64,000 nt of DNA, from positions 1,152,001 to 1,216,000 of the forward strand of contig OZ241456.1 in assembly GCA_965200875.1 (NCBI GenBank), given 5' to 3'. Shown piece by piece: positions 1-64,000 of this stretch; positions within the stretch are counted from its first letter, which is position 1; every line of letters starts with the position of its first letter. The notes beneath the pieces were generated by a model. It did not search any database, had not been told where the DNA came from, and was given only the letters and a program-made list of their open reading frames with translations. This stretch comes from Bdellovibrionales bacterium (GTDB taxonomy: Bacteria; Bdellovibrionota; Bdellovibrionia; Bdellovibrionales; UBA1609). A program made the position numbers and the translations under genes.

Positions 1-93
1 AAAGCTTTTATTATTAAATAATAGACAATAGTCAGGGTTTAGTTGAAAGCAAAAAACTAACGAAACCTTATAATGTTAAGAGACTTTAAAATT

Positions 94-357
94 ATGAACA
101 AATCAATAGTGGAAAAGACAGTGAAAATGCTTGCGCGTTCAGACAAAGACACAGGAAGCTCTGAAGTACAAATAGCTCTTCTTACTTCCAGAATAAATAT
201 TTTAACAGAACACTTTAAAAAACATAAAAAAGATTATCATTCCAAACGAGGGCTTTTAAAAATGGTGAGCAAAAGAAAGAAATTGCTCAGCTATATTAAA
301 AAATCCTCCCCGGAAATCTATCAAACAACCATTCAAAAGCTTTCCTTGAGAAAGTAG
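94..357 (+). CDS. rpsO: 30S ribosomal protein S15
   Basis: [13 protein letters not shown]...[16 protein letters not shown]15 motifs; ATG at 94 preferred over 73; directly upstream of pnp. Confidence 0.97.
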
Positions 358-433
358 TGAGAGTATAATTATCTGTCGTCATTTTCTATAAAACAATAAA
401 ATAAACAATCCACCAACCAACAAAGGAACATTT

Positions 434-2539
434 ATGTCTTTTTCTCCGTTTATATCTTCCGCAAAAGCAGGAAGCAAAACCATTACAATAGAAACCGGTG
501 CTTTAGGTCGACAGGCAGACGGTGCTGTGATTATTTCCTGTGGCGAGGACAAAGTCCTTACCACTGTTGTTTCAAGGAGAGAAGAATCTGACCTAGATTT
601 TTTTCCTATGACAGTGGAATATCAGGAAAAACTTTATTCCGCCGGTAAAGTACCAGGGGGGTTCTTTAGAAGAGAAGGCCGTCCCTCTTATGAAGCAACT
701 CTCATTTCCAGAATGATTGATCGGCCTTTGCGCCCCTGTTTTCCCGAAGGGTATCGTAACGACACTCAAATCGTAGCCATAACGCTTAGCTATAGCGGAC
801 AAAATCCTATAGGGGTGTTAGCAAGTATTGGAGCTTCTGCCGCTTTGCATGTCAGCGATATTCCGTTTGATGGGCCTGTAGCTTCTGTACAAGTGATTAA
901 AAGTGGTGATGGCTTTCTGATCAATCCACCTTTTGAGGACGCAAAATCAGCGACTTTGAATTTTATTGTGTCCGGTACCCGCAAAGGTATTCTGATGGTG
1001 GAAGGGGAAGCGAAATTTGTGTCTGAAGCAGAGTCCTTGTCTGCTTTAAAGTTTGCTCACCAAAGCCTGCAACCCCTGTTGGATATGCAGGACGATCTCA
1101 GAAAACAAGCCGGTAATATGGAAAAACGAGTTTGGAGCGGTTTTAAAGTAGAGGAAAGTCTGGAAAAAGAAATTACTGACTTTGCAGAGGACAAGGTAAA
1201 AGAAAACTTGAATATCCCGGAAAAAACCAAGCGCTATCGGGATTTTGATGAAATCAAAGAACAAGTCATGCAACATATTTCCAAAGAGGAAGACAGTGAA
1301 AGTGAAATTGTTACGAAAAAAAAGAGCCTGTCAGCGGTGTTGGATAAATTAAAATACAATCTAGCTCGTTCGGCTATTTTAAATGATAAAAAACGCATTG
1401 ATGGAAGAAAACATAATGAAGTGCGTCCCATTTCCTGTCATACAGGCTGGTTGGCCCGTGTGCATGGTTCTTCTTTGTTCACCCGTGGGGAAACGCAAGT
1501 TTTGGGAGCAGTGACTTTGGGCACGGGAGAGGACGAGCAATCAGTGGATGCCCTTTATGGTTTTTCCAAAAAACATTTTCTGCTTCATTACAATTTTCCA
1601 CCCTACTGTGTAGGAGAAACAGGCCGAGTAGGTCCGCAAAGCAGAAGAGAAATCGGCCACGGATCTCTGGCGGAAAAGGCTTTAAAAGCCATTCTTCCCA
1701 CACATGAAGACTTCCCCTATACTGTCAGAGTGGTAGGTGAAGTTCTAGAATCAAACGGCTCTAGTTCTATGGGAACAGTATGTTCAACCAGCCTAGCTTT
1801 AATGGATGCGGGAGTACCTGTAAAAGAACCAGTAGCTGGAATCGCTATGGGTCTGATAAAGGAAAAGGATCAAGTGGAAATATTGTCCGATATTTTGGGT
1901 GATGAAGATCACTTGGGAGATATGGATTTTAAAGTGACGGGAACAAAAGAAGGTATTACTGCTTTGCAAATGGATATAAAAATAGACAGTCTCTCCTTTG
2001 AAGTGATGGAAAAAGCCCTAGCCCAAGCTAAAGAAGGAAGGCTTCATATTTTAAATGAGATGAACAAGACACTTAGTAAATACAGAGAACAGCTCTCACC
2101 TTATGCACCCCGTATTGAACTGATGCACATCAAGCCGGATAAAATCGGAGAAGTTATTGGAACTGGAGGAAAAGTTATCAATAAAATTATTGAGGAGACA
2201 GGAGTAAAAGTGGACATTGAGAGTTCCGGCCAGATATACCTTGCCTCCCCAGACAAAGAAAAAATTAAACAAGCGAAAAAAATGATCGAAGATATTTGCG
2301 AGGAAGTGGAGGAAGGGAAAATTTATGACGGGAAAGTGATAAAGGTAGCACCCTTTGGTGCTTTTGTAGAGCTTATGCCTAATGTCAGCGGTTTACTTCA
2401 TATTTCTGAAATTGCTAATCGCCGGATTAACGAGGTTTCTGATATTTTAAACGAAGGAGACACAGTAAAAGTAAAAGTGCTTCAAATAGGTGATAACGGT
2501 CGTATTCGCTTAAGCCGAAAAGTTCTTCTGGACAAGTAA
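434..2539 (+). CDS. pnp: Polyribonucleotide nucleotidyltransferase (PNPase)
   Basis: FFRREGRP, RREIGHG, SNGSSSM, DEDHLGDMDFKV motifs; C-terminal KH and S1 domains. Confidence 0.98.
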   Translation: MSFSPFISSAKAGSKTITIETGALGRQADGAVIISCGEDKVLTTVVSRREESDLDFFPMTVEYQEKLYSAGKVPGGFFRREGRPSYEATLISRMIDRPLRPCFPEGYRNDTQIVAITLSYSGQNPIGVLASIGASAALHVSDIPFDGPVASVQVIKSGDGFLINPPFEDAKSATLNFIVSGTRKGILMVEGEAKFVSEAESLSALKFAHQSLQPLLDMQDDLRKQAGNMEKRVWSGFKVEESLEKEITDFAEDKVKENLNIPEKTKRYRDFDEIKEQVMQHISKEEDSESEIVTKKKSLSAVLDKLKYNLARSAILNDKKRIDGRKHNEVRPISCHTGWLARVHGSSLFTRGETQVLGAVTLGTGEDEQSVDALYGFSKKHFLLHYNFPPYCVGETGRVGPQSRREIGHGSLAEKALKAILPTHEDFPYTVRVVGEVLESNGSSSMGTVCSTSLALMDAGVPVKEPVAGIAMGLIKEKDQVEILSDILGDEDHLGDMDFKVTGTKEGITALQMDIKIDSLSFEVMEKALAQAKEGRLHILNEMNKTLSKYREQLSPYAPRIELMHIKPDKIGEVIGTGGKVINKIIEETGVKVDIESSGQIYLASPDKEKIKQAKKMIEDICEEVEEGKIYDGKVIKVAPFGAFVELMPNVSGLLHISEIANRRINEVSDILNEGDTVKVKVLQIGDNGRIRLSRKVLLDK

Positions 2540-2568
2540 AAATGTCATTTCTGTTCCTTTTTATTTGA

Positions 2569-2652
2569 TTTTTTCATTAAAAGCATGTTATGGGTGTCGA
2601 TGAGTTTTACGCTTATTACTCTTTGGTTTTTTCATTAAAAGCATGTTATGGG
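2569..2652. repeat. 26-bp direct repeat x2 (TTTTTTCATTAAAAGCATGTTATGGG) with 32-bp spacer
   Basis: Identical copies at 2569-2594 and 2627-2652. Confidence 0.85.
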
Positions 2653-2726
2653 AAGGTATAATTTTATTTTGCGCATTTTTACTGAATTTTTTTTAAATTT
2701 TGCTCCCTGTAAGAAATGACAGTGTT

Positions 2727-4868
2727 ATGTTGAAATTAATAGCTGTTTTTATTGGGCTTTGTGTATTTTTTCAGCAGGGATTTGCCAGTGATGAATCCAC
2801 TGGTGACAAACAATTTAAAGAAAACTTTCCTTTAAGCATTTTTATTCAAACAAACTCCGATCAAAGTGTTGTTGTTGAAAATCCAGCTGAATATTTAAGT
2901 CAGATGGATAAAGATGTTGTAAATTCTATTTTATCTGAAAAGGAGATATGGCATGCACATAAAATTAGGCAGTCAAAAGCAAATATTTATCAGTATATGC
3001 AACAATTTTATACATGGTATTTTAATCAGTTACCCTTGATAATATTTGCTAACAAAAAAGGATTTCCCGATCGGGGAAATTTAGCATCTGCCCTTCAAAA
3101 AGGTTATTTCACAGAAATCAATTTTTTATTTTTAGCGGAAAGTAATATCAAAAGCAACACCTTGATTGCTTTGACAAATCGCTATGAATATACCTTTTCA
3201 GAAAAACTCAATCTTTTCCTTCATGTTTTATATAAAAATATCTCAGAAACGGAAATATTCAAATTACAAAAAGCTTGGGGGATTACAAATAATTCCGCTG
3301 TGTATATTCGTGATTACAAAAAGTATATGAAAGAGTTTTTTCAATATTTGCAAATCCCATCGGATAGTCAAAAAACAGATATTATATCTTTGTTTAGCAA
3401 AGTGGAATCGGCTTTTACTTCTGTTTTGCACGAACTTTTTATAACCGATAAAAAGACACTTTTTACTAAAATGCTTAAGAGACCCGGAATGGATATGAAT
3501 ATTCAGGATTACCTTCTGCAAACTATTGCGCATAAAGTAGCTAATGGAGATTGGAAAAAAGCTTCACATTATCTTCCCTCTTTGCTTAAACACCACAAAA
3601 TTAACTTAAATATACCTGATTACCAAGGCTGGACACCTATATTTTATGCTATAAATCGCAGTGAAAATCGTCTTTCACAGGCTTTAAAGCAGTTTATGAA
3701 CCATAAATCAAAAATAGATATGAATATTATGGATTACAATTTAAGACCTATGACCCTAGTAGCGACAGAATTGAATAAACCAGCTCTGGCTCATTTTTTG
3801 CACTCACAGGGAGCACCTTTGCCATCGCGAGTGAGTTTGTTTAATTCTTATATAACAGAAGATTACAGAACAGTATGGTTTCAACATAGAGTGAAATTTG
3901 ATATAAACAACTTGGCAAATTTATTTAATATGAATAACAATACTCCTTCTTTTGTGGAATTTCAAAATTATGTTTCCAGTGAGAAATTTATAGAACAAAC
4001 AGATTGGAGTAAATTTAAAGATTTTAAATATTATTTTTTATTTCATTTGCTGAGAAAAACTCTCTTACATGAAGAGAATATACGCTATTCCACCATCATG
4101 TCTTGGTTATTTGGTGAAAAAAATATTGTAATGAATAATGGTTTTGATACCCGATTGATAAAGGCCATACACCAAGACATATCTTTATTGAAAAGTATGA
4201 TTTCCAACAAGAGAGATAAAAACATATTGACTGATAATTTATTTTACACTCAATATTCTTTTGAAAAAGGCTGGAATAAAAAAGTGATTTCAGATTTTCA
4301 CTTACTGGAAAGAATAAATGTGGAACCAGTTCCTCAATCTGATGGAACTTTGTTATTTTATGTGGAAGTCAGCTCTTTATTAAATGAAGCTATACGAGCA
4401 AATCGCTCTAAAGTGGTTGAATTTTTATTGAGCGAAGGTGCGGATCCCACTATGGAAACAAAAAATTTTGTGGTGAGAAATGGCATTGTGACAGCTATCT
4501 TTATGGGAAATTTACTCTATAGATACTCTGAGCCTTATAAAGAGCACCTTCGTATTGTGGATATGTTGATGAGTCATCCATTTGTGACAAAAGACTTCTT
4601 AAGTAAAGATGTTATTCCGGGAATAAATTATGTGGACTTATCAGCTTTAAGAGGACATTTCAATATTTTGGAAAAAATGTATGAAAAGGGTGCTCATGTA
4701 ACAGAAAATAAAGATATATGGGAAACAGGCTTTCCTATTGAAACCGCTACTATCAAGTCCAACTTGGCCAAAACCATGAAGTTTATATTGGAAGAAAAAG
4801 CAAAAAGATATCCTTCAGATCAACTTTTAAAAAATAGTCTTCAAAGATGCAGAGAAGCTTTTAATTAA
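2727..4868 (+). CDS. Secreted protein with degenerate ankyrin-like repeats
   Basis: Signal peptide MLKLIAVFIGLCVFFQQGFA; ankyrin-like segments NIPDYQGWTPIFYA and LLNEAIRANRSKVVEFLLSEGADP. Confidence 0.65.
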   Translation: MLKLIAVFIGLCVFFQQGFASDESTGDKQFKENFPLSIFIQTNSDQSVVVENPAEYLSQMDKDVVNSILSEKEIWHAHKIRQSKANIYQYMQQFYTWYFNQLPLIIFANKKGFPDRGNLASALQKGYFTEINFLFLAESNIKSNTLIALTNRYEYTFSEKLNLFLHVLYKNISETEIFKLQKAWGITNNSAVYIRDYKKYMKEFFQYLQIPSDSQKTDIISLFSKVESAFTSVLHELFITDKKTLFTKMLKRPGMDMNIQDYLLQTIAHKVANGDWKKASHYLPSLLKHHKINLNIPDYQGWTPIFYAINRSENRLSQALKQFMNHKSKIDMNIMDYNLRPMTLVATELNKPALAHFLHSQGAPLPSRVSLFNSYITEDYRTVWFQHRVKFDINNLANLFNMNNNTPSFVEFQNYVSSEKFIEQTDWSKFKDFKYYFLFHLLRKTLLHEENIRYSTIMSWLFGEKNIVMNNGFDTRLIKAIHQDISLLKSMISNKRDKNILTDNLFYTQYSFEKGWNKKVISDFHLLERINVEPVPQSDGTLLFYVEVSSLLNEAIRANRSKVVEFLLSEGADPTMETKNFVVRNGIVTAIFMGNLLYRYSEPYKEHLRIVDMLMSHPFVTKDFLSKDVIPGINYVDLSALRGHFNILEKMYEKGAHVTENKDIWETGFPIETATIKSNLAKTMKFILEEKAKRYPSDQLLKNSLQRCREAFN

Positions 4869-4893
4869 TCTGCTTTCTTGGGCCAATGCCCGA

Positions 4894-5658
4894 TCAATCA
4901 AAACAGGATCTGCTTTCCTCAGCCAATGCCCGACTGGTTTTATTTTCTGAGCTTATGGGAGGCAGAAAATGAACACACACTTCCACGGATTCAAGCTGAA
5001 CCATCCGAAAAAGGTGTTGCATAAAATCCATAGTATTACCGTACCAATACACCTGATCTTTATTATTCGCACAAACCTCTTTATTTTCTATCTTTGTGTA
5101 ACTTATGCGAATGGGCAAAACAGGTTTCTTTGCCCGTATAGCTGTAATGAAAAACGGTGGATGAAAGGGAAGTGTTTTTGAACCATCCGTGCTAGTGCCT
5201 TCAGGAAAAAATACCAAGTGCAAACCTTTCTTTAAAATATCAGTGGTATCTCTTAACTCTTTTCTGATGTTTTTCAAATTCCTTCTCTCTACAAAATACA
5301 CTCCGGCTTTTTTGGCTATTAAATTTAAAAACGGATTGTTTTCCTGCCACTCATAGTGAGTGATAAAACAGTTATGTTGAATAAAGGAGTGCAAAATTGT
5401 GATATCTGTGTAACTTAAATGATTGGCCACAATCAAATAATTTTTGTTTTTTTGCAAATGTTTCAGACCTTTTGCTGTGACTTTAAACCCCATTGCTCGC
5501 ATTAATATTTTAGATAAAAGTCGTATGAGTGCGGACACTTTTTTTTGCTTTTGGACTTTGTTTTTTATTAATATCTCAGCAAAGGAGCTGAAACATACTA
5601 GTGTGAGCACACAGGAAAGAAAAACCCATATTCGATAAACAAGCCTTATTTTTTTCAT
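4894..5658 (-). CDS. Lysophospholipid acyltransferase (PlsC family)
   Basis: NHLSYTD (HX4D) and FFPEGTS motifs; ATG at 5658 chosen as likely start. Confidence 0.9.
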   Translation of the reverse strand: MKKIRLVYRIWVFLSCVLTLVCFSSFAEILIKNKVQKQKKVSALIRLLSKILMRAMGFKVTAKGLKHLQKNKNYLIVANHLSYTDITILHSFIQHNCFITHYEWQENNPFLNLIAKKAGVYFVERRNLKNIRKELRDTTDILKKGLHLVFFPEGTSTDGSKTLPFHPPFFITAIRAKKPVLPIRISYTKIENKEVCANNKDQVYWYGNTMDFMQHLFRMVQLESVEVCVHFLPPISSENKTSRALAEESRSCFD

Positions 5659-5922
5659 TTTTTCCTCTGTTTCGGTGAGCTGGAATAAATGTTTTTTCTC
5701 TGCTGTTGTTTCTGTACATGAATCTAGGAAAATAATCCACTTTTTTAGCTCATACCGGGGCAAAAAAGAAATAATTTTCCTTATAACCAGTGAACACGCG
5801 GAATATTAAATATTACTGTGTTGCCGTCATAGGTTCTTACATGTATTTTGAGGATTATTTTGTAATGACACACTTTCGCCTAAGGAACACCCGGATAAGA
5901 AAAAAGTAATATCAGTCTCATT

Positions 5923-7485
5923 TTAACCGGAGTCTTTGTATATTACTCTAGGATATTTGCCATAATCGTCTGCTTCCCAGTCATCTAAATCCAACAGGTC
6001 GTTACAGTCAGAGTCTCTTTTAAATAAAGTTTTTTCATCTGAAGTGAAGTAATCACAAAGTGAACCCTCCTCACCGGCAATGTCCGGATCACCACTTGAC
6101 CCTAAAGATTCTTTAAATCTGTTATATTCCTTCTGTGTATTCCATTCCCTAACCATTAAAATAATTCTATGCTTTACTTCCTTTGCCCGGTCCATACAAG
6201 TCCACACAAAATAAGGGTTGCTCCCTATATCATTTTTTATAAAAGGTTTTGGTGGTTCTTCTGAAAAATATACTTTTAACTTAGACTCACTGGATAAAAA
6301 TTCTTTATCTTCTGCATCTTCCCAATGGTTTGCATTAATAAAAGAAGGTATTTTTTTATCTGTACCAGAACCATAACGTCCATCATAAACATTTATGATC
6401 GCGTCCAGTTCATAGGTATCTTTTAACCCGTCTTTACCGGTATTAGTAACTTCTGTAATAGGTTCACCGGCCTTATTATATGAATCCCAAGCAAAACGCC
6501 CTGGTCCTCCAATACATTCTTTAAAATCACCTCCCCATTTACCACTATTTGACGAATCGTCATTTTCGTTTTGGCGTAAATCGTATGATCCAAGACAGCA
6601 ATTACCTAGATCTTGCTCGCTCTTATTATATTCACCGCATATCTCTTGAATTTCCTCGTGACTATTTCCGTATTGACAACTTGCGTATATGACATGCCAT
6701 TCTCCAGGTCCAGCTTCGCCTTTTCCGCAGTTATTAGATATATCTTCACACTTAGGTTGATCGTTACAATTAGTTTCAGAAGTAACATCGTTATTTTCGT
6801 TGTCTCTACAAACACCAGAAGACCAAGTCCCAACTATATTTCCACAATTTGCACTTTCACATTTTGCTTCAGTGTCACATGTAGAATTAACATTATCAGC
6901 ACTGTGTACTGTTTTACCACCTTTTAGACAAACCTCTTCCGCTGTGTTACAGCTATTACTCCCACCGCAATACCGCTCCTCTATCGTGTTCTCGTCAGGA
7001 TCATTTTCATCTTGTACAAGAAACTTACACTTGGAAACCCTATCTGGTCCTTTAACTATTTCTTGATTAAAGTGATATGGAACAAGAAAACCAGAATACG
7101 CGCACATTTCCGGTGGGACATTATATTCTAATACAAGTTTATGAAAAAATAAGTCACCTTCCATAACATCCAGTAAACAATACAGATCTTCTGTGGAATC
7201 TTCATTTACTGATATTTTACAGTCTGTCCCTGGCCCCTCATCCATTGCATAAATAATGGCATCAAGCGGATCAAAGCCTTCTCCATAGTAATAACTTGCG
7301 CTTAAATTCACATAGAAAAAGTCTTCCTGGGGGATTGCGTCTGTGGTCAAACCTTCTGTAGGCACTAAAGAGTATTGCGCGCTTGTACCTATACCAAATC
7401 CTTTTATTACATCACAACCGGAAAAGATAAGGCCCAAACCAATAACAACCAATGAGCTTATAAAAAACATCGGATTAAGTTTCAT
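5923..7485 (-). CDS. Cysteine-rich hypothetical lipoprotein
   Basis: Hydrophobic N-terminus ending IFSGC lipobox; many Cys; long clean ORF. Confidence 0.75.
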   Translation of the reverse strand: MKLNPMFFISSLVVIGLGLIFSGCDVIKGFGIGTSAQYSLVPTEGLTTDAIPQEDFFYVNLSASYYYGEGFDPLDAIIYAMDEGPGTDCKISVNEDSTEDLYCLLDVMEGDLFFHKLVLEYNVPPEMCAYSGFLVPYHFNQEIVKGPDRVSKCKFLVQDENDPDENTIEERYCGGSNSCNTAEEVCLKGGKTVHSADNVNSTCDTEAKCESANCGNIVGTWSSGVCRDNENNDVTSETNCNDQPKCEDISNNCGKGEAGPGEWHVIYASCQYGNSHEEIQEICGEYNKSEQDLGNCCLGSYDLRQNENDDSSNSGKWGGDFKECIGGPGRFAWDSYNKAGEPITEVTNTGKDGLKDTYELDAIINVYDGRYGSGTDKKIPSFINANHWEDAEDKEFLSSESKLKVYFSEEPPKPFIKNDIGSNPYFVWTCMDRAKEVKHRIILMVREWNTQKEYNRFKESLGSSGDPDIAGEEGSLCDYFTSDEKTLFKRDSDCNDLLDLDDWEADDYGKYPRVIYKDSG

Positions 7486-7978
7486 ATTTTATGTTTCGGG
7501 ATTTTCAGTGAACAAATAAAGTCCTGTTTTTTATTTTTTAAAAAATATATTTACTGGATTATTGGCTGGTTTTTATAAATAATCCGACTTTCTGGCTATA
7601 TTTTCCGGCTGAGAAACAATGAAAATGGGATTCATTCCACAATCTCCCAGAATCAGATCGGTGTGAGGAAGTTGCGAATGTGAAATAACCCTATAATCAT
7701 TTTCGCACTCATTATAAGCCTTACAACTATTATGCCACGCTTTTTCAAAATCTGCTTTTACTTCACGCGTCCATTCATATTTTGGTTTTAACATATCACA
7801 CATCTCCCAATATGTAAAAATACACAAAAAAGTAGTTTTTAAGACAAGACTGTTTATTAAATTGAAAAACCATAAAATCCTCTTTGCCTATGTTCATTTT
7901 CAAATTTTACTTGTGGATAAAAAAGGCGAACAGGTGTAAAATCTCTTCAAAAGGTTTTTACTTTTTTGCCTTTCTTAC

Positions 7979-8054
7979 GGGGCTGTAGCTCAGCTGGGAG
8001 AGCGTAACGCTGGCAGCGTTGAGGTCAGGGGTTCGATCCCCCTTAGCTCCACCA
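7979..8054 (+). tRNA. tRNA-Ala (GGC)
   Basis: GGGGCTG/TAGCTCC acceptor stem, anticodon arm TAACG-CT-GGC-AG-CGTTG, GTTCGAT T-loop, encoded CCA. Confidence 0.97.
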
Positions 8055-8222
8055 TTTATAATTGGTCGTTCGTGAAAATCCAGTTTTTGAAAAAAATTCG
8101 GAATATTCGGAAAAATTCGAATCTCGAATTTTTACTCCCTCAAAACCCCTTAAATCTCCTGTTTTTAATGATCCTGATTTTGCATAAAGAAGAATCAATA
8201 ACTTTTAAACAAGGAGTATATT

Positions 8223-9128
8223 ATGCAAAAAACAAAGAAAAAAATAAGCAAAAACAAAGAAAAAAACCGCGCTTTGTTGGTCAACTTAACTAAAAATGGA
8301 AACTTTAAAAACTACTTTAAACTTTGTAAGCCCGCTTTAAAATCTCTTCTTAAAGCTTTCCTCCCACTCCCTGAAAAAAGCTCCATCCAACAAGTAACTT
8401 TACTGGACTCCTTTCTCCCTTCCATGAAGGAAGAAGACAAAAGTGCTATTATGGACCTTAGACTTCAGCTCAATACGGGTGAATTGGTTAATGTGGAAAT
8501 GCAGGCTTTTTTTCATCCAGGTTTTTCTGAAAGAGTATTGTTCTATTGGGCTAAAAATTATGTATCTCAATTAAAAGAAGGAGAAGAATATACAAAACTC
8601 TGTCCTTCTTATTCGTTGATATTCAGTGTGTTTGATCTATTCCCTGGTCGAGAAGGGTTTTACAATTCTTTTTACATTCGTTCGAGCAAGCCACCACATT
8701 TTCCTTTTAACAAGGATTTGTGTTTTGTGACAGTGGATCTTAGCAAGTTTCATCAAAAAGATGTAAGTTCTTCGATTGATTTTCAGGAGCTATGGTGTTA
8801 TATTTTAAAGAAGTCAAACAGTGTAAAAAATAAGGATTATCAGAAGCTTTTAGATAAAGATTCTGATTGGAAGGAGGCTATGATGTATTTGCGTAAGTTT
8901 TCGTTGGAGGAGCAACAGCAGATTATCGCAGATGCCAAGGAGAAAAACCGCCGTGATCGAGTGGCGAGAGAAACTTATGTCTTTGAACAAGGCAAAGCAG
9001 AAGGCGAAGCCAAAGGCAGAAATAAGCTGATTATTAGTATGTTGAAAAATGGTGTCAATATGAATTTTATCGCCAAACATACAGGGATCTCCGTGGAAGA
9101 AATCAAAAAGCTGAAAAAAGGAAAGTGA
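8223..9128 (+). CDS. Rpn family PD-(D/E)XK nuclease / putative transposase
   Basis: IMDLRLQL...VNVEMQ...RVLFYWAK core; C-terminal EQGKAEGEAKG...IAKHTGISVEEIKKL typical of Rpn proteins; next to a tRNA. Confidence 0.88.
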   Translation: MQKTKKKISKNKEKNRALLVNLTKNGNFKNYFKLCKPALKSLLKAFLPLPEKSSIQQVTLLDSFLPSMKEEDKSAIMDLRLQLNTGELVNVEMQAFFHPGFSERVLFYWAKNYVSQLKEGEEYTKLCPSYSLIFSVFDLFPGREGFYNSFYIRSSKPPHFPFNKDLCFVTVDLSKFHQKDVSSSIDFQELWCYILKKSNSVKNKDYQKLLDKDSDWKEAMMYLRKFSLEEQQQIIADAKEKNRRDRVARETYVFEQGKAEGEAKGRNKLIISMLKNGVNMNFIAKHTGISVEEIKKLKKGK

Positions 9129-9133
9129 AACAA

Positions 9134-9215
9134 CTATGATGTATTTGCGTAAGTTTTCGTTGGAGGAGCAACAGCAGATTGTGGCAGATGCCAAGGAAAA
9201 AAACCGCCGTGATCG
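9134..9215 (+). repeat. 82-bp near-identical duplicate of 8878-8959 (start of Rpn C-terminal module); opens a 47-aa ORF 9136-9279
   Basis: CTATGATGTATTTGCGTAAGTTTTCGTTGGAGGAGCAACAGCAGATT...CCGCCGTGATCG at both positions. Confidence 0.9.
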
Positions 9216-9714
9216 GATAGTGAATGACTTGTCTGTTTATGTGAAAAATCTCCCTTGTAAATCAAGATATATTGTTTAACATTTTTCGATAAACATAACC
9301 GGGTCGTCTCAATAAGTTAAAAGTATCAACATAGTAAAGGTTATTGGAGGCTTGATCTCTAGCTTGAGACAACAAGCCATTTTTAGCCTTTTGATTCCAA
9401 AAAGGATGAATAATAATCACATCTTTTTGGCCGATAGAATCAATTAAAGGTCATATATTTTAAAGGGCTGACCATTACTGGGGCACAAAATCATTTTAAG
9501 CCAAAATAATAAAAGTAGAGAAATCTTTAGAAATATCAAATATTTAGTTATATCCAGTAAAAGTGTTTTTGAAAATGATAGAAAAACTAAATTGGACATA
9601 AGAAAAAACCGATATTTCTTTATAAGCTTATAGAATGGGCTTTTAAAGCATTTTACTATAAAGCTCATAATGGAAACAGGAAAAGACAATAAACAAACCA
9701 CTTGGGGATATAAC

Positions 9715-11339
9715 ATGAAAATTATAAAAAAATTACAGCATATAAAACACCAATGGCCTTATTTCTTTTTCGGAGCAACCCTTATATTGTTTGGATTCTT
9801 TTCTGTCTCTACAGTCAAAGAAACTTCCGCCACAAATACACAAACCACCGGAAATAAACAAACAGCAGACACAGGCAACCCACAAGCCAAAAACACACTT
9901 CCACAGGAAGGAAACACCAACCCCCCTTCTTTAAAAAAACAACCTGAAAGACAAATGCAACTGGGAGTGCTAAAACCCACAGACACGCCAGAAAAAGAAA
10001 CCCGTGTCATTATGAATGATACTCTTATGTCAAAGAAATGGGATTTGAAAAAAATCAATGTACAATCTGCATGGCTTCAGTTTTCTCAAGGAAACAGAGA
10101 AATTGTGGTAGCTGTTATTGACACAGGTATTGATGTGCAACATGAAGATCTAAAAGACAATATATGGAAAAATCCAAAAGAAATTCCAGGAAATAACATA
10201 GATGATGATAAAAACGGCTATGTGGACGATGTGCATGGATGGAACTTTGTCAGAAACAATGCCGAAGTACGTGATACCCACGGGCATGGCACACATATAG
10301 CGGGCATCATAGGAGCTGTGGTGGAAATGGTGTTGGTATAAGCGGAGTGGCTCCCAAAGTTAGTTTAATGGCCCTTAAATATTATGATCCTAACGACACA
10401 GGAACAAACAATCTGAATAACACAATAAAAGCTATTGATTATGCGGTAAAAAATGGGGCTCATATTATCAACTACTCAGGAGGCGGGTTGGATGGTAATT
10501 TATGCGAAAAAATGGCTATTCGCAGAGCAGAAGAAAAAGGCATTCTTTTTGTAGCCGCGGCTGGTAATGAAAAATCCAACACAGATAAAAGCGGTTATTA
10601 TCCTGCCAATTACAGTTCGAAAAAAAATGAGCTAAGAATGGCAAATTGCAAGCAAGTATTACCAGACTTATACAAGTACGATAAATTGGACAAAAAAATT
10701 TCTATCAATTTTTTAAATGATGTTCAGAATAAAAAGCTCGGAAATATTCTTCCTGTAACAGCCACTGATCCTTCAGATAAAGTTTTAAAAAGCAGTAACT
10801 GGGGAGAAAAAACAGTCCACAAATCTGCTCCAGGCATTAATATTTTATCCACCCTTCCCAATGGAAAATACGGACGCATGACCGGCACTTCCCAAGCAAC
10901 GGCTGTGGCCACCGGAGCGGCCGTACTGATAATGGACTATTACAAAAACAAAACCTCCCGGTTTGTCATAAAACATCTCACAATGACAGGTGATATTAAG
11001 GATAGTTTAAAAGGGAAAACCAGCCAAAGAAGGCGACTTAATATTATTAAAGCACTACAAACAAGAGGGAGTAAGCTCAATTTTAAAGACCAGCTGGTGG
11101 ATACAAAAGGTCTGGTGTTTCCTTCCGATGGGAATATGGATTCTTTTACAGAAACTCCGTTTGAAAAGGAACAAGCTGAAATACAAATATTAAACAATAT
11201 TATGAATATCAGCAACCAAAAAGGACAAAATCGTAAAACAGCCACAGAAAAAACAGAGAAAAAAGAACGTAATCCTTCTTCTGTTACTGAACAGAAGAAA
11301 ATTCCTTTTCTGAAAAGATGGTTCTTCAATAAAAAATAA
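9715..11339 (+). pseudogene. S8 subtilisin-like serine protease, split by a 1-nt frameshift near 10320
   Basis: VAVIDTG (Asp) and HGHGTHIAG (His) in the first ORF; AAAGN and GTSQA (Ser) in the second; restoring one base gives continuous GA(V)GGNGVGISGVAPK. Confidence 0.85.
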
Positions 11340-11390
11340 TACCCTTTAAAGAACAAGCATTTATTAAGATTCCCCTACAGCACCAAATAT

Positions 11391-11453
11391 TTTTGACACT
11401 TGTCAAAAAAACTAATGAATATTTTTGACACCTGTCCAAAATAACCATATAGT
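11391..11453 (+). promoter_or_regulatory. Sigma70-like promoter overlapped by two tandem palindromic operator-like sites
   Basis: TTGACA (11425-11430), 17 bp, TATAGT (11448-11453); TTTTGACACTTGTCAAAA at 11391 and TTTTGACACCTGTCCAAA at 11423. Confidence 0.65.
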
Positions 11454-11461
11454 ATAAACCT

Positions 11462-12571
11462 ATGAAAAGATATTTAACAAAGTATGTTTTAGAAGACTTA
11501 AAAAGAAAAATGGTTTTTATCTCAGGACCAAGACAGGTTGGAAAAACCACTTTATGTCGGGATTTAGCACCAAAAAATGCCCGTTACATAAATTGGGATG
11601 TTTTAAAAGACAGGCAATGGATTCTTCAGCAAAATTTCCCAACTGAAAAATTCATTATATATGACGAAATTCACAAGTTCAAACACTGGAGAACCTATGT
11701 CAAAGGGTTGCATGATACATATAAAGAAAAAAAAATCCTTGTTACAGGAAGTGCGCGTCTGGATTATTACAGGCATTCCGGGGATTCCCTGCAAGGTCGA
11801 TATCATCATTATCGGCTGAATCCATTGACAGTCGGAGAACTGAACCTGAAAAGCCAAGGGGATATTAATGATCTCTTAAACTTAGGAGGCTTCCCTGAAC
11901 CTTTTTTATCCGGTTCAAAGAGACAGGCCCTGCGATGGATGCGTGAATACAACAGCCGGGTTGTAAATGAGGACATCAGTTCATTGGAACTTTCCAGTAA
12001 TCTGTCACAAATGGAACTGCTTTTGCTCAAACTTCCTGAATTGGTATCCAACCCTCTTTCTATAAATTCTTTAAGAGAAGACATGAATATGGCTCACAAA
12101 ACCATTGCGAAATGGCTGAATATTTTTGAAAGAATGTACCTGATCTACAGATTATGCCCTTATCATTCCAACAGGCTGAGAGCGGTAAAAAAGGAACAAA
12201 AGCATTATCATTATAACTGGGCAGAAGTTGCCAATGAAGGAGCTCGGTTTGAAAACCTGATAGCTGGCCATTTGTTAAAATGGACACATTTTCAACAGGA
12301 TTATGAAGGACATAATACGGAACTCTGTTATTTTCGAGACACAGACAAAAGAGAAGTAGATTTTATCGTAACAAAAAACAGGAAAGCGATTTTAGCCGTG
12401 GAATGCAAATTGAAAGCGGGAGATATTTCTCCTTCCCTGAAATATTTTAAAACAAAATTTCCAAAGACAGAATGTGTCCAGGTTCATTTAGAATGCCCGG
12501 AAGAGCACATTTCCAAAGAAGGTATTAAATATTTAAAATGGAGCACTTTTTTAAAAAAATACTGTATATAA
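11462..12571 (+). CDS. AAA+ ATPase, AAA_14/DUF4143 family
   Basis: Walker A GPRQVGKTT, YDEIHK, VTGS, SLQGR, GGFPE, FENL, C-terminal EVDFIV...VECK nuclease-like motif. Confidence 0.9.
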   Translation: MKRYLTKYVLEDLKRKMVFISGPRQVGKTTLCRDLAPKNARYINWDVLKDRQWILQQNFPTEKFIIYDEIHKFKHWRTYVKGLHDTYKEKKILVTGSARLDYYRHSGDSLQGRYHHYRLNPLTVGELNLKSQGDINDLLNLGGFPEPFLSGSKRQALRWMREYNSRVVNEDISSLELSSNLSQMELLLLKLPELVSNPLSINSLREDMNMAHKTIAKWLNIFERMYLIYRLCPYHSNRLRAVKKEQKHYHYNWAEVANEGARFENLIAGHLLKWTHFQQDYEGHNTELCYFRDTDKREVDFIVTKNRKAILAVECKLKAGDISPSLKYFKTKFPKTECVQVHLECPEEHISKEGIKYLKWSTFLKKYCI

Positions 12572-12727
12572 ACAATATCTACAACAGGCAACCTCAGCGA
12601 TAAAAGGAAGAATATCATAAAAATTATTGCCAAGAGCTGTTTTTTTACACTATGGTAGTATCAGGTTTTTCACAAACAATTATAGGTCAGTCGGAAAGGT
12701 TGAAAAATACCAGAGGAGCACTTTTAT

Positions 12728-14167
12728 ATGAAACAACAAATTACAGTTCCCGCTGTTGGTGAGTCAGTGACACAAGCTACTGTTGGCGAGTGGCAAAAGA
12801 AGACAGGTGAATACATCCGGCAAAATGATGTGTTGGTGGTTATGGAAACAGATAAAGCTTCTATGGAGCTTGTGGCAGAACACAGTGGAAAACTCAATAT
12901 TTTAAAGCAAAACGGGGAAGATGTAACAATAGGAGAAGTAATTGGCGAAGTGGACACTTCCGCGACACCCTCTAAATCAGAAGCTGTAACTTCAGAAAAA
13001 ATATCACCAAATTTAAAGCCTCACGCCCTTAAAAACCAATCTGCACCTCTACTCAATACTGTAAATTCATCACCCTCACCTTCCCACCCTAAAGAAGATA
13101 TACCCCAATTCCCTTCTGACAAAATCATAGCAGACTTGTTAAACCGCCAAGCAAAAGAGAATATGGAAACTTCAAAAAAAACTTTATCGAATCCGTTTCC
13201 GACTGGAGTGCCATCTCCTGCTGAATCTTTGGAAAAACCTTTGGAAAAAACCTCAAGAGGGCCAATGGGCCAAACTCTTTCCCCCGCAGTCAGAAAACTG
13301 GTCACAGAACATAACCTGAATCCTGCGATTATACCAAGAACAGGTCCGAGTGGCAGAATCACCAAAGGGGATGTCTTGCATTTTCTCTCTGATCAGAAAC
13401 ACCAGCAGTCCACAGCTGTTCAGTCACCTAGCTTTGTCACAACCCCTACTTCCCTCCCCTCGCACACGGAAGAAACCACACGAAAAAAAATGACCACTAT
13501 TCGCAAACGGATTGCGGAACGGTTAGTGGAGTCTCAACAGAGTACAGCAACCCTCACCACTTTTAATGAAATTGATATGTCTCAGGTTATGAGTTTACGC
13601 ACCCAATATAAAGAAACTTTTCAGAAAAAACATAACATAAAACTGGGTTTCATGGGATTTTTTATCAAAGCCACTGTTCACGCTTTAAAAGCTTTCCAAA
13701 GAGTAAATGCCTTTATTGAAGACGAAGAAATTGTTTATAATCACTTCTGCCATGTTGGGGTGGCTGTCAGCACAGACAGAGGTTTGGTCGTGCCGGTTAT
13801 CCGCAATGCTGATAAAATGGAATTACCAGAATTGGAAAAAAATGTTTTATTTTACGCGGAAAAAGCCCGGGACGGAAAAATAAGCCCGGATGATTTAATG
13901 GGAGGCACTTTCACCATCAGCAACGGTGGTGTGTTTGGTTCTCTTATGTCCACTCCTATTCTGAACCCTCCTCAAAGTGGCATTCTGGGTATGCACAAAA
14001 TTGAACAAAGACCCGTGGTTGTGGACGGGCAAATTACAATCAAACCCATGATGTATATAGCTTTATCTTACGATCACCGTATGGTGGATGGAAAAGAATC
14101 TGTTGGTTTTCTTCTCAAAATCAAAGAGTGCGTGGAAGATCCCATTCGCCTTCTGATGAATGTCTGA
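12728..14167 (+). CDS. sucB: 2-oxoglutarate dehydrogenase E2 (dihydrolipoyl succinyltransferase)
   Basis: Lipoyl ETDKA, E3-binding [43 protein letters not shown]. Confidence 0.95.
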
Positions 14168-14222
14168 TTTTTGATTTGTAAAACTACTGTCACTTCAAAC
14201 ACTTTGTCCAAGCCTCCACCTA

Positions 14223-15689
14223 CTACCTCATGGTAACAAATTCTTCCGCGCTGGTGGGGTGAATGCCAACAGTTTTGTCGAAGTCAGACTTTGTGGCACC
14301 GGCTTTTAAAGCTACAGCCACACCTTGCATAATTTCCGGTGCATCGTCTCCGGCCATAAACACACCTAAAACTTTATTTGTTTTTTTATCCACCACCATT
14401 TTCATAAAAGTTTTTTTATCAATAGAAGTCACTGTGTACTTGAGCGGGCGAAACCGGCAAGTATAAATAGATAAGTCATAACCTTTTTCCCGTGCCTGTT
14501 CTTCTGTTAAACCCACCACTGCTACCGGAGGACGACTAAAAACCGCCGTAGGAATAAACTGATAATCCATTTTTTGTTTTGAACCGGAAAATAAATATTC
14601 AGCTAAAAGCATTCCCTCTGAAGTGGCCACAGGAGTCAGCTGATAAGGCGTATTCGTACAATCTCCAAGGGCATATACACCTTTTGCAGAAGTTTCAAAA
14701 TATTCATTCACTTCAATTTCTCCCCTTTTGTTGGTCCTAATTCCCACAGATTCCAAACCCAGGTTATTCGTCATGGGCGTTCTACCAGTAGCGAACAAAA
14801 CCTTATCCACTGTTTTCATCATTTCCATACTGCTCACCGGCTTTAGACCTTGTTCCACAGGAAATTGACCCTGTCCAGTGCGCACAAGCTCATTATCACT
14901 AGCAAGTTCTGCTCCCCCGGAACCAGAAACCAAATCCTGCTTTCCGGGCTGGTTCAAAGTGACTTCAAATCTTCCGTCCTCTTTTTTAACAATTTTACTA
15001 ACCGTGCGCTGAGGAATAATCTCCACTCCGCGCTTTATCATTTCCTCTTGTAGAAAAGCCCTTAACTCATTATCAAACCCTCTTAAAAGCTTATCCCTTC
15101 TAAAAACTAAACTAACTTTTGAACCAAACCCATTAAAGATGCTGGCAAATTCCACCCCTATATAACCACTCCCCATAATCAAAATAGAGCGAGGTTTTTC
15201 TGTTAATTCAAACAAATCATCAGATGTCAGTGCCCATTCCCTGCCGGGAATATTCAGAAGAGAGGGCTGACAACCCACTGCAATCAAAATAAATCGAGCC
15301 GTATATTTTTTACCATTCACTTCCACCTCATGGGGAGAAATGATTTTGCCATGCCCTTTTAAAACAGTGACCCCTTTTTTAGACAACAGGTTTTCATAAA
15401 TACCTTCCAACCGGGTCAGTTCTTGATCCCGCGCGAATTTTTGAGCCTGCCAATCAAGAGAATACTCCCCCACGGACCAACCACAGGAAGAAAAATATTT
15501 CATACTGTCAGGTAATTCCGATCCCATCAACATAAGTTTTTTTGGAATACAACCTCGCAAAACACAAGTTCCTCCATATCGGTTTTCCTCGCAAATAGCC
15601 ACCTTGGCTCCCAAGCCCGCTGACCATCTACTGGCACGCACTCCTCCTGAACCTCCTCCAATAGTCAATAAATCAAAATCATAAACCAT
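14223..15689 (-). CDS. gor: Glutathione-disulfide reductase
   Basis: GGGSGG, GGTCVLRGCIPKK redox disulfide, GSGYIGVE, VGIHPTSAEEFVTMR. Confidence 0.92.
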   Translation of the reverse strand: MVYDFDLLTIGGGSGGVRASRWSAGLGAKVAICEENRYGGTCVLRGCIPKKLMLMGSELPDSMKYFSSCGWSVGEYSLDWQAQKFARDQELTRLEGIYENLLSKKGVTVLKGHGKIISPHEVEVNGKKYTARFILIAVGCQPSLLNIPGREWALTSDDLFELTEKPRSILIMGSGYIGVEFASIFNGFGSKVSLVFRRDKLLRGFDNELRAFLQEEMIKRGVEIIPQRTVSKIVKKEDGRFEVTLNQPGKQDLVSGSGGAELASDNELVRTGQGQFPVEQGLKPVSSMEMMKTVDKVLFATGRTPMTNNLGLESVGIRTNKRGEIEVNEYFETSAKGVYALGDCTNTPYQLTPVATSEGMLLAEYLFSGSKQKMDYQFIPTAVFSRPPVAVVGLTEEQAREKGYDLSIYTCRFRPLKYTVTSIDKKTFMKMVVDKKTNKVLGVFMAGDDAPEIMQGVAVALKAGATKSDFDKTVGIHPTSAEEFVTMR

Positions 15690-15705
15690 ACACACTCCTT
15701 ATACT

Positions 15706-16515
15706 TTAATTAAAAATAAAAAGTAACAGCTGATCCAAAGTTTCCTGCAAACTCTTTTTAACAGATGGATCAAAAAATCTTGGCATCCAACCTGTGGACG
15801 ATAAATGATCTGACACCACTGACAAACAAAAAACCGAAATACCATAATACCAACCTGCTGACATTAAAGCTGATGCCTCCATCTCCACACAATCAACGCC
15901 TTTGGATCGAAAATATTTTACTTCCTCTCCTGTTTCTCTAAAAGGAGCATCTGTTGTCCAGCTGGTAACAGGCTTTAATCGCAATTTTTCAATAAGTTTT
16001 ACGCAAGTCTTGTCTTTTTTTATTTCCAAGTAATCAGAAGGGGCTTTATAATGATAAGAACAACCTTCATCCCGAAAACATTTTTGCAAAAACATCTTTG
16101 TTCCTGTTTTCAGATCCGGGTTAATAGCACCTGCCAACCCCAGACTGAAAATCTTTTTTACTCCAAGAGCACGTAATTTTTCTAAACATACCACTCCTGC
16201 CGGTGCACCTATACCAAATCGACTGACCACACAGACAGACATGAACTTTTTATCTGCCAGCTTTTTTACATACTTCTTTGGTTTGTATATATCAATATTC
16301 ATGCCTGTTTTATGAAAGGGAACAGTTTCCAAAAAGTCTTCCCGACCTCTAAGGGATTTAGCTATACTATCGGAAAAGCACAAAACAGCATAAGAAGGAA
16401 GAGGATTTACATTTGATTCTTTAGTGCCACAGCCTGCATAAGACATCAAAGCTTCTGGAGAAACTAAAGAAGGCTTTTTATATTTGTCGGAAACAAAAGG
16501 AACAGACATAATCAC
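15706..16515 (-). CDS. Nucleoside phosphorylase (PNP/UDP family)
   Basis: FGIGAP, RDEGCSYHY, WTTDAPFRET, VEMEASA, VSDHL motifs. Confidence 0.88.
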   Translation of the reverse strand: MIMSVPFVSDKYKKPSLVSPEALMSYAGCGTKESNVNPLPSYAVLCFSDSIAKSLRGREDFLETVPFHKTGMNIDIYKPKKYVKKLADKKFMSVCVVSRFGIGAPAGVVCLEKLRALGVKKIFSLGLAGAINPDLKTGTKMFLQKCFRDEGCSYHYKAPSDYLEIKKDKTCVKLIEKLRLKPVTSWTTDAPFRETGEEVKYFRSKGVDCVEMEASALMSAGWYYGISVFCLSVVSDHLSSTGWMPRFFDPSVKKSLQETLDQLLLFIFN

Positions 16516-16541
16516 CGATTCTTTTTCATAGTTTTATAGAT

Positions 16542-18035
16542 TCATATTCTTGGTACATTTCCAGATCTTTTTTCTTCAGGGGAATAATGAAAAAACAGGA
16601 ATTGTGTTTTCTGCACTTTCCTGAAATTATTATCACTTACCAATACCAACAAATAATTTCTCTCGGAAATTTCCGGCCCTATAGCAATCCCTTCAATATT
16701 ATCCACCTCTTCAGTACCTAGGAAAGAAGATAAGTCAGCCAAAAGACTCTTTCCACAGGTAATAAACCTTCCCGCCTTTAACTCCTCATGCTGTGACACA
16801 TTACTGGCTGAAGCACAATCCGTCAAAAACAAACGAACCAAGGTCATATCAGACTTTCTGTCACTGGAAACCGAACTGTCTTTTAAATATGCTCTTTCCA
16901 CCGTAATCATCTGTCCACCCTCTAAGGAGAGAAAGTCCGTTAACCCATTGGATCCACTAAAGTTACCAATGTTAATATTCATGTCCATTGGATATATGAA
17001 TTGATCTACCAGTTTTGAAGTTTCAATATCAAACCTATTGACACGAATATACTGATTGTTACTACGATCATCCTGATCATCCTGATGAAGAGAAGTCTCT
17101 GTTGCCAAATAAATCAAATTTTTATCTTGGCTTACAGACAAAGCTTCAAAACCTTTATTTTTTTTCACACCCCATTTTCCTACTTGATCGCGATTATCTG
17201 GCCAATACATCCCTGGAAGCTCCCAGTCGAACAATAACCTACCGTTTATATCAAACATAAACAGAGCCGGTGGAGCTAATAAGTCGATCATCTGCGCACC
17301 TTCTGTGCTGATGAATATATGATCGGATTTAAAAAAATCAATCCCTTCCGGATCTATTTGTGAAAGTATTTGACCTTTTTCGTTACGCAAAAAAGTTTGT
17401 TTTATCATCTGTAATTCATATTGTTTCCCCTGCTCCCTTATGTTCAGTTTCATCTCATAAAACCGAGGTGGTGCTTTTGTGCCTTTATCATCCGACAAAG
17501 CAATAAAAACATTTTTCTCCGGATCATAAGAAAGAGCGGATAAACCACCAACAGGCGCACCATTTAATGAAAAATTGTGAGGCAAAATCTGTTCATTTAC
17601 GAATTTTAAAGAAAAAGAAATAACTGGTGACACACCCGCTATAAAAACAGCTTTGGAGGAATCTTCATCCATATCCGAAAAAGGTAAGTTTAAAACCGTG
17701 GAACTAGACATATCATCTGAACGCATACCACCTTTGGAATCTTGTGATATAGCCAATATCTCCGGCCCTCCAACAGCCCGAAAGTTATGAGATGTCTGTT
17801 TTGCTAATGAAGTTTTTCCAATTTGTGTGATTTCACCGGGAGTTGTCCTTTGATTTTCTAGGGTAGGCTTTATAGAAAAAAGATTTGCTTTTTGTTCCGT
17901 TACTTTATCTACTTTATAAACATTATTTGCACTTGTGCTCAGATAGGAATGCTCAGCAGAAGACATTACATAATAAACAGCTACAAAAGTAACTGCTAAA
18001 ATAACAGGGAGGACAACAAAAAACCATTTCCTCAT
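16542..18035 (-). CDS. Esterase-like activity of phytase family protein
   Basis: GGLSAL, LSDDKG, DPEGI, NKGFEAL, DNIEGI, VSDNNF motifs; N-terminal TM/signal. Confidence 0.85.
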   Translation of the reverse strand: MRKWFFVVLPVILAVTFVAVYYVMSSAEHSYLSTSANNVYKVDKVTEQKANLFSIKPTLENQRTTPGEITQIGKTSLAKQTSHNFRAVGGPEILAISQDSKGGMRSDDMSSSTVLNLPFSDMDEDSSKAVFIAGVSPVISFSLKFVNEQILPHNFSLNGAPVGGLSALSYDPEKNVFIALSDDKGTKAPPRFYEMKLNIREQGKQYELQMIKQTFLRNEKGQILSQIDPEGIDFFKSDHIFISTEGAQMIDLLAPPALFMFDINGRLLFDWELPGMYWPDNRDQVGKWGVKKNKGFEALSVSQDKNLIYLATETSLHQDDQDDRSNNQYIRVNRFDIETSKLVDQFIYPMDMNINIGNFSGSNGLTDFLSLEGGQMITVERAYLKDSSVSSDRKSDMTLVRLFLTDCASASNVSQHEELKAGRFITCGKSLLADLSSFLGTEEVDNIEGIAIGPEISERNYLLVLVSDNNFRKVQKTQFLFFHYSPEEKRSGNVPRI

Positions 18036-18082
18036 GGCGACATTATGAAGATGGAAAATAAGAAAGTCAATAAAAAGTGAGC

Positions 18083-18694
18083 TTAGTCGTCGTCTGAACT
18101 ATAAAAGTTACACTCGCTATATGATTCTGTATCTAGGATATCCCGCAAAGCCTCACTTTCTTCCGTGCGCGCCCAACTAAAGAAACGACCGATCCTGTTA
18201 CTACTCTCATCATTTTTATCTTCCCTTCTCACAATATCATCATCTATATCCACAGCCAGCTCATACAGGTTCTGATTGAATTTAAACTGAATTTCATCCA
18301 ACCTAGCGAGAGAATTATCCACTCTAGCTTTGGAATTGTCGTCACGCGCTTTTGCCCTTTTCCTTTCCAATTTGTCACGAGCATCACATATCCGGTCATG
18401 CCCCTCTTCCAATCTTGCCTTTAAACACTCTCTGGCTATTCTAAAAGGGTTCTGCTCACTAACACCGAACATATCTGTTAGAATATCAATAGTATTATCA
18501 GGCACAGACAATTCAGGATCACAGTTTTCCAGAAATCCCTTTAAAGAGGGTTTTTCCACCAGATCATCTGGTAAATCCACATCCCCTTCCCGATCATCAC
18601 TTATGCGATCTGTATCATCATCCAAAGACAGACCACTACAAGCTGTCAAAAAAGTGAAAACCAAAAAAAAGCAAAATAATTTTTTCATGTTCAT
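18083..18694 (-). CDS. Hypothetical lipoprotein
   Basis: MKKLFCFFLVFTFLTAC lipobox; acidic helical body. Confidence 0.75.
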   Translation of the reverse strand: MNMKKLFCFFLVFTFLTACSGLSLDDDTDRISDDREGDVDLPDDLVEKPSLKGFLENCDPELSVPDNTIDILTDMFGVSEQNPFRIARECLKARLEEGHDRICDARDKLERKRAKARDDNSKARVDNSLARLDEIQFKFNQNLYELAVDIDDDIVRREDKNDESSNRIGRFFSWARTEESEALRDILDTESYSECNFYSSDDD

Positions 18695-18920
18695 TTTTAT
18701 TGCCTACGCATTGTTTTATATCGGTTCAAACAATTAAAAACATTAGAGTTAAAATAACATAAATTACTAAAATACCTTATTAAGTCCGATAGACTTAGGT
18801 CTTCAATTTTATGCCCTTTAACAGGAATATTTAAGCTTTCAAGACTTGAGTAAGGAAAAGGCTCTGCGGGAGAGACTTGGAGGGAATGTGATATATATAC
18901 CTTTGAGGGATTATATACCT

Positions 18921-19613
18921 TTAGAAATTATCAGAGGAACTTGTGTCGTTTTCTGAATCTTCCGTGTCATCTTCTGGGACTTCTTCTCTGCCAAAATTAA
19001 AAAAGTCAGTGGAAAAAGGCACACTCAAGGACAACGCGGCAGAAATGACATTAAAACTCCTAGAAGAAGAACATTGAGCCTCTTCCATACAAGTATAATG
19101 CGCCCACTGAAACTCCAAATTCAGCTGAACATAAAATGAAGACAAGTAGCTTAAACCTGCTTTTATACCATAACCCTGATGACTAACAGTTTTTTTACCA
19201 AAAGTATAAAAGACAGTTCCATAAGTATTAAACAAAAGTGGCAGATCCAAAGCCACAAAGGCACCCAGTGAAAAGGGCTGGAAAGGCTCTCGTACTTCAG
19301 AGTGATGAAATGACACACTCTTACTAGCCTGATTAAAACCTTTATTCGGTTCCGAGGAATAATGTACCTCCACATGCTGTACATTTGAACTGGTTCCTGT
19401 ACCATAGTGAGTCCAAAATAAATCCAAACCCGTACTTACAGACAAAAATTGGTAACCCAAGCGTGCACCTAAAGCGTAATTCATAAACAGAGGGCCAGAA
19501 GAAATTGACGAAGAATAACTGCCTCCTATATTGCCATAAGGCTCAATATGCACTTTCCCCTTTGAAACAGGAACAATACACAAAAAACTCAAAAGAATAA
19601 CACAATATTTCAT
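18921..19613 (-). CDS. Secreted, putative outer-membrane beta-barrel protein
   Basis: Signal peptide; amphipathic strands such as IEPYG, LGARLGYQF, GYGIKAGLSY. Confidence 0.55.
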   Translation of the reverse strand: MKYCVILLSFLCIVPVSKGKVHIEPYGNIGGSYSSSISSGPLFMNYALGARLGYQFLSVSTGLDLFWTHYGTGTSSNVQHVEVHYSSEPNKGFNQASKSVSFHHSEVREPFQPFSLGAFVALDLPLLFNTYGTVFYTFGKKTVSHQGYGIKAGLSYLSSFYVQLNLEFQWAHYTCMEEAQCSSSRSFNVISAALSLSVPFSTDFFNFGREEVPEDDTEDSENDTSSSDNF

Positions 19614-19942
19614 TTAGTACTCATTGACTGAATTTATTTCCAATAATATCCAACAAACACACACTTGAAAACATAAAAAAACAAACACTATAAAATACTA
19701 AGAGTTTATTTCTAAAATGTCCAACAAACATATACACTCAATCCACAAAATCTGTTCATAATCACACAGATAAACAGATAACCCCTAAAATAAAGTATAA
19801 CAACATATTGATTTGTCGCACCGCTCCTAAAGTAGATTATGACTATTGTCATAGTTACTTTTTATCTTTTTTACCTTTACCAGTGATTCAAAAGAAAAAG
19901 GGCCTTGTCTTTATATGGACAAAAGACTTAAAATTATGACTT

Positions 19943-22186
19943 ATGACTATCCAAACAACCGCTGAAATGCTCAGCAATATTTATGCCAGTAGCAAAAAGA
20001 ACCTTAATCAGGTAAAAAAATGGCACACTAAGCCTTTAACCCTGAGTGAGAAGATTTTGTTTTCCCACCTGCGTGAACCACACAAAAAACCAGAAACGAA
20101 TTTTTTACTCCTGCAACCGGATCGTGTTGCCATGCAAGATGTCACTGCCCAAATGGCACTTCTGCAATTTATGCTTTCTGGGAGAGAAAAATCCGCCGTG
20201 CCAGCCACGGTCCACTGTGATCACCTCATTCAAGCTTGGAAAGGCTCCCAACAGGATATGCAAAAATCCCTGGAGGAAAATAATGAAGTTTTTCAATTCC
20301 TTTCTTCTGCCTGTAGTCGTTTTCATATAGGTTTTTGGAAACCTGGTGCTGGTATTATTCATCAGGTGATTCTGGAAAATTACGCTTTCCCGGGCGGTTT
20401 GCTGATTGGAACAGACTCACATACCCCAAATGCTGGAGGACTGGGCATGTTGGCAATAGGTGTAGGGGGAGCAGATGCGGCCGATGTAATGGCAGGAATG
20501 CCTTGGGAAGTGAAAAAACCCGATATTACAGGTGTTCATTTAAAAGGAAAACTAAAAGGATGGGCTTCTCCCAAAGACATTATTTTAAAATTATTGGGAA
20601 TTTTAACTGTTAAAGGAGGCACCAATAAAATTATAGAATACTTCGGAGAAGGTTCTGCTTCTTTAAGCTGTACAGGAAAAGCCACTATTACCAACATGGG
20701 GGCGGAATTGGGAGCCACCTGCTCCGTATTTCCTTATGATTCTGCCATGTTGGAATATCTCACCGCTACTTATCGTGCCGATCAAGCAGAAGTTATTGAA
20801 AAGTATAAAGATCTGTTTCTTGCTGATGCTGAAGTGACAGCAGATCCTCACAAATATTATAATGAAGTCCTTGAAATTGACTTATCCACTTTGGAGCCTC
20901 AGCTGGCCGGCCCTCACTCCCCTGATGCTGTACGCCCCTTAAGTGAAATAAAACATATCCTTGAAAAAGAAAAATGGCCTGTCAAACTTTCTTCAGCCCT
21001 CATTGGTTCTTGTACCAATTCCTCTTACGAAGACATAGGCCGAGCCGCTCATGTAGCTCGTCAGGCACACTCAGCGGGATTCAAAATGCCCCAGCATTTT
21101 CTGGTAACTCCCGGTTCTGAACTCATTAGAAAAACCATAGAAAGAGACGGATACATAAAAGACTTTTCAGCCATTGGCGCACTTGTGCTGGCTAACGCCT
21201 GTGGCCCCTGTATTGGTCAATGGAAAAGAGAGGACTCCAAAAAAGGGCAGGTGAACACCATTTTAAATAGCTTTAACCGAAACTTTCGAGGCAGAAATGA
21301 CGCCAACCCGGAAACTCTTTCTTTTATCGCCAGCCCGGAAATCACCATTGCTTTGGGCCTTGCCGGACGATTGGATTTTAATCCTCAAACAGATTTTCTG
21401 GAAAGAGAAGGAAAAAAATTAAAATTACTACCGCCGAAATCAGATATTTTGCCAAAAAAAGGATTTTATCAGGAAAAGGAGAAAGGGTATGTTGCTCCAA
21501 AAGGCAAAGATATTCAAATTATTATAAGAGAGCCGTCAGAGAGATTACAGCTTTTAAAGCCTTTCCCTCCTTGGAACAAGGAAGATTTTAAAAATCTGTT
21601 CATCTTATGCAAAGCCAAGGGAAAATGCACAACAGACCATATTTCCCCGGCTGGATTTTGGCTCAGATACCGAGGACATTTGGATCGCATTTCTGATAAC
21701 CTATTATTGGGAGCGATAAACAGCTTCACCGAAGAAAGAGGCACAGGTCTGAATCAACTAACAGGAGAAAAACAACCTTTCTCCAAAATCGCCCGACACT
21801 ATAAATCACAAAACAAACCTTGGGCGATTATTGGTGACGAAAATTATGGTGAGGGAAGCAGTCGCGAACATGCGGCTATGACCCCTAAGTACTTAGGGGC
21901 CAAGGTGGTTATCGTAAAAAGTTTCGCGCGCATTCACGAGACCAATCTTAAAAAACAAGGGATTCTTCCTCTGGTTTTCACACAACCGAAAGACATAAAA
22001 AAACTAAAAGAAAAAGATCAGCTGGATATTTTGGATTTGGAAAATCTAAAACCAAACAGTCAACATAAAATATTGGTTCACCATGAAGACGGGTCTCAAG
22101 AGGAGTTTTTAGTTTCCCATTCCATGAACACAGATCAAATAAAATGGTTCCGGGCTGGTTCTGCTTTAAATCTCATCAGACAATAA
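19943..22186 (+). CDS. Aconitate hydratase (mitochondrial-like type)
   Basis: DRVAMQD, HCDH, GTDSHT, IGSCTNSSYED, ANACGPCIGQW, TTDHISPAG, NYGEGSSREHAA. Confidence 0.95.
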   Translation: MTIQTTAEMLSNIYASSKKNLNQVKKWHTKPLTLSEKILFSHLREPHKKPETNFLLLQPDRVAMQDVTAQMALLQFMLSGREKSAVPATVHCDHLIQAWKGSQQDMQKSLEENNEVFQFLSSACSRFHIGFWKPGAGIIHQVILENYAFPGGLLIGTDSHTPNAGGLGMLAIGVGGADAADVMAGMPWEVKKPDITGVHLKGKLKGWASPKDIILKLLGILTVKGGTNKIIEYFGEGSASLSCTGKATITNMGAELGATCSVFPYDSAMLEYLTATYRADQAEVIEKYKDLFLADAEVTADPHKYYNEVLEIDLSTLEPQLAGPHSPDAVRPLSEIKHILEKEKWPVKLSSALIGSCTNSSYEDIGRAAHVARQAHSAGFKMPQHFLVTPGSELIRKTIERDGYIKDFSAIGALVLANACGPCIGQWKREDSKKGQVNTILNSFNRNFRGRNDANPETLSFIASPEITIALGLAGRLDFNPQTDFLEREGKKLKLLPPKSDILPKKGFYQEKEKGYVAPKGKDIQIIIREPSERLQLLKPFPPWNKEDFKNLFILCKAKGKCTTDHISPAGFWLRYRGHLDRISDNLLLGAINSFTEERGTGLNQLTGEKQPFSKIARHYKSQNKPWAIIGDENYGEGSSREHAAMTPKYLGAKVVIVKSFARIHETNLKKQGILPLVFTQPKDIKKLKEKDQLDILDLENLKPNSQHKILVHHEDGSQEEFLVSHSMNTDQIKWFRAGSALNLIRQ

Positions 22187-22247
22187 ACAAAACTCTGTCA
22201 GCGAATTATTGAACATCTACAACAATGACACACAAATACTGGAATAG

Positions 22248-22511
22248 ACTTTTTGATTGGACCAACCTTAAAACAGAAGCCACAACTTTTATTGACAAAT
22301 CCGCAAAAGAAAAACGCATGGATCTCCTTTAAATGTGTCAAAGGAGGCCAGGGATTTGATAACTCGTCCTATTTTGTATATTTTAAAACATATCTGGCGA
22401 CTTGATGAATCAAAAGTGAAAGAGCTTTTTACGATAGGTCAGGGTCTTAGTTCCAGTGAGCGAGAGGCATTGATCGGTCGAGCAGTAGATTATATACGGC
22501 GATATGATCCA
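22248..22511 (+). repeat. 264-bp direct repeat, copy 1 (internal fragment of broken Rpn gene)
   Basis: Near-identical to 28435-28698, from ACTTTTTGATTGGACC to GATATGATCCA. Confidence 0.92.
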
Positions 22512-22742
22512 ATAATGGAATCCATATATCATATTTTTAATAAACTTCTTTCCTATTGGAATTTTATTAAAAAACGGTCTAAAAATGGCTTCTTGAAAGG
22601 AAAGAGGCCAGATTCTTTGTTCAATCATTGTACAACCATGTAAAGATTACACTAGTTGTTCTTAACAGTTTCAATTTTTTAACTTTTGAGTATAATCAGT
22701 CGGGACTGAATAATCAAATAAACCCAAACAAGGAGGTTACTA

Positions 22743-23402
22743 ATGAAATTAATAATTACTTTACTATTTTTAAGCTTAGGTGCTTTTAGTTATGGCCAGA
22801 ATGAGGCTGAACAATCTTCTAGAAAGGTGGAAAGTGACACTCCTATTGGTATTATGGCGACTATTTATGATTTGTATGGCCTGTATGACCGGGTCACTGG
22901 CTCTTCTTCATGTAATATAAATAATTATTTTAATGAATATAGATATAAAGAAAGGAAGGATATATTTAAGTGTGATTTGCAAGGAGCGGATATGCGAGAG
23001 GCGAATTTGAGTAATGCTACTTTGAATTTTTCGAATTTAATAGAGGCAAATTTGAGTTTTGCAAATTTACATAAGGCACATGCAGTAGGTTCAAATTTTT
23101 ATAAAGCAGATTTGACTGGTGCAGATTTGCGGGAAACGATATTGGTTGACGCAAATTTTTTAATGGCAGATTTGACTGGGGCGAATATGTCTGGGGCGGA
23201 TTTGCGTTTTTCAGGTTTTAAACTGGCGAATTTAACTGGGGTGAATCTGACTGGGGCGGATTTGCGTTTTGTGTATTTTAGTGACACGAATTTTACTGAT
23301 GTAAATATGAGCAATGCAAAAGTTGATCCAGACTTGGCGACTTTTTTAACTTCACAAGGTATAAGTGGTTTTATTGTTGTTGATGAGGAGGAAGGTAAAT
23401 AA
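22743..23402 (+). CDS. Secreted pentapeptide-repeat protein (cassette 1a)
   Basis: Signal peptide MKLIITLLFLSLGAFSYG; A(D/N)Lxx repeats; AAGGAGG RBS. Confidence 0.92.
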   Translation: MKLIITLLFLSLGAFSYGQNEAEQSSRKVESDTPIGIMATIYDLYGLYDRVTGSSSCNINNYFNEYRYKERKDIFKCDLQGADMREANLSNATLNFSNLIEANLSFANLHKAHAVGSNFYKADLTGADLRETILVDANFLMADLTGANMSGADLRFSGFKLANLTGVNLTGADLRFVYFSDTNFTDVNMSNAKVDPDLATFLTSQGISGFIVVDEEEGK

Positions 23403-23971
23403 TGAAATTAATAATTGCTTTACTTTTTTTAAGCTTAGGAGCTTTGAGCTATGGCCAGAATGAGGCTACCTGTAATATTGATAATTATCGAGACTATATT
23501 TATACACCCGGAAATCATCAGTGCGATTTGTTCAGGGCGGATTTGACTGGGGCGAATTTACAAGATGCAAATTTTACTGGGGCGAATTTGGGCGGGGCGA
23601 ATCTGACTGGGGCGAATTTGCGAAGGGCGAATTTGTCCAATGCGAATATAGCTGGGGCGATTTTGACCAATGCGGATTTGGAAGGGGCGAATTTGTCCAA
23701 TGCTAGGTTGATAATGGCGAATTTGGTATGGGGTAATTTGACTAATGCGAATATGTACGGGGCGAATTTGATAATGGCGGATTTGACTGGGGCGAATTTG
23801 TCCAATGCTAGTTTGATAATGGCGAATATGTACGGGACGAATTTGTACGATGCGGATTTGACAGGGGTAATTTTAACCTCTGCGAAAGTTAATCCGGCCT
23901 TGGCGACTTATTTAACTTCACAAGGTGTAAGTGGTTTTGTTGTTGTTGAATTTGAGAATTTGAGGAAATAG
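23402..23971 (+). CDS. Secreted pentapeptide-repeat protein (cassette 1b)
   Basis: TAATG overlap with upstream gene; signal peptide; ANLTG/ANLSN repeats. Confidence 0.92.
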   Translation: MKLIIALLFLSLGALSYGQNEATCNIDNYRDYIYTPGNHQCDLFRADLTGANLQDANFTGANLGGANLTGANLRRANLSNANIAGAILTNADLEGANLSNARLIMANLVWGNLTNANMYGANLIMADLTGANLSNASLIMANMYGTNLYDADLTGVILTSAKVNPALATYLTSQGVSGFVVVEFENLRK

Positions 23972-24031
23972 AAGAATAAACACTTTACTGCCTCTTAGGC
24001 AGTAGAATGTCTACTACTCTCTTTTGGTTTG

Positions 24032-24070
24032 CGAAAAGCCTGTCTACCTCAGACGGGTTTTTTCGTTTTC
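24032..24070 (+). terminator. Intrinsic terminator at cassette end
   Basis: CGAAAAGCCTGTCT-ACCTC-AGACGGGTTTTTTCG hairpin plus T-tract. Confidence 0.75.
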
Positions 24071-24076
24071 TGGAAA

Positions 24077-24233
24077 GGGAATCATAAGCAACCGGGGTCG
24101 GTTGTATATCGCGAAAGGGGGGTTACGGTTTTCCCCCGTCTCAAAACCCCCTTTTTATGCACTTATTCCCGCGGGAAAAGATGGAGACCCACCCACCGCG
24201 ATATATGATGCCCCCCTTTTCTTTATGATTCCC
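24077..24233. repeat. ~157-bp imperfect palindromic inter-cassette element E1
   Basis: GGGAATCATAA...TATATCGCG...TTTTCCC / GGGAAAA...CGCGATATA...TTATGATTCCC. Confidence 0.92.
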
Positions 24234-24340
24234 TATATATTTTTAATAGTCGTGTAAATATTTCACGGGCTTGTTTTTTTATTAAGTGTTTTTCATAAAC
24301 ACCTGTATTATGCAAATAAACCCAAACAAGGAGGTTACTA

Positions 24341-24934
24341 ATGAAATTAATAATTGCTTTATTGTTTTTAAGCTTAGGTGCTTTGAGCTATGGCCAGAAT
24401 GAGGCTAAGGCTACCTGTAATATTGATAATTATCGAGACTATATCTATACGCCAGGAGAGCATAAGTGCGATTTATCAGGGGCAGATTTTACCGATGCGG
24501 ATTTGACTAGGGCGAATTTGACTAGGGCGAATTTGACTAGGGCGAATTTGACTAGGGCGATTTTGACCAGGGCGAATTTGTACGGGGCGAATTTGTACGG
24601 GGCGGATTTGACTAGGGCGATTTTGGTTGAGGCGGATTTGAGATATGCGAATTTGTACGGGGCGAATTTGTACGGGGCGGATTTGACTAGGGCGATTTTG
24701 GTTGAGGCGGATTTGAGATATGCGAATTTGCGAGGGGCAACTTTGCGATGGGCAACTTTGCGATTGGCGAATTTGTACGGGGCGGATTTGTTCATAAGTA
24801 AATTTGGTATTAAAGGGGCATTTTTTTCTGGGGCGAAAGTTGATCGGTTCGCAGCGTATTTTTTATACCCACTAGGTATAAGGGATTTTGTTGTTATTGA
24901 AGACGACCCTGCAGAAAACATAATAAATGAATAA
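24341..24934 (+). CDS. Secreted pentapeptide-repeat protein (cassette 2)
   Basis: N-terminus nearly identical to cassette 1b; ANLTR tandem repeats. Confidence 0.92.
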   Translation: MKLIIALLFLSLGALSYGQNEAKATCNIDNYRDYIYTPGEHKCDLSGADFTDADLTRANLTRANLTRANLTRAILTRANLYGANLYGADLTRAILVEADLRYANLYGANLYGADLTRAILVEADLRYANLRGATLRWATLRLANLYGADLFISKFGIKGAFFSGAKVDRFAAYFLYPLGIRDFVVIEDDPAENIINE

Positions 24935-24998
24935 ACACTTTACTGTCTAGGAGGCAGATAATCTTCTACATTATAATTTTCATAACTTCCTTTGGTTA

Positions 24999-25038
24999 GA
25001 AGAAGCCTGTTTTAATCTCAGACGGGTTTTTTCGTTTT
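24999..25038 (+). terminator. Intrinsic terminator at cassette end
   Basis: GAAGAAGCCTGTTT...AGACGGGTTTTTTCGTTTT, homologous to 24032-24070. Confidence 0.65.
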
Positions 25039-25044
25039 GAGAAA

Positions 25045-25201
25045 GGGAATCATAATCAACCGGGGTCGGTTGTATATCGCGAAAGGGGGGTTACGGTTTT
25101 CCCCCCGTCTCAAAACCCGCTTTTTATGCACTTATTCCCGCGGGAAAAGATGTGAACCCACCCTCCGCGATAGATGATGCCCCCCTTTTCTTTATGATTC
25201 C
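25045..25201. repeat. Inter-cassette palindromic element E2
   Basis: Left arm nearly identical to E1; ends TTATGATTCC. Confidence 0.92.
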
Positions 25202-25277
25202 ATTTATTTTTTATAGTTTTCGCCGATAATGTAAAAAGATAGGTGGATAATTAATTCACTTTAAAAAGGAGTATTTT

Positions 25278-26029
25278 ATGAAAACTATAATTGCTTTATT
25301 GTTTTTAAGCTTATGTTTTTTAGGTTGTGAGAAAAAAGATAGTGGTTCAAGTGGAGCAACCACCGCCGGTGCTGAAGCTGGCGCGGGATCAACCACCGCC
25401 GGTGCTGAAGCTGGCGCGGGATCAACCACCGCCGGTGCTAACCCTAGTGTAGTGGTTAACACAGCAGGTTCTGAAGCTGGAGTAAATGTTCAATCGGAAG
25501 CGGATGCTCCAGTGTGTAATATCTATAATTACAAAGAGTATATAAAAAAAAACGGAGAGCATAAGTGCGATTTGTCCGGTGCGAATTTGCACAGGGAGAT
25601 TTTGCAAGGCGCGAATTTGCAAGGCGCGAATTTGCAAGGCGCGAATTTGACAGAGGCGGATTTGGGCTATACGAATTTGAACCATGCGAATTTGAGCAAT
25701 GCGAATTTGAGCAATGCGAATCTGTACTGGGCGGATTTGCAAGATGCGAATTTGAGCAATGCGAATTTGAGTAATGCGAATTTGAGAGCGACGGATTTAC
25801 ACAGGTCGGATTTGAGCGGTGCGGATTTGAGCGGTGCGGATTTGAGAAGTGCGAATCTGTACTGGGCGGATTTGCAAGATGCGAATTTGAGCAATGCGAA
25901 TTTGGTTGAAACTATTTTGCGAGGGGTGAATTTCACCGGTGCGAATTTCACCGGTGCGAAAGTTAATCAGAGGTGGCGAATTATTTACTCTCAAAAGGTA
26001 TAGTCGGATATAAAATTGTCGAAGACTGA
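25278..26029 (+). CDS. Lipoprotein pentapeptide-repeat protein (cassette 3) with 3' frameshift
   Basis: FLGC lipobox; 33-bp tandem repeat linker; pentapeptide repeats; ORF stops at 26003 but the family C-cap EVANYLLSKGIVGYKIVED* continues in another frame to 26029. Confidence 0.85.
25357..25439 (+). repeat. 33-bp tandem repeat x2.5 (TTAGAEAGAGS)
   Basis: CAACCACCGCCGGTGCTGAAGCTGGCGCGGGAT repeated. Confidence 0.9.
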
Positions 26030-26062
26030 ATTGTATTTATTTTTCATAATTCCATTTGTTGT

Positions 26063-26100
26063 GAAAAGCCTCTGTATCTCAGACGGGCTTTTTCGTTTTT
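26063..26100 (+). terminator. Intrinsic terminator at cassette end
   Basis: GAAAAGCCTCTG...CAGACGGGCTTTTTCGTTTTT. Confidence 0.65.
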
Positions 26101-26106
26101 AGGAAA

Positions 26107-26261
26107 GGGAATCATAAGCAACCGGGTAGCTGTTATATATCGCTTTTAGGGGTGCACATTTTCCCCCCAGAATAGAGGCGTTTTTATGCAGTTATTTCCC
26201 AGAGGAAAACTGTGACCCACCCACCGCAATATATGATGCCCCCCTTTTCTTTATGATTCCC
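26107..26261. repeat. Inter-cassette palindromic element E3 (most diverged copy)
   Basis: Same GGGAATCATAA/TTATGATTCCC ends; internal arms differ from E1/E2. Confidence 0.9.
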
Positions 26262-26337
26262 TTTTATTTTTTATAGTTTTCGCCTATAATGTAAAAAGAT
26301 AGGTGGATAATTAATTCACTTTAAAAAGGAGTATTTT

Positions 26338-26592
26338 ATGAAAACTATAATTATTATCTTTTGTCTTTTGTTGTCCATTGGAGCTTATGCTAGTGGGGAC
26401 ATGCAAACATTAAGGGACATGGATGCAATTCAACAGGAATACCAGCGCATACAATCAAATTTAAATGACCTTGATCGTCGGTTTAATCAGGCAATGCTAA
26501 AACTATATGACATGCAAAGTGAAAAAAGAAACCTTGAGCAAAATCTTAATCAATGTATTCAACAGCTTAACCGGCAAAATTCCCAGCAATAA
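26338..26592 (+). CDS. Small secreted coiled-coil hypothetical protein (cassette 4)
   Basis: Signal peptide ending AYA; Q/N-rich heptads; leader and RBS nearly identical to cassette 3. Confidence 0.75.
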   Translation: MKTIIIIFCLLLSIGAYASGDMQTLRDMDAIQQEYQRIQSNLNDLDRRFNQAMLKLYDMQSEKRNLEQNLNQCIQQLNRQNSQQ

Positions 26593-26596
26593 AACT

Positions 26597-26681
26597 GGCG
26601 TTTTTTGGCACTTATTCCCGCGGGAAAAGATGTGAACCCACCCACCGCGATGTATGATGCCCCCCTTTTCTTTATGATTCC
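26597..26681. repeat. Half element E4 (right arm only)
   Basis: GGCGTTTTTTGGCACTTATTCCCGCGGGAAAAG...TTATGATTCC; no left arm or terminator. Confidence 0.88.
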
Positions 26682-26789
26682 TTTTATTTTTTTTACAGGC
26701 GTGTAAAGATTTCACAGTGCTATTTTTTTATTAGTGGTTTTTCATAAACACCTGTATTATGCAAATAAACCCGAAAAAGGAGGTCACTA

Positions 26790-27395
26790 ATGAAATTAAT
26801 AATTACTTTACTTTTTTTAAGCTTAGGTGCTTTGAGCTATGGCCATAGTCCAAAGCCCGCGCCATTTCCTGTTATGCTGTTCCAATTTGATTATTGGCTA
26901 TTCTCTGACTCTTCATGTGATATCGAGAATTATTTTGATGAATATAGATATAAGGAAAGGGCTGATATATTTAAGTGTGATTTGCAAGGAGCGGATTTGC
27001 GAGATGCGAATTTGAGTGATGCTACTTTGAATTTTTCGGATTTGGAAGATGTAATTTTAACCGATGCGAATTTGTACAAGTTACATGCAATAGGATCAAA
27101 GTTTAATAAAGCAGATTTGACTGGTGTAGATTTGCGTGAAGCGGTATTACAAAACGCGCTTTTGCTCTGGGCGAATTTGAGCAATGCGAATATGGCCGGG
27201 GCGAATTTGACTTTTGCGAGTTTTGCAGAGGCGAATTTGAGTGGTGCAAATTTTACAGGTGCGCTTTTGCGTAATGCGTATTTTGGAAATGCGAAATTTA
27301 TTAACGAGGCGATTTTTACCGATGCGAAAGTTGATCCGGATTTGGGTGCTTATTTAACCTCACATGGTGTAAGTGGTTTTATTGTTGTTGAATAA
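26790..27395 (+). CDS. Secreted pentapeptide-repeat protein (cassette 5), paralog of cassette 1a
   Basis: Shares EYRYKER.DIFKCDLQGAD and AKVDPDL with 22743-23402. Confidence 0.92.
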   Translation: MKLIITLLFLSLGALSYGHSPKPAPFPVMLFQFDYWLFSDSSCDIENYFDEYRYKERADIFKCDLQGADLRDANLSDATLNFSDLEDVILTDANLYKLHAIGSKFNKADLTGVDLREAVLQNALLLWANLSNANMAGANLTFASFAEANLSGANFTGALLRNAYFGNAKFINEAIFTDAKVDPDLGAYLTSHGVSGFIVVE

Positions 27396-27439
27396 AATTA
27401 CTCTGATTTTTATATAATTTTCATAATTCCTTTTTTGGT

Positions 27440-27479
27440 GAAAAGCCTGGCCCATATCCTGTCGGGTTTTTTCGTTTTT
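27440..27479 (+). terminator. Intrinsic terminator at cassette end
   Basis: GAAAAGCCTGGC...GTCGGGTTTTTTCGTTTTT. Confidence 0.65.
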
Positions 27480-27485
27480 AGGAAG

Positions 27486-27642
27486 GGGAATCATAATCAA
27501 CCGGGTGCGGTTGTATATCGCTAAGGGTGGGTGACCATTTTCCCCCCGTCTCAAAACCCCCTTTTTATGCACTTATTCCCGCGGGAAAAGATGGTGACCC
27601 ACCCTAGCGATGTAGATTGCCCACCCTCTCTTTATGATTCCC
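27486..27642. repeat. Palindromic element E5, adjacent to the recombinase stop codon
   Basis: Arms TATATCGCTAAGGGTGGGTGACCATTTTCCC and GGGAAAAGATGGTGACCCACCCTAGCGATGTA are near-perfect inverted repeats. Confidence 0.92.
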
Positions 27643-27649
27643 ATGATAT

Positions 27650-28234
27650 TTACTCCAGGCCGTTTCTGTCTGCCACCCGCAACACACTTGTTTTGTGCCA
27701 GCGTTTTCCCCACCTTGAGGGTTCGCCTTGTTCGTTTAAAGCATCGGCTATTTCCTGAAATGTCTTTCCCTGACGCCTTAGAAACTTAATGAATGGAATA
27801 ACCCGCTTGTCCTCTCTTTGGGCCTTAGTAAGCTTAGGTGGTGGTGGTGGTTCTTTCTTTGCCTTTTTCTTTTGTTCTTTTACAATAGCTTTGTGTTGTT
27901 TTTTATATTCTCTCCAATACCGGTGTAACCCCCGTCTCACAGCCGGGATATGATACCCAAGCTTTACACCTTGTCTCTTTTTCTCAGCCAGGGCCTCTTT
28001 GGTTCGCTTGGCTATTTGTTCACGCTCCCACCTGGCCATAACACCCATGAACCCGATTGTTTCACGGGTCGCCTCCGGCATATCACAGCACACAAATTTA
28101 ATAGCAGTGTTTTGCAACCAGCCGATAAAAGCCAAGTCACGGCTTAAGCGATCGAGCTTGGCCACAATCAAAGTGCACAATAAAGATAGCCTAGAACGAT
28201 TTTCTGTAAATACCTCTTTTTTTGACTCTTCCAA
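27650..28234 (-). pseudogene. Serine recombinase (resolvase/Pin-like catalytic domain plus C-terminal recombinase-type DNA-binding domain), N-terminally truncated
   Basis: LIVAKLDRLSRD, MARWEREQIAKRTKEAL..K..G.KLG, FQEIADALNEQG.PSRWGKRWHKTSVLR; no YxRVS catalytic motif seen upstream. Confidence 0.85.
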
Positions 28235-28324
28235 AGAAGTTCAGGAGATAAGTCTTCTTTAATTCCTGCCAAAACTCTTTTATTTTATTGACAAAAATCT
28301 TTTTATATTCCATTTTCCAGAGCT

Positions 28325-28980
28325 ATGAAAACAAAAAGAAATTTTTTACATGATCATTTATTCAAAGAAGTCTACTCGCAAACCAAATATTGTGTGGACA
28401 TATTAAGTCTTGTTCTCTCAAAAGAGGAAATGAAACTTTTTGATTGGACCAACCTTAAAACAGAAGCCACAACTTTTATTGACAAATCCGCAAAAGAAAA
28501 ACGCATGGATCTCCTTTAGATGTGTCAAATGAGGCCAGGGATTTGACAACTCGTCCTATTTTGTATATTTTAAAACATATCTGGCGACTTGATGAATCAA
28601 AAGTGAAAGAGCTTTTTACGATAGGTCAGGGTCTTAGTTCCAGTGAGCGAGAGGCATTGATCGGTCGAGCAGTAGATTATATACGGCGATATGATCCAGC
28701 ATTTAATTGGGAGATTGTAAAAGAGATTGAACAAGCCACAGTGAAAGAGGAGGGAAGAATTATGATGCCATTATTAAAATCTTCGTATGATGAAGCTAGG
28801 CAGGAAGGCATGCAACAAGGCCGTCAGGAAGGTATACAGGAAGGCATGCAACAAGGCCGTCAGGAAGGTCAAAAAGAGCTGATTGCAAAATTACTTAAAA
28901 CTGGAGTGGATTTGCAAGCTCTTTGTAAAGGTACAGGACTTTCCGAAGAAGAAATTAAAAAACTTAAAACTGACGACTAA
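28325..28980 (+). pseudogene. Rpn/YhgA-like (transposase_31) nuclease with internal deletion and stop
   Basis: HDHLFKEVYS...FID...RMDLL then stop at 28519; downstream part has QEG repeats and TGLSEEEIKKL; middle of the protein missing. Confidence 0.82.
28435..28698 (+). repeat. 264-bp direct repeat, copy 2
   Basis: Matches 22248-22511. Confidence 0.92.
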
Positions 28981-29031
28981 TAATCAGATTACGCTTGATG
29001 GAACAAAGGAAAATTATATTCAAAGTAAAGC

Positions 29032-29520
29032 TTATTCAACAACAACAAAACCACTTATACCTTGTGAAGTTAAAAAAGTCGCCAATTTCTGATCAACTTT
29101 CGCACCGGTGAAATCCGCCCCATTCAAAATCGCACCGGTAAAATGCGCATAACGCAACCACGCCTCGGAGAAATTCGCCCCGATCAAATTCGCATTCGCA
29201 AAATTCACCCATTGCAAAGACGCATAACTAAAATTCACCATTTGCAAAAATGACCCTTGAAAATTCGCATCAGCCAAATCCGCCCAGCTAAAATCCGCGC
29301 CGTTCAAATCCGCGACACTCAAATTCGCATTACGCAAATTCGCATAGCTAAAATTCGCCCCTTGCAAATATAACTCGTTTAAATTCACTTCTTGCAAATT
29401 ACAATTATGCCGGCCCGGCTGAGTCACAAAATCCAAAAAGTTATCCTTAGTACATCTTTCATTTTGGCCATAACTAAAAGCACCTAAGCTTAAAAATAAT
29501 AAAACAATTATAGTTTTCAT
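29032..29520 (-). CDS. Secreted pentapeptide-repeat protein (outlying paralog)
   Basis: Signal peptide, ANFS/ADL repeats, C-cap AKVDQKLATFLTSQGISGFVVVE. Confidence 0.92.
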   Translation of the reverse strand: MKTIIVLLFLSLGAFSYGQNERCTKDNFLDFVTQPGRHNCNLQEVNLNELYLQGANFSYANLRNANLSVADLNGADFSWADLADANFQGSFLQMVNFSYASLQWVNFANANLIGANFSEAWLRYAHFTGAILNGADFTGAKVDQKLATFLTSQGISGFVVVE

Positions 29521-29677
29521 AAAATACTCCTTTTTAATTTGTAAAAAGTCCTATTCAATCAGGATATTTTTCCAGACTAACGGGGGGGGGTAAAAATCAA
29601 GAAATAAATTCAGAAGAACAAATGTGAGTAAAAAAAAATACTTAAAACTAGCCTTTAGTTGCCCATCTTTTTTTTAT

Positions 29678-32389
29678 CTATTTGCACGAATTAATGGAAG
29701 AACGAGCTGATATCAAACGAGCCACCGGCACACGATAAGCAGAACAGCTGACATAATCCAAACCCAAACGATTAAAAAAGTAAATACTGTTTTGTTCCGC
29801 CCCGTGCTCACCACAGATACCTATTTTTAAATCAGGTTTTTTTCCACGACCCAACTCAATAGCTCTTTGAATCAAAAAACCTACACCTTTTTGATCCACA
29901 GTAGCAAAAGGATCTTCTGACATGAGGTTTTCACTCACATAAACTGGAAGAAATTTACCACAATCATCTCTGGAAATACCTAAAGTGGTTTGAGTGAGAT
30001 CATTAGTTCCGAAACTGAAAAAATCCGCATGATCAGCCAATTCATCTGCTATCAAAGCTGACCGGGGCAGTTCAATCATAGCACCAATTAAGTACTTAAA
30101 GTTTTTCTTTCTTTCCTCCTGAACCGCTTTTATCTCTCTTTCCACCAAATCCTTAATAAAAATTAATTCCGACTTCATCATCACGAGTGGAATCATAATC
30201 TCCGGCACAGGAAATTCCTTATGATCCATTCTTTCACAAACAGCCTCAGCAACAGCCCGCGCCTGCATCTGATAAATTTCAGGAAAAGAAATAGCCAGAC
30301 GACAACCTCTATGCCCTAACATGGGGTTGGTTTCTCTTAAAGCTGACACGCGCTCTCTTATTGTTTCCTCTTTGTCGTTTGTCTTTTCCGCTAACTCTTT
30401 TATCTCACTTTCTCTCTGAGGTAAAAATTCATGAAGAGGAGGATCCAGAAGGCGAATAGTCACCGGAAGTCCCCGCATTGTGGAAAACAAAGCGATAAAA
30501 TCCTCCCTCTGCATAGGCAATAATTCTTCCAGAGCAGAGCTTCTTTCGCTTTCCTTCCCCGCCAGAATCATTTTTCTGACAGAAATAATACGATCATCTC
30601 CAAAAAACATGTGCTCTGTTCGACACAAACCAATCCCCTGCGCGCCAAAAAGACGAGCTGTTTCTGCCTCTCTGGGGTGATCGGCATTGACCCTAACCTT
30701 CATATCAGAATATTTATCCACGATAGACATAAACCTTTGAAAATTCTCATCCAGCTGAGGCTCCAGAGTAGGCACCTCACCCATAAACACCTCGCCTGTA
30801 GCACCATCCAGAGAAATCATATCTCCTTTTTTCAAGTAATGTTTGCCTGCTCTCATTTTTCCGGTGCTCTCATCCAACATCACTTCATCACAACCAACCA
30901 CACAACATTTACCCATTCCTCGCGCCACCACTGCCGCATGAGAGGTAATACCTCCTCTGGTAGTTAAAATTCCTTCAGAGGAAATCATGCCTCTAATATC
31001 TTCAGGAGAGGTCTCGGAGCGAACTAATATTACTTTTTCCCCTCTGGAATGACATTGAAAAGCCTCTTCGGAAGAAAACACAATTTTCCCTGACACTCCT
31101 CCGGGACTGGCGGCCAACCCCTGAGCTATCCTTAACTTTGACGCTTTTGGATCCAAAGAAGGATGCAATAGCTGTTCAATAGAAGAGGGAGACACCCTGA
31201 ATAAGGTTTCTTTTTTTGTAATCAATCCTTCGTCCAGCATATCCAAAGCCACCTTTAAAGCCGCCTTGGCCGTTCTCTTGGCACTTCGGGTCTGCAAAAT
31301 CCATAACCGATTTTTTTCAATGGTAAATTCAATATCCTGAATATCTTTATAGTGTTTTTCCAAACGATTACACACCTGATTCAAATCCTGAAACACAGTA
31401 GGGAAACGCTCCTCTAAAGTCATTTCCACCTTACCGTTTGCCATCGCTTTGGTAACAGGATAAGGAGTTCTCACACCTGCCACTACATCCTCCCCTTGAG
31501 CGTTCACTAAAAATTCACCGACCAAATGCTTTTCCCCACTGGAAGGATCCCGGGTAAAAGCCACACCTGTAGCACAGTCTTCTCCTTTATTGCCAAACAC
31601 CATAGCCTGTACATTAACAGCCGTGCCCCAGTCATGACGATAATTGTTTAATTCCCGATAGGAAACTGCCCGGGAGTTATTCCAGCTATCAAAAACGGCA
31701 GAAACAGCAGAATAAAGTTGCTCAGCTGGATCCTGTGGAAAATGTTTTCCTGTAGCTTGAAGTACCTGATCCTTAAAACAACCAACCAACTTTTTTAAAT
31801 CCTCCACTGTCAAGTCTGTGTCTTTTTTATAATTTTTCAGACGCTTTAAATCCTCCAGAAAAAACACCAACAAGGAAGCATCCACGGAAAGAACAACATC
31901 CGCATACATTTGTATAAAACGGCGATAGCAATCGTAGGCAAATCGCTCATCAAAACTTTGATTCGCCAAAGTCTCCACCACCTGATCATTCAGCCCCAGA
32001 TTGAGCACACTATCCATCATACCTGGCATACTCACACGCGCACCGGAACGCACACTGACCAAAAGAGGATTTTTAGGGTTTCCAAACTCAGCTCCCATAT
32101 CCCGACCCAGAAGTTTCATAGCTTGATTAATCTCTGTTTTTAAAAAGTCAGGAAGTTGCTTGTCGTTTTTATAAAAAGCCTGACACATATTCGCAGAAAT
32201 AGTAAACCCGGGAGGCACTGGAAATCCCATAGAAATCATTTCTGCCAAATGCGCGCCTTTGCTTCCCAACACATCTCGTAAATCTGCTGAACCATCAACC
32301 TTTTGTTGAGAAAAAAAATAATACAGATTTTTGTTTAAAGAACGAGACTTTAAAGAGGTTCGTAAAGTGTCATAGGTTTTTTCTTTCAA
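29678..32389 (-). CDS. ppdK: Pyruvate, phosphate dikinase
   Basis: PLLVSVRSGA.SMPGMMD, GGITSHAAVVARG, GIGLCRTEHMF, SFGTNDLTQ, GICGEHG. Confidence 0.97.
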   Translation of the reverse strand: MKEKTYDTLRTSLKSRSLNKNLYYFFSQQKVDGSADLRDVLGSKGAHLAEMISMGFPVPPGFTISANMCQAFYKNDKQLPDFLKTEINQAMKLLGRDMGAEFGNPKNPLLVSVRSGARVSMPGMMDSVLNLGLNDQVVETLANQSFDERFAYDCYRRFIQMYADVVLSVDASLLVFFLEDLKRLKNYKKDTDLTVEDLKKLVGCFKDQVLQATGKHFPQDPAEQLYSAVSAVFDSWNNSRAVSYRELNNYRHDWGTAVNVQAMVFGNKGEDCATGVAFTRDPSSGEKHLVGEFLVNAQGEDVVAGVRTPYPVTKAMANGKVEMTLEERFPTVFQDLNQVCNRLEKHYKDIQDIEFTIEKNRLWILQTRSAKRTAKAALKVALDMLDEGLITKKETLFRVSPSSIEQLLHPSLDPKASKLRIAQGLAASPGGVSGKIVFSSEEAFQCHSRGEKVILVRSETSPEDIRGMISSEGILTTRGGITSHAAVVARGMGKCCVVGCDEVMLDESTGKMRAGKHYLKKGDMISLDGATGEVFMGEVPTLEPQLDENFQRFMSIVDKYSDMKVRVNADHPREAETARLFGAQGIGLCRTEHMFFGDDRIISVRKMILAGKESERSSALEELLPMQREDFIALFSTMRGLPVTIRLLDPPLHEFLPQRESEIKELAEKTNDKEETIRERVSALRETNPMLGHRGCRLAISFPEIYQMQARAVAEAVCERMDHKEFPVPEIMIPLVMMKSELIFIKDLVEREIKAVQEERKKNFKYLIGAMIELPRSALIADELADHADFFSFGTNDLTQTTLGISRDDCGKFLPVYVSENLMSEDPFATVDQKGVGFLIQRAIELGRGKKPDLKIGICGEHGAEQNSIYFFNRLGLDYVSCSAYRVPVARLISARSSINSCK

Positions 32390-32455
32390 TCTTCCCCCTG
32401 TCAGTTAAAAATCCGCTGATGTTAACATACGGAGAGTTTGTAACTTTTATATTCC

Positions 32456-33769
32456 CTAATACTGAACACGACGGCTTTTTACCCGAACTCCCTTCATCAA
32501 ACCTTCATAACGGGCCGTAAGTAAGTGCGATTGTATCCGCTGAGTGGTATCCAAAGCCACACCCACTAAAATCAACAAACTGGTGCCCCCGAAGAAAAAA
32601 GGCGTATTCATTTTATCAATGAGCAATGTGGGAATAATACAAATCACACTGAGGTAGATGGAACCAGCTACGGTCAAACGATCCAAAGTTTTCTTTACAT
32701 AATCTGCTGTGCTCTTCCCTGCTCGAATCCCCGGAATAAAACCTCCGTACTTTTTTAAGTTGTCCGACATTTCATGGGGATTAAAAACTGCCTCTGTATA
32801 GAAAAAACAGAAAAATACAATCAAAGCCACAAACATAATATTAAACAAAGAGCTTTGAGGGGTAAGAGTATCTCTCAGATTATGCGCCCAAGGCTGGTCC
32901 ACATATTGAGCCAAAGAGGTGGGAAAAAGCAACAAACTGGAAGCAAAAATAGGAGGAATTACTCCTGAAAAATTAAGTTTTAAAGGCAAATGAGAGCTTT
33001 GTGTGGCTGGCTGTTTTCCCATTGCTCTTTGTGAATATTGAATGGGAATCCTTCTTTGTCCTACTTCAATAAATATAATAATTCCCACTACCACGATCAT
33101 AAATAAAACCAAAGCCAACAACAAACCATTGCTGATTTGCCCCCTTCCCACCATCCGAAATAAATTTACTGCACCGGAAGGAATACCAGCCGCTATACCG
33201 GCAAAAATAATAAGGGAAGCTCCATTTCCTATGCCACGCTCGGTTATCTGCTCACCCAGCCACATAATCAAACAAGCTCCTGTTGTTAAAGTGATAATAG
33301 TGAAAACCTCAAAAGGAAGAAATCCAATAACAGGTGAAATCACCAGAGACTGCCCTTCTCCTGAAGTGAGATTGATTAACATTTTAGAAATGCCATAACC
33401 CTGCACGATGGAAAACAACACAGTGGAATAACGAGTGTATTGATTGATTTTTCTCCTGCCCGCTTCCCCTTCTTTTTTTAACTGCTCCAAATAAGGCACT
33501 CCCGTCTGTAACAGCTGAAAAATAATGGACGCAGTAATATAAGGCAGAATACCCAAAGCAAAAATACTGAACCTCTCCAAAGCACCACCTGTAAAGGTGT
33601 TCAGCATATTCAAGACACCGCCTCCCTGGTTCGCAAAATAATCCATTAAAGCTTCTCTATCCACACCTGGAGTGGGCACCTGCACACCCATACGATAAAT
33701 GATCAACACTGCCAATGTAAAAAGAATTTTATTTCTGAGATCTTTCGGAAAAGAAAAATTTTGCATCAT
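32456..33769 (-). CDS. secY: Preprotein translocase subunit SecY
   Basis: SIFALGILPYITASII, WLGEQITERGIGNG, GVIPPIFASS, FIPGIRAG. Confidence 0.98.
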   Translation of the reverse strand: MMQNFSFPKDLRNKILFTLAVLIIYRMGVQVPTPGVDREALMDYFANQGGGVLNMLNTFTGGALERFSIFALGILPYITASIIFQLLQTGVPYLEQLKKEGEAGRRKINQYTRYSTVLFSIVQGYGISKMLINLTSGEGQSLVISPVIGFLPFEVFTIITLTTGACLIMWLGEQITERGIGNGASLIIFAGIAAGIPSGAVNLFRMVGRGQISNGLLLALVLFMIVVVGIIIFIEVGQRRIPIQYSQRAMGKQPATQSSHLPLKLNFSGVIPPIFASSLLLFPTSLAQYVDQPWAHNLRDTLTPQSSLFNIMFVALIVFFCFFYTEAVFNPHEMSDNLKKYGGFIPGIRAGKSTADYVKKTLDRLTVAGSIYLSVICIIPTLLIDKMNTPFFFGGTSLLILVGVALDTTQRIQSHLLTARYEGLMKGVRVKSRRVQY

Positions 33770-34488
33770 TGATTTATGTTCCCGTTAGATGTTTTGTTAT
33801 CTGTATCATCGCTTGTACCAGACTTATCTATTTGTATGTCTGTTGCACTTTCCGAAGCTAATTTTGTATCATCGCTTGTATCAGACTTATCTATTTGTAT
33901 GTCTGTTGCACTTTCCGAAGCTGAAGAAGAAGTGGCTCTATTATTATCCACAACAGAAACAAGCTTTTCCACTTTTCCTCCTGCTTTCTCAATAAGCTCA
34001 ATAGCTTTTTTGCTAAAATTATGCGCACGAACAGTCAATGGCTTAGTTAACTCACCTTGAGCTAAAATTTTTACAAATGCTTTTTTTCTCACCAGCCCGG
34101 CTGAATACAAGATAGAAGGATCCACCTCTGAGTCAAAACGATTCAGAACTGATAAATTGATAATGTCACACTTTTTTTTAAACCGAGCATTCGTAAAACC
34201 AAACTTAGGAAGAAGACGAACCAAAGGCATTTGTCCTCCCTCAAATCCTCTTAAGAGGCCAAAGCCAGAACGTGCCCTTTGCCCTTTATGTCCTTTTGTG
34301 GAAGTGCCACCATGACCGCTGGATCTTCCACGACCCAAACGTTTCATCTTATGCCGAGAACCGGGAAAAGTCTGCAAACGCTCCAAACTCACCGAACGGG
34401 CAGAAAACAATTCCTTAGAAGAACCAGAAGAACCTTTTTGGTTCTGCTCTTTACCATTTTCTTTTGTCATGTCCTCTTTTTCTTTCAT
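33766..34488 (-). CDS. rplO: 50S ribosomal protein L15 with N- and C-terminal extensions
   Basis: GRGRSSGHGGTSTKGHKGQRAR, GFEGGQMPL, IEKAGG. Confidence 0.95.
   Translation of the reverse strand: MKEKEDMTKENGKEQNQKGSSGSSKELFSARSVSLERLQTFPGSRHKMKRLGRGRSSGHGGTSTKGHKGQRARSGFGLLRGFEGGQMPLVRLLPKFGFTNARFKKKCDIINLSVLNRFDSEVDPSILYSAGLVRKKAFVKILAQGELTKPLTVRAHNFSKKAIELIEKAGGKVEKLVSVVDNNRATSSSASESATDIQIDKSDTSDDTKLASESATDIQIDKSGTSDDTDNKTSNGNINQ
33802..33922. repeat. 63-bp-period tandem duplication in the L15 tail
   Basis: ASESATDIQIDKS.TSDDT encoded twice. Confidence 0.9.
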
Positions 34489-34502
34489 GCTCTTTTTCTC
34501 TG

Positions 34503-34727
34503 TTATATTTTATCACTTACAGTTTTATGTTCCGCTTTCTCTGTTGAGTTGGCAGGAGAAAGTAAAATCAGATGTTTTATTTTGTTAACCTGCCCTTGCC
34601 TTACAGGATTCATGGTTAAAACCACAGATTGACCAAGTTTTCTTAAACCCAAGCAAAAAGCAGAAGCTTTTTGCTGTTTCGTAGAACCTATTAAGCTCTT
34701 CTTTAAAGTTACTCTAACCTGTTTCAC
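34503..34727 (-). CDS. rpmD: 50S ribosomal protein L30
   Basis: VTLKKSLIG...LGLRK; position between rpsE and rplO. Confidence 0.93.
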   Translation of the reverse strand: MKQVRVTLKKSLIGSTKQQKASAFCLGLRKLGQSVVLTMNPVRQGQVNKIKHLILLSPANSTEKAEHKTVSDKI

Positions 34728-34730
34728 TTT

Positions 34731-35339
34731 TTAATTCCTCAAGGTTTTTTCGTCTATTTTTTCTTTTGGTACCGAATCTTTTTCGGCAACAACTTTTTCT
34801 TCGGCAACTTTTTTAGAATCCGTAGCCACTTTCTGATTCCTAGAATCTGAGATTAAACCAGATTTAATCAAAGGTCTTTTTTCTTTTATCTCAATAATCT
34901 GTTGCAAACCATTTAAAGTGGCGTACACAACATTATGAGGGTTCCTGCTCCCCATTCTCTTGGTCAATATGTCTCTTATACCAATACACTCCAGTACCGC
35001 ACGAACAGGACCACCGGCAATCACTCCTGTCCCCGGACCTGCTGGTCTCAATACCACTTGGGAAGCACCAAATTTTCCAATAATCTCATGAGGAATAGTC
35101 CGTTGCCCTCTTAAAGGAACCTGTATAAAAGATTTTTTAGCTATACGACCAGCTTTGTTGATAGATTCAGGCACTTCACTGGCTTTTCCTGTGCCGACAC
35201 CCACCTGCCCTTTTCCATCTCCCGCCACCACTAAAGCAGAAAAAGAAAAGCGACGTCCGCCCTTCACCACCTTTGTAACGCGGTTAATAACAACCACTCT
35301 TTCTAAAAATTCCTGTTCCGTGTTCTGTTGTGTATTCAA
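34731..35339 (-). CDS. rpsE: 30S ribosomal protein S5
   Basis: [29 protein letters not shown]. Confidence 0.97.
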
Positions 35340-35395
35340 AATTATCCTCTCTCTCTTTAAAAGTATTTTTTAGCAAAATTATTCAATTAGTGCGA

Positions 35396-35767
35396 TCAAA
35401 AAACCAAACCAGCTTTGCGGGCGGATTCCGCTAACGCTTTCACCCTACCATGATAAATAAACCCATTCCGATCAAAAACCACTTTTTTAATTTTCCGATT
35501 TAAAGCTGTTTCCGCTACTTTTTGACCAGTTCGCTCCGCTCCCTTGCAATTACCATTATTGCCGTCCAACTTGAGGGTATTGGCTGACGCCAACACTTTT
35601 CCTGAAGTGTCATCTATCAGCTGAGCGTAAATATGCTTTTGGGAACGAAAAATCACTAAACGCGGTCTTTCTTCTGTTCCAAAAAGTTTTTTTCTCAAAC
35701 GCGCTTTGTTTCTTAGCCTTTTTCTAAGTTTCAAAGGACTGTTTTTCTTTATCCGAATCCGAATCAT
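35396..35767 (-). CDS. rplR: 50S ribosomal protein L18
   Basis: [32 protein letters not shown]. Confidence 0.97.
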
Positions 35768-35884
35768 TCCTCTAACCTTTTGTTTTCTTTTTTATGCAAC
35801 AAAAACCGGCAATAGTTTGACCACAATCGAAAGTAGGACAAACATAACAAAAAAAAGAAAAAACCACAGTAATAAATTTATTCA

Positions 35885-36427
35885 TTACTTTTCACCCCCG
35901 GATTTACCGGCTTTTCTGCGAATCACTTCATCACTATAGCGAATACCTTTACCTAAGTAAGGCTCCGGTTCTCTCCAACTTCTGATTTGTGCACTGAATT
36001 GTCCCACTTGCGCACGATCCGCACCCGATACAACCACATTCAATTTTTCTGCCTTTACAGTCAAACCTTCTGGTATTTCCATTTTAACTGGATGAGAATA
36101 ACCCAAGCTCATTTCCAAAGTTTTCCCGGACACATTAGCCTTGTAACCAACCCCCTTAAGAATCAAAGTCTTTGACCACCCCTTGGACACACCCGTAACT
36201 GCATTCTGAATTAAAGAGCGATAAAGGCCATGCCATGCCCGCGTCTTCGGTTCATTATTTTTACGAGTCAATACCACAGAACCATCCTTCACCTGCACAT
36301 TGATAACAGGATTAACCGGTATCTTCAAAATTTTCTGACCGGATTTAACACACACTTCATTGCCGGTGTTGATAGTGACCTCCACACCTTGTGTTATCTT
36401 CACCGGTAATTTTCCAATTCTTGACAT
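35885..36427 (-). CDS. rplF: 50S ribosomal protein L6
   Basis: MSRIGKLP, LGYSHP, PEPYLGKGIRY. Confidence 0.97.
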   Translation of the reverse strand: MSRIGKLPVKITQGVEVTINTGNEVCVKSGQKILKIPVNPVINVQVKDGSVVLTRKNNEPKTRAWHGLYRSLIQNAVTGVSKGWSKTLILKGVGYKANVSGKTLEMSLGYSHPVKMEIPEGLTVKAEKLNVVVSGADRAQVGQFSAQIRSWREPEPYLGKGIRYSDEVIRRKAGKSGGEK

Positions 36428-36490
36428 TTTTTACTTAGAGGCGACTTTTAACCTAACCCCCACTCCTTTCCTGAATAAGTGAATCTTCCT

Positions 36491-36880
36491 CTACCAGATA
36501 CGACAAAGCATTTCTCCACCCACATTTTGCTTTTTAGCCTCTGCTCCGCTTAAAATCCCTTTATTGGTACTTAACACTAACAGCCCGTAATGAGAAAGCA
36601 CTGGAGGAATCCGACCTGCCTTTACATATTGGCGACAGGAGGGTTTACTCACTCTCTCAATGCGCGTAATGGCAGACTGCCCCTTCTCATTGTATTTTAA
36701 ATAAAGCCTCATAATCCCCTGCTTTCCGTCATCCACCACTGTATAATTTTTAATATATCCAGACTCTTTTAACTGATCAGCAATGCCTTCCTGAACTTTA
36801 GAACTGGGAATATCCACCTTAAGGTGACCCGCCATAACTGCGTTTCTGACCCTGGTGCAAAATTGACTGATTGTATCCAT
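36491..36880 (-). CDS. rpsH: 30S ribosomal protein S8
   Basis: TRVRNA, RVSKPSCRQY, STNKG, VGGE. Confidence 0.96.
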   Translation of the reverse strand: MDTISQFCTRVRNAVMAGHLKVDIPSSKVQEGIADQLKESGYIKNYTVVDDGKQGIMRLYLKYNEKGQSAITRIERVSKPSCRQYVKAGRIPPVLSHYGLLVLSTNKGILSGAEAKKQNVGGEMLCRIW

Positions 36881-36925
36881 ATTTTTATTCAAGGGCGGTT
36901 CTTAACCTGAGACCCTCTCCTCCTT

Positions 36926-37468
36926 TTAATGCTTCCTGAAAGGAAATCCTAAAGACTCCAATAAGCTCCGTGCTTGTTCATCTGTTTTTGCTGTCGTGCA
37001 AATAGTAATGTTCATACCCCGAATTGCATCCACTTTATCATAATCCACTTCCGGAAAAATAATTTGCTCCTTAATACCTATATTGTAATTACCCTGCCCG
37101 TCAAAGCTTCTTGGGGAAAGACCTCGAAAATCCCTAACCTGAGGGAGTGAAAAATGAATTAGCCGTTCCAAAAAAGTCCACATTTTTTCCCGTCTCAATG
37201 TCACGCAAGAACCCAGCTTAACACCTTTTTTAATTTTAAAGTTGGAAATGGCTTTTTTGGCTTTTGTGATCACAGCTTTTTGACCGGCCACCAAAGACAG
37301 ATCTTGAGAAACATTTTGTAAAATTTTAGGGTTTTTAACCGCTTGAGAGACACACATACTCAATACCACTTTCTCAACCCGCGGAACCTGCATAACACTT
37401 TTAAGCTGTAGCTTTTCTTTCAGCACCGAGCGTATTTTTGCTGTGTATTGCTCTTGTAAAACACTCAT
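36926..37468 (-). CDS. rplE: 50S ribosomal protein L5
   Basis: LPQVRDFRGL, FDGQGNY, EQIIFPE. Confidence 0.97.
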   Translation of the reverse strand: MSVLQEQYTAKIRSVLKEKLQLKSVMQVPRVEKVVLSMCVSQAVKNPKILQNVSQDLSLVAGQKAVITKAKKAISNFKIKKGVKLGSCVTLRREKMWTFLERLIHFSLPQVRDFRGLSPRSFDGQGNYNIGIKEQIIFPEVDYDKVDAIRGMNITICTTAKTDEQARSLLESLGFPFRKH

Positions 37469-37836
37469 TAAAGCACCTCCGGAGCCATAGAAATAATTTT
37501 AATAAAACTCCTAGCCCTTAATTCTCTAGCCACAGGACCAAAGATACGAGTACCAATCGGCTCCTTATTATTGTTAATCAGCACGGCTGAATTTTCATCA
37601 AAGCGAATGGAAGTACCATCCCCCCTTTGAATTTTATGAACTGTGCGCACAATAACAGCCTTCGCTTTATCCCCTTTTTTTACCTTGGAATTAGGTAAAG
37701 CATTTTTAACGGACACAACAATAATATCCCCAATGCCGGCAGTACGCCTTCGGGAACCTCCTAAAACTTTAATGCACTGAACGACCCTAGCACCAGAATT
37801 ATCAGCCACTTTTAAACGGGATTGCATTTGAATCAT
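37468..37836 (-). CDS. rplN: 50S ribosomal protein L14
   Basis: [26 protein letters not shown]. Confidence 0.98.
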
Positions 37837-37892
37837 AATTTTTTCCTTCTTCACTTAGACTGCACACACTTCACTTAACCTACACACCCACT

Positions 37893-38153
37893 CTATGTCT
37901 GTGAGTCCACGATTTCCAAAAGCTTCCATCTTTTTGTTTTACTCAAAGGACGGGTTTCATATATTTTAACCACATCACCTGTTTTTGCCTTATTTTGCTC
38001 ATCGTGCGCTTTAAAAACCGATTTCCGACGAATATATTTTTTATATTTAGGATGCTTCATTAAACGATAAATCAAAACAGAAATGGTTTTGTCGCCTTTG
38101 CTGGATACCACTTTCCCTTTAACAACATTTAATCTGCCTCTTTGATCTTTCAT
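37893..38153 (-). CDS. rpsQ: 30S ribosomal protein S17
   Basis: HPKYKK, AHDE, ETRPLSKTKRW. Confidence 0.97.
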   Translation of the reverse strand: MKDQRGRLNVVKGKVVSSKGDKTISVLIYRLMKHPKYKKYIRRKSVFKAHDEQNKAKTGDVVKIYETRPLSKTKRWKLLEIVDSQT

Positions 38154-38186
38154 CTTTTCCTTCCTGTGTTTAAGAGAAAAACAGCT

Positions 38187-38738
38187 TTAACCGCTTTTCC
38201 GTCTAAAAAAACTTCGCCGGCCTCCAGATTGCTGAGCTTTGGAAGATTTTTGTTTTGAACCAAAAAAACCAAACCATTTTTTTCTTGGCGCAATCTTGCT
38301 GGATGGCTTATCTTTGGAGGGTTTTTTCGATTCTTGTTGCTTCAAAGTAACCTTTTTTCTGCTCTCTTTTTTCTGATCCTGCTTTTCCTCATTGGCTTTT
38401 ACTTTTGAACCCTCTCCCACAGCTTTTTCTTCCACCAACTTCTTGGATTTGTCCTGCTTTTTAAACTGTGCTTTTCCAGAAAGGCTTTTCACGGCTTTTT
38501 TCTCCAAAGCCTCAGTGTCTTTCACCAGTTTTTTGTCAGACACAAATGCAGACTCAGGAAGCACAGATAAAGCTGTTTCCAAACGAGCGATATCTCTTCT
38601 GAAGTTTCTAAGCTCCATCATATTGGAAAGTCTCTGCATTTTATGCTTCATACGAGCATTAAACAAAGCCTGCCGGGTTTGATCTAACCTTTTCTTCAGC
38701 TCCTGCGGTTGCAGATTATTTATCTCTGCATACTTCAT
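38187..38738 (-). CDS. rpmC: 50S ribosomal protein L29 with ~120-aa Lys-rich C-terminal extension
   Basis: N-terminal ~60 aa L29 core (LFNARM...RRDIARLET); position between rplP and rpsQ. Confidence 0.9.
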   Translation of the reverse strand: MKYAEINNLQPQELKKRLDQTRQALFNARMKHKMQRLSNMMELRNFRRDIARLETALSVLPESAFVSDKKLVKDTEALEKKAVKSLSGKAQFKKQDKSKKLVEEKAVGEGSKVKANEEKQDQKKESRKKVTLKQQESKKPSKDKPSSKIAPRKKWFGFFGSKQKSSKAQQSGGRRSFFRRKSG

Positions 38739-38808
38739 TTTTTAATTCCTTTGCTTTCCTGTAGAAAGCTTTTTCAAAAACAATCACTAATAAAATAACA
38801 CATTATTT

Positions 38809-39216
38809 TTATACTCTGGACAAGAATTTTGTTTTAAAAGGAAGTTTATAGCTGGCCAAACGAAAAGCCTCCCGGGCCTGTTTTTCCGTTACCCCTTCGA
38901 TTTCAAACAAAATCCGACCTGGCTTAATTAAAGCCACCCAAAACTCCAAATTTCCTTTACCTGATCCCATTCGCACTCCAATAGGCTTTTGAGAAATAGG
39001 TCTATCAGGAAACACACGAATCCACACTTTTCCACTTCTTTTAACAGAACGGGAGATGGCAATACGACTGGATTCAATTTGACGATCCGTCATTCGCCCT
39101 GCTGACAAACTCATCAAACCAAAATCACCAAAAGACAACTCACTGCCTCTTTTGGCTTGGCCTCTTAAACGTCCCCTGTGCACTTTTCTCCATTTTATTT
39201 TTTTGGGGCTAAGCAT
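38809..39216 (-). CDS. rplP: 50S ribosomal protein L16
   Basis: [19 protein letters not shown]. Confidence 0.97.
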
Positions 39217-39222
39217 TTTTTT

Positions 39223-39891
39223 TCACTCCTTAAATTTCTTTTCCACTACCGACACTTCTTTCCTTGCGTACACATCACCATAATACATCCACACCTTGAC
39301 ACCAATCAGGCCATAAGTTGTCTGAGCTTCCGCAAAACCATAATCAATATTAGCTCTTAAAGTATGTAAGGGGATGCTTTTTTCGTTGTACCATTCTGAA
39401 CGGGCAATTTCCGCTCCATCCAATCGACCTGATATACGTACTTTCACCCCTCTCACTCCCTGACGAATGGCCTCTGCAATGGCTTTTTTCAATACTCTTC
39501 TCCAGGAAACTCTTTTTTCCAGCTGTAAAGCAATTTTTTCCGCAACCAGCTGAGAGTCAACATCCGCCTTTCTGACTTCCTGAATACTTACAGACACTTT
39601 GTGCTTTGTCTGCTTTTGTATATCAGCCTCTAAAGCGTCAATACCCACCCCTTTTTTTCCAATAACAAATCCCGGTCGGGCCGTGAAAACAATCAATTTA
39701 ATTTGCTCACCTGTTCTTTCCACTTCCACTTTTGAAACACCAGCATTTTTTAATCTTTTTTTCACATAAGCACGCAAACGATAATCTTCATAAATATTAT
39801 CAGCATAAACCTGACCACTCGCATACCAGCGGGAATCCCAGTTACGAATCACTCCAACTCTCAAACCAACAGGACTAATCTTCTGCCCCAT
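39223..39891 (-). CDS. rpsC: 30S ribosomal protein S3
   Basis: MGQKISPVGLR, SGRLDGAEIARSE, PLHTLRANIDY. Confidence 0.97.
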   Translation of the reverse strand: MGQKISPVGLRVGVIRNWDSRWYASGQVYADNIYEDYRLRAYVKKRLKNAGVSKVEVERTGEQIKLIVFTARPGFVIGKKGVGIDALEADIQKQTKHKVSVSIQEVRKADVDSQLVAEKIALQLEKRVSWRRVLKKAIAEAIRQGVRGVKVRISGRLDGAEIARSEWYNEKSIPLHTLRANIDYGFAEAQTTYGLIGVKVWMYYGDVYARKEVSVVEKKFKE

Positions 39892-39954
39892 AACTTTTAC
39901 CTTTCACCCGCAAAGCGGGTTATTGTTATGATTTTTTTTATATACCAATATGGC

Positions 39955-40287
39955 TTACCTTTCATCCAACACAACACAAATATGACTTTGTTTCTTTTTT
40001 CGGGGAGACGACTGACCGCGCGCGGCCGGACGATACCTCATTAAATAAGGCCCCTGGTTAACATAAATCGTTTTAACATATAGATTATCCACATCAATTA
40101 TTTTTTTGGTTTCAGCGTTGGCAACCGCCGACTGAATAAGTGCTTTAATAAGCTCAGCTGACTTCTTTTTCGAAAAAGAAAGCAATCCAATAGCCTCATT
40201 CACATCTTTTCCGCGAACCATGTCTGCCACTAGACGCGCTCTCTGCGCTGAAACACGAGTATACTTTAAAATAGATCTGACTTCCAT
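39955..40287 (-). CDS. rplV: 50S ribosomal protein L22
   Basis: RLVADMVRGK, SAVANAE, RPAARG. Confidence 0.97.
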   Translation of the reverse strand: MEVRSILKYTRVSAQRARLVADMVRGKDVNEAIGLLSFSKKKSAELIKALIQSAVANAETKKIIDVDNLYVKTIYVNQGPYLMRYRPAARGQSSPRKKKQSHICVVLDER

Positions 40288-40396
40288 ATTGTTCTTCCCT
40301 CAGTCTTAAAAAATCTTCGTCACAAGTTGTTATTTCCTTGAAAGAGATGCTTCTTTACAAAAGCAGTACAGTAACCTCTTCTTTCCAATGAAATTG

Positions 40397-40696
40397 TTAC
40401 CCTTTCTTTTGGCCCGGCTTCTGCATTTGCGATTTTTTTCCACCAGCATGAACATTAAACATCCTAGTAGGAGCAAACTCCCCAAATTTTTGTCCTATCA
40501 TATTTTCTGATACATACACAGGCACAAACTTTTTTCCGTTATGAACAGCAAAAGTTAAACCCACCGCAGACGGCGTAATCACCGAGCGTCTGGACCATGT
40601 TTTAATGACTTTTTTGTCACCGGTTTTTTTGGCTCTGGTGATTTTTTCCTCCAGATGATAATCCAAAAAAGGCCCTTTCTTAACTGATCTTCCCAC
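40397..40696 (-). CDS. rpsS: 30S ribosomal protein S19
   Basis: [27 protein letters not shown]. Confidence 0.97.
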
Positions 40697-40787
40697 TTCT
40701 TATCTAGGGCTGGTTCTTAACCACAATGCCCAAGCTCCTTTTCCAAAACTGATATTTTTTTAAACCAAAAACATACTCTTTCAATTA

Positions 40788-41621
40788 TTATTTTCCGGAC
40801 TTGGCATATCGCCGGCGAATAATCATTTTATCCGTTCTCTTGTTGTTTCTTGTCCGATAACCCTTACACGGTTTTCCCCAAGGAGTCATGGGATGGTTTC
40901 CCTTACCCACACCTTCCCCTCCACCCATAGGGTGATCAATGGGGTTCATAGCCATACCACGCACTTTTGGCCTCCAACCTCTTTTCCGAATCCGTCCAGC
41001 TTTGCCCCATCGGATATTTTCATTATCCGCATTCCCCAGTTTTCCAATAGAAGCCCGACAAAGGGAAAGAATACGGCGCAATTCTCCTGAAGGCAATTTT
41101 ACTTGACAATATTTTTCATCTTTGGCGGCCAATACCGCTCCCACACCCGCACTGCGAACCATTTGACCGCCCTTTCCCGGACGTAATTCAATATTATGAA
41201 TCTCCGTGCCAATGGGAATTTGTATCAAAGGCAAGCTGTTTCCTGGTTTAATGTCAGCTGTGTCACTGGAGATAACATCGTGTCCCACAGATAAATTCAC
41301 GGGAGCCAAAATGTAAGATTTCGCACCATCTCTATAGCTGACCAAGGCAATGCGACAACTTCTGTTGGGATCATACTCAATCGCCACTACACGAGCAGGT
41401 ATATCTGTTTTTTTTCGTTTAAAGTCAATCAGACGATAATGACGCTTATGACCTCCCCCTCTGTGGCGCACAGTAATACGACCACGATTATTCCTTGCAG
41501 ATTTCTTGCGTAAAGGGCGGGTGAGAGATTTTTCCGGCTTGCTCTTTGTAATTTCCTTAAAATCCGACACCGACATTTTTCGTGTAGCCGGCGTGCGGGG
41601 TTTTAACACTTTGATTCCCAT
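40788..41621 (-). CDS. rplB: 50S ribosomal protein L2
   Basis: [32 protein letters not shown]. Confidence 0.98.
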
Positions 41622-41622
41622 T

Positions 41623-41901
41623 TTAATTTCCTTCGAACAGATTAATGGTTTCCCCTGGATACAAACGCAAAGTGGCCTTCTTCCAGTATTTTACTCTTCC
41701 ATAGCCCAAACGGGTCCGGCGCGCCCTTCCCCGACAAATTGCGGTTTTTACTGATTGCACTCTAACCTCAAAATACTTTTCCACATACTGTTTGATCTGT
41801 GTTTTATTGGCCAAACGATCCACTTGAAATACATAAATATTCTTACTGGCCAGTAAATTGTTTTTTTCCGTTAAAAGAGGTCGTTTGACAAGCTGGCTCA
41901 T
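41623..41901 (-). CDS. rplW: 50S ribosomal protein L23
   Basis: PLLTEK, ANKTQIK, WKKA. Confidence 0.96.
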
Positions 41902-42533
41902 TGTTTTTCCTCTTTATTACATTTTTTCACCAAAAAAGGCACACTTTTTTTAGTCATTATCAGGCAATCGTATTTCAGCAAATCATAAACATTCAAACCT
42001 TCCACCGGCAAAAACTGAAAGGAGTTTAAATTGGCTGAAGCCCTTTTAAAAAGTGGTTCTCCATCCTGATCCACCAACAAAGCCTTTTTCAGTCCAAAGT
42101 TTTTTAAACGAATGTGTAATTCTTTCGTTTTTCCTTCCTTGGATATCATACTTTCCACAAAAAATATTTTTTTTTCTTTCCACAAATAAGAAAGTCCCTG
42201 CCTTAGAGCTGACTTTCTGATTTTAACCGGCAAGGCGTAACCATAACCACGAGGCTTGGGGCCGAATGTCACACCCCCTCCACGATTAAGAGGAGAACGA
42301 ATAGAACCTTGGCGGGCATTTCCCGTGCCTTTTTGACGAAACGGCTTTTTACCTCCTCCACTAACATCAGCACGAGTTTTGGCTTTGTGATTTCCCTTTC
42401 TCGCTGAAGCCCTTTGCCAACGAACCACCTCATTAATCAGTTCCACTTTTATCTCCTGTTGAAACAAAGTTTCCGGCAAATCCAGTTCTGCCACCTTTTC
42501 TTTTTTCCAATTTAAAATTTCTGCCCTAAGCAT
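41898..42533 (-). CDS. rplD: 50S ribosomal protein L4
   Basis: GGGKKPFRQKGTGNARQGSIRSP. Confidence 0.97.
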   Translation of the reverse strand: MLRAEILNWKKEKVAELDLPETLFQQEIKVELINEVVRWQRASARKGNHKAKTRADVSGGGKKPFRQKGTGNARQGSIRSPLNRGGGVTFGPKPRGYGYALPVKIRKSALRQGLSYLWKEKKIFFVESMISKEGKTKELHIRLKNFGLKKALLVDQDGEPLFKRASANLNSFQFLPVEGLNVYDLLKYDCLIMTKKSVPFLVKKCNKEEKQ

Positions 42534-43554
42534 TTTTTACTCCTAGCTTTTCATTCATCTTGGATAAAAAAACCAATGAGTTTCTGGCCCCAGGGACTGG
42601 TCCTTTCACCACAATTAAATTTTTATCTGAAATAACATCCATTATCCGAACATTTTTCAAAGTGGTTTTTTCCACACCATAATGTCCAGCCATTTTTTTT
42701 CCGGGCATTACGCGAGCAGGTTCCGTGCGGTTGCCAATAGAACCTCCAGTCCGATGAGTTTTAGATCCATGAGAAGCAGGACCTCCTTTAAAATCCCACC
42801 GCTTCACCACACCTGTAAATCCATGTCCTTTAGAAATAGCACACACTTTTACTTTGTCCCCTTTTTGAAGAGAATGAATGGATACGGACTGCCCTACTTC
42901 GATATTATCAACACTATCCTGTCTGATTTCCCGGATATAACGAGCACCTTCGGCAAAACCAGCAGGAGCAAGATGCGTTTTTAACGACTTTGAAGAGCGA
43001 TTGTTTTTCTGAGGCATACAAGCCAGCTGAACACTATTATATCCTTCTTTTTCTTTTTGTTTAATCTGAGACACAACCCAAGGCTTTACATGTAAAAAAG
43101 TTACAGGAATAAACTGGCCTTTTTCATCATAAAGGGAAGACATAGCGAGTTTAAACGCATAAAGACCAGATAGCTTTATTTCTTCTTTCGGAGTTTTTTG
43201 TTGAGGAGACTCTACTTGTTCCATTGTGGGTTCAACCTTTTTTTGAACCTGTCTATCCTCCTTGTTTTCTGCCATTTCTTTGTCTTGAGTTGACTTATCT
43301 GCTACTTCTTTGTCCGGGGATGACTTGTCTCCGACTGGCTTGTCTTGGGCGAATTTGTCTACGACTGGCTGGTCCTCTGGAGCTGACTGATCGGTGACTG
43401 GCTTTTCACTAGTCGCCTCTGACTTTTTTACATCATCGGAAACCTTGCTCTTTTCTGCACCAAGTGAAGAAGAAGATATTTTTTCTCCCTTTTCTCCTGA
43501 ATGAGTTGTCGCAGTTTTTCTGTCAGATTGACTTTTTTTGTTTTTGTTATTCAT
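42526..43554 (-). CDS. rplC: 50S ribosomal protein L3 with ~125-aa charged N-terminal extension
   Basis: SKGHGFTGVVKRW, GPASHGS, PGKKMAGH, VKGPVPG. Confidence 0.95.
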   Translation of the reverse strand: MNNKNKKSQSDRKTATTHSGEKGEKISSSSLGAEKSKVSDDVKKSEATSEKPVTDQSAPEDQPVVDKFAQDKPVGDKSSPDKEVADKSTQDKEMAENKEDRQVQKKVEPTMEQVESPQQKTPKEEIKLSGLYAFKLAMSSLYDEKGQFIPVTFLHVKPWVVSQIKQKEKEGYNSVQLACMPQKNNRSSKSLKTHLAPAGFAEGARYIREIRQDSVDNIEVGQSVSIHSLQKGDKVKVCAISKGHGFTGVVKRWDFKGGPASHGSKTHRTGGSIGNRTEPARVMPGKKMAGHYGVEKTTLKNVRIMDVISDKNLIVVKGPVPGARNSLVFLSKMNEKLGVKNA

Positions 43555-43563
43555 TTTGATTTC

Positions 43564-43887
43564 CTAGTGAGGATTTAGCGCAATATCCACATCTACGCCG
43601 GCGGGCAAATCCAATTTTGTTAATTGATTGATTGTTTGTTCTGTAGGTTCAGAAATTTCCAGAAGACGCTTATATCTCCGTATTTCAAATTGTTCACGGG
43701 ATTTTTTATTGACATGAGGGGAGCGCAAAATGGTGTAGCGATTGATTTTTACAGGTAAGGGAATAGGGCCGGCCACATTGGCTCCTGTTCTCTTAGCCGT
43801 ATCCACAATACCCCGCACAGATTGATCCAAAAGCTTATGATCGAAACCCATGAGACGAATCCGTATTCTCTGTCCTTCCATTTCCAT
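43564..43887 (-). CDS. rpsJ: 30S ribosomal protein S10
   Basis: [28 protein letters not shown]. Confidence 0.97.
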
Positions 43888-44299
43888 TTTTTATATCCTT
43901 TATGGGTGATAAGTACCCCTCCCGCCAAGAGTCTTATGTTGCCATTATCTTTCATTAAATACCTTTTGAAAGCAAACCTTTAAAGTTAATCTACCTGATT
44001 ATTAAGGCTGTTTTTCTCCGAAAATAAGCCAAAAACATGACACTTAAAGCCATATTTACGCTAATTTTTCAGGCAGAACCTTCACTATACAGGGCAGTTA
44101 CTGTATTATCAAAATATAAAAATAATACAACGCAGTGTGGCTGAATTTACATCATCTTTTTTTTTCAAGTCAAGCTTCATCTGGTAATTTCAACACAAAA
44201 AACAGAGATAGAGGTAAATTTATCCGGTATAAAGGCTTTTTCACAGACAACCAACACGCAAAAAATCACAAAATAAGCCTGTAATTTTAAATATTTAGA

Positions 44300-44376
44300 G
44301 GTCACGTAGCTCAGATGGATAGAGCGACAGTTTCCGGAACTGTAGGCCGTGGGTTCGAATCCTACCGTGACCACCA
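44300..44376 (+). tRNA. tRNA-Arg (CCG)
   Basis: GGTCACG/CGTGACC acceptor stem, ACAGT-TT-CCG-GA-ACTGT anticodon arm, GTTCGAAT, CCA. Confidence 0.96.
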
Positions 44377-44490
44377 TAATCCTACTAGCTTTTCCCTCCA
44401 TCCCATAGAGGATGCACACAAAAATCTTTATCGTATGCCTTCTAAATCCACTGAAGAGATAAGCGCAATAAAAGACATTTTCACTTTCTA

Positions 44491-46140
44491 CTAATTACAT
44501 CTGTTTTTCACAGTCTGAACAAAGTTTTCAATCTCATTATTCATATCGGATGATTCACCGTTGTTGATATTATGCAGTCTGCGTAGATGAGATGTTAAAG
44601 GTTTGGGAAGTTTGGAATCTCCTTCATCGTTCAAGTAATCCATATCCTTTTCAATTTGTGAGGGGAAACTTCTGGTTTGTCCAGAAAGTCTAGCTTCATT
44701 TTGAAACTTTATCTGTTCAAACCTGATTGGTTCATATTCATTTTGCTCCAACATTGCTTTTCTTCTTAAACAAGCTGTGTTTGTTGCGTTTACTTCCTGG
44801 CCATTTTGATCTGTTCTGTTGCAAAAAGCACCATTGGCTGTAAGAGATTTTCCATGCTCTATAAAGGCTGTCATTTTATCAGTGATAACACTGGTACCTC
44901 CATTATAAGCTTGGTATATTAATTGCCATTTATCATCCTGATTTATATCATAAATTTTCACTTTTCTTATTTTCAGATCATTTATATTATAACTCCTTTT
45001 TTCTCTGTGATTGCGATTTCTATCGTATAAAGCATGATACAATTCTCTGTCACTTTTCATCACCCATGAGTACTGCCTTTCACTTCCATCCGCTTCAGTA
45101 AATTTTCCCTCAACAATCAACATTTCATCCAAATGAATAGGTAATAAAAAATCTGTTTTCAGTTGAGACACAATATCACCCACTTCTAGGTGTTGAGGTA
45201 TGCTACCTTCAATATTGAGAGAATTTTTAGACAAAGTGTTCTCTAGAGCTTTCATATTCATCTTCACATTGTACATGGCATAAAAAAAACAAGTAGGAGC
45301 ATGTTGACTCAGCTGACAATCTAATTTTCTGGCTATAGGTTTATATTGGTCAAAACTGCTGTCACTTCTTTGACCTTGTCCTTCTGGTCGAATAGCATCC
45401 GGGATATGTACATTTGCAGGAAGGTCAGGACACTTATCCACAGCGTTTTTGTAAATTTCACTTTTCCAAGAAGTGTTTGTATTACTGCTCAAGTAAATTC
45501 TTTTGCCTATTTCTTCAGCGGTTATCTGAGTGATTTGACCATAACAACGCGCTCCCGTACTACTTTTGTTATTGAGAATAAAGTGAGACTCATGGTTAAA
45601 CAATTTAAAAAGATATTTTTTTTCTTTATATGTAAAATCAAAACAATTCGCCATTGTATGGAAAGCCCTATGAGTCATCATTATATATTCTTCATTTAAA
45701 CAGGGAGCGGGAGGGTCTATTGTTTGTTTTTCTCCTGAAGGATTTGTCACAGAAAGCTGTTGTGTTTTCGCGCTTTTAGCATTATCACAATAATAATAAT
45801 TTGGTGTTCCTTTTATTGTACTGTTTTCGTCTGTAATTTTTCCAGAAGGTTTTGCTACAGAATGAACGGCACTGGCAAAAAAACACTCTGGGGGAATGGA
45901 TATTGCGTCAGAAATAGTTTGCGCTAAATCTTGATCATCACTGCTACTGTTGAGCTTTTGTTTCCAACAGTCCAAAGAGGGACAGCTGGCCTCTATGGAA
46001 AAATCCTGATCCCCATGCACCATATTTTCTGTCATTTCTTTGTTTTTCCAGCTACAAACTTCAAAAGGGATTCTGGCCCATGCTATTTTAGTAAAAAATA
46101 AAACTGTAAAAAAGAAAATCAAATAACGGGTGTATTTCAT
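44491..46140 (-). CDS. Secreted protein with lytic transglycosylase (SLT)-like motifs
   Basis: HESHF...SSTGARCYGQIT and AYNGG resemble SLT motifs; signal peptide from ATG 46140. Confidence 0.6.
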   Translation of the reverse strand: MKYTRYLIFFFTVLFFTKIAWARIPFEVCSWKNKEMTENMVHGDQDFSIEASCPSLDCWKQKLNSSSDDQDLAQTISDAISIPPECFFASAVHSVAKPSGKITDENSTIKGTPNYYYCDNAKSAKTQQLSVTNPSGEKQTIDPPAPCLNEEYIMMTHRAFHTMANCFDFTYKEKKYLFKLFNHESHFILNNKSSTGARCYGQITQITAEEIGKRIYLSSNTNTSWKSEIYKNAVDKCPDLPANVHIPDAIRPEGQGQRSDSSFDQYKPIARKLDCQLSQHAPTCFFYAMYNVKMNMKALENTLSKNSLNIEGSIPQHLEVGDIVSQLKTDFLLPIHLDEMLIVEGKFTEADGSERQYSWVMKSDRELYHALYDRNRNHREKRSYNINDLKIRKVKIYDINQDDKWQLIYQAYNGGTSVITDKMTAFIEHGKSLTANGAFCNRTDQNGQEVNATNTACLRRKAMLEQNEYEPIRFEQIKFQNEARLSGQTRSFPSQIEKDMDYLNDEGDSKLPKPLTSHLRRLHNINNGESSDMNNEIENFVQTVKNRCN

Positions 46141-46314
46141 AAGTAAGCAATAGTTTTTCATTTTGAGCATTTCAGTAATAAGTTTATCTCTTTTTTCCAG
46201 AAAACAGGGTTTAACGACATACCACAACCATCTGTTTTGAACATTCTACAATTCCGTCTAAAAAAATCAGATCTGGTTTGGAATATAATCTATCGGAAAA
46301 ACCCCCGGGTTATT

Positions 46315-46857
46315 TTATTGATTTACTCTAGCCATACAGAGCAAACTGTCAAAAATTATTTGCGCCCACCAGGGAAAAGTAACTTTTTTTGTTTCATCTA
46401 TATTATGAGAATATCTATAGTTATGCTCAAAAGTATTTTTTAATACGGACACTTTTTTATAAGGTTCTATATTTTCTTTTATCACTGCTTTATATGGTAA
46501 CTCTTGAATCTGAGTGAGTATAGAGTTTAACAAGATTCTGTCTTTGAGACTTAAATGAAAGTTGTCTTTTAAGTATAGTATGAGCTGTTCCGTCTTATTG
46601 AGATATTCTTCAAAAAGGGAAAGTTTTTGACTTAAATTCGTAAGCGTGACATCATCACATGATCCCAAAAAAGTACTTAATTGATTTTTTAATCGATTAT
46701 TAATATCTTCAGAACTTATCTTTCTATAATTTACAGGGTTTTTGGAGGAAGTTTTTTTTTGTGATTTGGCCATCGCATAAGGCAAAGTCACTTTTGGCAT
46801 TGTTGAAATAAAAAATACGGCAGAACCAAAAAGAAACAAAAACTTCATAAAAAACAA
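46315..46857 (-). CDS. Hypothetical secreted protein
   Basis: ORF with hydrophobic N-terminus; no recognised motif. Confidence 0.6.
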   Translation of the reverse strand: MFFMKFLFLFGSAVFFISTMPKVTLPYAMAKSQKKTSSKNPVNYRKISSEDINNRLKNQLSTFLGSCDDVTLTNLSQKLSLFEEYLNKTEQLILYLKDNFHLSLKDRILLNSILTQIQELPYKAVIKENIEPYKKVSVLKNTFEHNYRYSHNIDETKKVTFPWWAQIIFDSLLCMARVNQ

Positions 46858-46899
46858 TGTACCATAAATCTTTCCATTCAGGAAACTTTTAGCGAAATT

Positions 46900-47469
46900 T
46901 TATGGATTGGAACGGACGCAGGCGGAAAGTTTTTTTTCCTCCAAGGCGGATATAAATCTCAAAAAACCCTCTGCTTGTTGATGAAGCAACTTTCTTATTT
47001 CTTCATCTTTAATTTCTCCTTCGGACAAAAGGTTGAAAATATTCTGCAAAAATACCTTTTGAGGATAAATAAACGCATTTCGATAGCTCATAATCTGCTG
47101 TAATTGCTCAACAGCTCTTAAAGCTCCAAAACGCCCCCCTAAACCCACAAAAGCGATGGGACGGTATTCAAAAGTTTCAGGGTAGCTCCAATGATCTATA
47201 AAAAATTTAAAAATTCCGGGAAAAGAGCCGTTATATTCAGGACATACAATAATAAGTCCAGAAGAAACATTGAGTTTGGATATCACTTGTTGAACATTTT
47301 GAGGCAGTTTCTCAGGATAAGGATTCTGGATCAGCACTTCAAAAGGAACATCCTTCAAAGATATAATCTCCAAAGAACAATTTAAACTTTTATATATTTT
47401 TTGAAGAATGCCAGATACAACAAGACTATTGGAACCTGGGCGATTAGTGGCGGAAATAATGTATTTCAT
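46900..47469 (-). CDS. NADPH-dependent FMN reductase
   Basis: TNRPGSNS, PEYNGSFPG, GGRFGALRAVEQL. Confidence 0.9.
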   Translation of the reverse strand: MKYIISATNRPGSNSLVVSGILQKIYKSLNCSLEIISLKDVPFEVLIQNPYPEKLPQNVQQVISKLNVSSGLIIVCPEYNGSFPGIFKFFIDHWSYPETFEYRPIAFVGLGGRFGALRAVEQLQQIMSYRNAFIYPQKVFLQNIFNLLSEGEIKDEEIRKLLHQQAEGFLRFISALEEKKLSACVRSNP

Positions 47470-47499
47470 ACTATGTGGTTCCTCTTTTTTTAGGACTGA

Positions 47500-47805
47500 T
47501 TACCAGCTAGATTTAGTAACACCAGGAATTTTACCTTGATGGGCCAGCTGACGAAACATAAGTCGGGATAAGCCAAACCGACGTAAATTACCTCTAGGCC
47601 GACCAGAGATATTACATCGGCGAACAACACGGGAAAGAGAACTGTTTTTAGGCAATTTTTGTAAAGAAATTCCGGCGGAATATCTTTCTTCTTCAGAAAG
47701 CTTAAGGTTGGATACTTTTTTACGCAATTCAGAGCGAAAAGCCATGTACTTAAAAGCTTTTTCTCTTCTTTTGTTATTTTTCACAATAGAACTTTTTTTA
47801 GCCAT
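47500..47805 (-). CDS. rpsN: 30S ribosomal protein S14, long Zn-independent type
   Basis: [23 protein letters not shown]...[13 protein letters not shown]; 101 aa with a single Cys. Confidence 0.96.
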
Positions 47806-47933
47806 TTTTTATATCTCCGGTTTTTGTTTGCAGGTGATAAATATTTTCTGTCCTTCCAAGAGGACTGACACTTTCATAGCCATATTTTATAGCAAAACCA
47901 TACTAATATAACAAAAGAGGATTCGCAACTAAT

Positions 47934-48020
47934 TAGTGACCCGTGAAAAGCCAAGTTATTGGCTTTCAGTCCCTTAAAAACGAGAATCCTCAGAAAATAA
48001 CATACTTTTTCACAGACTAC
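47934..48020. repeat. Degenerate MITE/REP-like element
   Basis: TAGTGACCCGTGAAAA...GAAAATAACATACTTTTTCACAGAC, similar to 57109-57234. Confidence 0.6.
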
Positions 48021-48150
48021 GAATTATAATAATTTTTCTATTGAAATTTCCAGTTAATTTGCCATAGAATGCAAAATCATAAAATAAAGTATGTAAAAAG
48101 CACAGAAAACAGTATAAAAGCACGGAAACAACATACACAGGAGATACAAT

Positions 48151-49203
48151 ATGTTCAGTATATGTGAATATATATGGATAGATGGAGCTTTACCCACTCA
48201 AAAGCTCAGATCAAAAACCCGTATTTTACAAAGTTTAAAGCCTTTTAATCAGTTAAAGTTGAAAGACTTTCCAGAATGGGGTTTTGATGGTTCTTCCACT
48301 TATCAAGCTCCAGGTAATCAATCTGATCTTGTTTTAAAGCCTGTGCAATTTGTCAAAGATTCGTATCGAGGGGAAAATCACTATTTAATTATGTGCGAAG
48401 TGTTTAACCCCGATGGTTCTTTCCACTCCACAAATACACGAGCTGAGTTAAGAAGAGTGCTCTCTGCCGGCGCAAACAAAGAAGACCCTTGGTTTGGAGT
48501 GGAACAGGAATATACTCTTTTCCGAAACCGTGTTCCATTAGGTTGGCCTGATAAAGGATATCCTGCCCCCCAAGGTCCGTTTTATTGTGGTATTGGAGCA
48601 GATGAGGTGTTTGGCCGGGAGTTAGTGGAAAAACATCTGCAACATTGTGTATCAGCCGGCATTATGATTTTTGGAGTAAATGCTGAAGTCATGCCTGGTC
48701 AATGGGAATTTCAAATTGGCTACAGGCATATAGAAGGGGAATCTGCTGATCCCCTGACAGTAGCTGATCACACTTGGTTGGCTCGTTACTTTTTGTATCG
48801 TCTGGGTGAAGATTTTAAAATAACTGCTGTTTTGGATAATAAACCTGTTAAAGGAAATTGGAACGGGGCTGGACAACATACAAATTTTTCTGTTAAATCC
48901 ATGAGAGATCCAAAAAAAGGAATGGCTTTTATAGAAAAATCTCTTTCTCTTTTATCTCAAAAACACCAAGAACATATAAAAGTATATGGGCATGGTTTAT
49001 CGGAACGACTCACAGGTTTGCATGAAACCTGCCATATTGATGAATTTAAACATGGCGTAGCGGATAGAGGAGCTTCTATCAGGATTCCTCTGCATGTTTC
49101 TAAAAAAGGGTATGGCTATCTGGAAGATCGTCGCCCGGGAGCCAATGCAGATCCTTATCAAGTGGCCAGTCGCATTTTAAAAACAATATGTGAAATAGAA
49201 TAA
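48151..49203 (+). CDS. Glutamine synthetase, type II
   Basis: EYIWIDG, WGFDGSST, PQGPFYCG, NAEVMPGQWEFQ, WNGAG, RLTGLHET, GYLEDRRP. Confidence 0.95.
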   Translation: MFSICEYIWIDGALPTQKLRSKTRILQSLKPFNQLKLKDFPEWGFDGSSTYQAPGNQSDLVLKPVQFVKDSYRGENHYLIMCEVFNPDGSFHSTNTRAELRRVLSAGANKEDPWFGVEQEYTLFRNRVPLGWPDKGYPAPQGPFYCGIGADEVFGRELVEKHLQHCVSAGIMIFGVNAEVMPGQWEFQIGYRHIEGESADPLTVADHTWLARYFLYRLGEDFKITAVLDNKPVKGNWNGAGQHTNFSVKSMRDPKKGMAFIEKSLSLLSQKHQEHIKVYGHGLSERLTGLHETCHIDEFKHGVADRGASIRIPLHVSKKGYGYLEDRRPGANADPYQVASRILKTICEIE

Positions 49204-49229
49204 CAAAAATGCCAGTATCAAGGAAAATC

Positions 49230-50669
49230 CTATAGAAACTTTTTATAATTCTCCACAGTTAATGGCTCAAAAGCTTTCAGCTGTGATTTTATCTGATCTA
49301 CATTAGTGAACACTAAAATTTTCATTAAATTCGGATGTAAATGTTTTTTTATCACTTTATTCACAATATCAACATTCAGAACATTCAGATGATCAAAAAA
49401 CTCTTCTACATACTTGTAAGAAATTCCGTTGCTGTTAAGGTATAATAAATAATGTGCAAAATGATCTGCAACAGCAACACCACTTATAAATTGATTTTTT
49501 AAAAGTTGCTTTGCCTTTTCCAATTCTTTTTCCGTAATACCCTCCTTATGAAAATTTTCTAACACACCAAATATTTCCAATAAAGCCTGTCCCACTTTAT
49601 CGTTTCGCACTGCCAACCCCAGATTAAATGACCCTGATTCTTTTTTCGCGGAAAGATAAGAAGAAATCCCATAAGTTAACCCTCTTTGCACGCGAATACG
49701 ATTCATAAGGCGAGATGTAAAATTACCTCCTAGAATCAAATTAGCCACTCTAAAAGGTAAATAATCAGGGTGTGATCGGCTTAAAGAAATATGCCCCATT
49801 CTTATTTCCGATTGAACAGCAGAAGGATGATTAACCACCATTAGTTTTCTTTCCTGATTGGCGGGAACAGCAGAAACAGAAATACTCGGATTTTTTGTTT
49901 TTTCTTTAATAGGTTTTTTCCAAGTTCCAAAAAAATTTTCCAACTTTTCAATAATATTTTCAGAATACCGGCCAGCCACGCTTAACACCATACGCTCAGG
50001 AGTAAAGTAACGATTATAAAAGTCTTTAATATCCTCTATCTGAATTTTCTGTAAACTACTTAAACTGCCATTTTTATAAAAACCATAAGGGTGAGAACCA
50101 TACAAATATTTGTTAAAAATTTGCCAAGAATAAGAGGAAAAATGCTCAGATTTTCTTTTAGCCCATCCCAAGGCACGCTCTTTCGCTCTTTCAAACTCTT
50201 TGGTTAAAAACAAGGGCTGTGTAATAATATCAGATAAAATTTCCAATGCTGATTCATCCAACCAAGAGAGAGTCTCCACAGAAAAAGAAACATAATCTCT
50301 ACCCACATTGTATGCGAGAGAAGTGCCAAGCATTTCCATGTCTTCCGCTACTTTTGTGGCAGAGCGTTTTTTTGTACCTTTGTCCATAATTTCCATCAAC
50401 AAAGATACAAGTCCTTCTTTATTTTCTGGATCTATTTTCGAACCAACTTTAAACATAATATCAAAGGATAAAGAAGGCAATACATCATCTTTTATCAAAA
50501 TTACTTCCACACCATTAGATAGAGTTTTCTGAATGAAAGAATAGGGTTTGTATTGATCCACAGCACTCATACTGGTTTCCCTCCAAAACAGGCAGACTGT
50601 GCCTATAAAAACAATTCCTAAAAGTATCAAGACAACTTTTTTACTCAATGAAAAAATTTTTTGTCTCAT
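49230..50669 (-). CDS. M16 peptidase, non-catalytic subunit
   Basis: M16 fold signature without HXXEH; ILGG.FTSRL..IR..RGLTYG. Confidence 0.88.
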   Translation of the reverse strand: MRQKIFSLSKKVVLILLGIVFIGTVCLFWRETSMSAVDQYKPYSFIQKTLSNGVEVILIKDDVLPSLSFDIMFKVGSKIDPENKEGLVSLLMEIMDKGTKKRSATKVAEDMEMLGTSLAYNVGRDYVSFSVETLSWLDESALEILSDIITQPLFLTKEFERAKERALGWAKRKSEHFSSYSWQIFNKYLYGSHPYGFYKNGSLSSLQKIQIEDIKDFYNRYFTPERMVLSVAGRYSENIIEKLENFFGTWKKPIKEKTKNPSISVSAVPANQERKLMVVNHPSAVQSEIRMGHISLSRSHPDYLPFRVANLILGGNFTSRLMNRIRVQRGLTYGISSYLSAKKESGSFNLGLAVRNDKVGQALLEIFGVLENFHKEGITEKELEKAKQLLKNQFISGVAVADHFAHYLLYLNSNGISYKYVEEFFDHLNVLNVDIVNKVIKKHLHPNLMKILVFTNVDQIKSQLKAFEPLTVENYKKFL

Positions 50670-50821
50670 TTCATTATCTCATTTTCCGGTTTTACATACA
50701 TAAAAAATTGGAAAAATCACAATTATTTATATACTTATTTCGTTTCAGTCACCAAGTTCTTTTGTTTGCCTCCACTATTTGAAATTGATATTTTTGATAA
50801 AATCACGCGCCAATATAAAAA

Positions 50822-52267
50822 CTACAAAGGCAAAAGCTCCACTATTGACACTTTATGAGAAGAAAGATAATGATTCGCCGCCGCCTTTATCGTGTTGAGT
50901 GTTACCTTTTTATACCGATCCAAATCTTTAAACAATTCTCTGTAATCATTAAAATAAGCTTCATTTAAAGACAAAGAGTTGGCTTTCCCAGAAAGGGTTT
51001 TCACGCTTGATACATAATCATTCATTATGGAGCGGACACTTTTTAAAAGTTCTTTTTTGCTAACTTCCAAGGAAATCACCTTGTTTATTTCAGATAAAAA
51101 TAATTGTTTTGCTTTTTTCAAACTTCCTCCTGGAACCAATCTTATAAAAATGAGGAAGATACCATCTTCTTTTAAAGTATAGTAAAATCCTCCCACAGAC
51201 AAAGCCAGTTTTTGCTTATATACTAGTGACTGATGCAACCGGCTGGACTCACCGTTGCTTAAAATGCGATTTAACACTTCCAAAGAATATGCCTCATGTT
51301 CTCCAGCTTTTGGTCCTCTATATGCAAAAGCCAAGGTGGGAGCTTGTACGGCTCTTTTTAAAGTGACTTTTCTTTGTTTTGTCTGTAAAGCTTCCTCCGG
51401 GAAAGATTTTTTTTTCAGCTGAGAAGGCTTTAAGGAACCATAATATTTTTGAATCCACTTTCTGGCTTTTTCTATTTCAAAATCCCCGGCCAGAACCAAT
51501 ATGGAATTATTGGGTGCATAATGAGAATGATAGAACTCTTTACAGTCCTCCAGACTCATTTTCTCCAAATCCTGCATCCAACCTATAATCGGCCTTCCAT
51601 AAGAATGCGTTTTAAAAATCAAATTCATCATAGGTTCAAAAATTTCATTGGGGTTGTTATCTGTCTGTTCTCTTCTTTCCTCTTTAACCACTTCCACTTC
51701 TTTGTCCAAGTTGCTTTGTGTAAGTCGCAAGCTCTTAAGACGCTCTGTTTCCATTTCCAAAACCATTTCCAGCTTGTGGCTGGGAAGAGTTATTTCATAA
51801 GCCGTATAATCTCTGGAGGTAAAAGCGTTATTCGTGGCCCCTATGGAAGCCAGTCTTTCTTCATATTCCTCGCCCGTGTATTTGTTCGTTCCCCTGAACA
51901 TCATGTGCTCAAATAAATGTGCCAACCCTGTTTTGCCCTCTTCCTCATCTTTAGAACCTGTTTTTACCAATAACTGATGATAAACCTGAGGAATATTTTG
52001 ATCCTGATGCAGTAAAACAGTCATGCCGTTTTCCAAAGAATATTTTTCCACTTTAAAATCAATAAGAGAACCTGTGTTTTTCATACCAAATTGTTCCTTA
52101 ACGGGATATGTTTCTTGTTTTTTAGCCATAGATTTTATACCTATATTTTTCACTGTTGCACTTGAGTTTTTCACTGTTGCACTTGAGGCAAACAGAAATA
52201 TTACCAGTATAATAAAAAAATACCGAAATAAAAATAATAACCACATATTTGAAATCCTTTTTCTCAA
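50822..52267 (-). CDS. M16 zinc peptidase (pitrilysin family)
   Basis: GLAHLFEHMMFRGT, NAFTS, EVVKEER; start uncertain. Confidence 0.92.
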   Translation of the reverse strand: MRKRISNMWLLFLFRYFFIILVIFLFASSATVKNSSATVKNIGIKSMAKKQETYPVKEQFGMKNTGSLIDFKVEKYSLENGMTVLLHQDQNIPQVYHQLLVKTGSKDEEEGKTGLAHLFEHMMFRGTNKYTGEEYEERLASIGATNNAFTSRDYTAYEITLPSHKLEMVLEMETERLKSLRLTQSNLDKEVEVVKEERREQTDNNPNEIFEPMMNLIFKTHSYGRPIIGWMQDLEKMSLEDCKEFYHSHYAPNNSILVLAGDFEIEKARKWIQKYYGSLKPSQLKKKSFPEEALQTKQRKVTLKRAVQAPTLAFAYRGPKAGEHEAYSLEVLNRILSNGESSRLHQSLVYKQKLALSVGGFYYTLKEDGIFLIFIRLVPGGSLKKAKQLFLSEINKVISLEVSKKELLKSVRSIMNDYVSSVKTLSGKANSLSLNEAYFNDYRELFKDLDRYKKVTLNTIKAAANHYLSSHKVSIVELLPL

Positions 52268-52436
52268 ATATTCGTAATAGTATATTATAAAAAGAACTGG
52301 AAGGAAACGAAAATTTCTCTATTGACAAAAACACAAATTGAGTGACTCTGCCCGGACAAATGTGAAAACAAACCCATTCATTTTATAAAATGACGCTTCA
52401 CTTCCTCGCTAATGAACATTCCCTGTCAGGATATAT

Positions 52437-52988
52437 TTACTCACGAGGCAAATTATATTCTTTATATTCTCCGATATTGTTCATCAGATCCACAAAATCC
52501 TCTGAACAAGGAGATACAGGATATATATGAGGAGCAAGATATCCTCCTATACCACTAATATTATAATGTGCAGGATTTTTAAGCAAAACATCCAAAGATC
52601 TTACGGAAGAACACTCACGAGATTGACATACATTGACAGCAAGAGGGAATGCCTCCGCCGGCACTTTCACACATTCTCCATCCACTTTTGCCTCTTCCAT
52701 AATCACATATTCCAATTCCACAGATGTATACTTGGTAGGAGGAATAATGTATGTTCCTTCGGTATCCACACTTGTCAAAAGTATATATACTGGATTTACC
52801 CCTCGATGATCCTGAAAATCGTTTGTTATAGTGTAAAACTGCTCCATATCAGGTTTGATTACAGACTCTACAGATGTCTTATTCTCTTCTTCATCTGTGG
52901 ATGCTAATTCATTAACAGCTGTATCCTCACAGGAAAGCAGGAGAAAAAAAACACAAAATAAAAATAAAACTTTGTTCTTCATAATCAC
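52437..52988 (-). CDS. Hypothetical lipoprotein
   Basis: LLLSC lipobox; GAGGTG RBS. Confidence 0.75.
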   Translation of the reverse strand: MIMKNKVLFLFCVFFLLLSCEDTAVNELASTDEEENKTSVESVIKPDMEQFYTITNDFQDHRGVNPVYILLTSVDTEGTYIIPPTKYTSVELEYVIMEEAKVDGECVKVPAEAFPLAVNVCQSRECSSVRSLDVLLKNPAHYNISGIGGYLAPHIYPVSPCSEDFVDLMNNIGEYKEYNLPRE

Positions 52989-53137
52989 ACCTCTTTTTTT
53001 TGTTAAAGCCTTTTTAACCTATCATAATATCTGGTAACTATTAATACTTTCGTATACCTAATTTCCCTTATTTCCTTTGATTTCGCAAAAAATTCATTAA
53101 AAACAGGACTAAAGCCGGTTTTTTATTTTTGCGGAAA

Positions 53138-54439
53138 TCAAGAAAATAGCTGGCTACGCCAGATGGTGGCGGATCGGGAAGAACCAACAGACACCACACT
53201 CACAGGCACACCTAATTCCTCTTGAATGAAAGTAATATAATTTTGAGCCTCTAGAGGTAGTTCTTCAAAATTCTTCGCCAAGGAAATATTTTTTTTCCAG
53301 CCGGGAAGAATCTTATAAACCGGTTTACACAGATTTAATTTTGAAGAACATATAGGATAATCAAAAGTAGTTTTTCCATTGAGTTTATAAGCCACACAAA
53401 CAGGAAGATCTTTTAAACCAGAGAGCACATCCAATTTCATTAAAGCTATATGAGTAATTCCATTGACACGCACAGCGTATTTCAAAGCCGGCAGATCCAA
53501 CCAACCACATCTTCTCATGCGTCCGGTGGTGGCACCCCATTCTTCACCAGCTTTTTGTAAAAGCTCCCCTTCTTCACCAGAACATTCTGTGGGAAAAGGT
53601 CCCTCTCCCACTCTGGTCGTGTAAGCTTTAGTAATGGCAATCACTTTTTGTATGAAACCCGGACCGATTCCCACTCCTGCCAAAGCGGAACCAGCTACAG
53701 TGTTGGAACTGGTCACATAAGGATAAGTACCATGCAACAGATCTAAAAGGCTTCCTTGCGCACCCTCAAACAACACTTTTTTATCTTCTTTTAAAGCTTT
53801 GTAAATCAAAGCGGAAGTATCAGGATGGCGATAGTGTTTCAGCTTTTCCCTTAAAGTAAGAATTTGCTCTAAAATATCTTTTGAAGAAACAGATTTCTCT
53901 TTATAAAAATTTTCAATCAGGAATTTTTTTTCGCTAATAGCTTTTTCCAATTTACTTTTTAATGTTTCTTTTTGTAGAAACAAATCCCTGAACAGCAAAG
54001 CTTTGCGGGAAGCTCTATCTTCATAAGCCGGGCCGATACCTTTTCCAGTAGTGCCTATTTTTAGACCATTCGCAACTTTTTCCCGTGCCTGATCCAAAAT
54101 TTTGTGATAACTGAGCAGGACTGTGGCAGAGTCGGAAATAAGCAGTTTTGATGGAGTACTCAGATAATCACCAAATTGTTTTATAGCCTGTATTTCTGAA
54201 ATAAGAGTTTCAATGTCCAAGACCACACCGGAACTGATAACACAGGTGGTGTTTGAGTGAAAAATTCCTGAAGGAATAAGGTGTAAAACTTTTTTCTGAC
54301 CTTTAATATTCAAAGTATGGCCAGCATTGGAACCACCTTGATAGCGGACAACATAATCTGCCGTGGAGGATAATACATCCACCGCTTTTCCTTTTCCTTC
54401 GTCACCCCATTGGCAACCTATTACAATAATACCTGACAC
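53138..54439 (-). CDS. purA: Adenylosuccinate synthetase
   Basis: QWGDEGKGK, NAGHT, GIGPAYED, GTYPYVTSS, TTGRMRRCGW. Confidence 0.97.
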   Translation of the reverse strand: MSGIIVIGCQWGDEGKGKAVDVLSSTADYVVRYQGGSNAGHTLNIKGQKKVLHLIPSGIFHSNTTCVISSGVVLDIETLISEIQAIKQFGDYLSTPSKLLISDSATVLLSYHKILDQAREKVANGLKIGTTGKGIGPAYEDRASRKALLFRDLFLQKETLKSKLEKAISEKKFLIENFYKEKSVSSKDILEQILTLREKLKHYRHPDTSALIYKALKEDKKVLFEGAQGSLLDLLHGTYPYVTSSNTVAGSALAGVGIGPGFIQKVIAITKAYTTRVGEGPFPTECSGEEGELLQKAGEEWGATTGRMRRCGWLDLPALKYAVRVNGITHIALMKLDVLSGLKDLPVCVAYKLNGKTTFDYPICSSKLNLCKPVYKILPGWKKNISLAKNFEELPLEAQNYITFIQEELGVPVSVVSVGSSRSATIWRSQLFS

Positions 54440-54535
54440 AAAAAGAAATTAAGACATGAGGGTAACCTTTTGGCAAGTGCTATTATGGAAGCATTTGAAT
54501 TACCTAGACTTCAGAGACAAGTTGGTCATCTACAT

Positions 54536-54660
54536 GAGTCATCGGTGAAAAAGGGTGTTTTATATCAAAGTCATTCCCGTAAAAACGGGAATCTTGCTGG
54601 GTTTTAAAGAGATTTGCCATACTTTTTTCCTTAAGAAAATATACTTTTTCTTCAAATACG
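54536..54660. repeat. MITE/REP-like element containing GTCATTCCCGTAAAAACGGGAATC hairpin
   Basis: Hairpin at 54570-54593; ends loosely similar to the other copies. Confidence 0.6.
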
Positions 54661-54685
54661 CGCTTATAGACAAAAGACTGACTTT

Positions 54686-55018
54686 TTATTTCTTATAAAC
54701 AACAATGGCAAGAACAATGGCGAGAGTAGCAACCACAGAACCAAGGATTATACCGGCATTAGCAATTATATTGCTGTCTTGAATTTCCTGAGCTTTAGGT
54801 TGAACTTTCTCAATCACTTTTTTTTCTTCATCTGTTTCTGGCAACCGACAACGAGGCTGATATACTGTAGTGTGGTTGGAAGATTGTCCTATATTTATAC
54901 TAGAACCTACATACACCTCTCCATTTAGAGCACACCTTTGCTGACTCGTTAAAGGAGTGACACAACCACTCAGAAAGGTCAAACTCACAATCAGTAAAAT
55001 TGAAATAAAATTCCTCAT
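54686..55018 (-). CDS. Small lipoprotein with C-terminal TM helix
   Basis: FLSGC lipobox; hydrophobic C-terminus. Confidence 0.75.
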   Translation of the reverse strand: MRNFISILLIVSLTFLSGCVTPLTSQQRCALNGEVYVGSSINIGQSSNHTTVYQPRCRLPETDEEKKVIEKVQPKAQEIQDSNIIANAGIILGSVVATLAIVLAIVVYKK

Positions 55019-55149
55019 AATATTTTTTATACTAAAATGCCTTATTATCTGTCAATAATTAATTTAATGTGGTTAACTGGCAGAATAGGAGAAAACAAGG
55101 CCCATTCAACAACCCATTCAACACTGGCTTTCTGATAACTTGATTATGA

Positions 55150-55977
55150 ATGGCAAAAACCCGGCAACACATATTATATCAAAAATCCGGGAGTACAAAA
55201 TATAATATGCAAAAAGCATTAATCATTCTCACTTATATAAGAGCTATCTTCCATTGGTTTTGGCTGGTGTTTTTTACTGTGTTATCCATATTGATTATTC
55301 TTTCTTTTGAAATAACAGGCTGTAAAAAAAAAAGCCACAAAGCAACACAATTTTGGGCTTTTGGCATCTTATGGTTTTGCGGAATTAAAGTCAAAAGCAA
55401 AAACAGATACACCCCGGAAAAACCTTTTCTGATATTATTTAATCACCGCAGTTATGTGGATATTCTGGTTTTGTTTCAATCTATCCCTGACCGATTTCAT
55501 TTTGGATCAAAAACAACTATTTTTTCCATTCCTGTTTTAGGTTTCGCCATGAGAAAAATGGGACACATATCCATTGAAAGAGAAAACCCTAGGTCAGCTG
55601 TAAAAGTATATAAATCCTTAAAAGAAAGAATTAAAAAAGGAGACTGTTTCGCTTTATCACCTGAAGGTGGAAGACATACCGGATCTGGGCTGGCTCGGTT
55701 TAAAAAAGGGCCTTTCTCTCTTGCTATTAACAACCAGATGAAAATTCTGCCAACTCTTATTCATAAAGCAGAAGAATGTATGCCAAAAGGCTCATGGTTC
55801 TTTAATGTTGGAGCGTGGAGAAGAACAGTCACTGTGGAATACCTGCCAACAGTGAATACAACAGGAATGAATAAAACCGACTTACAAAAACTGCAAGCAC
55901 TGATTTATAGCACTATGTCAAAAAGAATCTCCAAAACTTCAGACAACCAACACACTGACTCAAACCCAAACCTATAA
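55150..55977 (+). CDS. 1-acyl-sn-glycerol-3-phosphate acyltransferase (PlsC family)
   Basis: NHRSYVD, SPEGGR, FKKGPF; start may be 55207. Confidence 0.9.
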   Translation: MAKTRQHILYQKSGSTKYNMQKALIILTYIRAIFHWFWLVFFTVLSILIILSFEITGCKKKSHKATQFWAFGILWFCGIKVKSKNRYTPEKPFLILFNHRSYVDILVLFQSIPDRFHFGSKTTIFSIPVLGFAMRKMGHISIERENPRSAVKVYKSLKERIKKGDCFALSPEGGRHTGSGLARFKKGPFSLAINNQMKILPTLIHKAEECMPKGSWFFNVGAWRRTVTVEYLPTVNTTGMNKTDLQKLQALIYSTMSKRISKTSDNQHTDSNPNL

Positions 55978-55982
55978 AAAAA

Positions 55983-57050
55983 TTACTGCGCACTCAACCG
56001 GACTATAGTATCAGCCACAACGGAATAGTCCTCCAGACATATATTGAAATTACCTCCTCCAATTTTTTTAGCCACTTCAGAAATCTTCTCACCGGGAGTG
56101 GATTGTTCCCAAAGCCAGCTCTGTATCTTTATATTTTCTTCTACACAGTGTTCATCACCGGGCAAAACAATAATATTCAATATATAAAGTTTTTTCCCGG
56201 AACCATAAACTTTTTTAAACTCCTGAAAAATAGTACCTGCTGTCACATTAGGTTCATCCTCTTCCGGTTCTTCATCTTCATTGGTAATGATAATGGCTAC
56301 AAAATCCGCTTCTTTTCTGACAAATTGTTTATTGGCGGAAAACGACATCTGGAGGGCACGCAAAGGCTGTTCTCCTTCATCACAATAAGGGGCATAATAA
56401 CACCTATAACCGGTACCTACGCTTCCTCGATGCTTGGGTTCTCTGGTAAGAGTATATTGAAAAGTATTGGAGTAATCAGGCATTCTGGGTTCCAAATATT
56501 TTGCTTTCATTCTACCATCCTTGTTTTCCAACTCCATAGCCTTACCATTCAAAGCTGTAGTACCAATCCAATCAAACCACCCATCACCTGATGAATAACC
56601 AGCGTTCGTAAACATAATACGCCAATTCAACCTATTAATAATAGTAAGAAAAGTTCTGAATCTATCAGAAAAAAGCTTATTTAAGTAAGGCTCCATTCCT
56701 TCAGAAGTATCCAAAACAAACAAAATATCCATAGGTTTTTTTGGTTCTGGCAATGATGAAGCCTCAGAGTCGGAAGGTTCTCCATCTGCTGTAAGGCCAG
56801 ATTCTCCCTCATCTGCTCTTGATTCATCATTTTTTTCAGGACATTCGGTTAGGTAAAGAGTGTAATCCAATCCTTCACAAACACTCTTCTCTCCTCCATA
56901 CTCTTCTTCATCCTTTTCTTCATCTCTATCTTTCCTATCACGCTCTCTTCTGTCTCTCCTGTTTGAATCGCCATCTCCATTTTCAACATCCAGATCAGAA
57001 CAACTAAAAAACAAAAAAAGACAAAAAAATAAAAGAATAATTGTTTTCAT
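55983..57050 (-). CDS. Lipoprotein with VWA-like domain
   Basis: LFFSC lipobox; DILFVLDTSEGM (MIDAS-like), IIITNEDE. Confidence 0.7.
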   Translation of the reverse strand: MKTIILLFFCLFLFFSCSDLDVENGDGDSNRRDRRERDRKDRDEEKDEEEYGGEKSVCEGLDYTLYLTECPEKNDESRADEGESGLTADGEPSDSEASSLPEPKKPMDILFVLDTSEGMEPYLNKLFSDRFRTFLTIINRLNWRIMFTNAGYSSGDGWFDWIGTTALNGKAMELENKDGRMKAKYLEPRMPDYSNTFQYTLTREPKHRGSVGTGYRCYYAPYCDEGEQPLRALQMSFSANKQFVRKEADFVAIIITNEDEEPEEDEPNVTAGTIFQEFKKVYGSGKKLYILNIIVLPGDEHCVEENIKIQSWLWEQSTPGEKISEVAKKIGGGNFNICLEDYSVVADTIVRLSAQ

Positions 57051-57088
57051 TTCTGATTTTCCAAACTGTTTTCTTTGTTGCAAAAATC

Positions 57089-57240
57089 TTTTTCACAGAC
57101 CACTAATATAGTCCGCCGTGAAAAAACCATAGTGCTTCAACTATCACACTCTTTTTTCATGTACTTTCCCAAGGAGTGTCATTCCCGTGAAAACGGGAAT
57201 CCAGGAAAATAACATACTTTTTCATGAACCACTAATATAG
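57089..57240. repeat. MITE/REP-like element (57109-57234) plus an adjacent solo right end
   Basis: TAGTCCGCCGTGAAAAA...GTCATTCCCGTGAAAACGGGAATCCA...TTTTTCATGAACCACTA; CCACTAATATAG at 57100 and 57229. Confidence 0.7.
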
Positions 57241-57573
57241 AATCGGAAGACTTAAAGCTTTTTATTAAAATATAAAAAAATCAGGATATGTACTAAGTCC
57301 TGCTTATAAGACATTTGTCTAAAAAACCAAAGAAAGCCAGGAAAATTAAATCTTTTTGGATTATAGAGTCTGAAAGAAAAAACCTGGTTTTTTCACTTGC
57401 CATTGGTACTGGTTTGCCATTAACTTGTTAGTAATTCAAGGGGCTGAAAAAACTTTCCGGTTATAATTGTGCTGACTTTGAAAAATGTCCTTTTAGAGAA
57501 CATCTTTTTTTAAGGTTTAGGATTTCAGCTGATTTTTTAATAAAATTTCGTAAATATAGAACAAGAAAAAATT

Positions 57574-59355
57574 ATGCCATTTTTAGACTTCAAAGGTAAA
57601 TCAGTTGTTTATTCTCATCATTTGAAGGTTCCTTTTCGCTCCCTAAAAGTGGATGCAAAAAAATCTCTGCCTTGCTCAGTGGCTAGCAGACAGAGCAAAT
57701 CTATCCGACAGAGCAAATCAGGCAGAAAGCAAAACAACACCAAGCCCAACTTAGATGACAACTTGATCATTCAGGGTGATAACCTTCATGCCTTAAAAGC
57801 CCTTTTGCCCAGGTACTCTGGCAAGATCAAATGTATTTATATTGACCCGCCTTACAATACTGGAAACGAAGACTGGAAATACAACGACAAGGTGAACAGC
57901 CCTATGATGAGAGAATGGCTAAAGCAAACCGGCATCGGAACAGACGATGAAGAAAGGCATGACAAATGGCTCTGCATGATGTGGCCAAGACTACAGTTAT
58001 TAAAGGAACTACTGAGTGATGACGGAGTGATCTTTGTTTCTATTGATGATAATGAACAGCATCATTTGCGGATGATAATGAATGAAATTTTTGGCGAAGA
58101 AAACTTTATCACTAATATTTCGAGAATTACTAAATTAGGGGGAAATAAAGGAGATTTATATAAACCAAAAAAAGATTATATTTTAGTTTATTCTAAAGAT
58201 GTAAAGAAAATCAATAAAGGGGCTTATGGAAAGCCTGTTGATTCATTCCATTATAAATGGCAAACAGAGATATTTAATGGCAAAAAAAGAAAATTCTGCA
58301 AAGGAGATATACCCTATAGAGATAAATTAGATGTTCGTCCAAACCAGAGATATTATATTCAAGCTCCAGATGGAAGTTTAATAATCCCTAAAGGAAATGT
58401 TTTTCCATCTAAAAAATCTGATGCTGAACAAATAAAACCACAAAGTAAGGAAGACAAATGTTGGACATGGACTAAAACAACTTATTTGTCAGAAAAAAAG
58501 AAAGGCAGATTGCTTTTTGTTAAAAGTAATAAATCTCCTTTTCTCGATGAAAACCAAAAACAATCTAATTGGACTGTTTATAAAAAAATTTTTGATGAGG
58601 ATCTGAAAAATAAAAGAGAAATTTTATCAGATTTTATTTCCCATTTTGGAAACTCATTAGGTACTGCTGAATTGCAAGAACTTGAAATAAAATTTACTTA
58701 TCCAAAACCTTCAAAACTGATAAAAAATCTTATAGAAAAAACTCATTCAGACAAAAGTGCTATTATATTGGATTCTTTTGCAGGGTCTGGCACAACGGCC
58801 CATGCAGTGCTGGCCCTCAATAAGGAGGATGGGGGTAAGCGTAAATTTATTCTGGTTGAGTGTGAGGATTACGCAAGCGACATTACAGCAGAGCGGGTCC
58901 GCCGGGTGATTAAAGGTGTCCCTAAAGCTAAAGATGAAAACTTAAAAAAAGGCTTAGGGGGATCATTTACTTATTGTTCTTTAGGAGCTGAGATAAGTGC
59001 TCAAAATATGTTAAAGGGGAAACTTCCTGATTACAGGCAACTTGCGGAATATGTATTTTACACTGCCACTGGGAAAAACCTTGAAAATCTGCAAAAGAAA
59101 AACCCAACATGGTTTATAGGAGAAACAAAGCTTTACAGACTCCACCTTGTCTATAAGCCTGATGTTTCGTTTTTAAGAAGCAAAAAAGCAGATTTAAATT
59201 TAGAGTTGGCAGAGAAGATAAAAAAGCAAAATCTCCCAAACAAGAGGACTTTGGTTTTTGCCTCGGCAAAGTACATTGATCAAAAAGAGCTAAAGCAGAA
59301 CTATGGAATTGAGTTTTGTCATCTTCCTTATGATATTTACAAACTCATGTCTTAA
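57574..59355 (+). CDS. Type III R-M Mod-like adenine DNA methyltransferase (no adjacent res gene)
   Basis: IQGDNLHALK, YIDPPYNTG, VSIDDNE, YPKP, LDSFAGSGTT (beta-class order). Confidence 0.92.
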   Translation: MPFLDFKGKSVVYSHHLKVPFRSLKVDAKKSLPCSVASRQSKSIRQSKSGRKQNNTKPNLDDNLIIQGDNLHALKALLPRYSGKIKCIYIDPPYNTGNEDWKYNDKVNSPMMREWLKQTGIGTDDEERHDKWLCMMWPRLQLLKELLSDDGVIFVSIDDNEQHHLRMIMNEIFGEENFITNISRITKLGGNKGDLYKPKKDYILVYSKDVKKINKGAYGKPVDSFHYKWQTEIFNGKKRKFCKGDIPYRDKLDVRPNQRYYIQAPDGSLIIPKGNVFPSKKSDAEQIKPQSKEDKCWTWTKTTYLSEKKKGRLLFVKSNKSPFLDENQKQSNWTVYKKIFDEDLKNKREILSDFISHFGNSLGTAELQELEIKFTYPKPSKLIKNLIEKTHSDKSAIILDSFAGSGTTAHAVLALNKEDGGKRKFILVECEDYASDITAERVRRVIKGVPKAKDENLKKGLGGSFTYCSLGAEISAQNMLKGKLPDYRQLAEYVFYTATGKNLENLQKKNPTWFIGETKLYRLHLVYKPDVSFLRSKKADLNLELAEKIKKQNLPNKRTLVFASAKYIDQKELKQNYGIEFCHLPYDIYKLMS

Positions 59356-59378
59356 AAACAAACCTTCGAGTTTTGAAT

Positions 59379-60653
59379 TTATGCACGAGGTTTTAAAAAA
59401 TCCCTATTGTTCAAATAAGGTTTGAGTGCGGAAGGAATATAGATAGAACCATCTTCCCTTTGATGATTTTCCAAAAAAACAGCCAATAAGCGAGGTAAGG
59501 CAATGGCTGTATTGTTTAAAGTGTGACAAAATTGAACCTTGCCGTTTCTGTCCCGATACCTGAGATTTGTTCTTCGCGCCTGCCAAGCCAAAAGAGACGA
59601 ACAACTATGCGTCTCCACATATTTGTTAAGAGAAGGCAACCAACATTCTATATCGTGCATTCTATACTTGCCAGCTCCCATATCCCCTGTTGATACCAGA
59701 ACTACCTGATAAGCCAGCTCAAAAGCCTGTAAAACCTCCTCCGCCGTTTTAAGCAAAAAACCATGCCAGTGATTTGTCTGTTCTTCATTATTTTCACAAA
59801 TCACATACTGCTCCAACTTTATGAACTGATGCACTCGCAAAAGTCCCCGTACATCTTTTCCCGCACTACCAGCCTCCCTTCTAAAACAAGGGCTTAACCC
59901 TCCCATAAGCAAAGGAAGTTTTTCCAAAGGTAAAACCTCCCCTCTGTGTAAACTGTTCAGAATCACTTCAGAAGTGCCAGTTAAATAAATATTATCTTTT
60001 TCAATATAATAAACTTGCTCCTCCCCTTCCGGGAAATGCCCACTCCCAACAAAAGAAGTACGATCCCCAAAATTCGGAAGACTGAAAATCTCAAAACCTT
60101 TTTTGATAAGATGCTGAATACTCCACTGAATCAAAGCTTGTTCCAATAATACCGCTTCATTTTTTAGACAATAACTGCGTGAACCAGACACCTGAGCTGT
60201 CCTTTGAAAATCTGCCCAGTTATTTTGAACCAGTAAATCAAAATGATCTTTCAAGGGGAAAAGCTGAGGTTTTTTCCCTTCAGTTTTAATCACTTTATTG
60301 TCGCTTTCATCTTTTCCCACAGGAGAATCTTCAGAGGGAATATTAGGGACCCGTAACATAAGAGAACGAAAACAGGTCTGTGTTTCACTTAATTCCATCT
60401 GTAATTTATTAATCTGTTGGGAAATATCTCTTCCGGTCTTGGTGATTTTCTGCTTTTCCTCTTCTAAAGAAACATTTTTAAACTTTTGTGCGTTCTCATT
60501 TTTTTTCCTCTGCAACTCCTGAAGTTTTTGATTACCTTCCAGTAATTCCCTGTCTAACTTCAATAATCTATCCAGATCCAGATCAATGTTCTTAACCTGA
60601 ATGGCCTGCCTGACTGCTTCGGGATTTTGGCGAATATATTTTATGTCCAACAT
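59379..60653 (-). CDS. serS: Seryl-tRNA synthetase
   Basis: MLDIKYIR, GTSEV, FRREAGSAGKD.RGLLRVHQF, HTLNNT. Confidence 0.97.
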   Translation of the reverse strand: MLDIKYIRQNPEAVRQAIQVKNIDLDLDRLLKLDRELLEGNQKLQELQRKKNENAQKFKNVSLEEEKQKITKTGRDISQQINKLQMELSETQTCFRSLMLRVPNIPSEDSPVGKDESDNKVIKTEGKKPQLFPLKDHFDLLVQNNWADFQRTAQVSGSRSYCLKNEAVLLEQALIQWSIQHLIKKGFEIFSLPNFGDRTSFVGSGHFPEGEEQVYYIEKDNIYLTGTSEVILNSLHRGEVLPLEKLPLLMGGLSPCFRREAGSAGKDVRGLLRVHQFIKLEQYVICENNEEQTNHWHGFLLKTAEEVLQAFELAYQVVLVSTGDMGAGKYRMHDIECWLPSLNKYVETHSCSSLLAWQARRTNLRYRDRNGKVQFCHTLNNTAIALPRLLAVFLENHQREDGSIYIPSALKPYLNNRDFLKPRA

Positions 60654-60726
60654 ATTATTATATCATTAAAAAGCGTATGCTCATCGTCAAGAAATAAAAT
60701 ATTTTGTGGGAATATATTTTTGCAAA

Positions 60727-61041
60727 TTATTCATCAGAACTGAGTGTATAGGGAACATGATTGACAAAAAAATTCAACCGCGGGCAAAATTTCACTTTCA
60801 ATCTCCTAGAAACCTCTTTTTGAATAAAATATCTTTCCTGTTCCAAAGAAGTGTATATTTGATCGGAACAATCTTTCTCACTCATCACAGACAAAAATAC
60901 CTTAGCTGTTTTCATATCGCTGGCTATAGCTGTCTCTTTTATGGAAATAAAACCCGGGTAAGAGTTTTTCTTTTTTGTCATAAAATATTCCATCAGAATT
61001 TTTTGAAGATTTTTATTTATCTTTAGCAACCGGCGGTTCAT
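60727..61041 (-). CDS. rbfA: Ribosome-binding factor A
   Basis: DMKTAKVFLS...PRLNF; immediately downstream of infB. Confidence 0.88.
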   Translation of the reverse strand: MNRRLLKINKNLQKILMEYFMTKKKNSYPGFISIKETAIASDMKTAKVFLSVMSEKDCSDQIYTSLEQERYFIQKEVSRRLKVKFCPRLNFFVNHVPYTLSSDE

Positions 61042-61097
61042 AACTATAACTTTCTCTTGTTTTAGGATTTGTTTTTTTTCTGTCTTTGAATAAGATC

Positions 61098-63533
61098 TCA
61101 GGAAAGTGTTTCTTTCTTAATTTCTATTTGTGTAAAACTTTCAATAATATCACCGGGTTTTAAATTTTTATTCTGATCAAGCCCGATTCCACATTCCTGC
61201 CCTTCCAAAACTTCCTTGGCGGATTGTTTAAATCTTTTTAAACTGCTGATTTTCCCCTCATAAATCACATTATTATCCCGAATCAAACGCGCTTTATGAT
61301 TTCCCATGATTTTTCCTTTGAGAACTTTACAACCGGCAATCATACCCACATTGGAAATAGGAAAGACCTGCTGGATCTCAGCCCGACCGCCAAAAGTTTC
61401 CTGAATTTCGGGATCCAAAAGACCTGCCATCATGCTTTCCATCTCTTTTAAGAGATCGTAAATCACTTTATAGGACTTTACGACAATTCCCTCCTGTTTA
61501 ATGATCTTTCGGGCTTTAGTGGATATAGAAACATTAAAACAAACCAATATAGCTCCTGATGCGCCAGCCAACAGAACATCACTCTCATTAACAGCACCTA
61601 AATTGGCATGCACAATTTTAGTGGATACTTCCTCTGTGTTAAGCTTCTCAATGGAATATTTAATAGCTTCCATACTCCCAACAACATCCGTTTTTAAAAC
61701 AACATTCAGTGTTTTTGATTTGTTTCCATGAGCTTTTAATAAGAGTTCGTCCACAGACAAATTGTTTATATCTTCACTGGCATTTTCTGTAACATTTTTC
61801 TTCTCTGATATAAAACGACGAGCCTCTTTTTCGTTTTTCACTGCGTAAAAAGACTCACCTGCCTGCACAGGCTGATCAAAACCAGAAATTTCCACAGGTA
61901 AACCTGGCCCTGCTGAAGAAACTGTCTTACCTATATCATTTGTCATCTGACGAACGCGCCCCACTTGGTTATCTGAAATTAAAACCTGGCCGGATTCAAG
62001 AGTCCCATCCTGTACCAACAGAGTCATAACCCATCCTCTTCCTTTTTCCAGCCGACTTTCAATAACAACACCTAAAGCCGAACGATTGGGATTCGCTTTC
62101 AGCTCATGCACTTCCGCTAAAAGCATAATATGTTCCAACAGTTCTTTAATGCCATTTCCTTTTAAAGCGGAAATTGGACAAAAGATAGTGTCCCCTCCCC
62201 ACTCTTCAGGAACCAACTCCAGCTCCATAAGCTGTTTTTTGACATTCTCGATATTGGAATGAGCCAAATCCGCCTTATTAACAGCTACAATAATGGGAAC
62301 TTTCGCATTTTTGGCGTGATTAATAGCCTCGACTGTTTGAGGTTGAACACCATCATCTCCAGCCACAACAATCACGACAATATCCGTTACTTTAGCTCCC
62401 CTAGCTCTCATGGTGGCAAACGCAGAATGGCCAGGAGTATCAATAAAAGTCACAAAGCTTTTACCAACCGGAACACTATATGCACCGATATGTTGAGTGA
62501 TGCCTCCTGCTTCCTGACTGGCAACACGACTTTTTCGGATATAATCCAGCAAAGTTGTTTTACCATGATTCACATGACCCATAACAGTTACCACAGGTGG
62601 CTTGTTTTGTTTTTCCCCGGATAATTTTCCAAAAAATAAAGATTCAATAAATTCATTTTTGCCTTTTTTTATATTTTTTACTTCAAAATTAAAAAAAGAA
62701 GCTATGACTTCCGCTGTTTCATAATCAAAGGCAGATGGGGTTTTTGAATCAGAAAATAACCCCTCAGCCATTATTTTTTTCATCAATTTTTTTTTCTTTA
62801 CCCCCATTTGATGTGCAATATCTTCAATAGAGATACTGTCATCACGCATTTTTATTATTCGTTTATAGGATTTTGGAGTTGTAATTTGTGTTTTTTTAAA
62901 CCCTGCTCCTGAAACAACTCGTTTTTTCTTTGGCTGAAAAATCACTTCTCTCTTTCTAAAGTCAGTCGCACGAAACTGTTGAACCTGACCTTCCTTTTCC
63001 AAAGAAGTTTTTTTCGGTTTTTTCTTCTCTGTAGACAAAGCGTCTGATGTGTCACTAATTTTTTTCAGGATCTCCTGTTGAGTTTCAGCGGAAACCAACC
63101 CTTGACGAATATGGCTGTTGGTAACCACACTGACAGACTGTGTTTCCTGCACAACCTCCATAACTTTTGATTCTGGCTTTTTATCAGCACTTTGCACTTC
63201 TTGGCGCATAGCTGATATTTTTGATTCTTCTGTGCGCGCTCTTCTGCGTATAACACCCGTGCGAAGGACAGGCTTTTCAGCGGAAATTATCTCATCTGAT
63301 CCTGTGGAAATATTTTTCTGAGTAACTCTTTTTTTTCTTACGGAGCTTTTTTTAACAGTGGCAGAGGGCACTAACTTTTTTTTATTTTCAAAAAAACCTC
63401 GTATTTTTTCCACATCATCCACACTTAAAGCCTGCATGTGGTTTTTTACAGATATATTATGTTCTTTACGAAGCTTATCCAAAAGATCCACGCTTCTCAA
63501 GTTCAAGTCTTTTGCCAGTTCATACACTTTCAT
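61098..63533 (-). CDS. infB: Translation initiation factor IF-2
   Basis: KVYELAK N-terminus; [38 protein letters not shown]. Confidence 0.98.
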
Positions 63534-63561
63534 TAAAAAACCTCATAAGTCCAATACAAAA

Positions 63562-64000
63562 TTATTGTTTCGTCTGTTCCTTTTTTGTCTCCTTGGAGGA
63601 TTGATCGACAGAAGATTCTGCAGAATTTTCAGACGATTTTTTATCATTAGAAACAGAAGTATGATTCAAGGTCTCGGCTTTAGACTTTTCCCCGGAAGCT
63701 TTTGCCCCGCCGAACCTATTGGCAGTTTCGCCTCTATGGGTCGCTCCTTCTTTTAATTGAGCAAGCTCCTCTTTTAATTTTTGATCAGCCTGCGCTTTTA
63801 CATCCTTGGAAGAAGCCACTGGTCGTTTCTGAGTTTTTAAAGGAGGGGCTGAAGGAATTTCCATACCTTCCTCTTTGTATTTTTTCACCAAGTCCTTGGC
63901 TTTTTGAATCAGGTTCATAGCTGTTTCCTGTTTTTCATACCCGGGAATTAATATGAGCCGATCAACAGGAGATTCTGCAAGTTCCTGAAAAGAGGATATT
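63562..64000 (-). CDS. nusA: Probable C-terminus of NusA (partial, runs off the window)
   Basis: Frame open to the window edge: ISSFQELAESPVDRLILIPGY, an HhH-like acidic repeat; directly upstream of infB. Confidence 0.65.
   Translation of the reverse strand, partial: ISSFQELAESPVDRLILIPGYEKQETAMNLIQKAKDLVKKYKEEGMEIPSAPPLKTQKRPVASSKDVKAQADQKLKEELAQLKEGATHRGETANRFGGAKASGEKSKAETLNHTSVSNDKKSSENSAESSVDQSSKETKKEQTKQ

Follow-up and report, generated by a model that had tools for sequence, protein, structure and literature searches.

A dispersed two-armed palindromic repeat of Bdellovibrionales as a candidate site of a small serine recombinase

Gene and element layout of the array

The window analysed here comprises 64,000 nucleotides of contig OZ241456.1 from the genome of an uncultured, Bdellovibrio-like member of the Bdellovibrionales (designated G000, 94.5% complete), and it harbors, between positions 22743 and 27395, the six co-oriented plus-strand genes with signal-peptide-like starts that had been described in an earlier note on this DNA. 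This array and an adjoining recombinase remnant are bracketed by two copies of a 264-bp direct repeat. One copy is an Rpn/YhgA-like gene piece (22248..22511, plus strand), and the other, 99% identical to it, is found at 28435-28698 within a broken Rpn/YhgA-like gene that is split into two ORFs (28325..28980, plus strand).

The array begins with gene 1 (22743..23402), which encodes a secreted-type pentapeptide-repeat protein of 219 aa, followed by gene 2 (23402..23971, pentapeptide-repeat, 189 aa). Since these two genes overlap stop-to-start, with no element between them, the row consists of five units and not of the six first proposed. An intrinsic-terminator-like hairpin on the plus strand (24033..24063) precedes element E1 (24077..24233), which is composed of a left arm, a 24-bp core (24143-24166) and an inverted right arm. 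Gene 3 (24341..24934, pentapeptide-repeat, 197 aa) is followed by E2 (25045..25202, core 25112-25135), a lipoprotein-type pentapeptide-repeat gene of 241 aa (25278..26003) and E3 (26107..26261, core 26172-26195), the most divergent copy within the window. A secreted-type, coiled-coil-like gene of 84 aa (26338..26592) then runs into the partial element E4 (26591..26682), and gene 6 (26790..27395, pentapeptide-repeat, 201 aa) precedes E5 (27486..27642, core 27553-27576). As previously noted, E5 ends 7 bp from the stop codon of a convergent, minus-strand ORF, the short serine recombinase remnant (27650..28234).

Five of the six array genes are pentapeptide-repeat paralogues (pairwise identities of 32-56%), and the 84-aa gene is unrelated to them, which bears out the diversity of cargo that had been pointed out. 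A terminator for each unit was found only in part: the terminator scan passed the hairpin before E1 alone, similar hairpins occur before E2, E3 and E5, and none precedes E4.

Anatomy and genomic distribution of the element

The window contains four full copies (E1, E2, E3 and E5) and one partial copy of a 157-base two-armed repeat. Its basic unit is an arm of ~60 bp joined to a palindromic core of 24 bp, AAAAC-N14-GTTTT, whose middle is a T-tract; in the 157-bp form, two arms have one core in common, and the ends are perfect inverted repeats of 11 bp. E4, formerly taken as a half element, lost its left arm, as seen against a full copy behind a paralogous gene at G000:C1:1511243, and kept the right arm and the whole core, one base longer than the cores of the other elements, so that it is not a clean half site.

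The palindrome of E1 folds better than 200 of 200 shuffles (z of -3.8 as DNA and -4.5 as RNA). However, hairpin co-adaptation was absent in the 10 full copies of G000, in which own arms paired no better than swapped ones (permutation p 0.90). In the same copies, the left and right halves were unlinked (Spearman 0.11), and quarters adjoining inside one half correlated at 0.46 and 0.59, against 0.20 across the centre; the correlation of 0.40 between the first and third quarters, also across the centre, means that the linkage break is not a clean one. Since the halves assort independently, the element reads as a double-stranded site, and an RNA or single-strand function was rejected. The palindrome had been proposed as the recombination site. 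This idea survives in a modified form: the working site appears to be the 24-bp double-stranded core with its accessory arms rather than the folded palindrome. An even-spaced palindromic core is retained across genomes in spite of diverged arms, with the 24-bp even dyad present in G000, G084, G083 and G080; in G031 the best local dyad is odd, with a 3-bp centre, and lies five bases off the assigned centre. Core polarity is reversed in three of the 10 full G000 copies and in one G031 site.

Two families of known repeats were considered in view of this anatomy. It is highly improbable that the elements are divergent attC or Xer-type sites of a tyrosine recombinase. Such sites would account for the hairpin potential, and the core may also be read as 9-bp arms flanking a 6-bp asymmetric spacer. 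However, attC boxes (RYYYAAC ... GTTRRRY) were found in none of the 10 full copies on either strand, the arms show no hairpin co-adaptation, and the core is, we presume, unlike dif. Two tyrosine recombinases each are present in G000, G031, G080 and G084, and the G000 pair is XerC/D-like, with best matches to XerD and XerC at 104 and 110 bits, far under the integron-integrase (IntI) cut-off of 265. A MITE, or abutted transposon ends moved by a transposase acting in trans, is very unlikely and already largely refuted. The length of 157 bp, the perfect 11-bp terminal inverted repeats and the dispersal would suit it, but target duplication is absent (0-1 bp in 10 of 10 full copies), the flanks are stereotyped rather than random, the halves are independent, and relatives carry single arms or a longer middle. 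Searches of Rfam, plasmids and phages with the element gave no match, and the tests run did not assign it to known attC or MITE families.

Nor is the element confined to this locus. Full copies number 10 in G000 and arms that stand alone about 16, with 36 arms in all, and its 43-kb, phage-like contig G000:C2 has neither arm nor recombinase. Neighbours differ between loci, so that the invariant gene order of a plain tandem duplication was not observed: genes that are nearly identical face different ones across an element, among them one for a phage-type Dam methylase and one that is pilin-like. A 98% copy of gene 1 at G000:C1:1236781 has other genes downstream, and behind a 91% copy of the 241-aa lipoprotein-type gene, at G000:C1:1328232, lie an element and a gene that differs from the one in the window. 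No adjoining arm was found for 33 of the 50 pentapeptide genes in G000.

Four site classes are present in G000, namely arm-core-arm (10), arm-core-other, other-core-arm and bare core, which are all the classes expected from exchange at the core. At G000:C1:706686 the centre of the core is joined to unrelated DNA. Junctions of this kind, close to the centre, were seen in five of the 23 aligned sites of G031, and in four of these five a gene terminates at the site or within it. In about ten partial copies of G000 the core is complete and the break lies beyond it, and in others an arm is interrupted; G000 and G031 together give six centre-proximal junctions, to be set against about ten copies broken elsewhere than in the core. 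A reading of E4 and the 704/706-kb pair as clean attL/attR halves was rejected, as only 706686 breaks at the centre.

The main alternative is a regulatory reading, in which a promoter with a palindromic operator was copied along with expanding secreted-protein genes. The differences in gene order would then stem from RecA recombination and gene conversion between long repeats, and the remnant of the recombinase would be one more passenger on these islands. We regard this reading as somewhat unlikely. Right arms lie mostly 40-150 bp upstream of start codons in a fixed orientation, core and right arm are kept as an intact unit in many partial copies, the G084 arm resembles, in our reading, a promoter of the sigma-70 type that extends up to the start of the gene, and the recombinase is absent from the element-rich G031, G090 and G083. 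However, promoter-like sites in the array are at expectation (16 found, 15.2 expected), and homologous recombination leaves unexplained the core-centre junctions with unrelated DNA, the flipped cores, and the arms that face gene 3′ ends, that of the recombinase gene included. If it is correct, the locus represents no more than the ordinary growth of a gene family.

The recombinase and its linkage to related sites

The identification of the neighbouring ORF as a serine recombinase holds for its Resolvase (catalytic) and truncated Recombinase domains, but the gene is 5′-truncated and its catalytic YxRxS motif is lost. The remnant matches residues 75-247 of a 247-aa relative, with homology beginning near 28171, and the catalytic N-terminus is missing from all G000 recombinase copies. 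Many recombinase copies are 5′-truncated; among the closest homologues, 76 of 95 have full length and the catalytic motif. A naturally intact homologue, P0001, shares 95% identity with the remnant. The enzyme has a resolvase catalytic fold, with Bxb1 as the top fold match, and towards its C-terminus it has a long basic helix and then a truncated Recombinase domain (PF07508), the PF07508 match of the 247-aa relative being confined to residues 207-240 and below cut-off.

Related arms or cores adjoin accessory genes in relatives of two genera, and linkage to the recombinase recurs beyond G000, where the E5/recombinase-stop junction is found again at G000:C1:1326391 and represents one event in two copies. 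Related sites adjoin homologues in three other genomes. In G032, of another genus, an arm lies directly upstream of an intact recombinase gene (E 5e-7 with a model built from G000 only); in G084 a core and an arm abut a truncated recombinase copy; and G080 has a contig of tandem 15.4-kb units, each with one core and one frameshifted recombinase. Physical linkage was found in four genomes, and the site is not unlinked to recombinase homologues elsewhere, but co-occurrence across genomes is incomplete: within the lineage, co-occurrence was not significant (Fisher p 0.12; 29 genomes, three genera). The clade recombinase was undetected in four of eight element-positive genomes, among them G031 (88% complete), which has the most arms (31) and the best junctions, and a convincing site was absent from four of eight recombinase-positive genomes. 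In G082, G085 and G089, arms and convincing cores are missing from the roughly 10 kb around the near-intact recombinase genes, although weak cores may be present there, as they may near the G093 recombinase.

It is also conceivable, but unlikely, that a small plasmid- or phage-like element bearing the recombinase integrated repeatedly and used the sites for attachment or resolution, the arrays being insertion debris and not a host cassette system. The G080 tandem contig, pieces of whose 15.4-kb unit are scattered through the chromosome, would fit this origin, as would the Dam-methylase, HNH and Zn-finger genes adjoining arms or remnants in G000, G031, G032 and G080, and the 5′ truncation of many recombinase copies. 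Such debris alone would not give sites spaced one or two genes apart between lineage-specific secreted proteins in two genera. This alternative has the same enzyme and site as our preferred explanation and may represent its origin.

A plain DNA search with E1 reached only two of 14 relatives, via the core. When the recombinase was sought in metagenomes, genomes and viruses, hardly anything but distant homologues (31-48% identity) came up, and a 401-genome phylum sample yielded no further clade recombinase, G405 being a generic family member. Scanning the whole collection for the core yielded 63 stretches, which recur only within two Bdellovibrionales records; the single matches elsewhere are taken as chance. 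Single core hits from another scan often lie inside genes and were left out of the counts. A recombinase flank was repeated in 10 of 201 distant-homologue loci, and none of the three inspected was such an array.

Proposed mechanism and comparison with known systems

The 157-base repeat looks like the place at which a small serine recombinase, now defective in this genome, would cut. The explanation that we favor, with about an even chance of being right, is that the elements form a res-like family of serine-recombinase sites which joined and reordered gene units and persist here as a relic. The anatomy, dispersal and variable neighbours of the sites, their independently assorting halves, the centre-proximal junctions and the linkage to the recombinase speak for it; the incomplete co-occurrence, the pentapeptide genes that have no arm and the breaks outside the core speak against it. 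A recombinase dimer would bind each core, a double-stranded cut would be made, probably at the central TT, and the flanks would be swapped. Two co-oriented cores recombining in this way could release the gene unit between them as a circle, which could go back in, or take up a different position, through a further core; now and then, recombination with a sequence resembling a core might add a new gene. With its enzyme dead, the array would change further only if an intact recombinase gene arrived or the host's own recombination acted on it. Neither circularised cassettes nor altered gene orders were seen in the contigs of the sequencing runs, of which X5 may be the source sample; the joints of these contigs are confounded by paralogues, and we can only infer capture and shuffling.

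A broader proposal is put forward tentatively, as a possibility and less than probable: sponge-associated Bdellovibrionales may possess an independently invented integron analogue, made up of a short serine recombinase and a family of double-stranded sites of ~85 bp, that captures, stores and reorders secreted and surface-protein genes, with head-to-head recombination of one-armed sites producing two-armed ones. To our knowledge, described gene-cassette platforms rest on tyrosine recombinases, and no description of such a serine-recombinase cassette array was found in the literature searched. If true, a platform built on a serine recombinase would mean that evolution arrived at cassette arrays repeatedly. 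It would also suggest what the serine recombinases of ~220-250 aa do, a family that is very widespread but has no assigned role, would explain the diversification of lineage-specific secreted proteins in these small-genome bacteria, and would make available a compact enzyme together with its candidate site, testable on plasmids.

MITEs and dispersed palindromic repeats, such as Correia, RPE and ERIC, are similar to the element in size, terminal inverted repeats and dispersal. Unlike them, it lacks target duplication and has a fixed flanking context, a conserved centre and independent halves. Large serine integrases such as Bxb1 and phiC31, which have a long C-terminal region with Recombinase and zinc-ribbon/coiled-coil parts, resemble the enzyme in fold, Bxb1 being the top match, but at only 247 aa it is too short to accommodate a zinc-ribbon/coiled-coil part. 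The phage phiRSM integrase, which is resolvase-like, is a small serine recombinase that both integrates and excises (PMC4471427). phiRSM and the large serine integrases use one attP and one attB, in contrast to the arrays described here.

Resolvases share the catalytic fold. The Sin resH site (PMC2764113) is 86 bp long and comprises the crossover site I and one regulatory site, and arm plus core here measure about 85 bp, likewise with a palindromic site at one end. However, resolvases use one site per replicon, against up to 31 per genome here, some two-armed, and where resolvases usually have a helix-turn-helix, the present enzyme has the truncated PF07508 domain after its basic helix. Integrons and the integrase-less attC clusters known as CALIN (PMC4889954) resemble the arrays in their co-oriented accessory genes of variable order with copies of one site between them, and in a recombinase gene at one end with orphan clusters elsewhere in the genome. 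The arrays differ from integrons and CALIN in having no IntI, attC boxes or hairpin co-adaptation, in units with their own leaders and terminators, and in a recombinase that is of the serine type and convergent with the array.

Gene array and recombinase remnant in the source genome

The six small co-oriented genes listed in the window (G000:C1:1152001-1216000), at 22743-27395, were interspersed with four full copies (155-158 bp) and one partial copy of the two-armed element. The earlier note had described the six genes as units of leader, gene, terminator and element; the shared orientation was confirmed, but repeat analysis of the window revealed no element between genes 1 and 2. Sequence comparison indicated that five of the six genes were pentapeptide-repeat paralogues (pairwise identity 32-56%) and that the remaining gene, of 84 aa, was unrelated to these five, as previously claimed. 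The whole block is flanked on both sides by the same 264 bp of an Rpn/YhgA-like gene, in the form of a 99% direct repeat (22248-22511 and 28435-28698), and the block was partly covered, at 85-99% identity, by contigs of three sequencing runs labelled sponge metagenome. Most arrays in the source genome (G000) and in the related genomes G032 and G084 have Rpn-like genes beside them. An aconitase ORF (19943-22186, 747 aa; noted position 21890-21892) immediately precedes the island, and recombinase fragments likewise come after an aconitase gene in G093 (L198).

Variation in neighbouring genes, which the earlier note had proposed to look for between strains, was found within G000 itself: the gene after a 91% copy of gene 4 is a different one, and a 98% copy of gene 1 stands first in another gene order. 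Elements also lie before a phage-type Dam methylase gene, a pilin-like gene and unknown genes. The approximately 50 signal-peptide-bearing pentapeptide-repeat ORFs (window position cited: 29032-29520) represent an unusual expansion in this 1.87-Mb genome. No arm adjoins 33 of the 50 pentapeptide-like ORFs, so in expanding or persisting the family has largely done without the element. The 43-kb contig C2 showed no similarity to C1; by eye, its genes look phage-like, with terminase-like ORFs and large structural ones.

It was also borne out that 7 bp separate the end of the last element, E5, from the stop codon of a convergent serine-recombinase ORF (27650-28234, minus strand). The family assignment of this ORF stood, but its match to a 247-aa relative (95% identity) covered residues 75-247 alone, and the catalytic N-terminus, of which a genome search revealed no copy anywhere in G000, is missing. 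A second recombinase 3′ end (C1:1326391), also 7 bp from a full element, is the same junction duplicated, and two further remnants on C1, at 683632 and 1325278, are fragmentary and lack an arm. Judged from its sequence, the recombinase is dead in G000. Contigs of three other runs extend beyond the truncation point, and the added sequence reads, in our interpretation, as the missing gene part; thus, longer copies exist in near strains. Two tyrosine recombinases per genome were found in four of five genomes checked, those of G000 being XerC/D-like.

Anatomy and junctions of the element

The element comprises two homologous inverted arms of ~60 bp flanking a 24-bp core, AAAAC-N14-GTTTT, with a T-tract at its centre whose orientation is flipped in three of the ten full copies of G000. 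An arm profile search of this genome returned 36 arms at E < 0.01 (37 with the arm model R1), corresponding to ten copies with two arms each plus 16 arms that are partial or stand alone; bare cores and cores with a single arm are also present. Left arms come after a terminator or stop codon, and right arms before a leader and gene start. E1 folded better than 200 of 200 shuffles, and no target duplication was found around the copies. The earlier note had allowed that the element might be confined to this locus or might be an attC site; arms occur throughout G000 and in relatives, and no attC boxes were detected in any full copy. The element is a real, undescribed site family.

Several comparisons concerned the centre of the element. 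Pairing between a copy's own arms was not better than that between swapped arms (p 0.90, permutation over full copies), and the identities of left and right halves were uncorrelated (0.11, over 45 non-independent copy pairs). Correlations within halves (0.46 and 0.59) exceeded that across the centre (0.20), one cross-centre value being 0.40, all from non-independent pairs. In the copy at C1:706686, unrelated DNA is joined exactly at the core centre. In about ten G000 copies the core is whole and the break lies outside it; several others break inside an arm.

Serine recombinases cut with a 2-bp stagger. In the mechanism that we infer, exchange at the core would unlink the element halves and generate arm-core-arm, arm-core, core-arm and bare-core forms, which are exactly the forms seen, and the use of a look-alike target would leave a centre-proximal junction behind. 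The strongest rival, in which the element is a promoter/operator module spread via homologous recombination, accounts for the many core-plus-right-arm copies but leaves the centre junctions, the flipped cores and the arms at gene 3′ ends unexplained.

Elements and recombinases in related genomes

The arm model matched in five of 109 family genomes, the G087 match, inside a ribosomal gene, being discounted. A second model, whose training set was extended with arms from G031, G032 and G080, was run on 40 of the 109 and returned 31 arms in G031, seven in G032, one in G080 and one marginal match. In G031, single arms separate genes of a different secreted family, including an array of secreted repeat-protein genes with 14 arms over 33 kb (G031:C1:1138040-1170903). 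This array consists of two oppositely oriented blocks and includes an HNH gene. Of 26 G031 sites entered into a junction analysis, 23 aligned at the core; for five of these, no other site shares more than 10 bases on the distal side, and four of the five have a gene that ends at or within the site. In G032, two full elements have both arms and a longer middle; the model trained on G000 alone also found an arm there, ~100 bp upstream of a recombinase gene that is intact.

The core pattern gave 66 matches in 22 of 109 genomes, against 12 with a reversed control, with multiple copies in G000 (14), G084 (13), G090 (9), G083 (6) and G031 (3). Since it was shaped on cores from G000, G084, G090, G080 and G079, it is an independent test only in the remaining genomes; G083, G090 and G079 are tied to the element by the core alone. 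In G084, the core lies between a promoter-like arm and a G000-type arm, and a truncated recombinase abuts one of the copies. In G090 and G079 (L113-L118), a ~360-bp repeat, delimited by a 33-bp palindrome, contains the core and occurs in both orientations upstream of pilin-like genes; it could be an invertible segment. A 15.4-kb unit occurs twice on a G080 contig, each time with a single core and a single, frameshifted recombinase, and pieces of this unit are dispersed across the chromosome. A mobile-element origin of the sites, to which this unit and the Dam, HNH and Zn-finger neighbours would point, is compatible with core exchange. The G080 repeat contig (C2; L019, L020) is probably a circle and carries pilin-like, lipoprotein and Zn-finger genes; the chromosome has about six further copies of a 78-bp stretch that lies directly behind the recombinase.

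The recombinase clade is present in eight of the 109 genomes, its copies often 5′-truncated with their 3′ ends facing lipoprotein gene arrays. At eight places in G084:C1, copies with varied 5′ truncations and intact 3′ ends head convergent cysteine-rich lipoprotein gene arrays, and the recombinase 3′ end itself recurs between array genes. In G089 (C1:1189422-1190529, L015), a near-complete recombinase is fused to the inverted 3′ fragment of another, divergent copy, the two standing back to back. Among the 95 closest homologues, 76 are full-length proteins that carry the catalytic motif. The structure model (pLDDT 85) predicted three parts: the resolvase catalytic domain, a long helix that bears a basic insert, and a short domain at the C-terminus. 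The best fold matches were Bxb1 and gamma-delta resolvase; Pfam reported Resolvase and, below its threshold, part of the Recombinase domain. Ten of 201 loci of distant homologues, one of them G084, repeat a flank of the recombinase gene, and none of the three looked at was such an array.

Regarding the expected co-occurrence, enzyme and element were found together in four genomes, the element only in four and the enzyme only in four. The association over 109 genomes (p 0.0008) is inflated by kinship, and within 29 genomes of three genera p was 0.12. The arm model and core pattern found no sites near the recombinase genes of G082, G085 and G089. Genomes without the enzyme would be accounted for by the rival promoter/operator module.

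Comparison with known systems

That the element copies are serine-recombinase sites is, in our judgement, the best explanation, at about even odds, and integron-like capture and shuffling by this system is doubtful. Neither a serine-recombinase cassette array nor this element was found in the mostly open-access literature covered, chiefly at abstract level and including PMC8987985. A small serine recombinase able to both integrate and excise is described for phage phiRSM (PMC4471427). Although the integron tests were negative for the element array, its layout is like that of a CALIN (PMC4889954).

Follow-up and report, generated by a model that had tools for sequence, protein, structure and literature searches.

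Integrons consist of arrays of one- to three-gene units, variable in order, with a conserved, imperfectly palindromic, polar site (attC) between them. The sites of serine recombinases, such as res of Tn3/gamma-delta and Sin or att of serine integrases, have a central dyad of ca. 24 to 28 bp, accessory sites on its flanks, and phased A-tracts; known res sites, made up of site I and its accessory sites, extend to one side only. A resolvase-type enzyme that works as an integrase is phiRSM ORF14, which acts on a 13-nt tRNA core (PMC3816273, available in part). At IS607 ends, helically phased subterminal motifs over 60 to 80 bp nucleate the serine-recombinase complex; in the available parts of that report, these ends lack terminal inverted repeats and carry 9-bp motifs at 10- to 11-bp steps (PMC6188088). 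The short-spacer TALE clusters of Xanthomonas oryzae pv. oryzicola are reshuffled arrays of secreted repeat-protein genes with a conserved two-part spacer of ca. 132 bp, for which a mid-spacer breakpoint has been proposed and the enzyme is unknown; this spacer has no long inverted 22-bp-phased arms, and the available portion of that account describes no recombinase neighbor (PMC5512977). Correia elements (CREE) measure 153 to 157 bp, have terminal inverted repeats, internal-deletion forms, and an IHF site in the long forms, and are evenly scattered with target duplication, according to an excerpt of their description (PMC2649163).

In the window, by which we mean the whole 64,000-nt stretch analyzed, four full copies and one half copy of a 157-bp element were found; genome-wide (G000), there were 10 full copies and 34 arms over 13 loci. 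The full copies in the window are all on the plus strand: E1 (24077..24233, with a left arm, a 24-bp core at 24143-24166, and a right arm), E2 (25045..25201; core, 25112-25135), E3 (26107..26261; core, 26172-26195), and E5 (27486..27642; core, 27553-27576). The half copy E4 (26591..26681, plus strand) has a core and a right arm; its left arm is gone immediately past the stop codon of the upstream gene and is retained at C1:1511240, at a paralogue of that gene. A lone core without arms (7816..7839, minus strand) has its upstream flank in common with the core at C1:1328843, and divergence begins inside the core. The element is polar, the order being terminator, left arm, 24-bp dyad core, right arm, and next gene. 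An intrinsic-terminator-like hairpin precedes E1 (24033..24063, plus strand), the same module is found ahead of E2, E3, and E5, and genome-wide a terminator module stands ahead of 12 of the 16 left-arm tips. A co-oriented ORF follows 21 of the 25 right-arm ends, 16 of them with a signal-peptide-like start (counted by eye and without a chance control). Contigs from sequencing runs were fragmented, and the joints listed for them are mostly artefacts of paralogy. In a run from another study (X7), one contig carries two element-bearing pieces ca. 470 nt apart, not 900; this contig may represent a paralogous locus.

The genes between the copies, all on the plus strand, encode mostly pentapeptide-repeat proteins. 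Two such genes form the first unit of the array (22743-23402 and 23402-23971; signal-peptide-like N-termini by eye, Pfam assignment for the first), one lies between E1 and E2 (24341..24934; its family has 71 matches in G000), and another lies between E4 and E5 (26790..27395). The lipoprotein-like pentapeptide-repeat gene between E2 and E3 (25278..26003) has a 92% identical copy at C1:1327243-1328321 with different neighbors, and the small coiled-coil-like gene with a signal-peptide-like start between E3 and E4 (26338..26592) matched no Pfam family above the cut-off. Cassettes of one type have other neighbors from array to array, and gene order varies. Downstream, a broken Rpn/YhgA-like nuclease module (28258..28980, plus strand) stands in place of the 5′ part of a recombinase gene, and a 264-nt piece of it is repeated at 22248-22511. 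Of 23 Rpn loci, 8 lie within 5 kb of an arm (random mean, 1.9); as this enrichment comes without a fixed spacing, we read it as joint residence in variable islands. In a search for an empty site, none of 14 congeners had ppdK in the 1.5 kb that follow the aconitase gene, so an empty site could not be defined.

We tentatively favor, at slightly less than an even chance, a reading of the element as a double-stranded, multi-subsite recombination junction between cassettes of secreted repeat-protein genes, with exchange at the core and a serine recombinase as the leading candidate enzyme. A cassette would comprise the right half of a core, a right arm, a promoter region, one or more genes, a terminator, a left arm, and the left half of a core, and the head-to-tail meeting of two cassettes would create a full element. 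The 24-bp dyad on the axis would be the exchange site, and the arms, with three G-rich units of ca. 22-bp period in inverted orientation, would be accessory binding sites building a synaptic complex. Arms and gene order would be reshuffled by exchange close to the central T-tract, after which homologous recombination of the ordinary kind, deletion of arms, and template switching would blur the picture. Such a junction would provide a dedicated route to rearrange and exchange secreted repeat proteins, those most likely to touch a host or prey. We regard as rather doubtful the fuller picture of an integron-like system of small-genome Bdellovibrio-like bacteria, in which an episome-borne serine recombinase of ca. 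250 residues excises, moves, and reorders self-contained secreted repeat-protein cassettes by acting on a two-armed, 22-bp-phased site of 157 to 215 bp, that is, a res-like multi-subsite site serving cassette capture and not multimer resolution.

As in integrons, a repeated polar site bounds cassettes of variable order. Unlike in integrons, no IntI-type tyrosine recombinase lies beside any array, the element has neither a conserved fold nor covariation, its ends do not correspond to the R-box consensus of attC, and the cassettes have their own terminators and promoter-like regions. The only PF00589 genes of G000 (C1:439785 and 1733526), presumably XerC and XerD, are far from all arm loci. With res and att sites, the element shares the dyad, the flanking sites, the phased A-tracts, and a serine recombinase next to it whose catalytic domain is that of a resolvase; it differs in having arms on both sides, in being multicopy, and in bounding cassettes. 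No serine-recombinase site in the comparison directly parallels the two inverted accessory arms around a single dyad. IS607 differs in that its ends lack inverted repeats and its TnpA has an N-terminal DNA-binding domain; the element and the protein here do not fit this family, and the recombinase scored 30.5 against IS607 TnpA (cut-off, 110). The TALE spacer has unrelated sequence and genes, a distinction drawn without alignment. An Xer/pdif module (an 11-6-11-bp XerC/XerD site) was rejected, as GGGAATCATAA has no second 11-bp arm at a distance of 6 bp; a search of G000 with a dif consensus gave no clear dif for comparison. A cos-like packaging site, considered for the HNH and methyltransferase genes near arms, was dropped because a second contig of 43 kb had no arm.

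The initial annotation had described symmetric blocks around an asymmetric core of about 40 bp, with changes coordinated between the two sides. The element, its symmetry, the rank of E5, and the 22-bp period held up, and the coordinated changes did not. Three symmetric blocks are indeed present, with exceptions in E2, which ends with TTATGATTCCA and carries GCGATAGA, and in E3 (GCAATATA and GAGGAAAA). Left-versus-right similarity exceeded that of shuffles in all 10 genomic full copies (z, 4.0 to 8.7), and E5 was the most symmetric (score of 27 versus 4 to 21 in the others). Its GGGTG(G/C)G motifs lie at element positions 18 and 40, with the complement at 113 and 135, 22 bp apart in each case; exact double motifs occur in both arms in E5 only and in one arm in 2 more of the 10 copies. 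Across 22 arms of three genomes, autocorrelation had a broad peak (20 to 27) at lag 22, with a z of 7.3 that is inflated by the relatedness of the arms. The core is not simply asymmetric and holds the 24-bp dyad (consensus AAAAC...G(T/C)TTTT), whose central T-tract lies on the axis of the element and is inverted to an A-tract in 3 of 10 copies. The left edge of conservation is sharp, at the AAAA of the core, and the core is retained despite arm deletion in E4 and at C1:704353, 758852, 761281, 512654, and 758138.

Taken one by one, the copies fold much better than shuffled sequences (E5 as single-stranded DNA, z of −6.9; E1 as RNA, z of −4.5), and 92.8% of the cells in the proposed helices pair, as would be expected of a folded single strand, be it an attC-like or REP-like hairpin for a tyrosine recombinase or an HUH enzyme or a structured RNA. 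However, there was no covariation over the 10 copies (RNAalifold covariation term, +0.32; 118 of 500 shuffles reached the observed score), by which this reading is largely refuted. Foreign arms fit as well as own arms: own-pair symmetry was 16.3 versus 17.1 for all pairings (P = 0.89, arms only; the core-inclusive value of 0.996 is confounded by the T/A-tract flip). The ATCGC(G/T) column, cited earlier as a coordinated change, has G:C in 4 copies, T:A in 2, and a mismatch in 4, and the left arm of E3 occurs elsewhere with other right arms, as does its right variant with another left arm. Also against folding, of the six copies in the relative G320 that show both terminal variants, four have them mismatched, single arms are frequent in G000 and G320, and the two PF00589 genes are distant from the arrays. 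A known structured RNA or riboswitch was rejected, as no Rfam family fell on the element: there were two chance-level matches outside it at an E value of ≤5 (window positions 22 to 30 kb) and a single tRNA at the gathering score in 122 kb of arrays. The good pairing of E5 can be explained by template switching, which homogenizes arms and inverts spacers (PMC8604942, available in part). Given no covariation, own arms no better than shuffled ones, and left and right arms unlinked, a conserved hairpin is unlikely, and we assign the folded strand a very low probability. Of the two alternatives proposed at the outset, a hairpin or a symmetric res/att-like platform, it is the platform that fits, because polar arms of ca. 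22-bp period occur in two genera, the core outlasts the arms, and mosaic copies join near the core.

Alternatively, the arms could form G-quadruplexes and thereby set off gene conversion between secreted-protein genes, like the one ahead of pilE in Neisseria (source available in part). The secreted-protein genes are mosaic paralogues, and the bottom strand of the E5 right arm reads G3-T-G3, 15 nt, G3-T-G3; of 22 arms, however, 2 carry the strict pattern and 5 a loose one, and we find this explanation hardly credible.

Variation was linked within arms (Mantel r of 0.40, 0.63, and 0.78; P of 0.008, 0.02, and 0.002) and not across them (r, −0.03 to 0.12), except for one weakly linked cross-core pair (L2-Rflank; r, 0.26; P = 0.043). 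In sliding windows, linkage was 0.03 to 0.12 at alignment columns 55 to 76 versus ca. 0.4 to 0.7 inside most of the arms. The two halves are swapped independently of each other, a pattern that suits a recombination site for gene shuffling more than a hairpin of folded RNA or DNA. Three mosaic copies with a different partner on each side (C1:1510677, G320 L317:6451, and G320 1166693) are joined ≤7 bp from the center, in a core-anchored search (n = 10) that is biased toward central joints. The dyad is present and retained, with three narrow central joints; joints off the center occur too. Identity between E5 and C1:1326391 starts only from ca. +25, that between E3 and C1:1326391 extends only up to ca. 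−21, and the insertion separating C1:1247-1252 kb from 850-852 kb falls in the terminator module. Four-gamete incompatibility was also high within arms (0.48 and 0.61, versus 0.68 across). Reverse-complementing the right half of the core at C1:1326391-1326547 gives the left half of the E3 core, and the central tract can be T5 or A5 between the same arms, for which a strict 2-bp serine crossover alone is insufficient. The spacing of the A4 and T4 runs in the core varies between genomes (16 versus 14 bp), and the middle of the G321 element measures ca. 100 bp.

In three or four relatives, which belong to two genera, diverged homologues of the element lie between other secreted-protein genes. Homologous arms flank other secreted-protein families in G321 and G010, both found via the recombinase and part of the training set, and in G320, which was outside it; 830 kb of control loci gave no arm match. 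A strong rival to the junction is a cis-regulatory or architectural platform of phased repressor, activator, or nucleoid-protein sites upstream of secreted-protein promoters, spread by RecA-type homologous recombination and duplication only, with the recombinase remnant as a passenger. In its favor, most G320 copies are a core plus a right arm upstream of a gene, with the left terminal block at −92 to −107 in only 6 of 22 (chance, 0.086 per window), and the element is kept in that genome, in which the recombinase was not found. The off-centre breakpoints and the mosaicism within arms point the same way, as do a repeated unit reaching well past the element into terminator, promoter, and signal peptide and the core-like A/T-tract motifs that loosely precede genes in 10 of 15 congeneric genomes. 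Against it, the distance from arm to start codon is variable (39 to 124 bp for 19 of 21 in G000 and ca. 80 to 300 bp in G320), a variability uncommon among sigma-70 activator sites, the region yielded promoter-like matches at chance level (16 versus 16.1 expected), and both G000 and G321 conserve a second, inverted arm past the upstream terminator that has left-type features of its own. On balance, we judge this platform somewhat improbable. Even as such, the conserved element would apparently be undescribed so far, as Rfam and the plasmid and phage collections gave no match and a literature search returned no description of it.

The terminal inverted repeats flanking a noncoding core, the length, the internal-deletion variants, and the IHF-like long forms recall Correia elements (PMC2649163, in part), and raised the alternative that the 157-bp unit is a MITE-like relic mobile in itself or that the cassette is a mini-transposon whose inverted ends of ca. 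75 bp carry repeated transposase sites and abut at the core. Outward-facing −10-like TATGAT motifs occur at both element ends. The three units of ca. 22-bp period resemble Tn7/Mu-type ends, and the long forms carry a site resembling the IHF consensus. Nevertheless, all copies fall within 13 loci, are polar, and gather at cassette joints instead of being dispersed, element halves occur and recombine separately, and neither a consistent target duplication nor TG...CA tips were found by eye. None of the transposase families tested tracks the element, as IS110 occurs in two and Y1 in three of the five genomes with arms, and IS110 flanks gave no notable element match. We consider an origin of this kind improbable.

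Returning to the recombination junction, the candidate enzyme is a small serine recombinase (PF00239 plus PF07508, with a short C-terminal domain of the latter type), whose 3′ part (27650..28174, minus strand) converges with the array, its stop codon 7 bp from the right end of E5. The remnant lacks the first ca. 73 residues, among them the catalytic serine motif. Right arms adjoin both recombinase remnants with a preserved 3′ end, and in G321 a left arm and a core-like tract lie directly upstream of an intact recombinase. The enzyme is also present in G010 and in G009, the latter with only weak arm-like pieces. In G320 (21 arms; 88% complete), neither PF00239 nor the recombinase was found, and seven recombinase-bearing genomes (G002, G005, G006, and G289-G292) had no arm by model R2. 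As the binder of the arms, this neighbor is therefore a lead only, its catalytic serine being missing here and its distribution not matching that of the element; it is the leading candidate, at about even odds if the junction reading holds.

Scans of metagenomes and mobile-element collections gave no further elements: the two terminal blocks hit 33 loci in JGI metagenomes, none element-like under the profile, PLSDB plasmids and INPHARED phages had no match to the element, and the viral-contig pattern hit three loci, all among the control loci without an arm match. With the intact relative P0001, GTDB and viral collections yielded only distant relatives, and the recombinase passed no NCBIfam family cut-off. 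A strong inverted repeat after the stop codon was specific to the locus in the window among 89 recombinase loci scored (z, 18.7), with 2.8 at the second remnant of G000 and 3.2 to 5.5, with unrelated repeats, at three viral loci. P0001 has a predicted serine-recombinase fold (pLDDT, 89.7), with serine integrases and resolvases as best PDB matches. The junction reading, if true, would provide a first defined substrate for a widespread, uncharacterized family of small enzymes with resolvase and recombinase domains. Intact forms 95% identical to the remnant occur in other samples, three members of the cluster lie on contigs of 27 to 30 kb, one search gave 1,750 homologues, and another gave at least 597 confirmed matches in viral contigs.

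The element is real and lineage-conserved. Within the window (C1:1152001-1216000, on the main contig of the 1.87-Mb genome G000), four copies of this ~157-bp element are full (E1, E2, E3 and E5) and E4 consists of the core plus the right arm; the whole of G000 has 10 full copies, and its arms number 34 at 13 loci. The arm symmetry that the initial annotation had described holds in all 10 full copies (z 4.0 to 8.7) and is highest in E5. The middle of the element is a 24-bp dyad (consensus A4-16 bp-T4) centered on the element axis, with a central tract of T5 in 7/10 copies and of A5 in the other 3, and this core is usually retained when arms are deleted. The 22-bp phasing of GGGTG(G/C)G also claimed earlier occurs as an exact pair on both arms in E5 and in no other copy. 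Nevertheless, a period of ~22 bp is general: for 22 related arms drawn from three genomes, the autocorrelation at lag 22 has a z of 7.3. A G-quadruplex formed by the element is highly improbable. Longer forms also exist, with an IHF-like insert (C1:1075913-1076150, 647480-647800, and 1250835-1251000; L049:7560-7830 in the relative G009), and two HU/IHF-family genes were found in G000. At C1:1075913, the two arms of the long form face divergent genes.

Differences between copies had been thought to preserve the symmetry, and selection for a folded hairpin had been argued from this. On the larger copy set, the pattern failed: the RNAalifold covariation term was +0.32, the covariation score was attained in 118 of 500 shuffles, and arms of the same copy paired no better than foreign arms (symmetry of 16.3 versus 17.1; p, 0.89). 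The argument for the hairpin is refuted, and a folded-strand site is improbable. The symmetric examples first reported arose either by chance, as shuffled arms came to pair, or by template switching, which makes arms alike and flips spacers (PMC8604942). The alternative of a symmetric protein-binding platform survives, with the recombinase next to E5 as a candidate enzyme. Variation was linked within arms (Mantel r, 0.40 to 0.78), and linkage across the core was absent (r, -0.03 to 0.12, with a single weak exception of 0.26). Mean r2 was 0.29 within the left arm and 0.23 within the right arm, against 0.15 between the two (0.11 on average in permutations; p, 0.11), and the sliding linkage minimum fell at alignment columns 55 to 76.

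Three mosaic copies had a different partner on each side and a joint ≤7 bp from the center, and the wider flagged mosaic windows all reached the central ~10 bp, in a search that was anchored on the core and hence biased to central joints. Off-center joints were found at about -21 and +25, another lay in a terminator module, and the arms were internally mosaic as well. Taken together, these joints and mosaic arms show that exchange occurs throughout the unit and that the break is strongest at the core and just left of it. We tentatively read the element as a duplex cassette junction, with a confidence that takes in the uncertainty about the enzyme; the core would be the strand-exchange site and the arms phased accessory sites. 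The main rival, a regulatory platform that homologous recombination has spread, appears less probable. The junction would work like a res site and like an integron array, yet tests of integron membership failed, as did those for MITEs, the IS607 family, and Xer sites. It may belong among the serine-recombinase sites. A relic of a MITE or of a transposon end is unlikely. The junction element is apparently undescribed, no description having been found in the literature searched.

Across G000, one terminator module preceded the left-arm tips in 12 of 16 cases, and a co-oriented ORF came next after 21 of 25 right-arm ends (a count without a chance control); of the other four ends, two faced recombinase tails and two had no ORF. 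Besides pentapeptide proteins, the cargo includes an LRR lipoprotein, a Dam-like methyltransferase, a pilin, and small unknown genes. The neighbors of a given cassette type change from array to array; for instance, the lipoprotein gene lying between E2 and E3 has a copy with 92% identity at C1:1327 kb, ahead of a different gene. Phage-type DNA methyltransferase genes adjoin arms in G000 and the relatives G010 and G320; in G321 an arm has an HNH gene beside it, and in G320 an HNH-like ORF (by eye) is so placed (methyltransferase/HNH-type genes at C1:913383; L264:4479; L312:3757 and 5589; L260:2272).

The array in the window lies on an island between aconitase and pyruvate-phosphate-dikinase genes (names read from translations). 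Its six co-oriented genes encode proteins with signal-peptide-like starts, five of them with pentapeptide repeats. After these genes come the remnant of a convergent serine recombinase and an Rpn module that is broken. Just beyond the array, an extra pentapeptide gene (window 29032-29520, minus strand) has no adjoining arm; its family has 71 matches in G000 versus 0 to 22 in congeners. At window 7980-9130, 140 bp from a lone core, a tRNA gene (tRNA-Ala by eye) precedes an Rpn-like gene whose 82-nt tail is duplicated. The second contig (43 kb) looks phage-like and lacks arms and recombinase. A sequencing run labeled sponge metagenome also contains related sequence.

BLAST and a full-length model gave few matches across the genus. 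Diverged arms turned up near intact recombinases in G010 and in G321, from another genus, and none were found in 830 kb of control loci. In G321, full elements of ~215 bp lie between secreted-protein genes (pentapeptide-like repeats by eye), with left/right polarity as in G000 and the terminal block changed on both arms. A 22-arm model trained on G000, G010, and G321 matched 5/109 family genomes, namely, these three, G320 (21 arm matches, independent of training), and G372 (one marginal match). In G320, 21 of the 22 arms examined follow a conserved core whose left edge is sharp, and core plus arm lie upstream of genes of the secreted type, some of which have beta-solenoid repeats; the left terminal block is recognizable in 6/22, with mismatched terminal variants in 4 of those 6. 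A core-like 32-mer recurs beside the palindromic repeat AAAATGGCGTTTCC...GGAAACGCCATTT (G011 L003, L006, and L129; G014 L002), two genomes in which neither arms nor recombinase were found.

The first ~73 residues are missing from the recombinase remnant in the window, and G000 has three PF00239 matches, each of them partial. Intact relatives exist at 95% identity, three of them on 27- to 30-kb contigs. The intact relative P0001 gave a confident model in which a catalytic domain of the resolvase type is accompanied by a long helix and a small, helical C-terminal domain. Serine recombinases were its best matches in the PDB, and it passed no NCBIfam family cutoff. The recombinase adjoins an arm in G321 and in two copies in G000, which probably reflect one ancestral event, and in G009, G010, and G006 it is convergent to arrays of secreted-protein genes. 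Three results count against it as the enzyme: it was not found in G320 despite the arms there, no arms were detected in seven genomes with the recombinase, and across 89 recombinase loci, its 3' end was not generally linked to an inverted repeat. IS110, Y1, and integrase-type enzymes co-occurred with the element no better. G010 carries a tandemly assembled 15.4-kb element with the recombinase that has one gene family in common with a G000 array. Its 31.5-kb contig (L054, G010:C2), a tandem of this unit and probably an episome, bears a recombinase with a frameshift, a lone core, and iteron-like repeats, besides a pilin and small genes of the secreted type, with genes common to the second contig and an array of G000.

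An Rpn/YhgA-like module (window 28258-28980 and 22248-22511; C1:682605-683967) cuts the recombinase 5' end at two loci; since the cuts fall at different codons, they suggest that an ancestral divergent Rpn-recombinase pair was inactivated repeatedly and independently. In G009 (L043 to L047), nine recombinase pieces are mostly 5' truncated, and the 3' tails repeatedly cap small cysteine-rich lipoprotein operons without long spacers.
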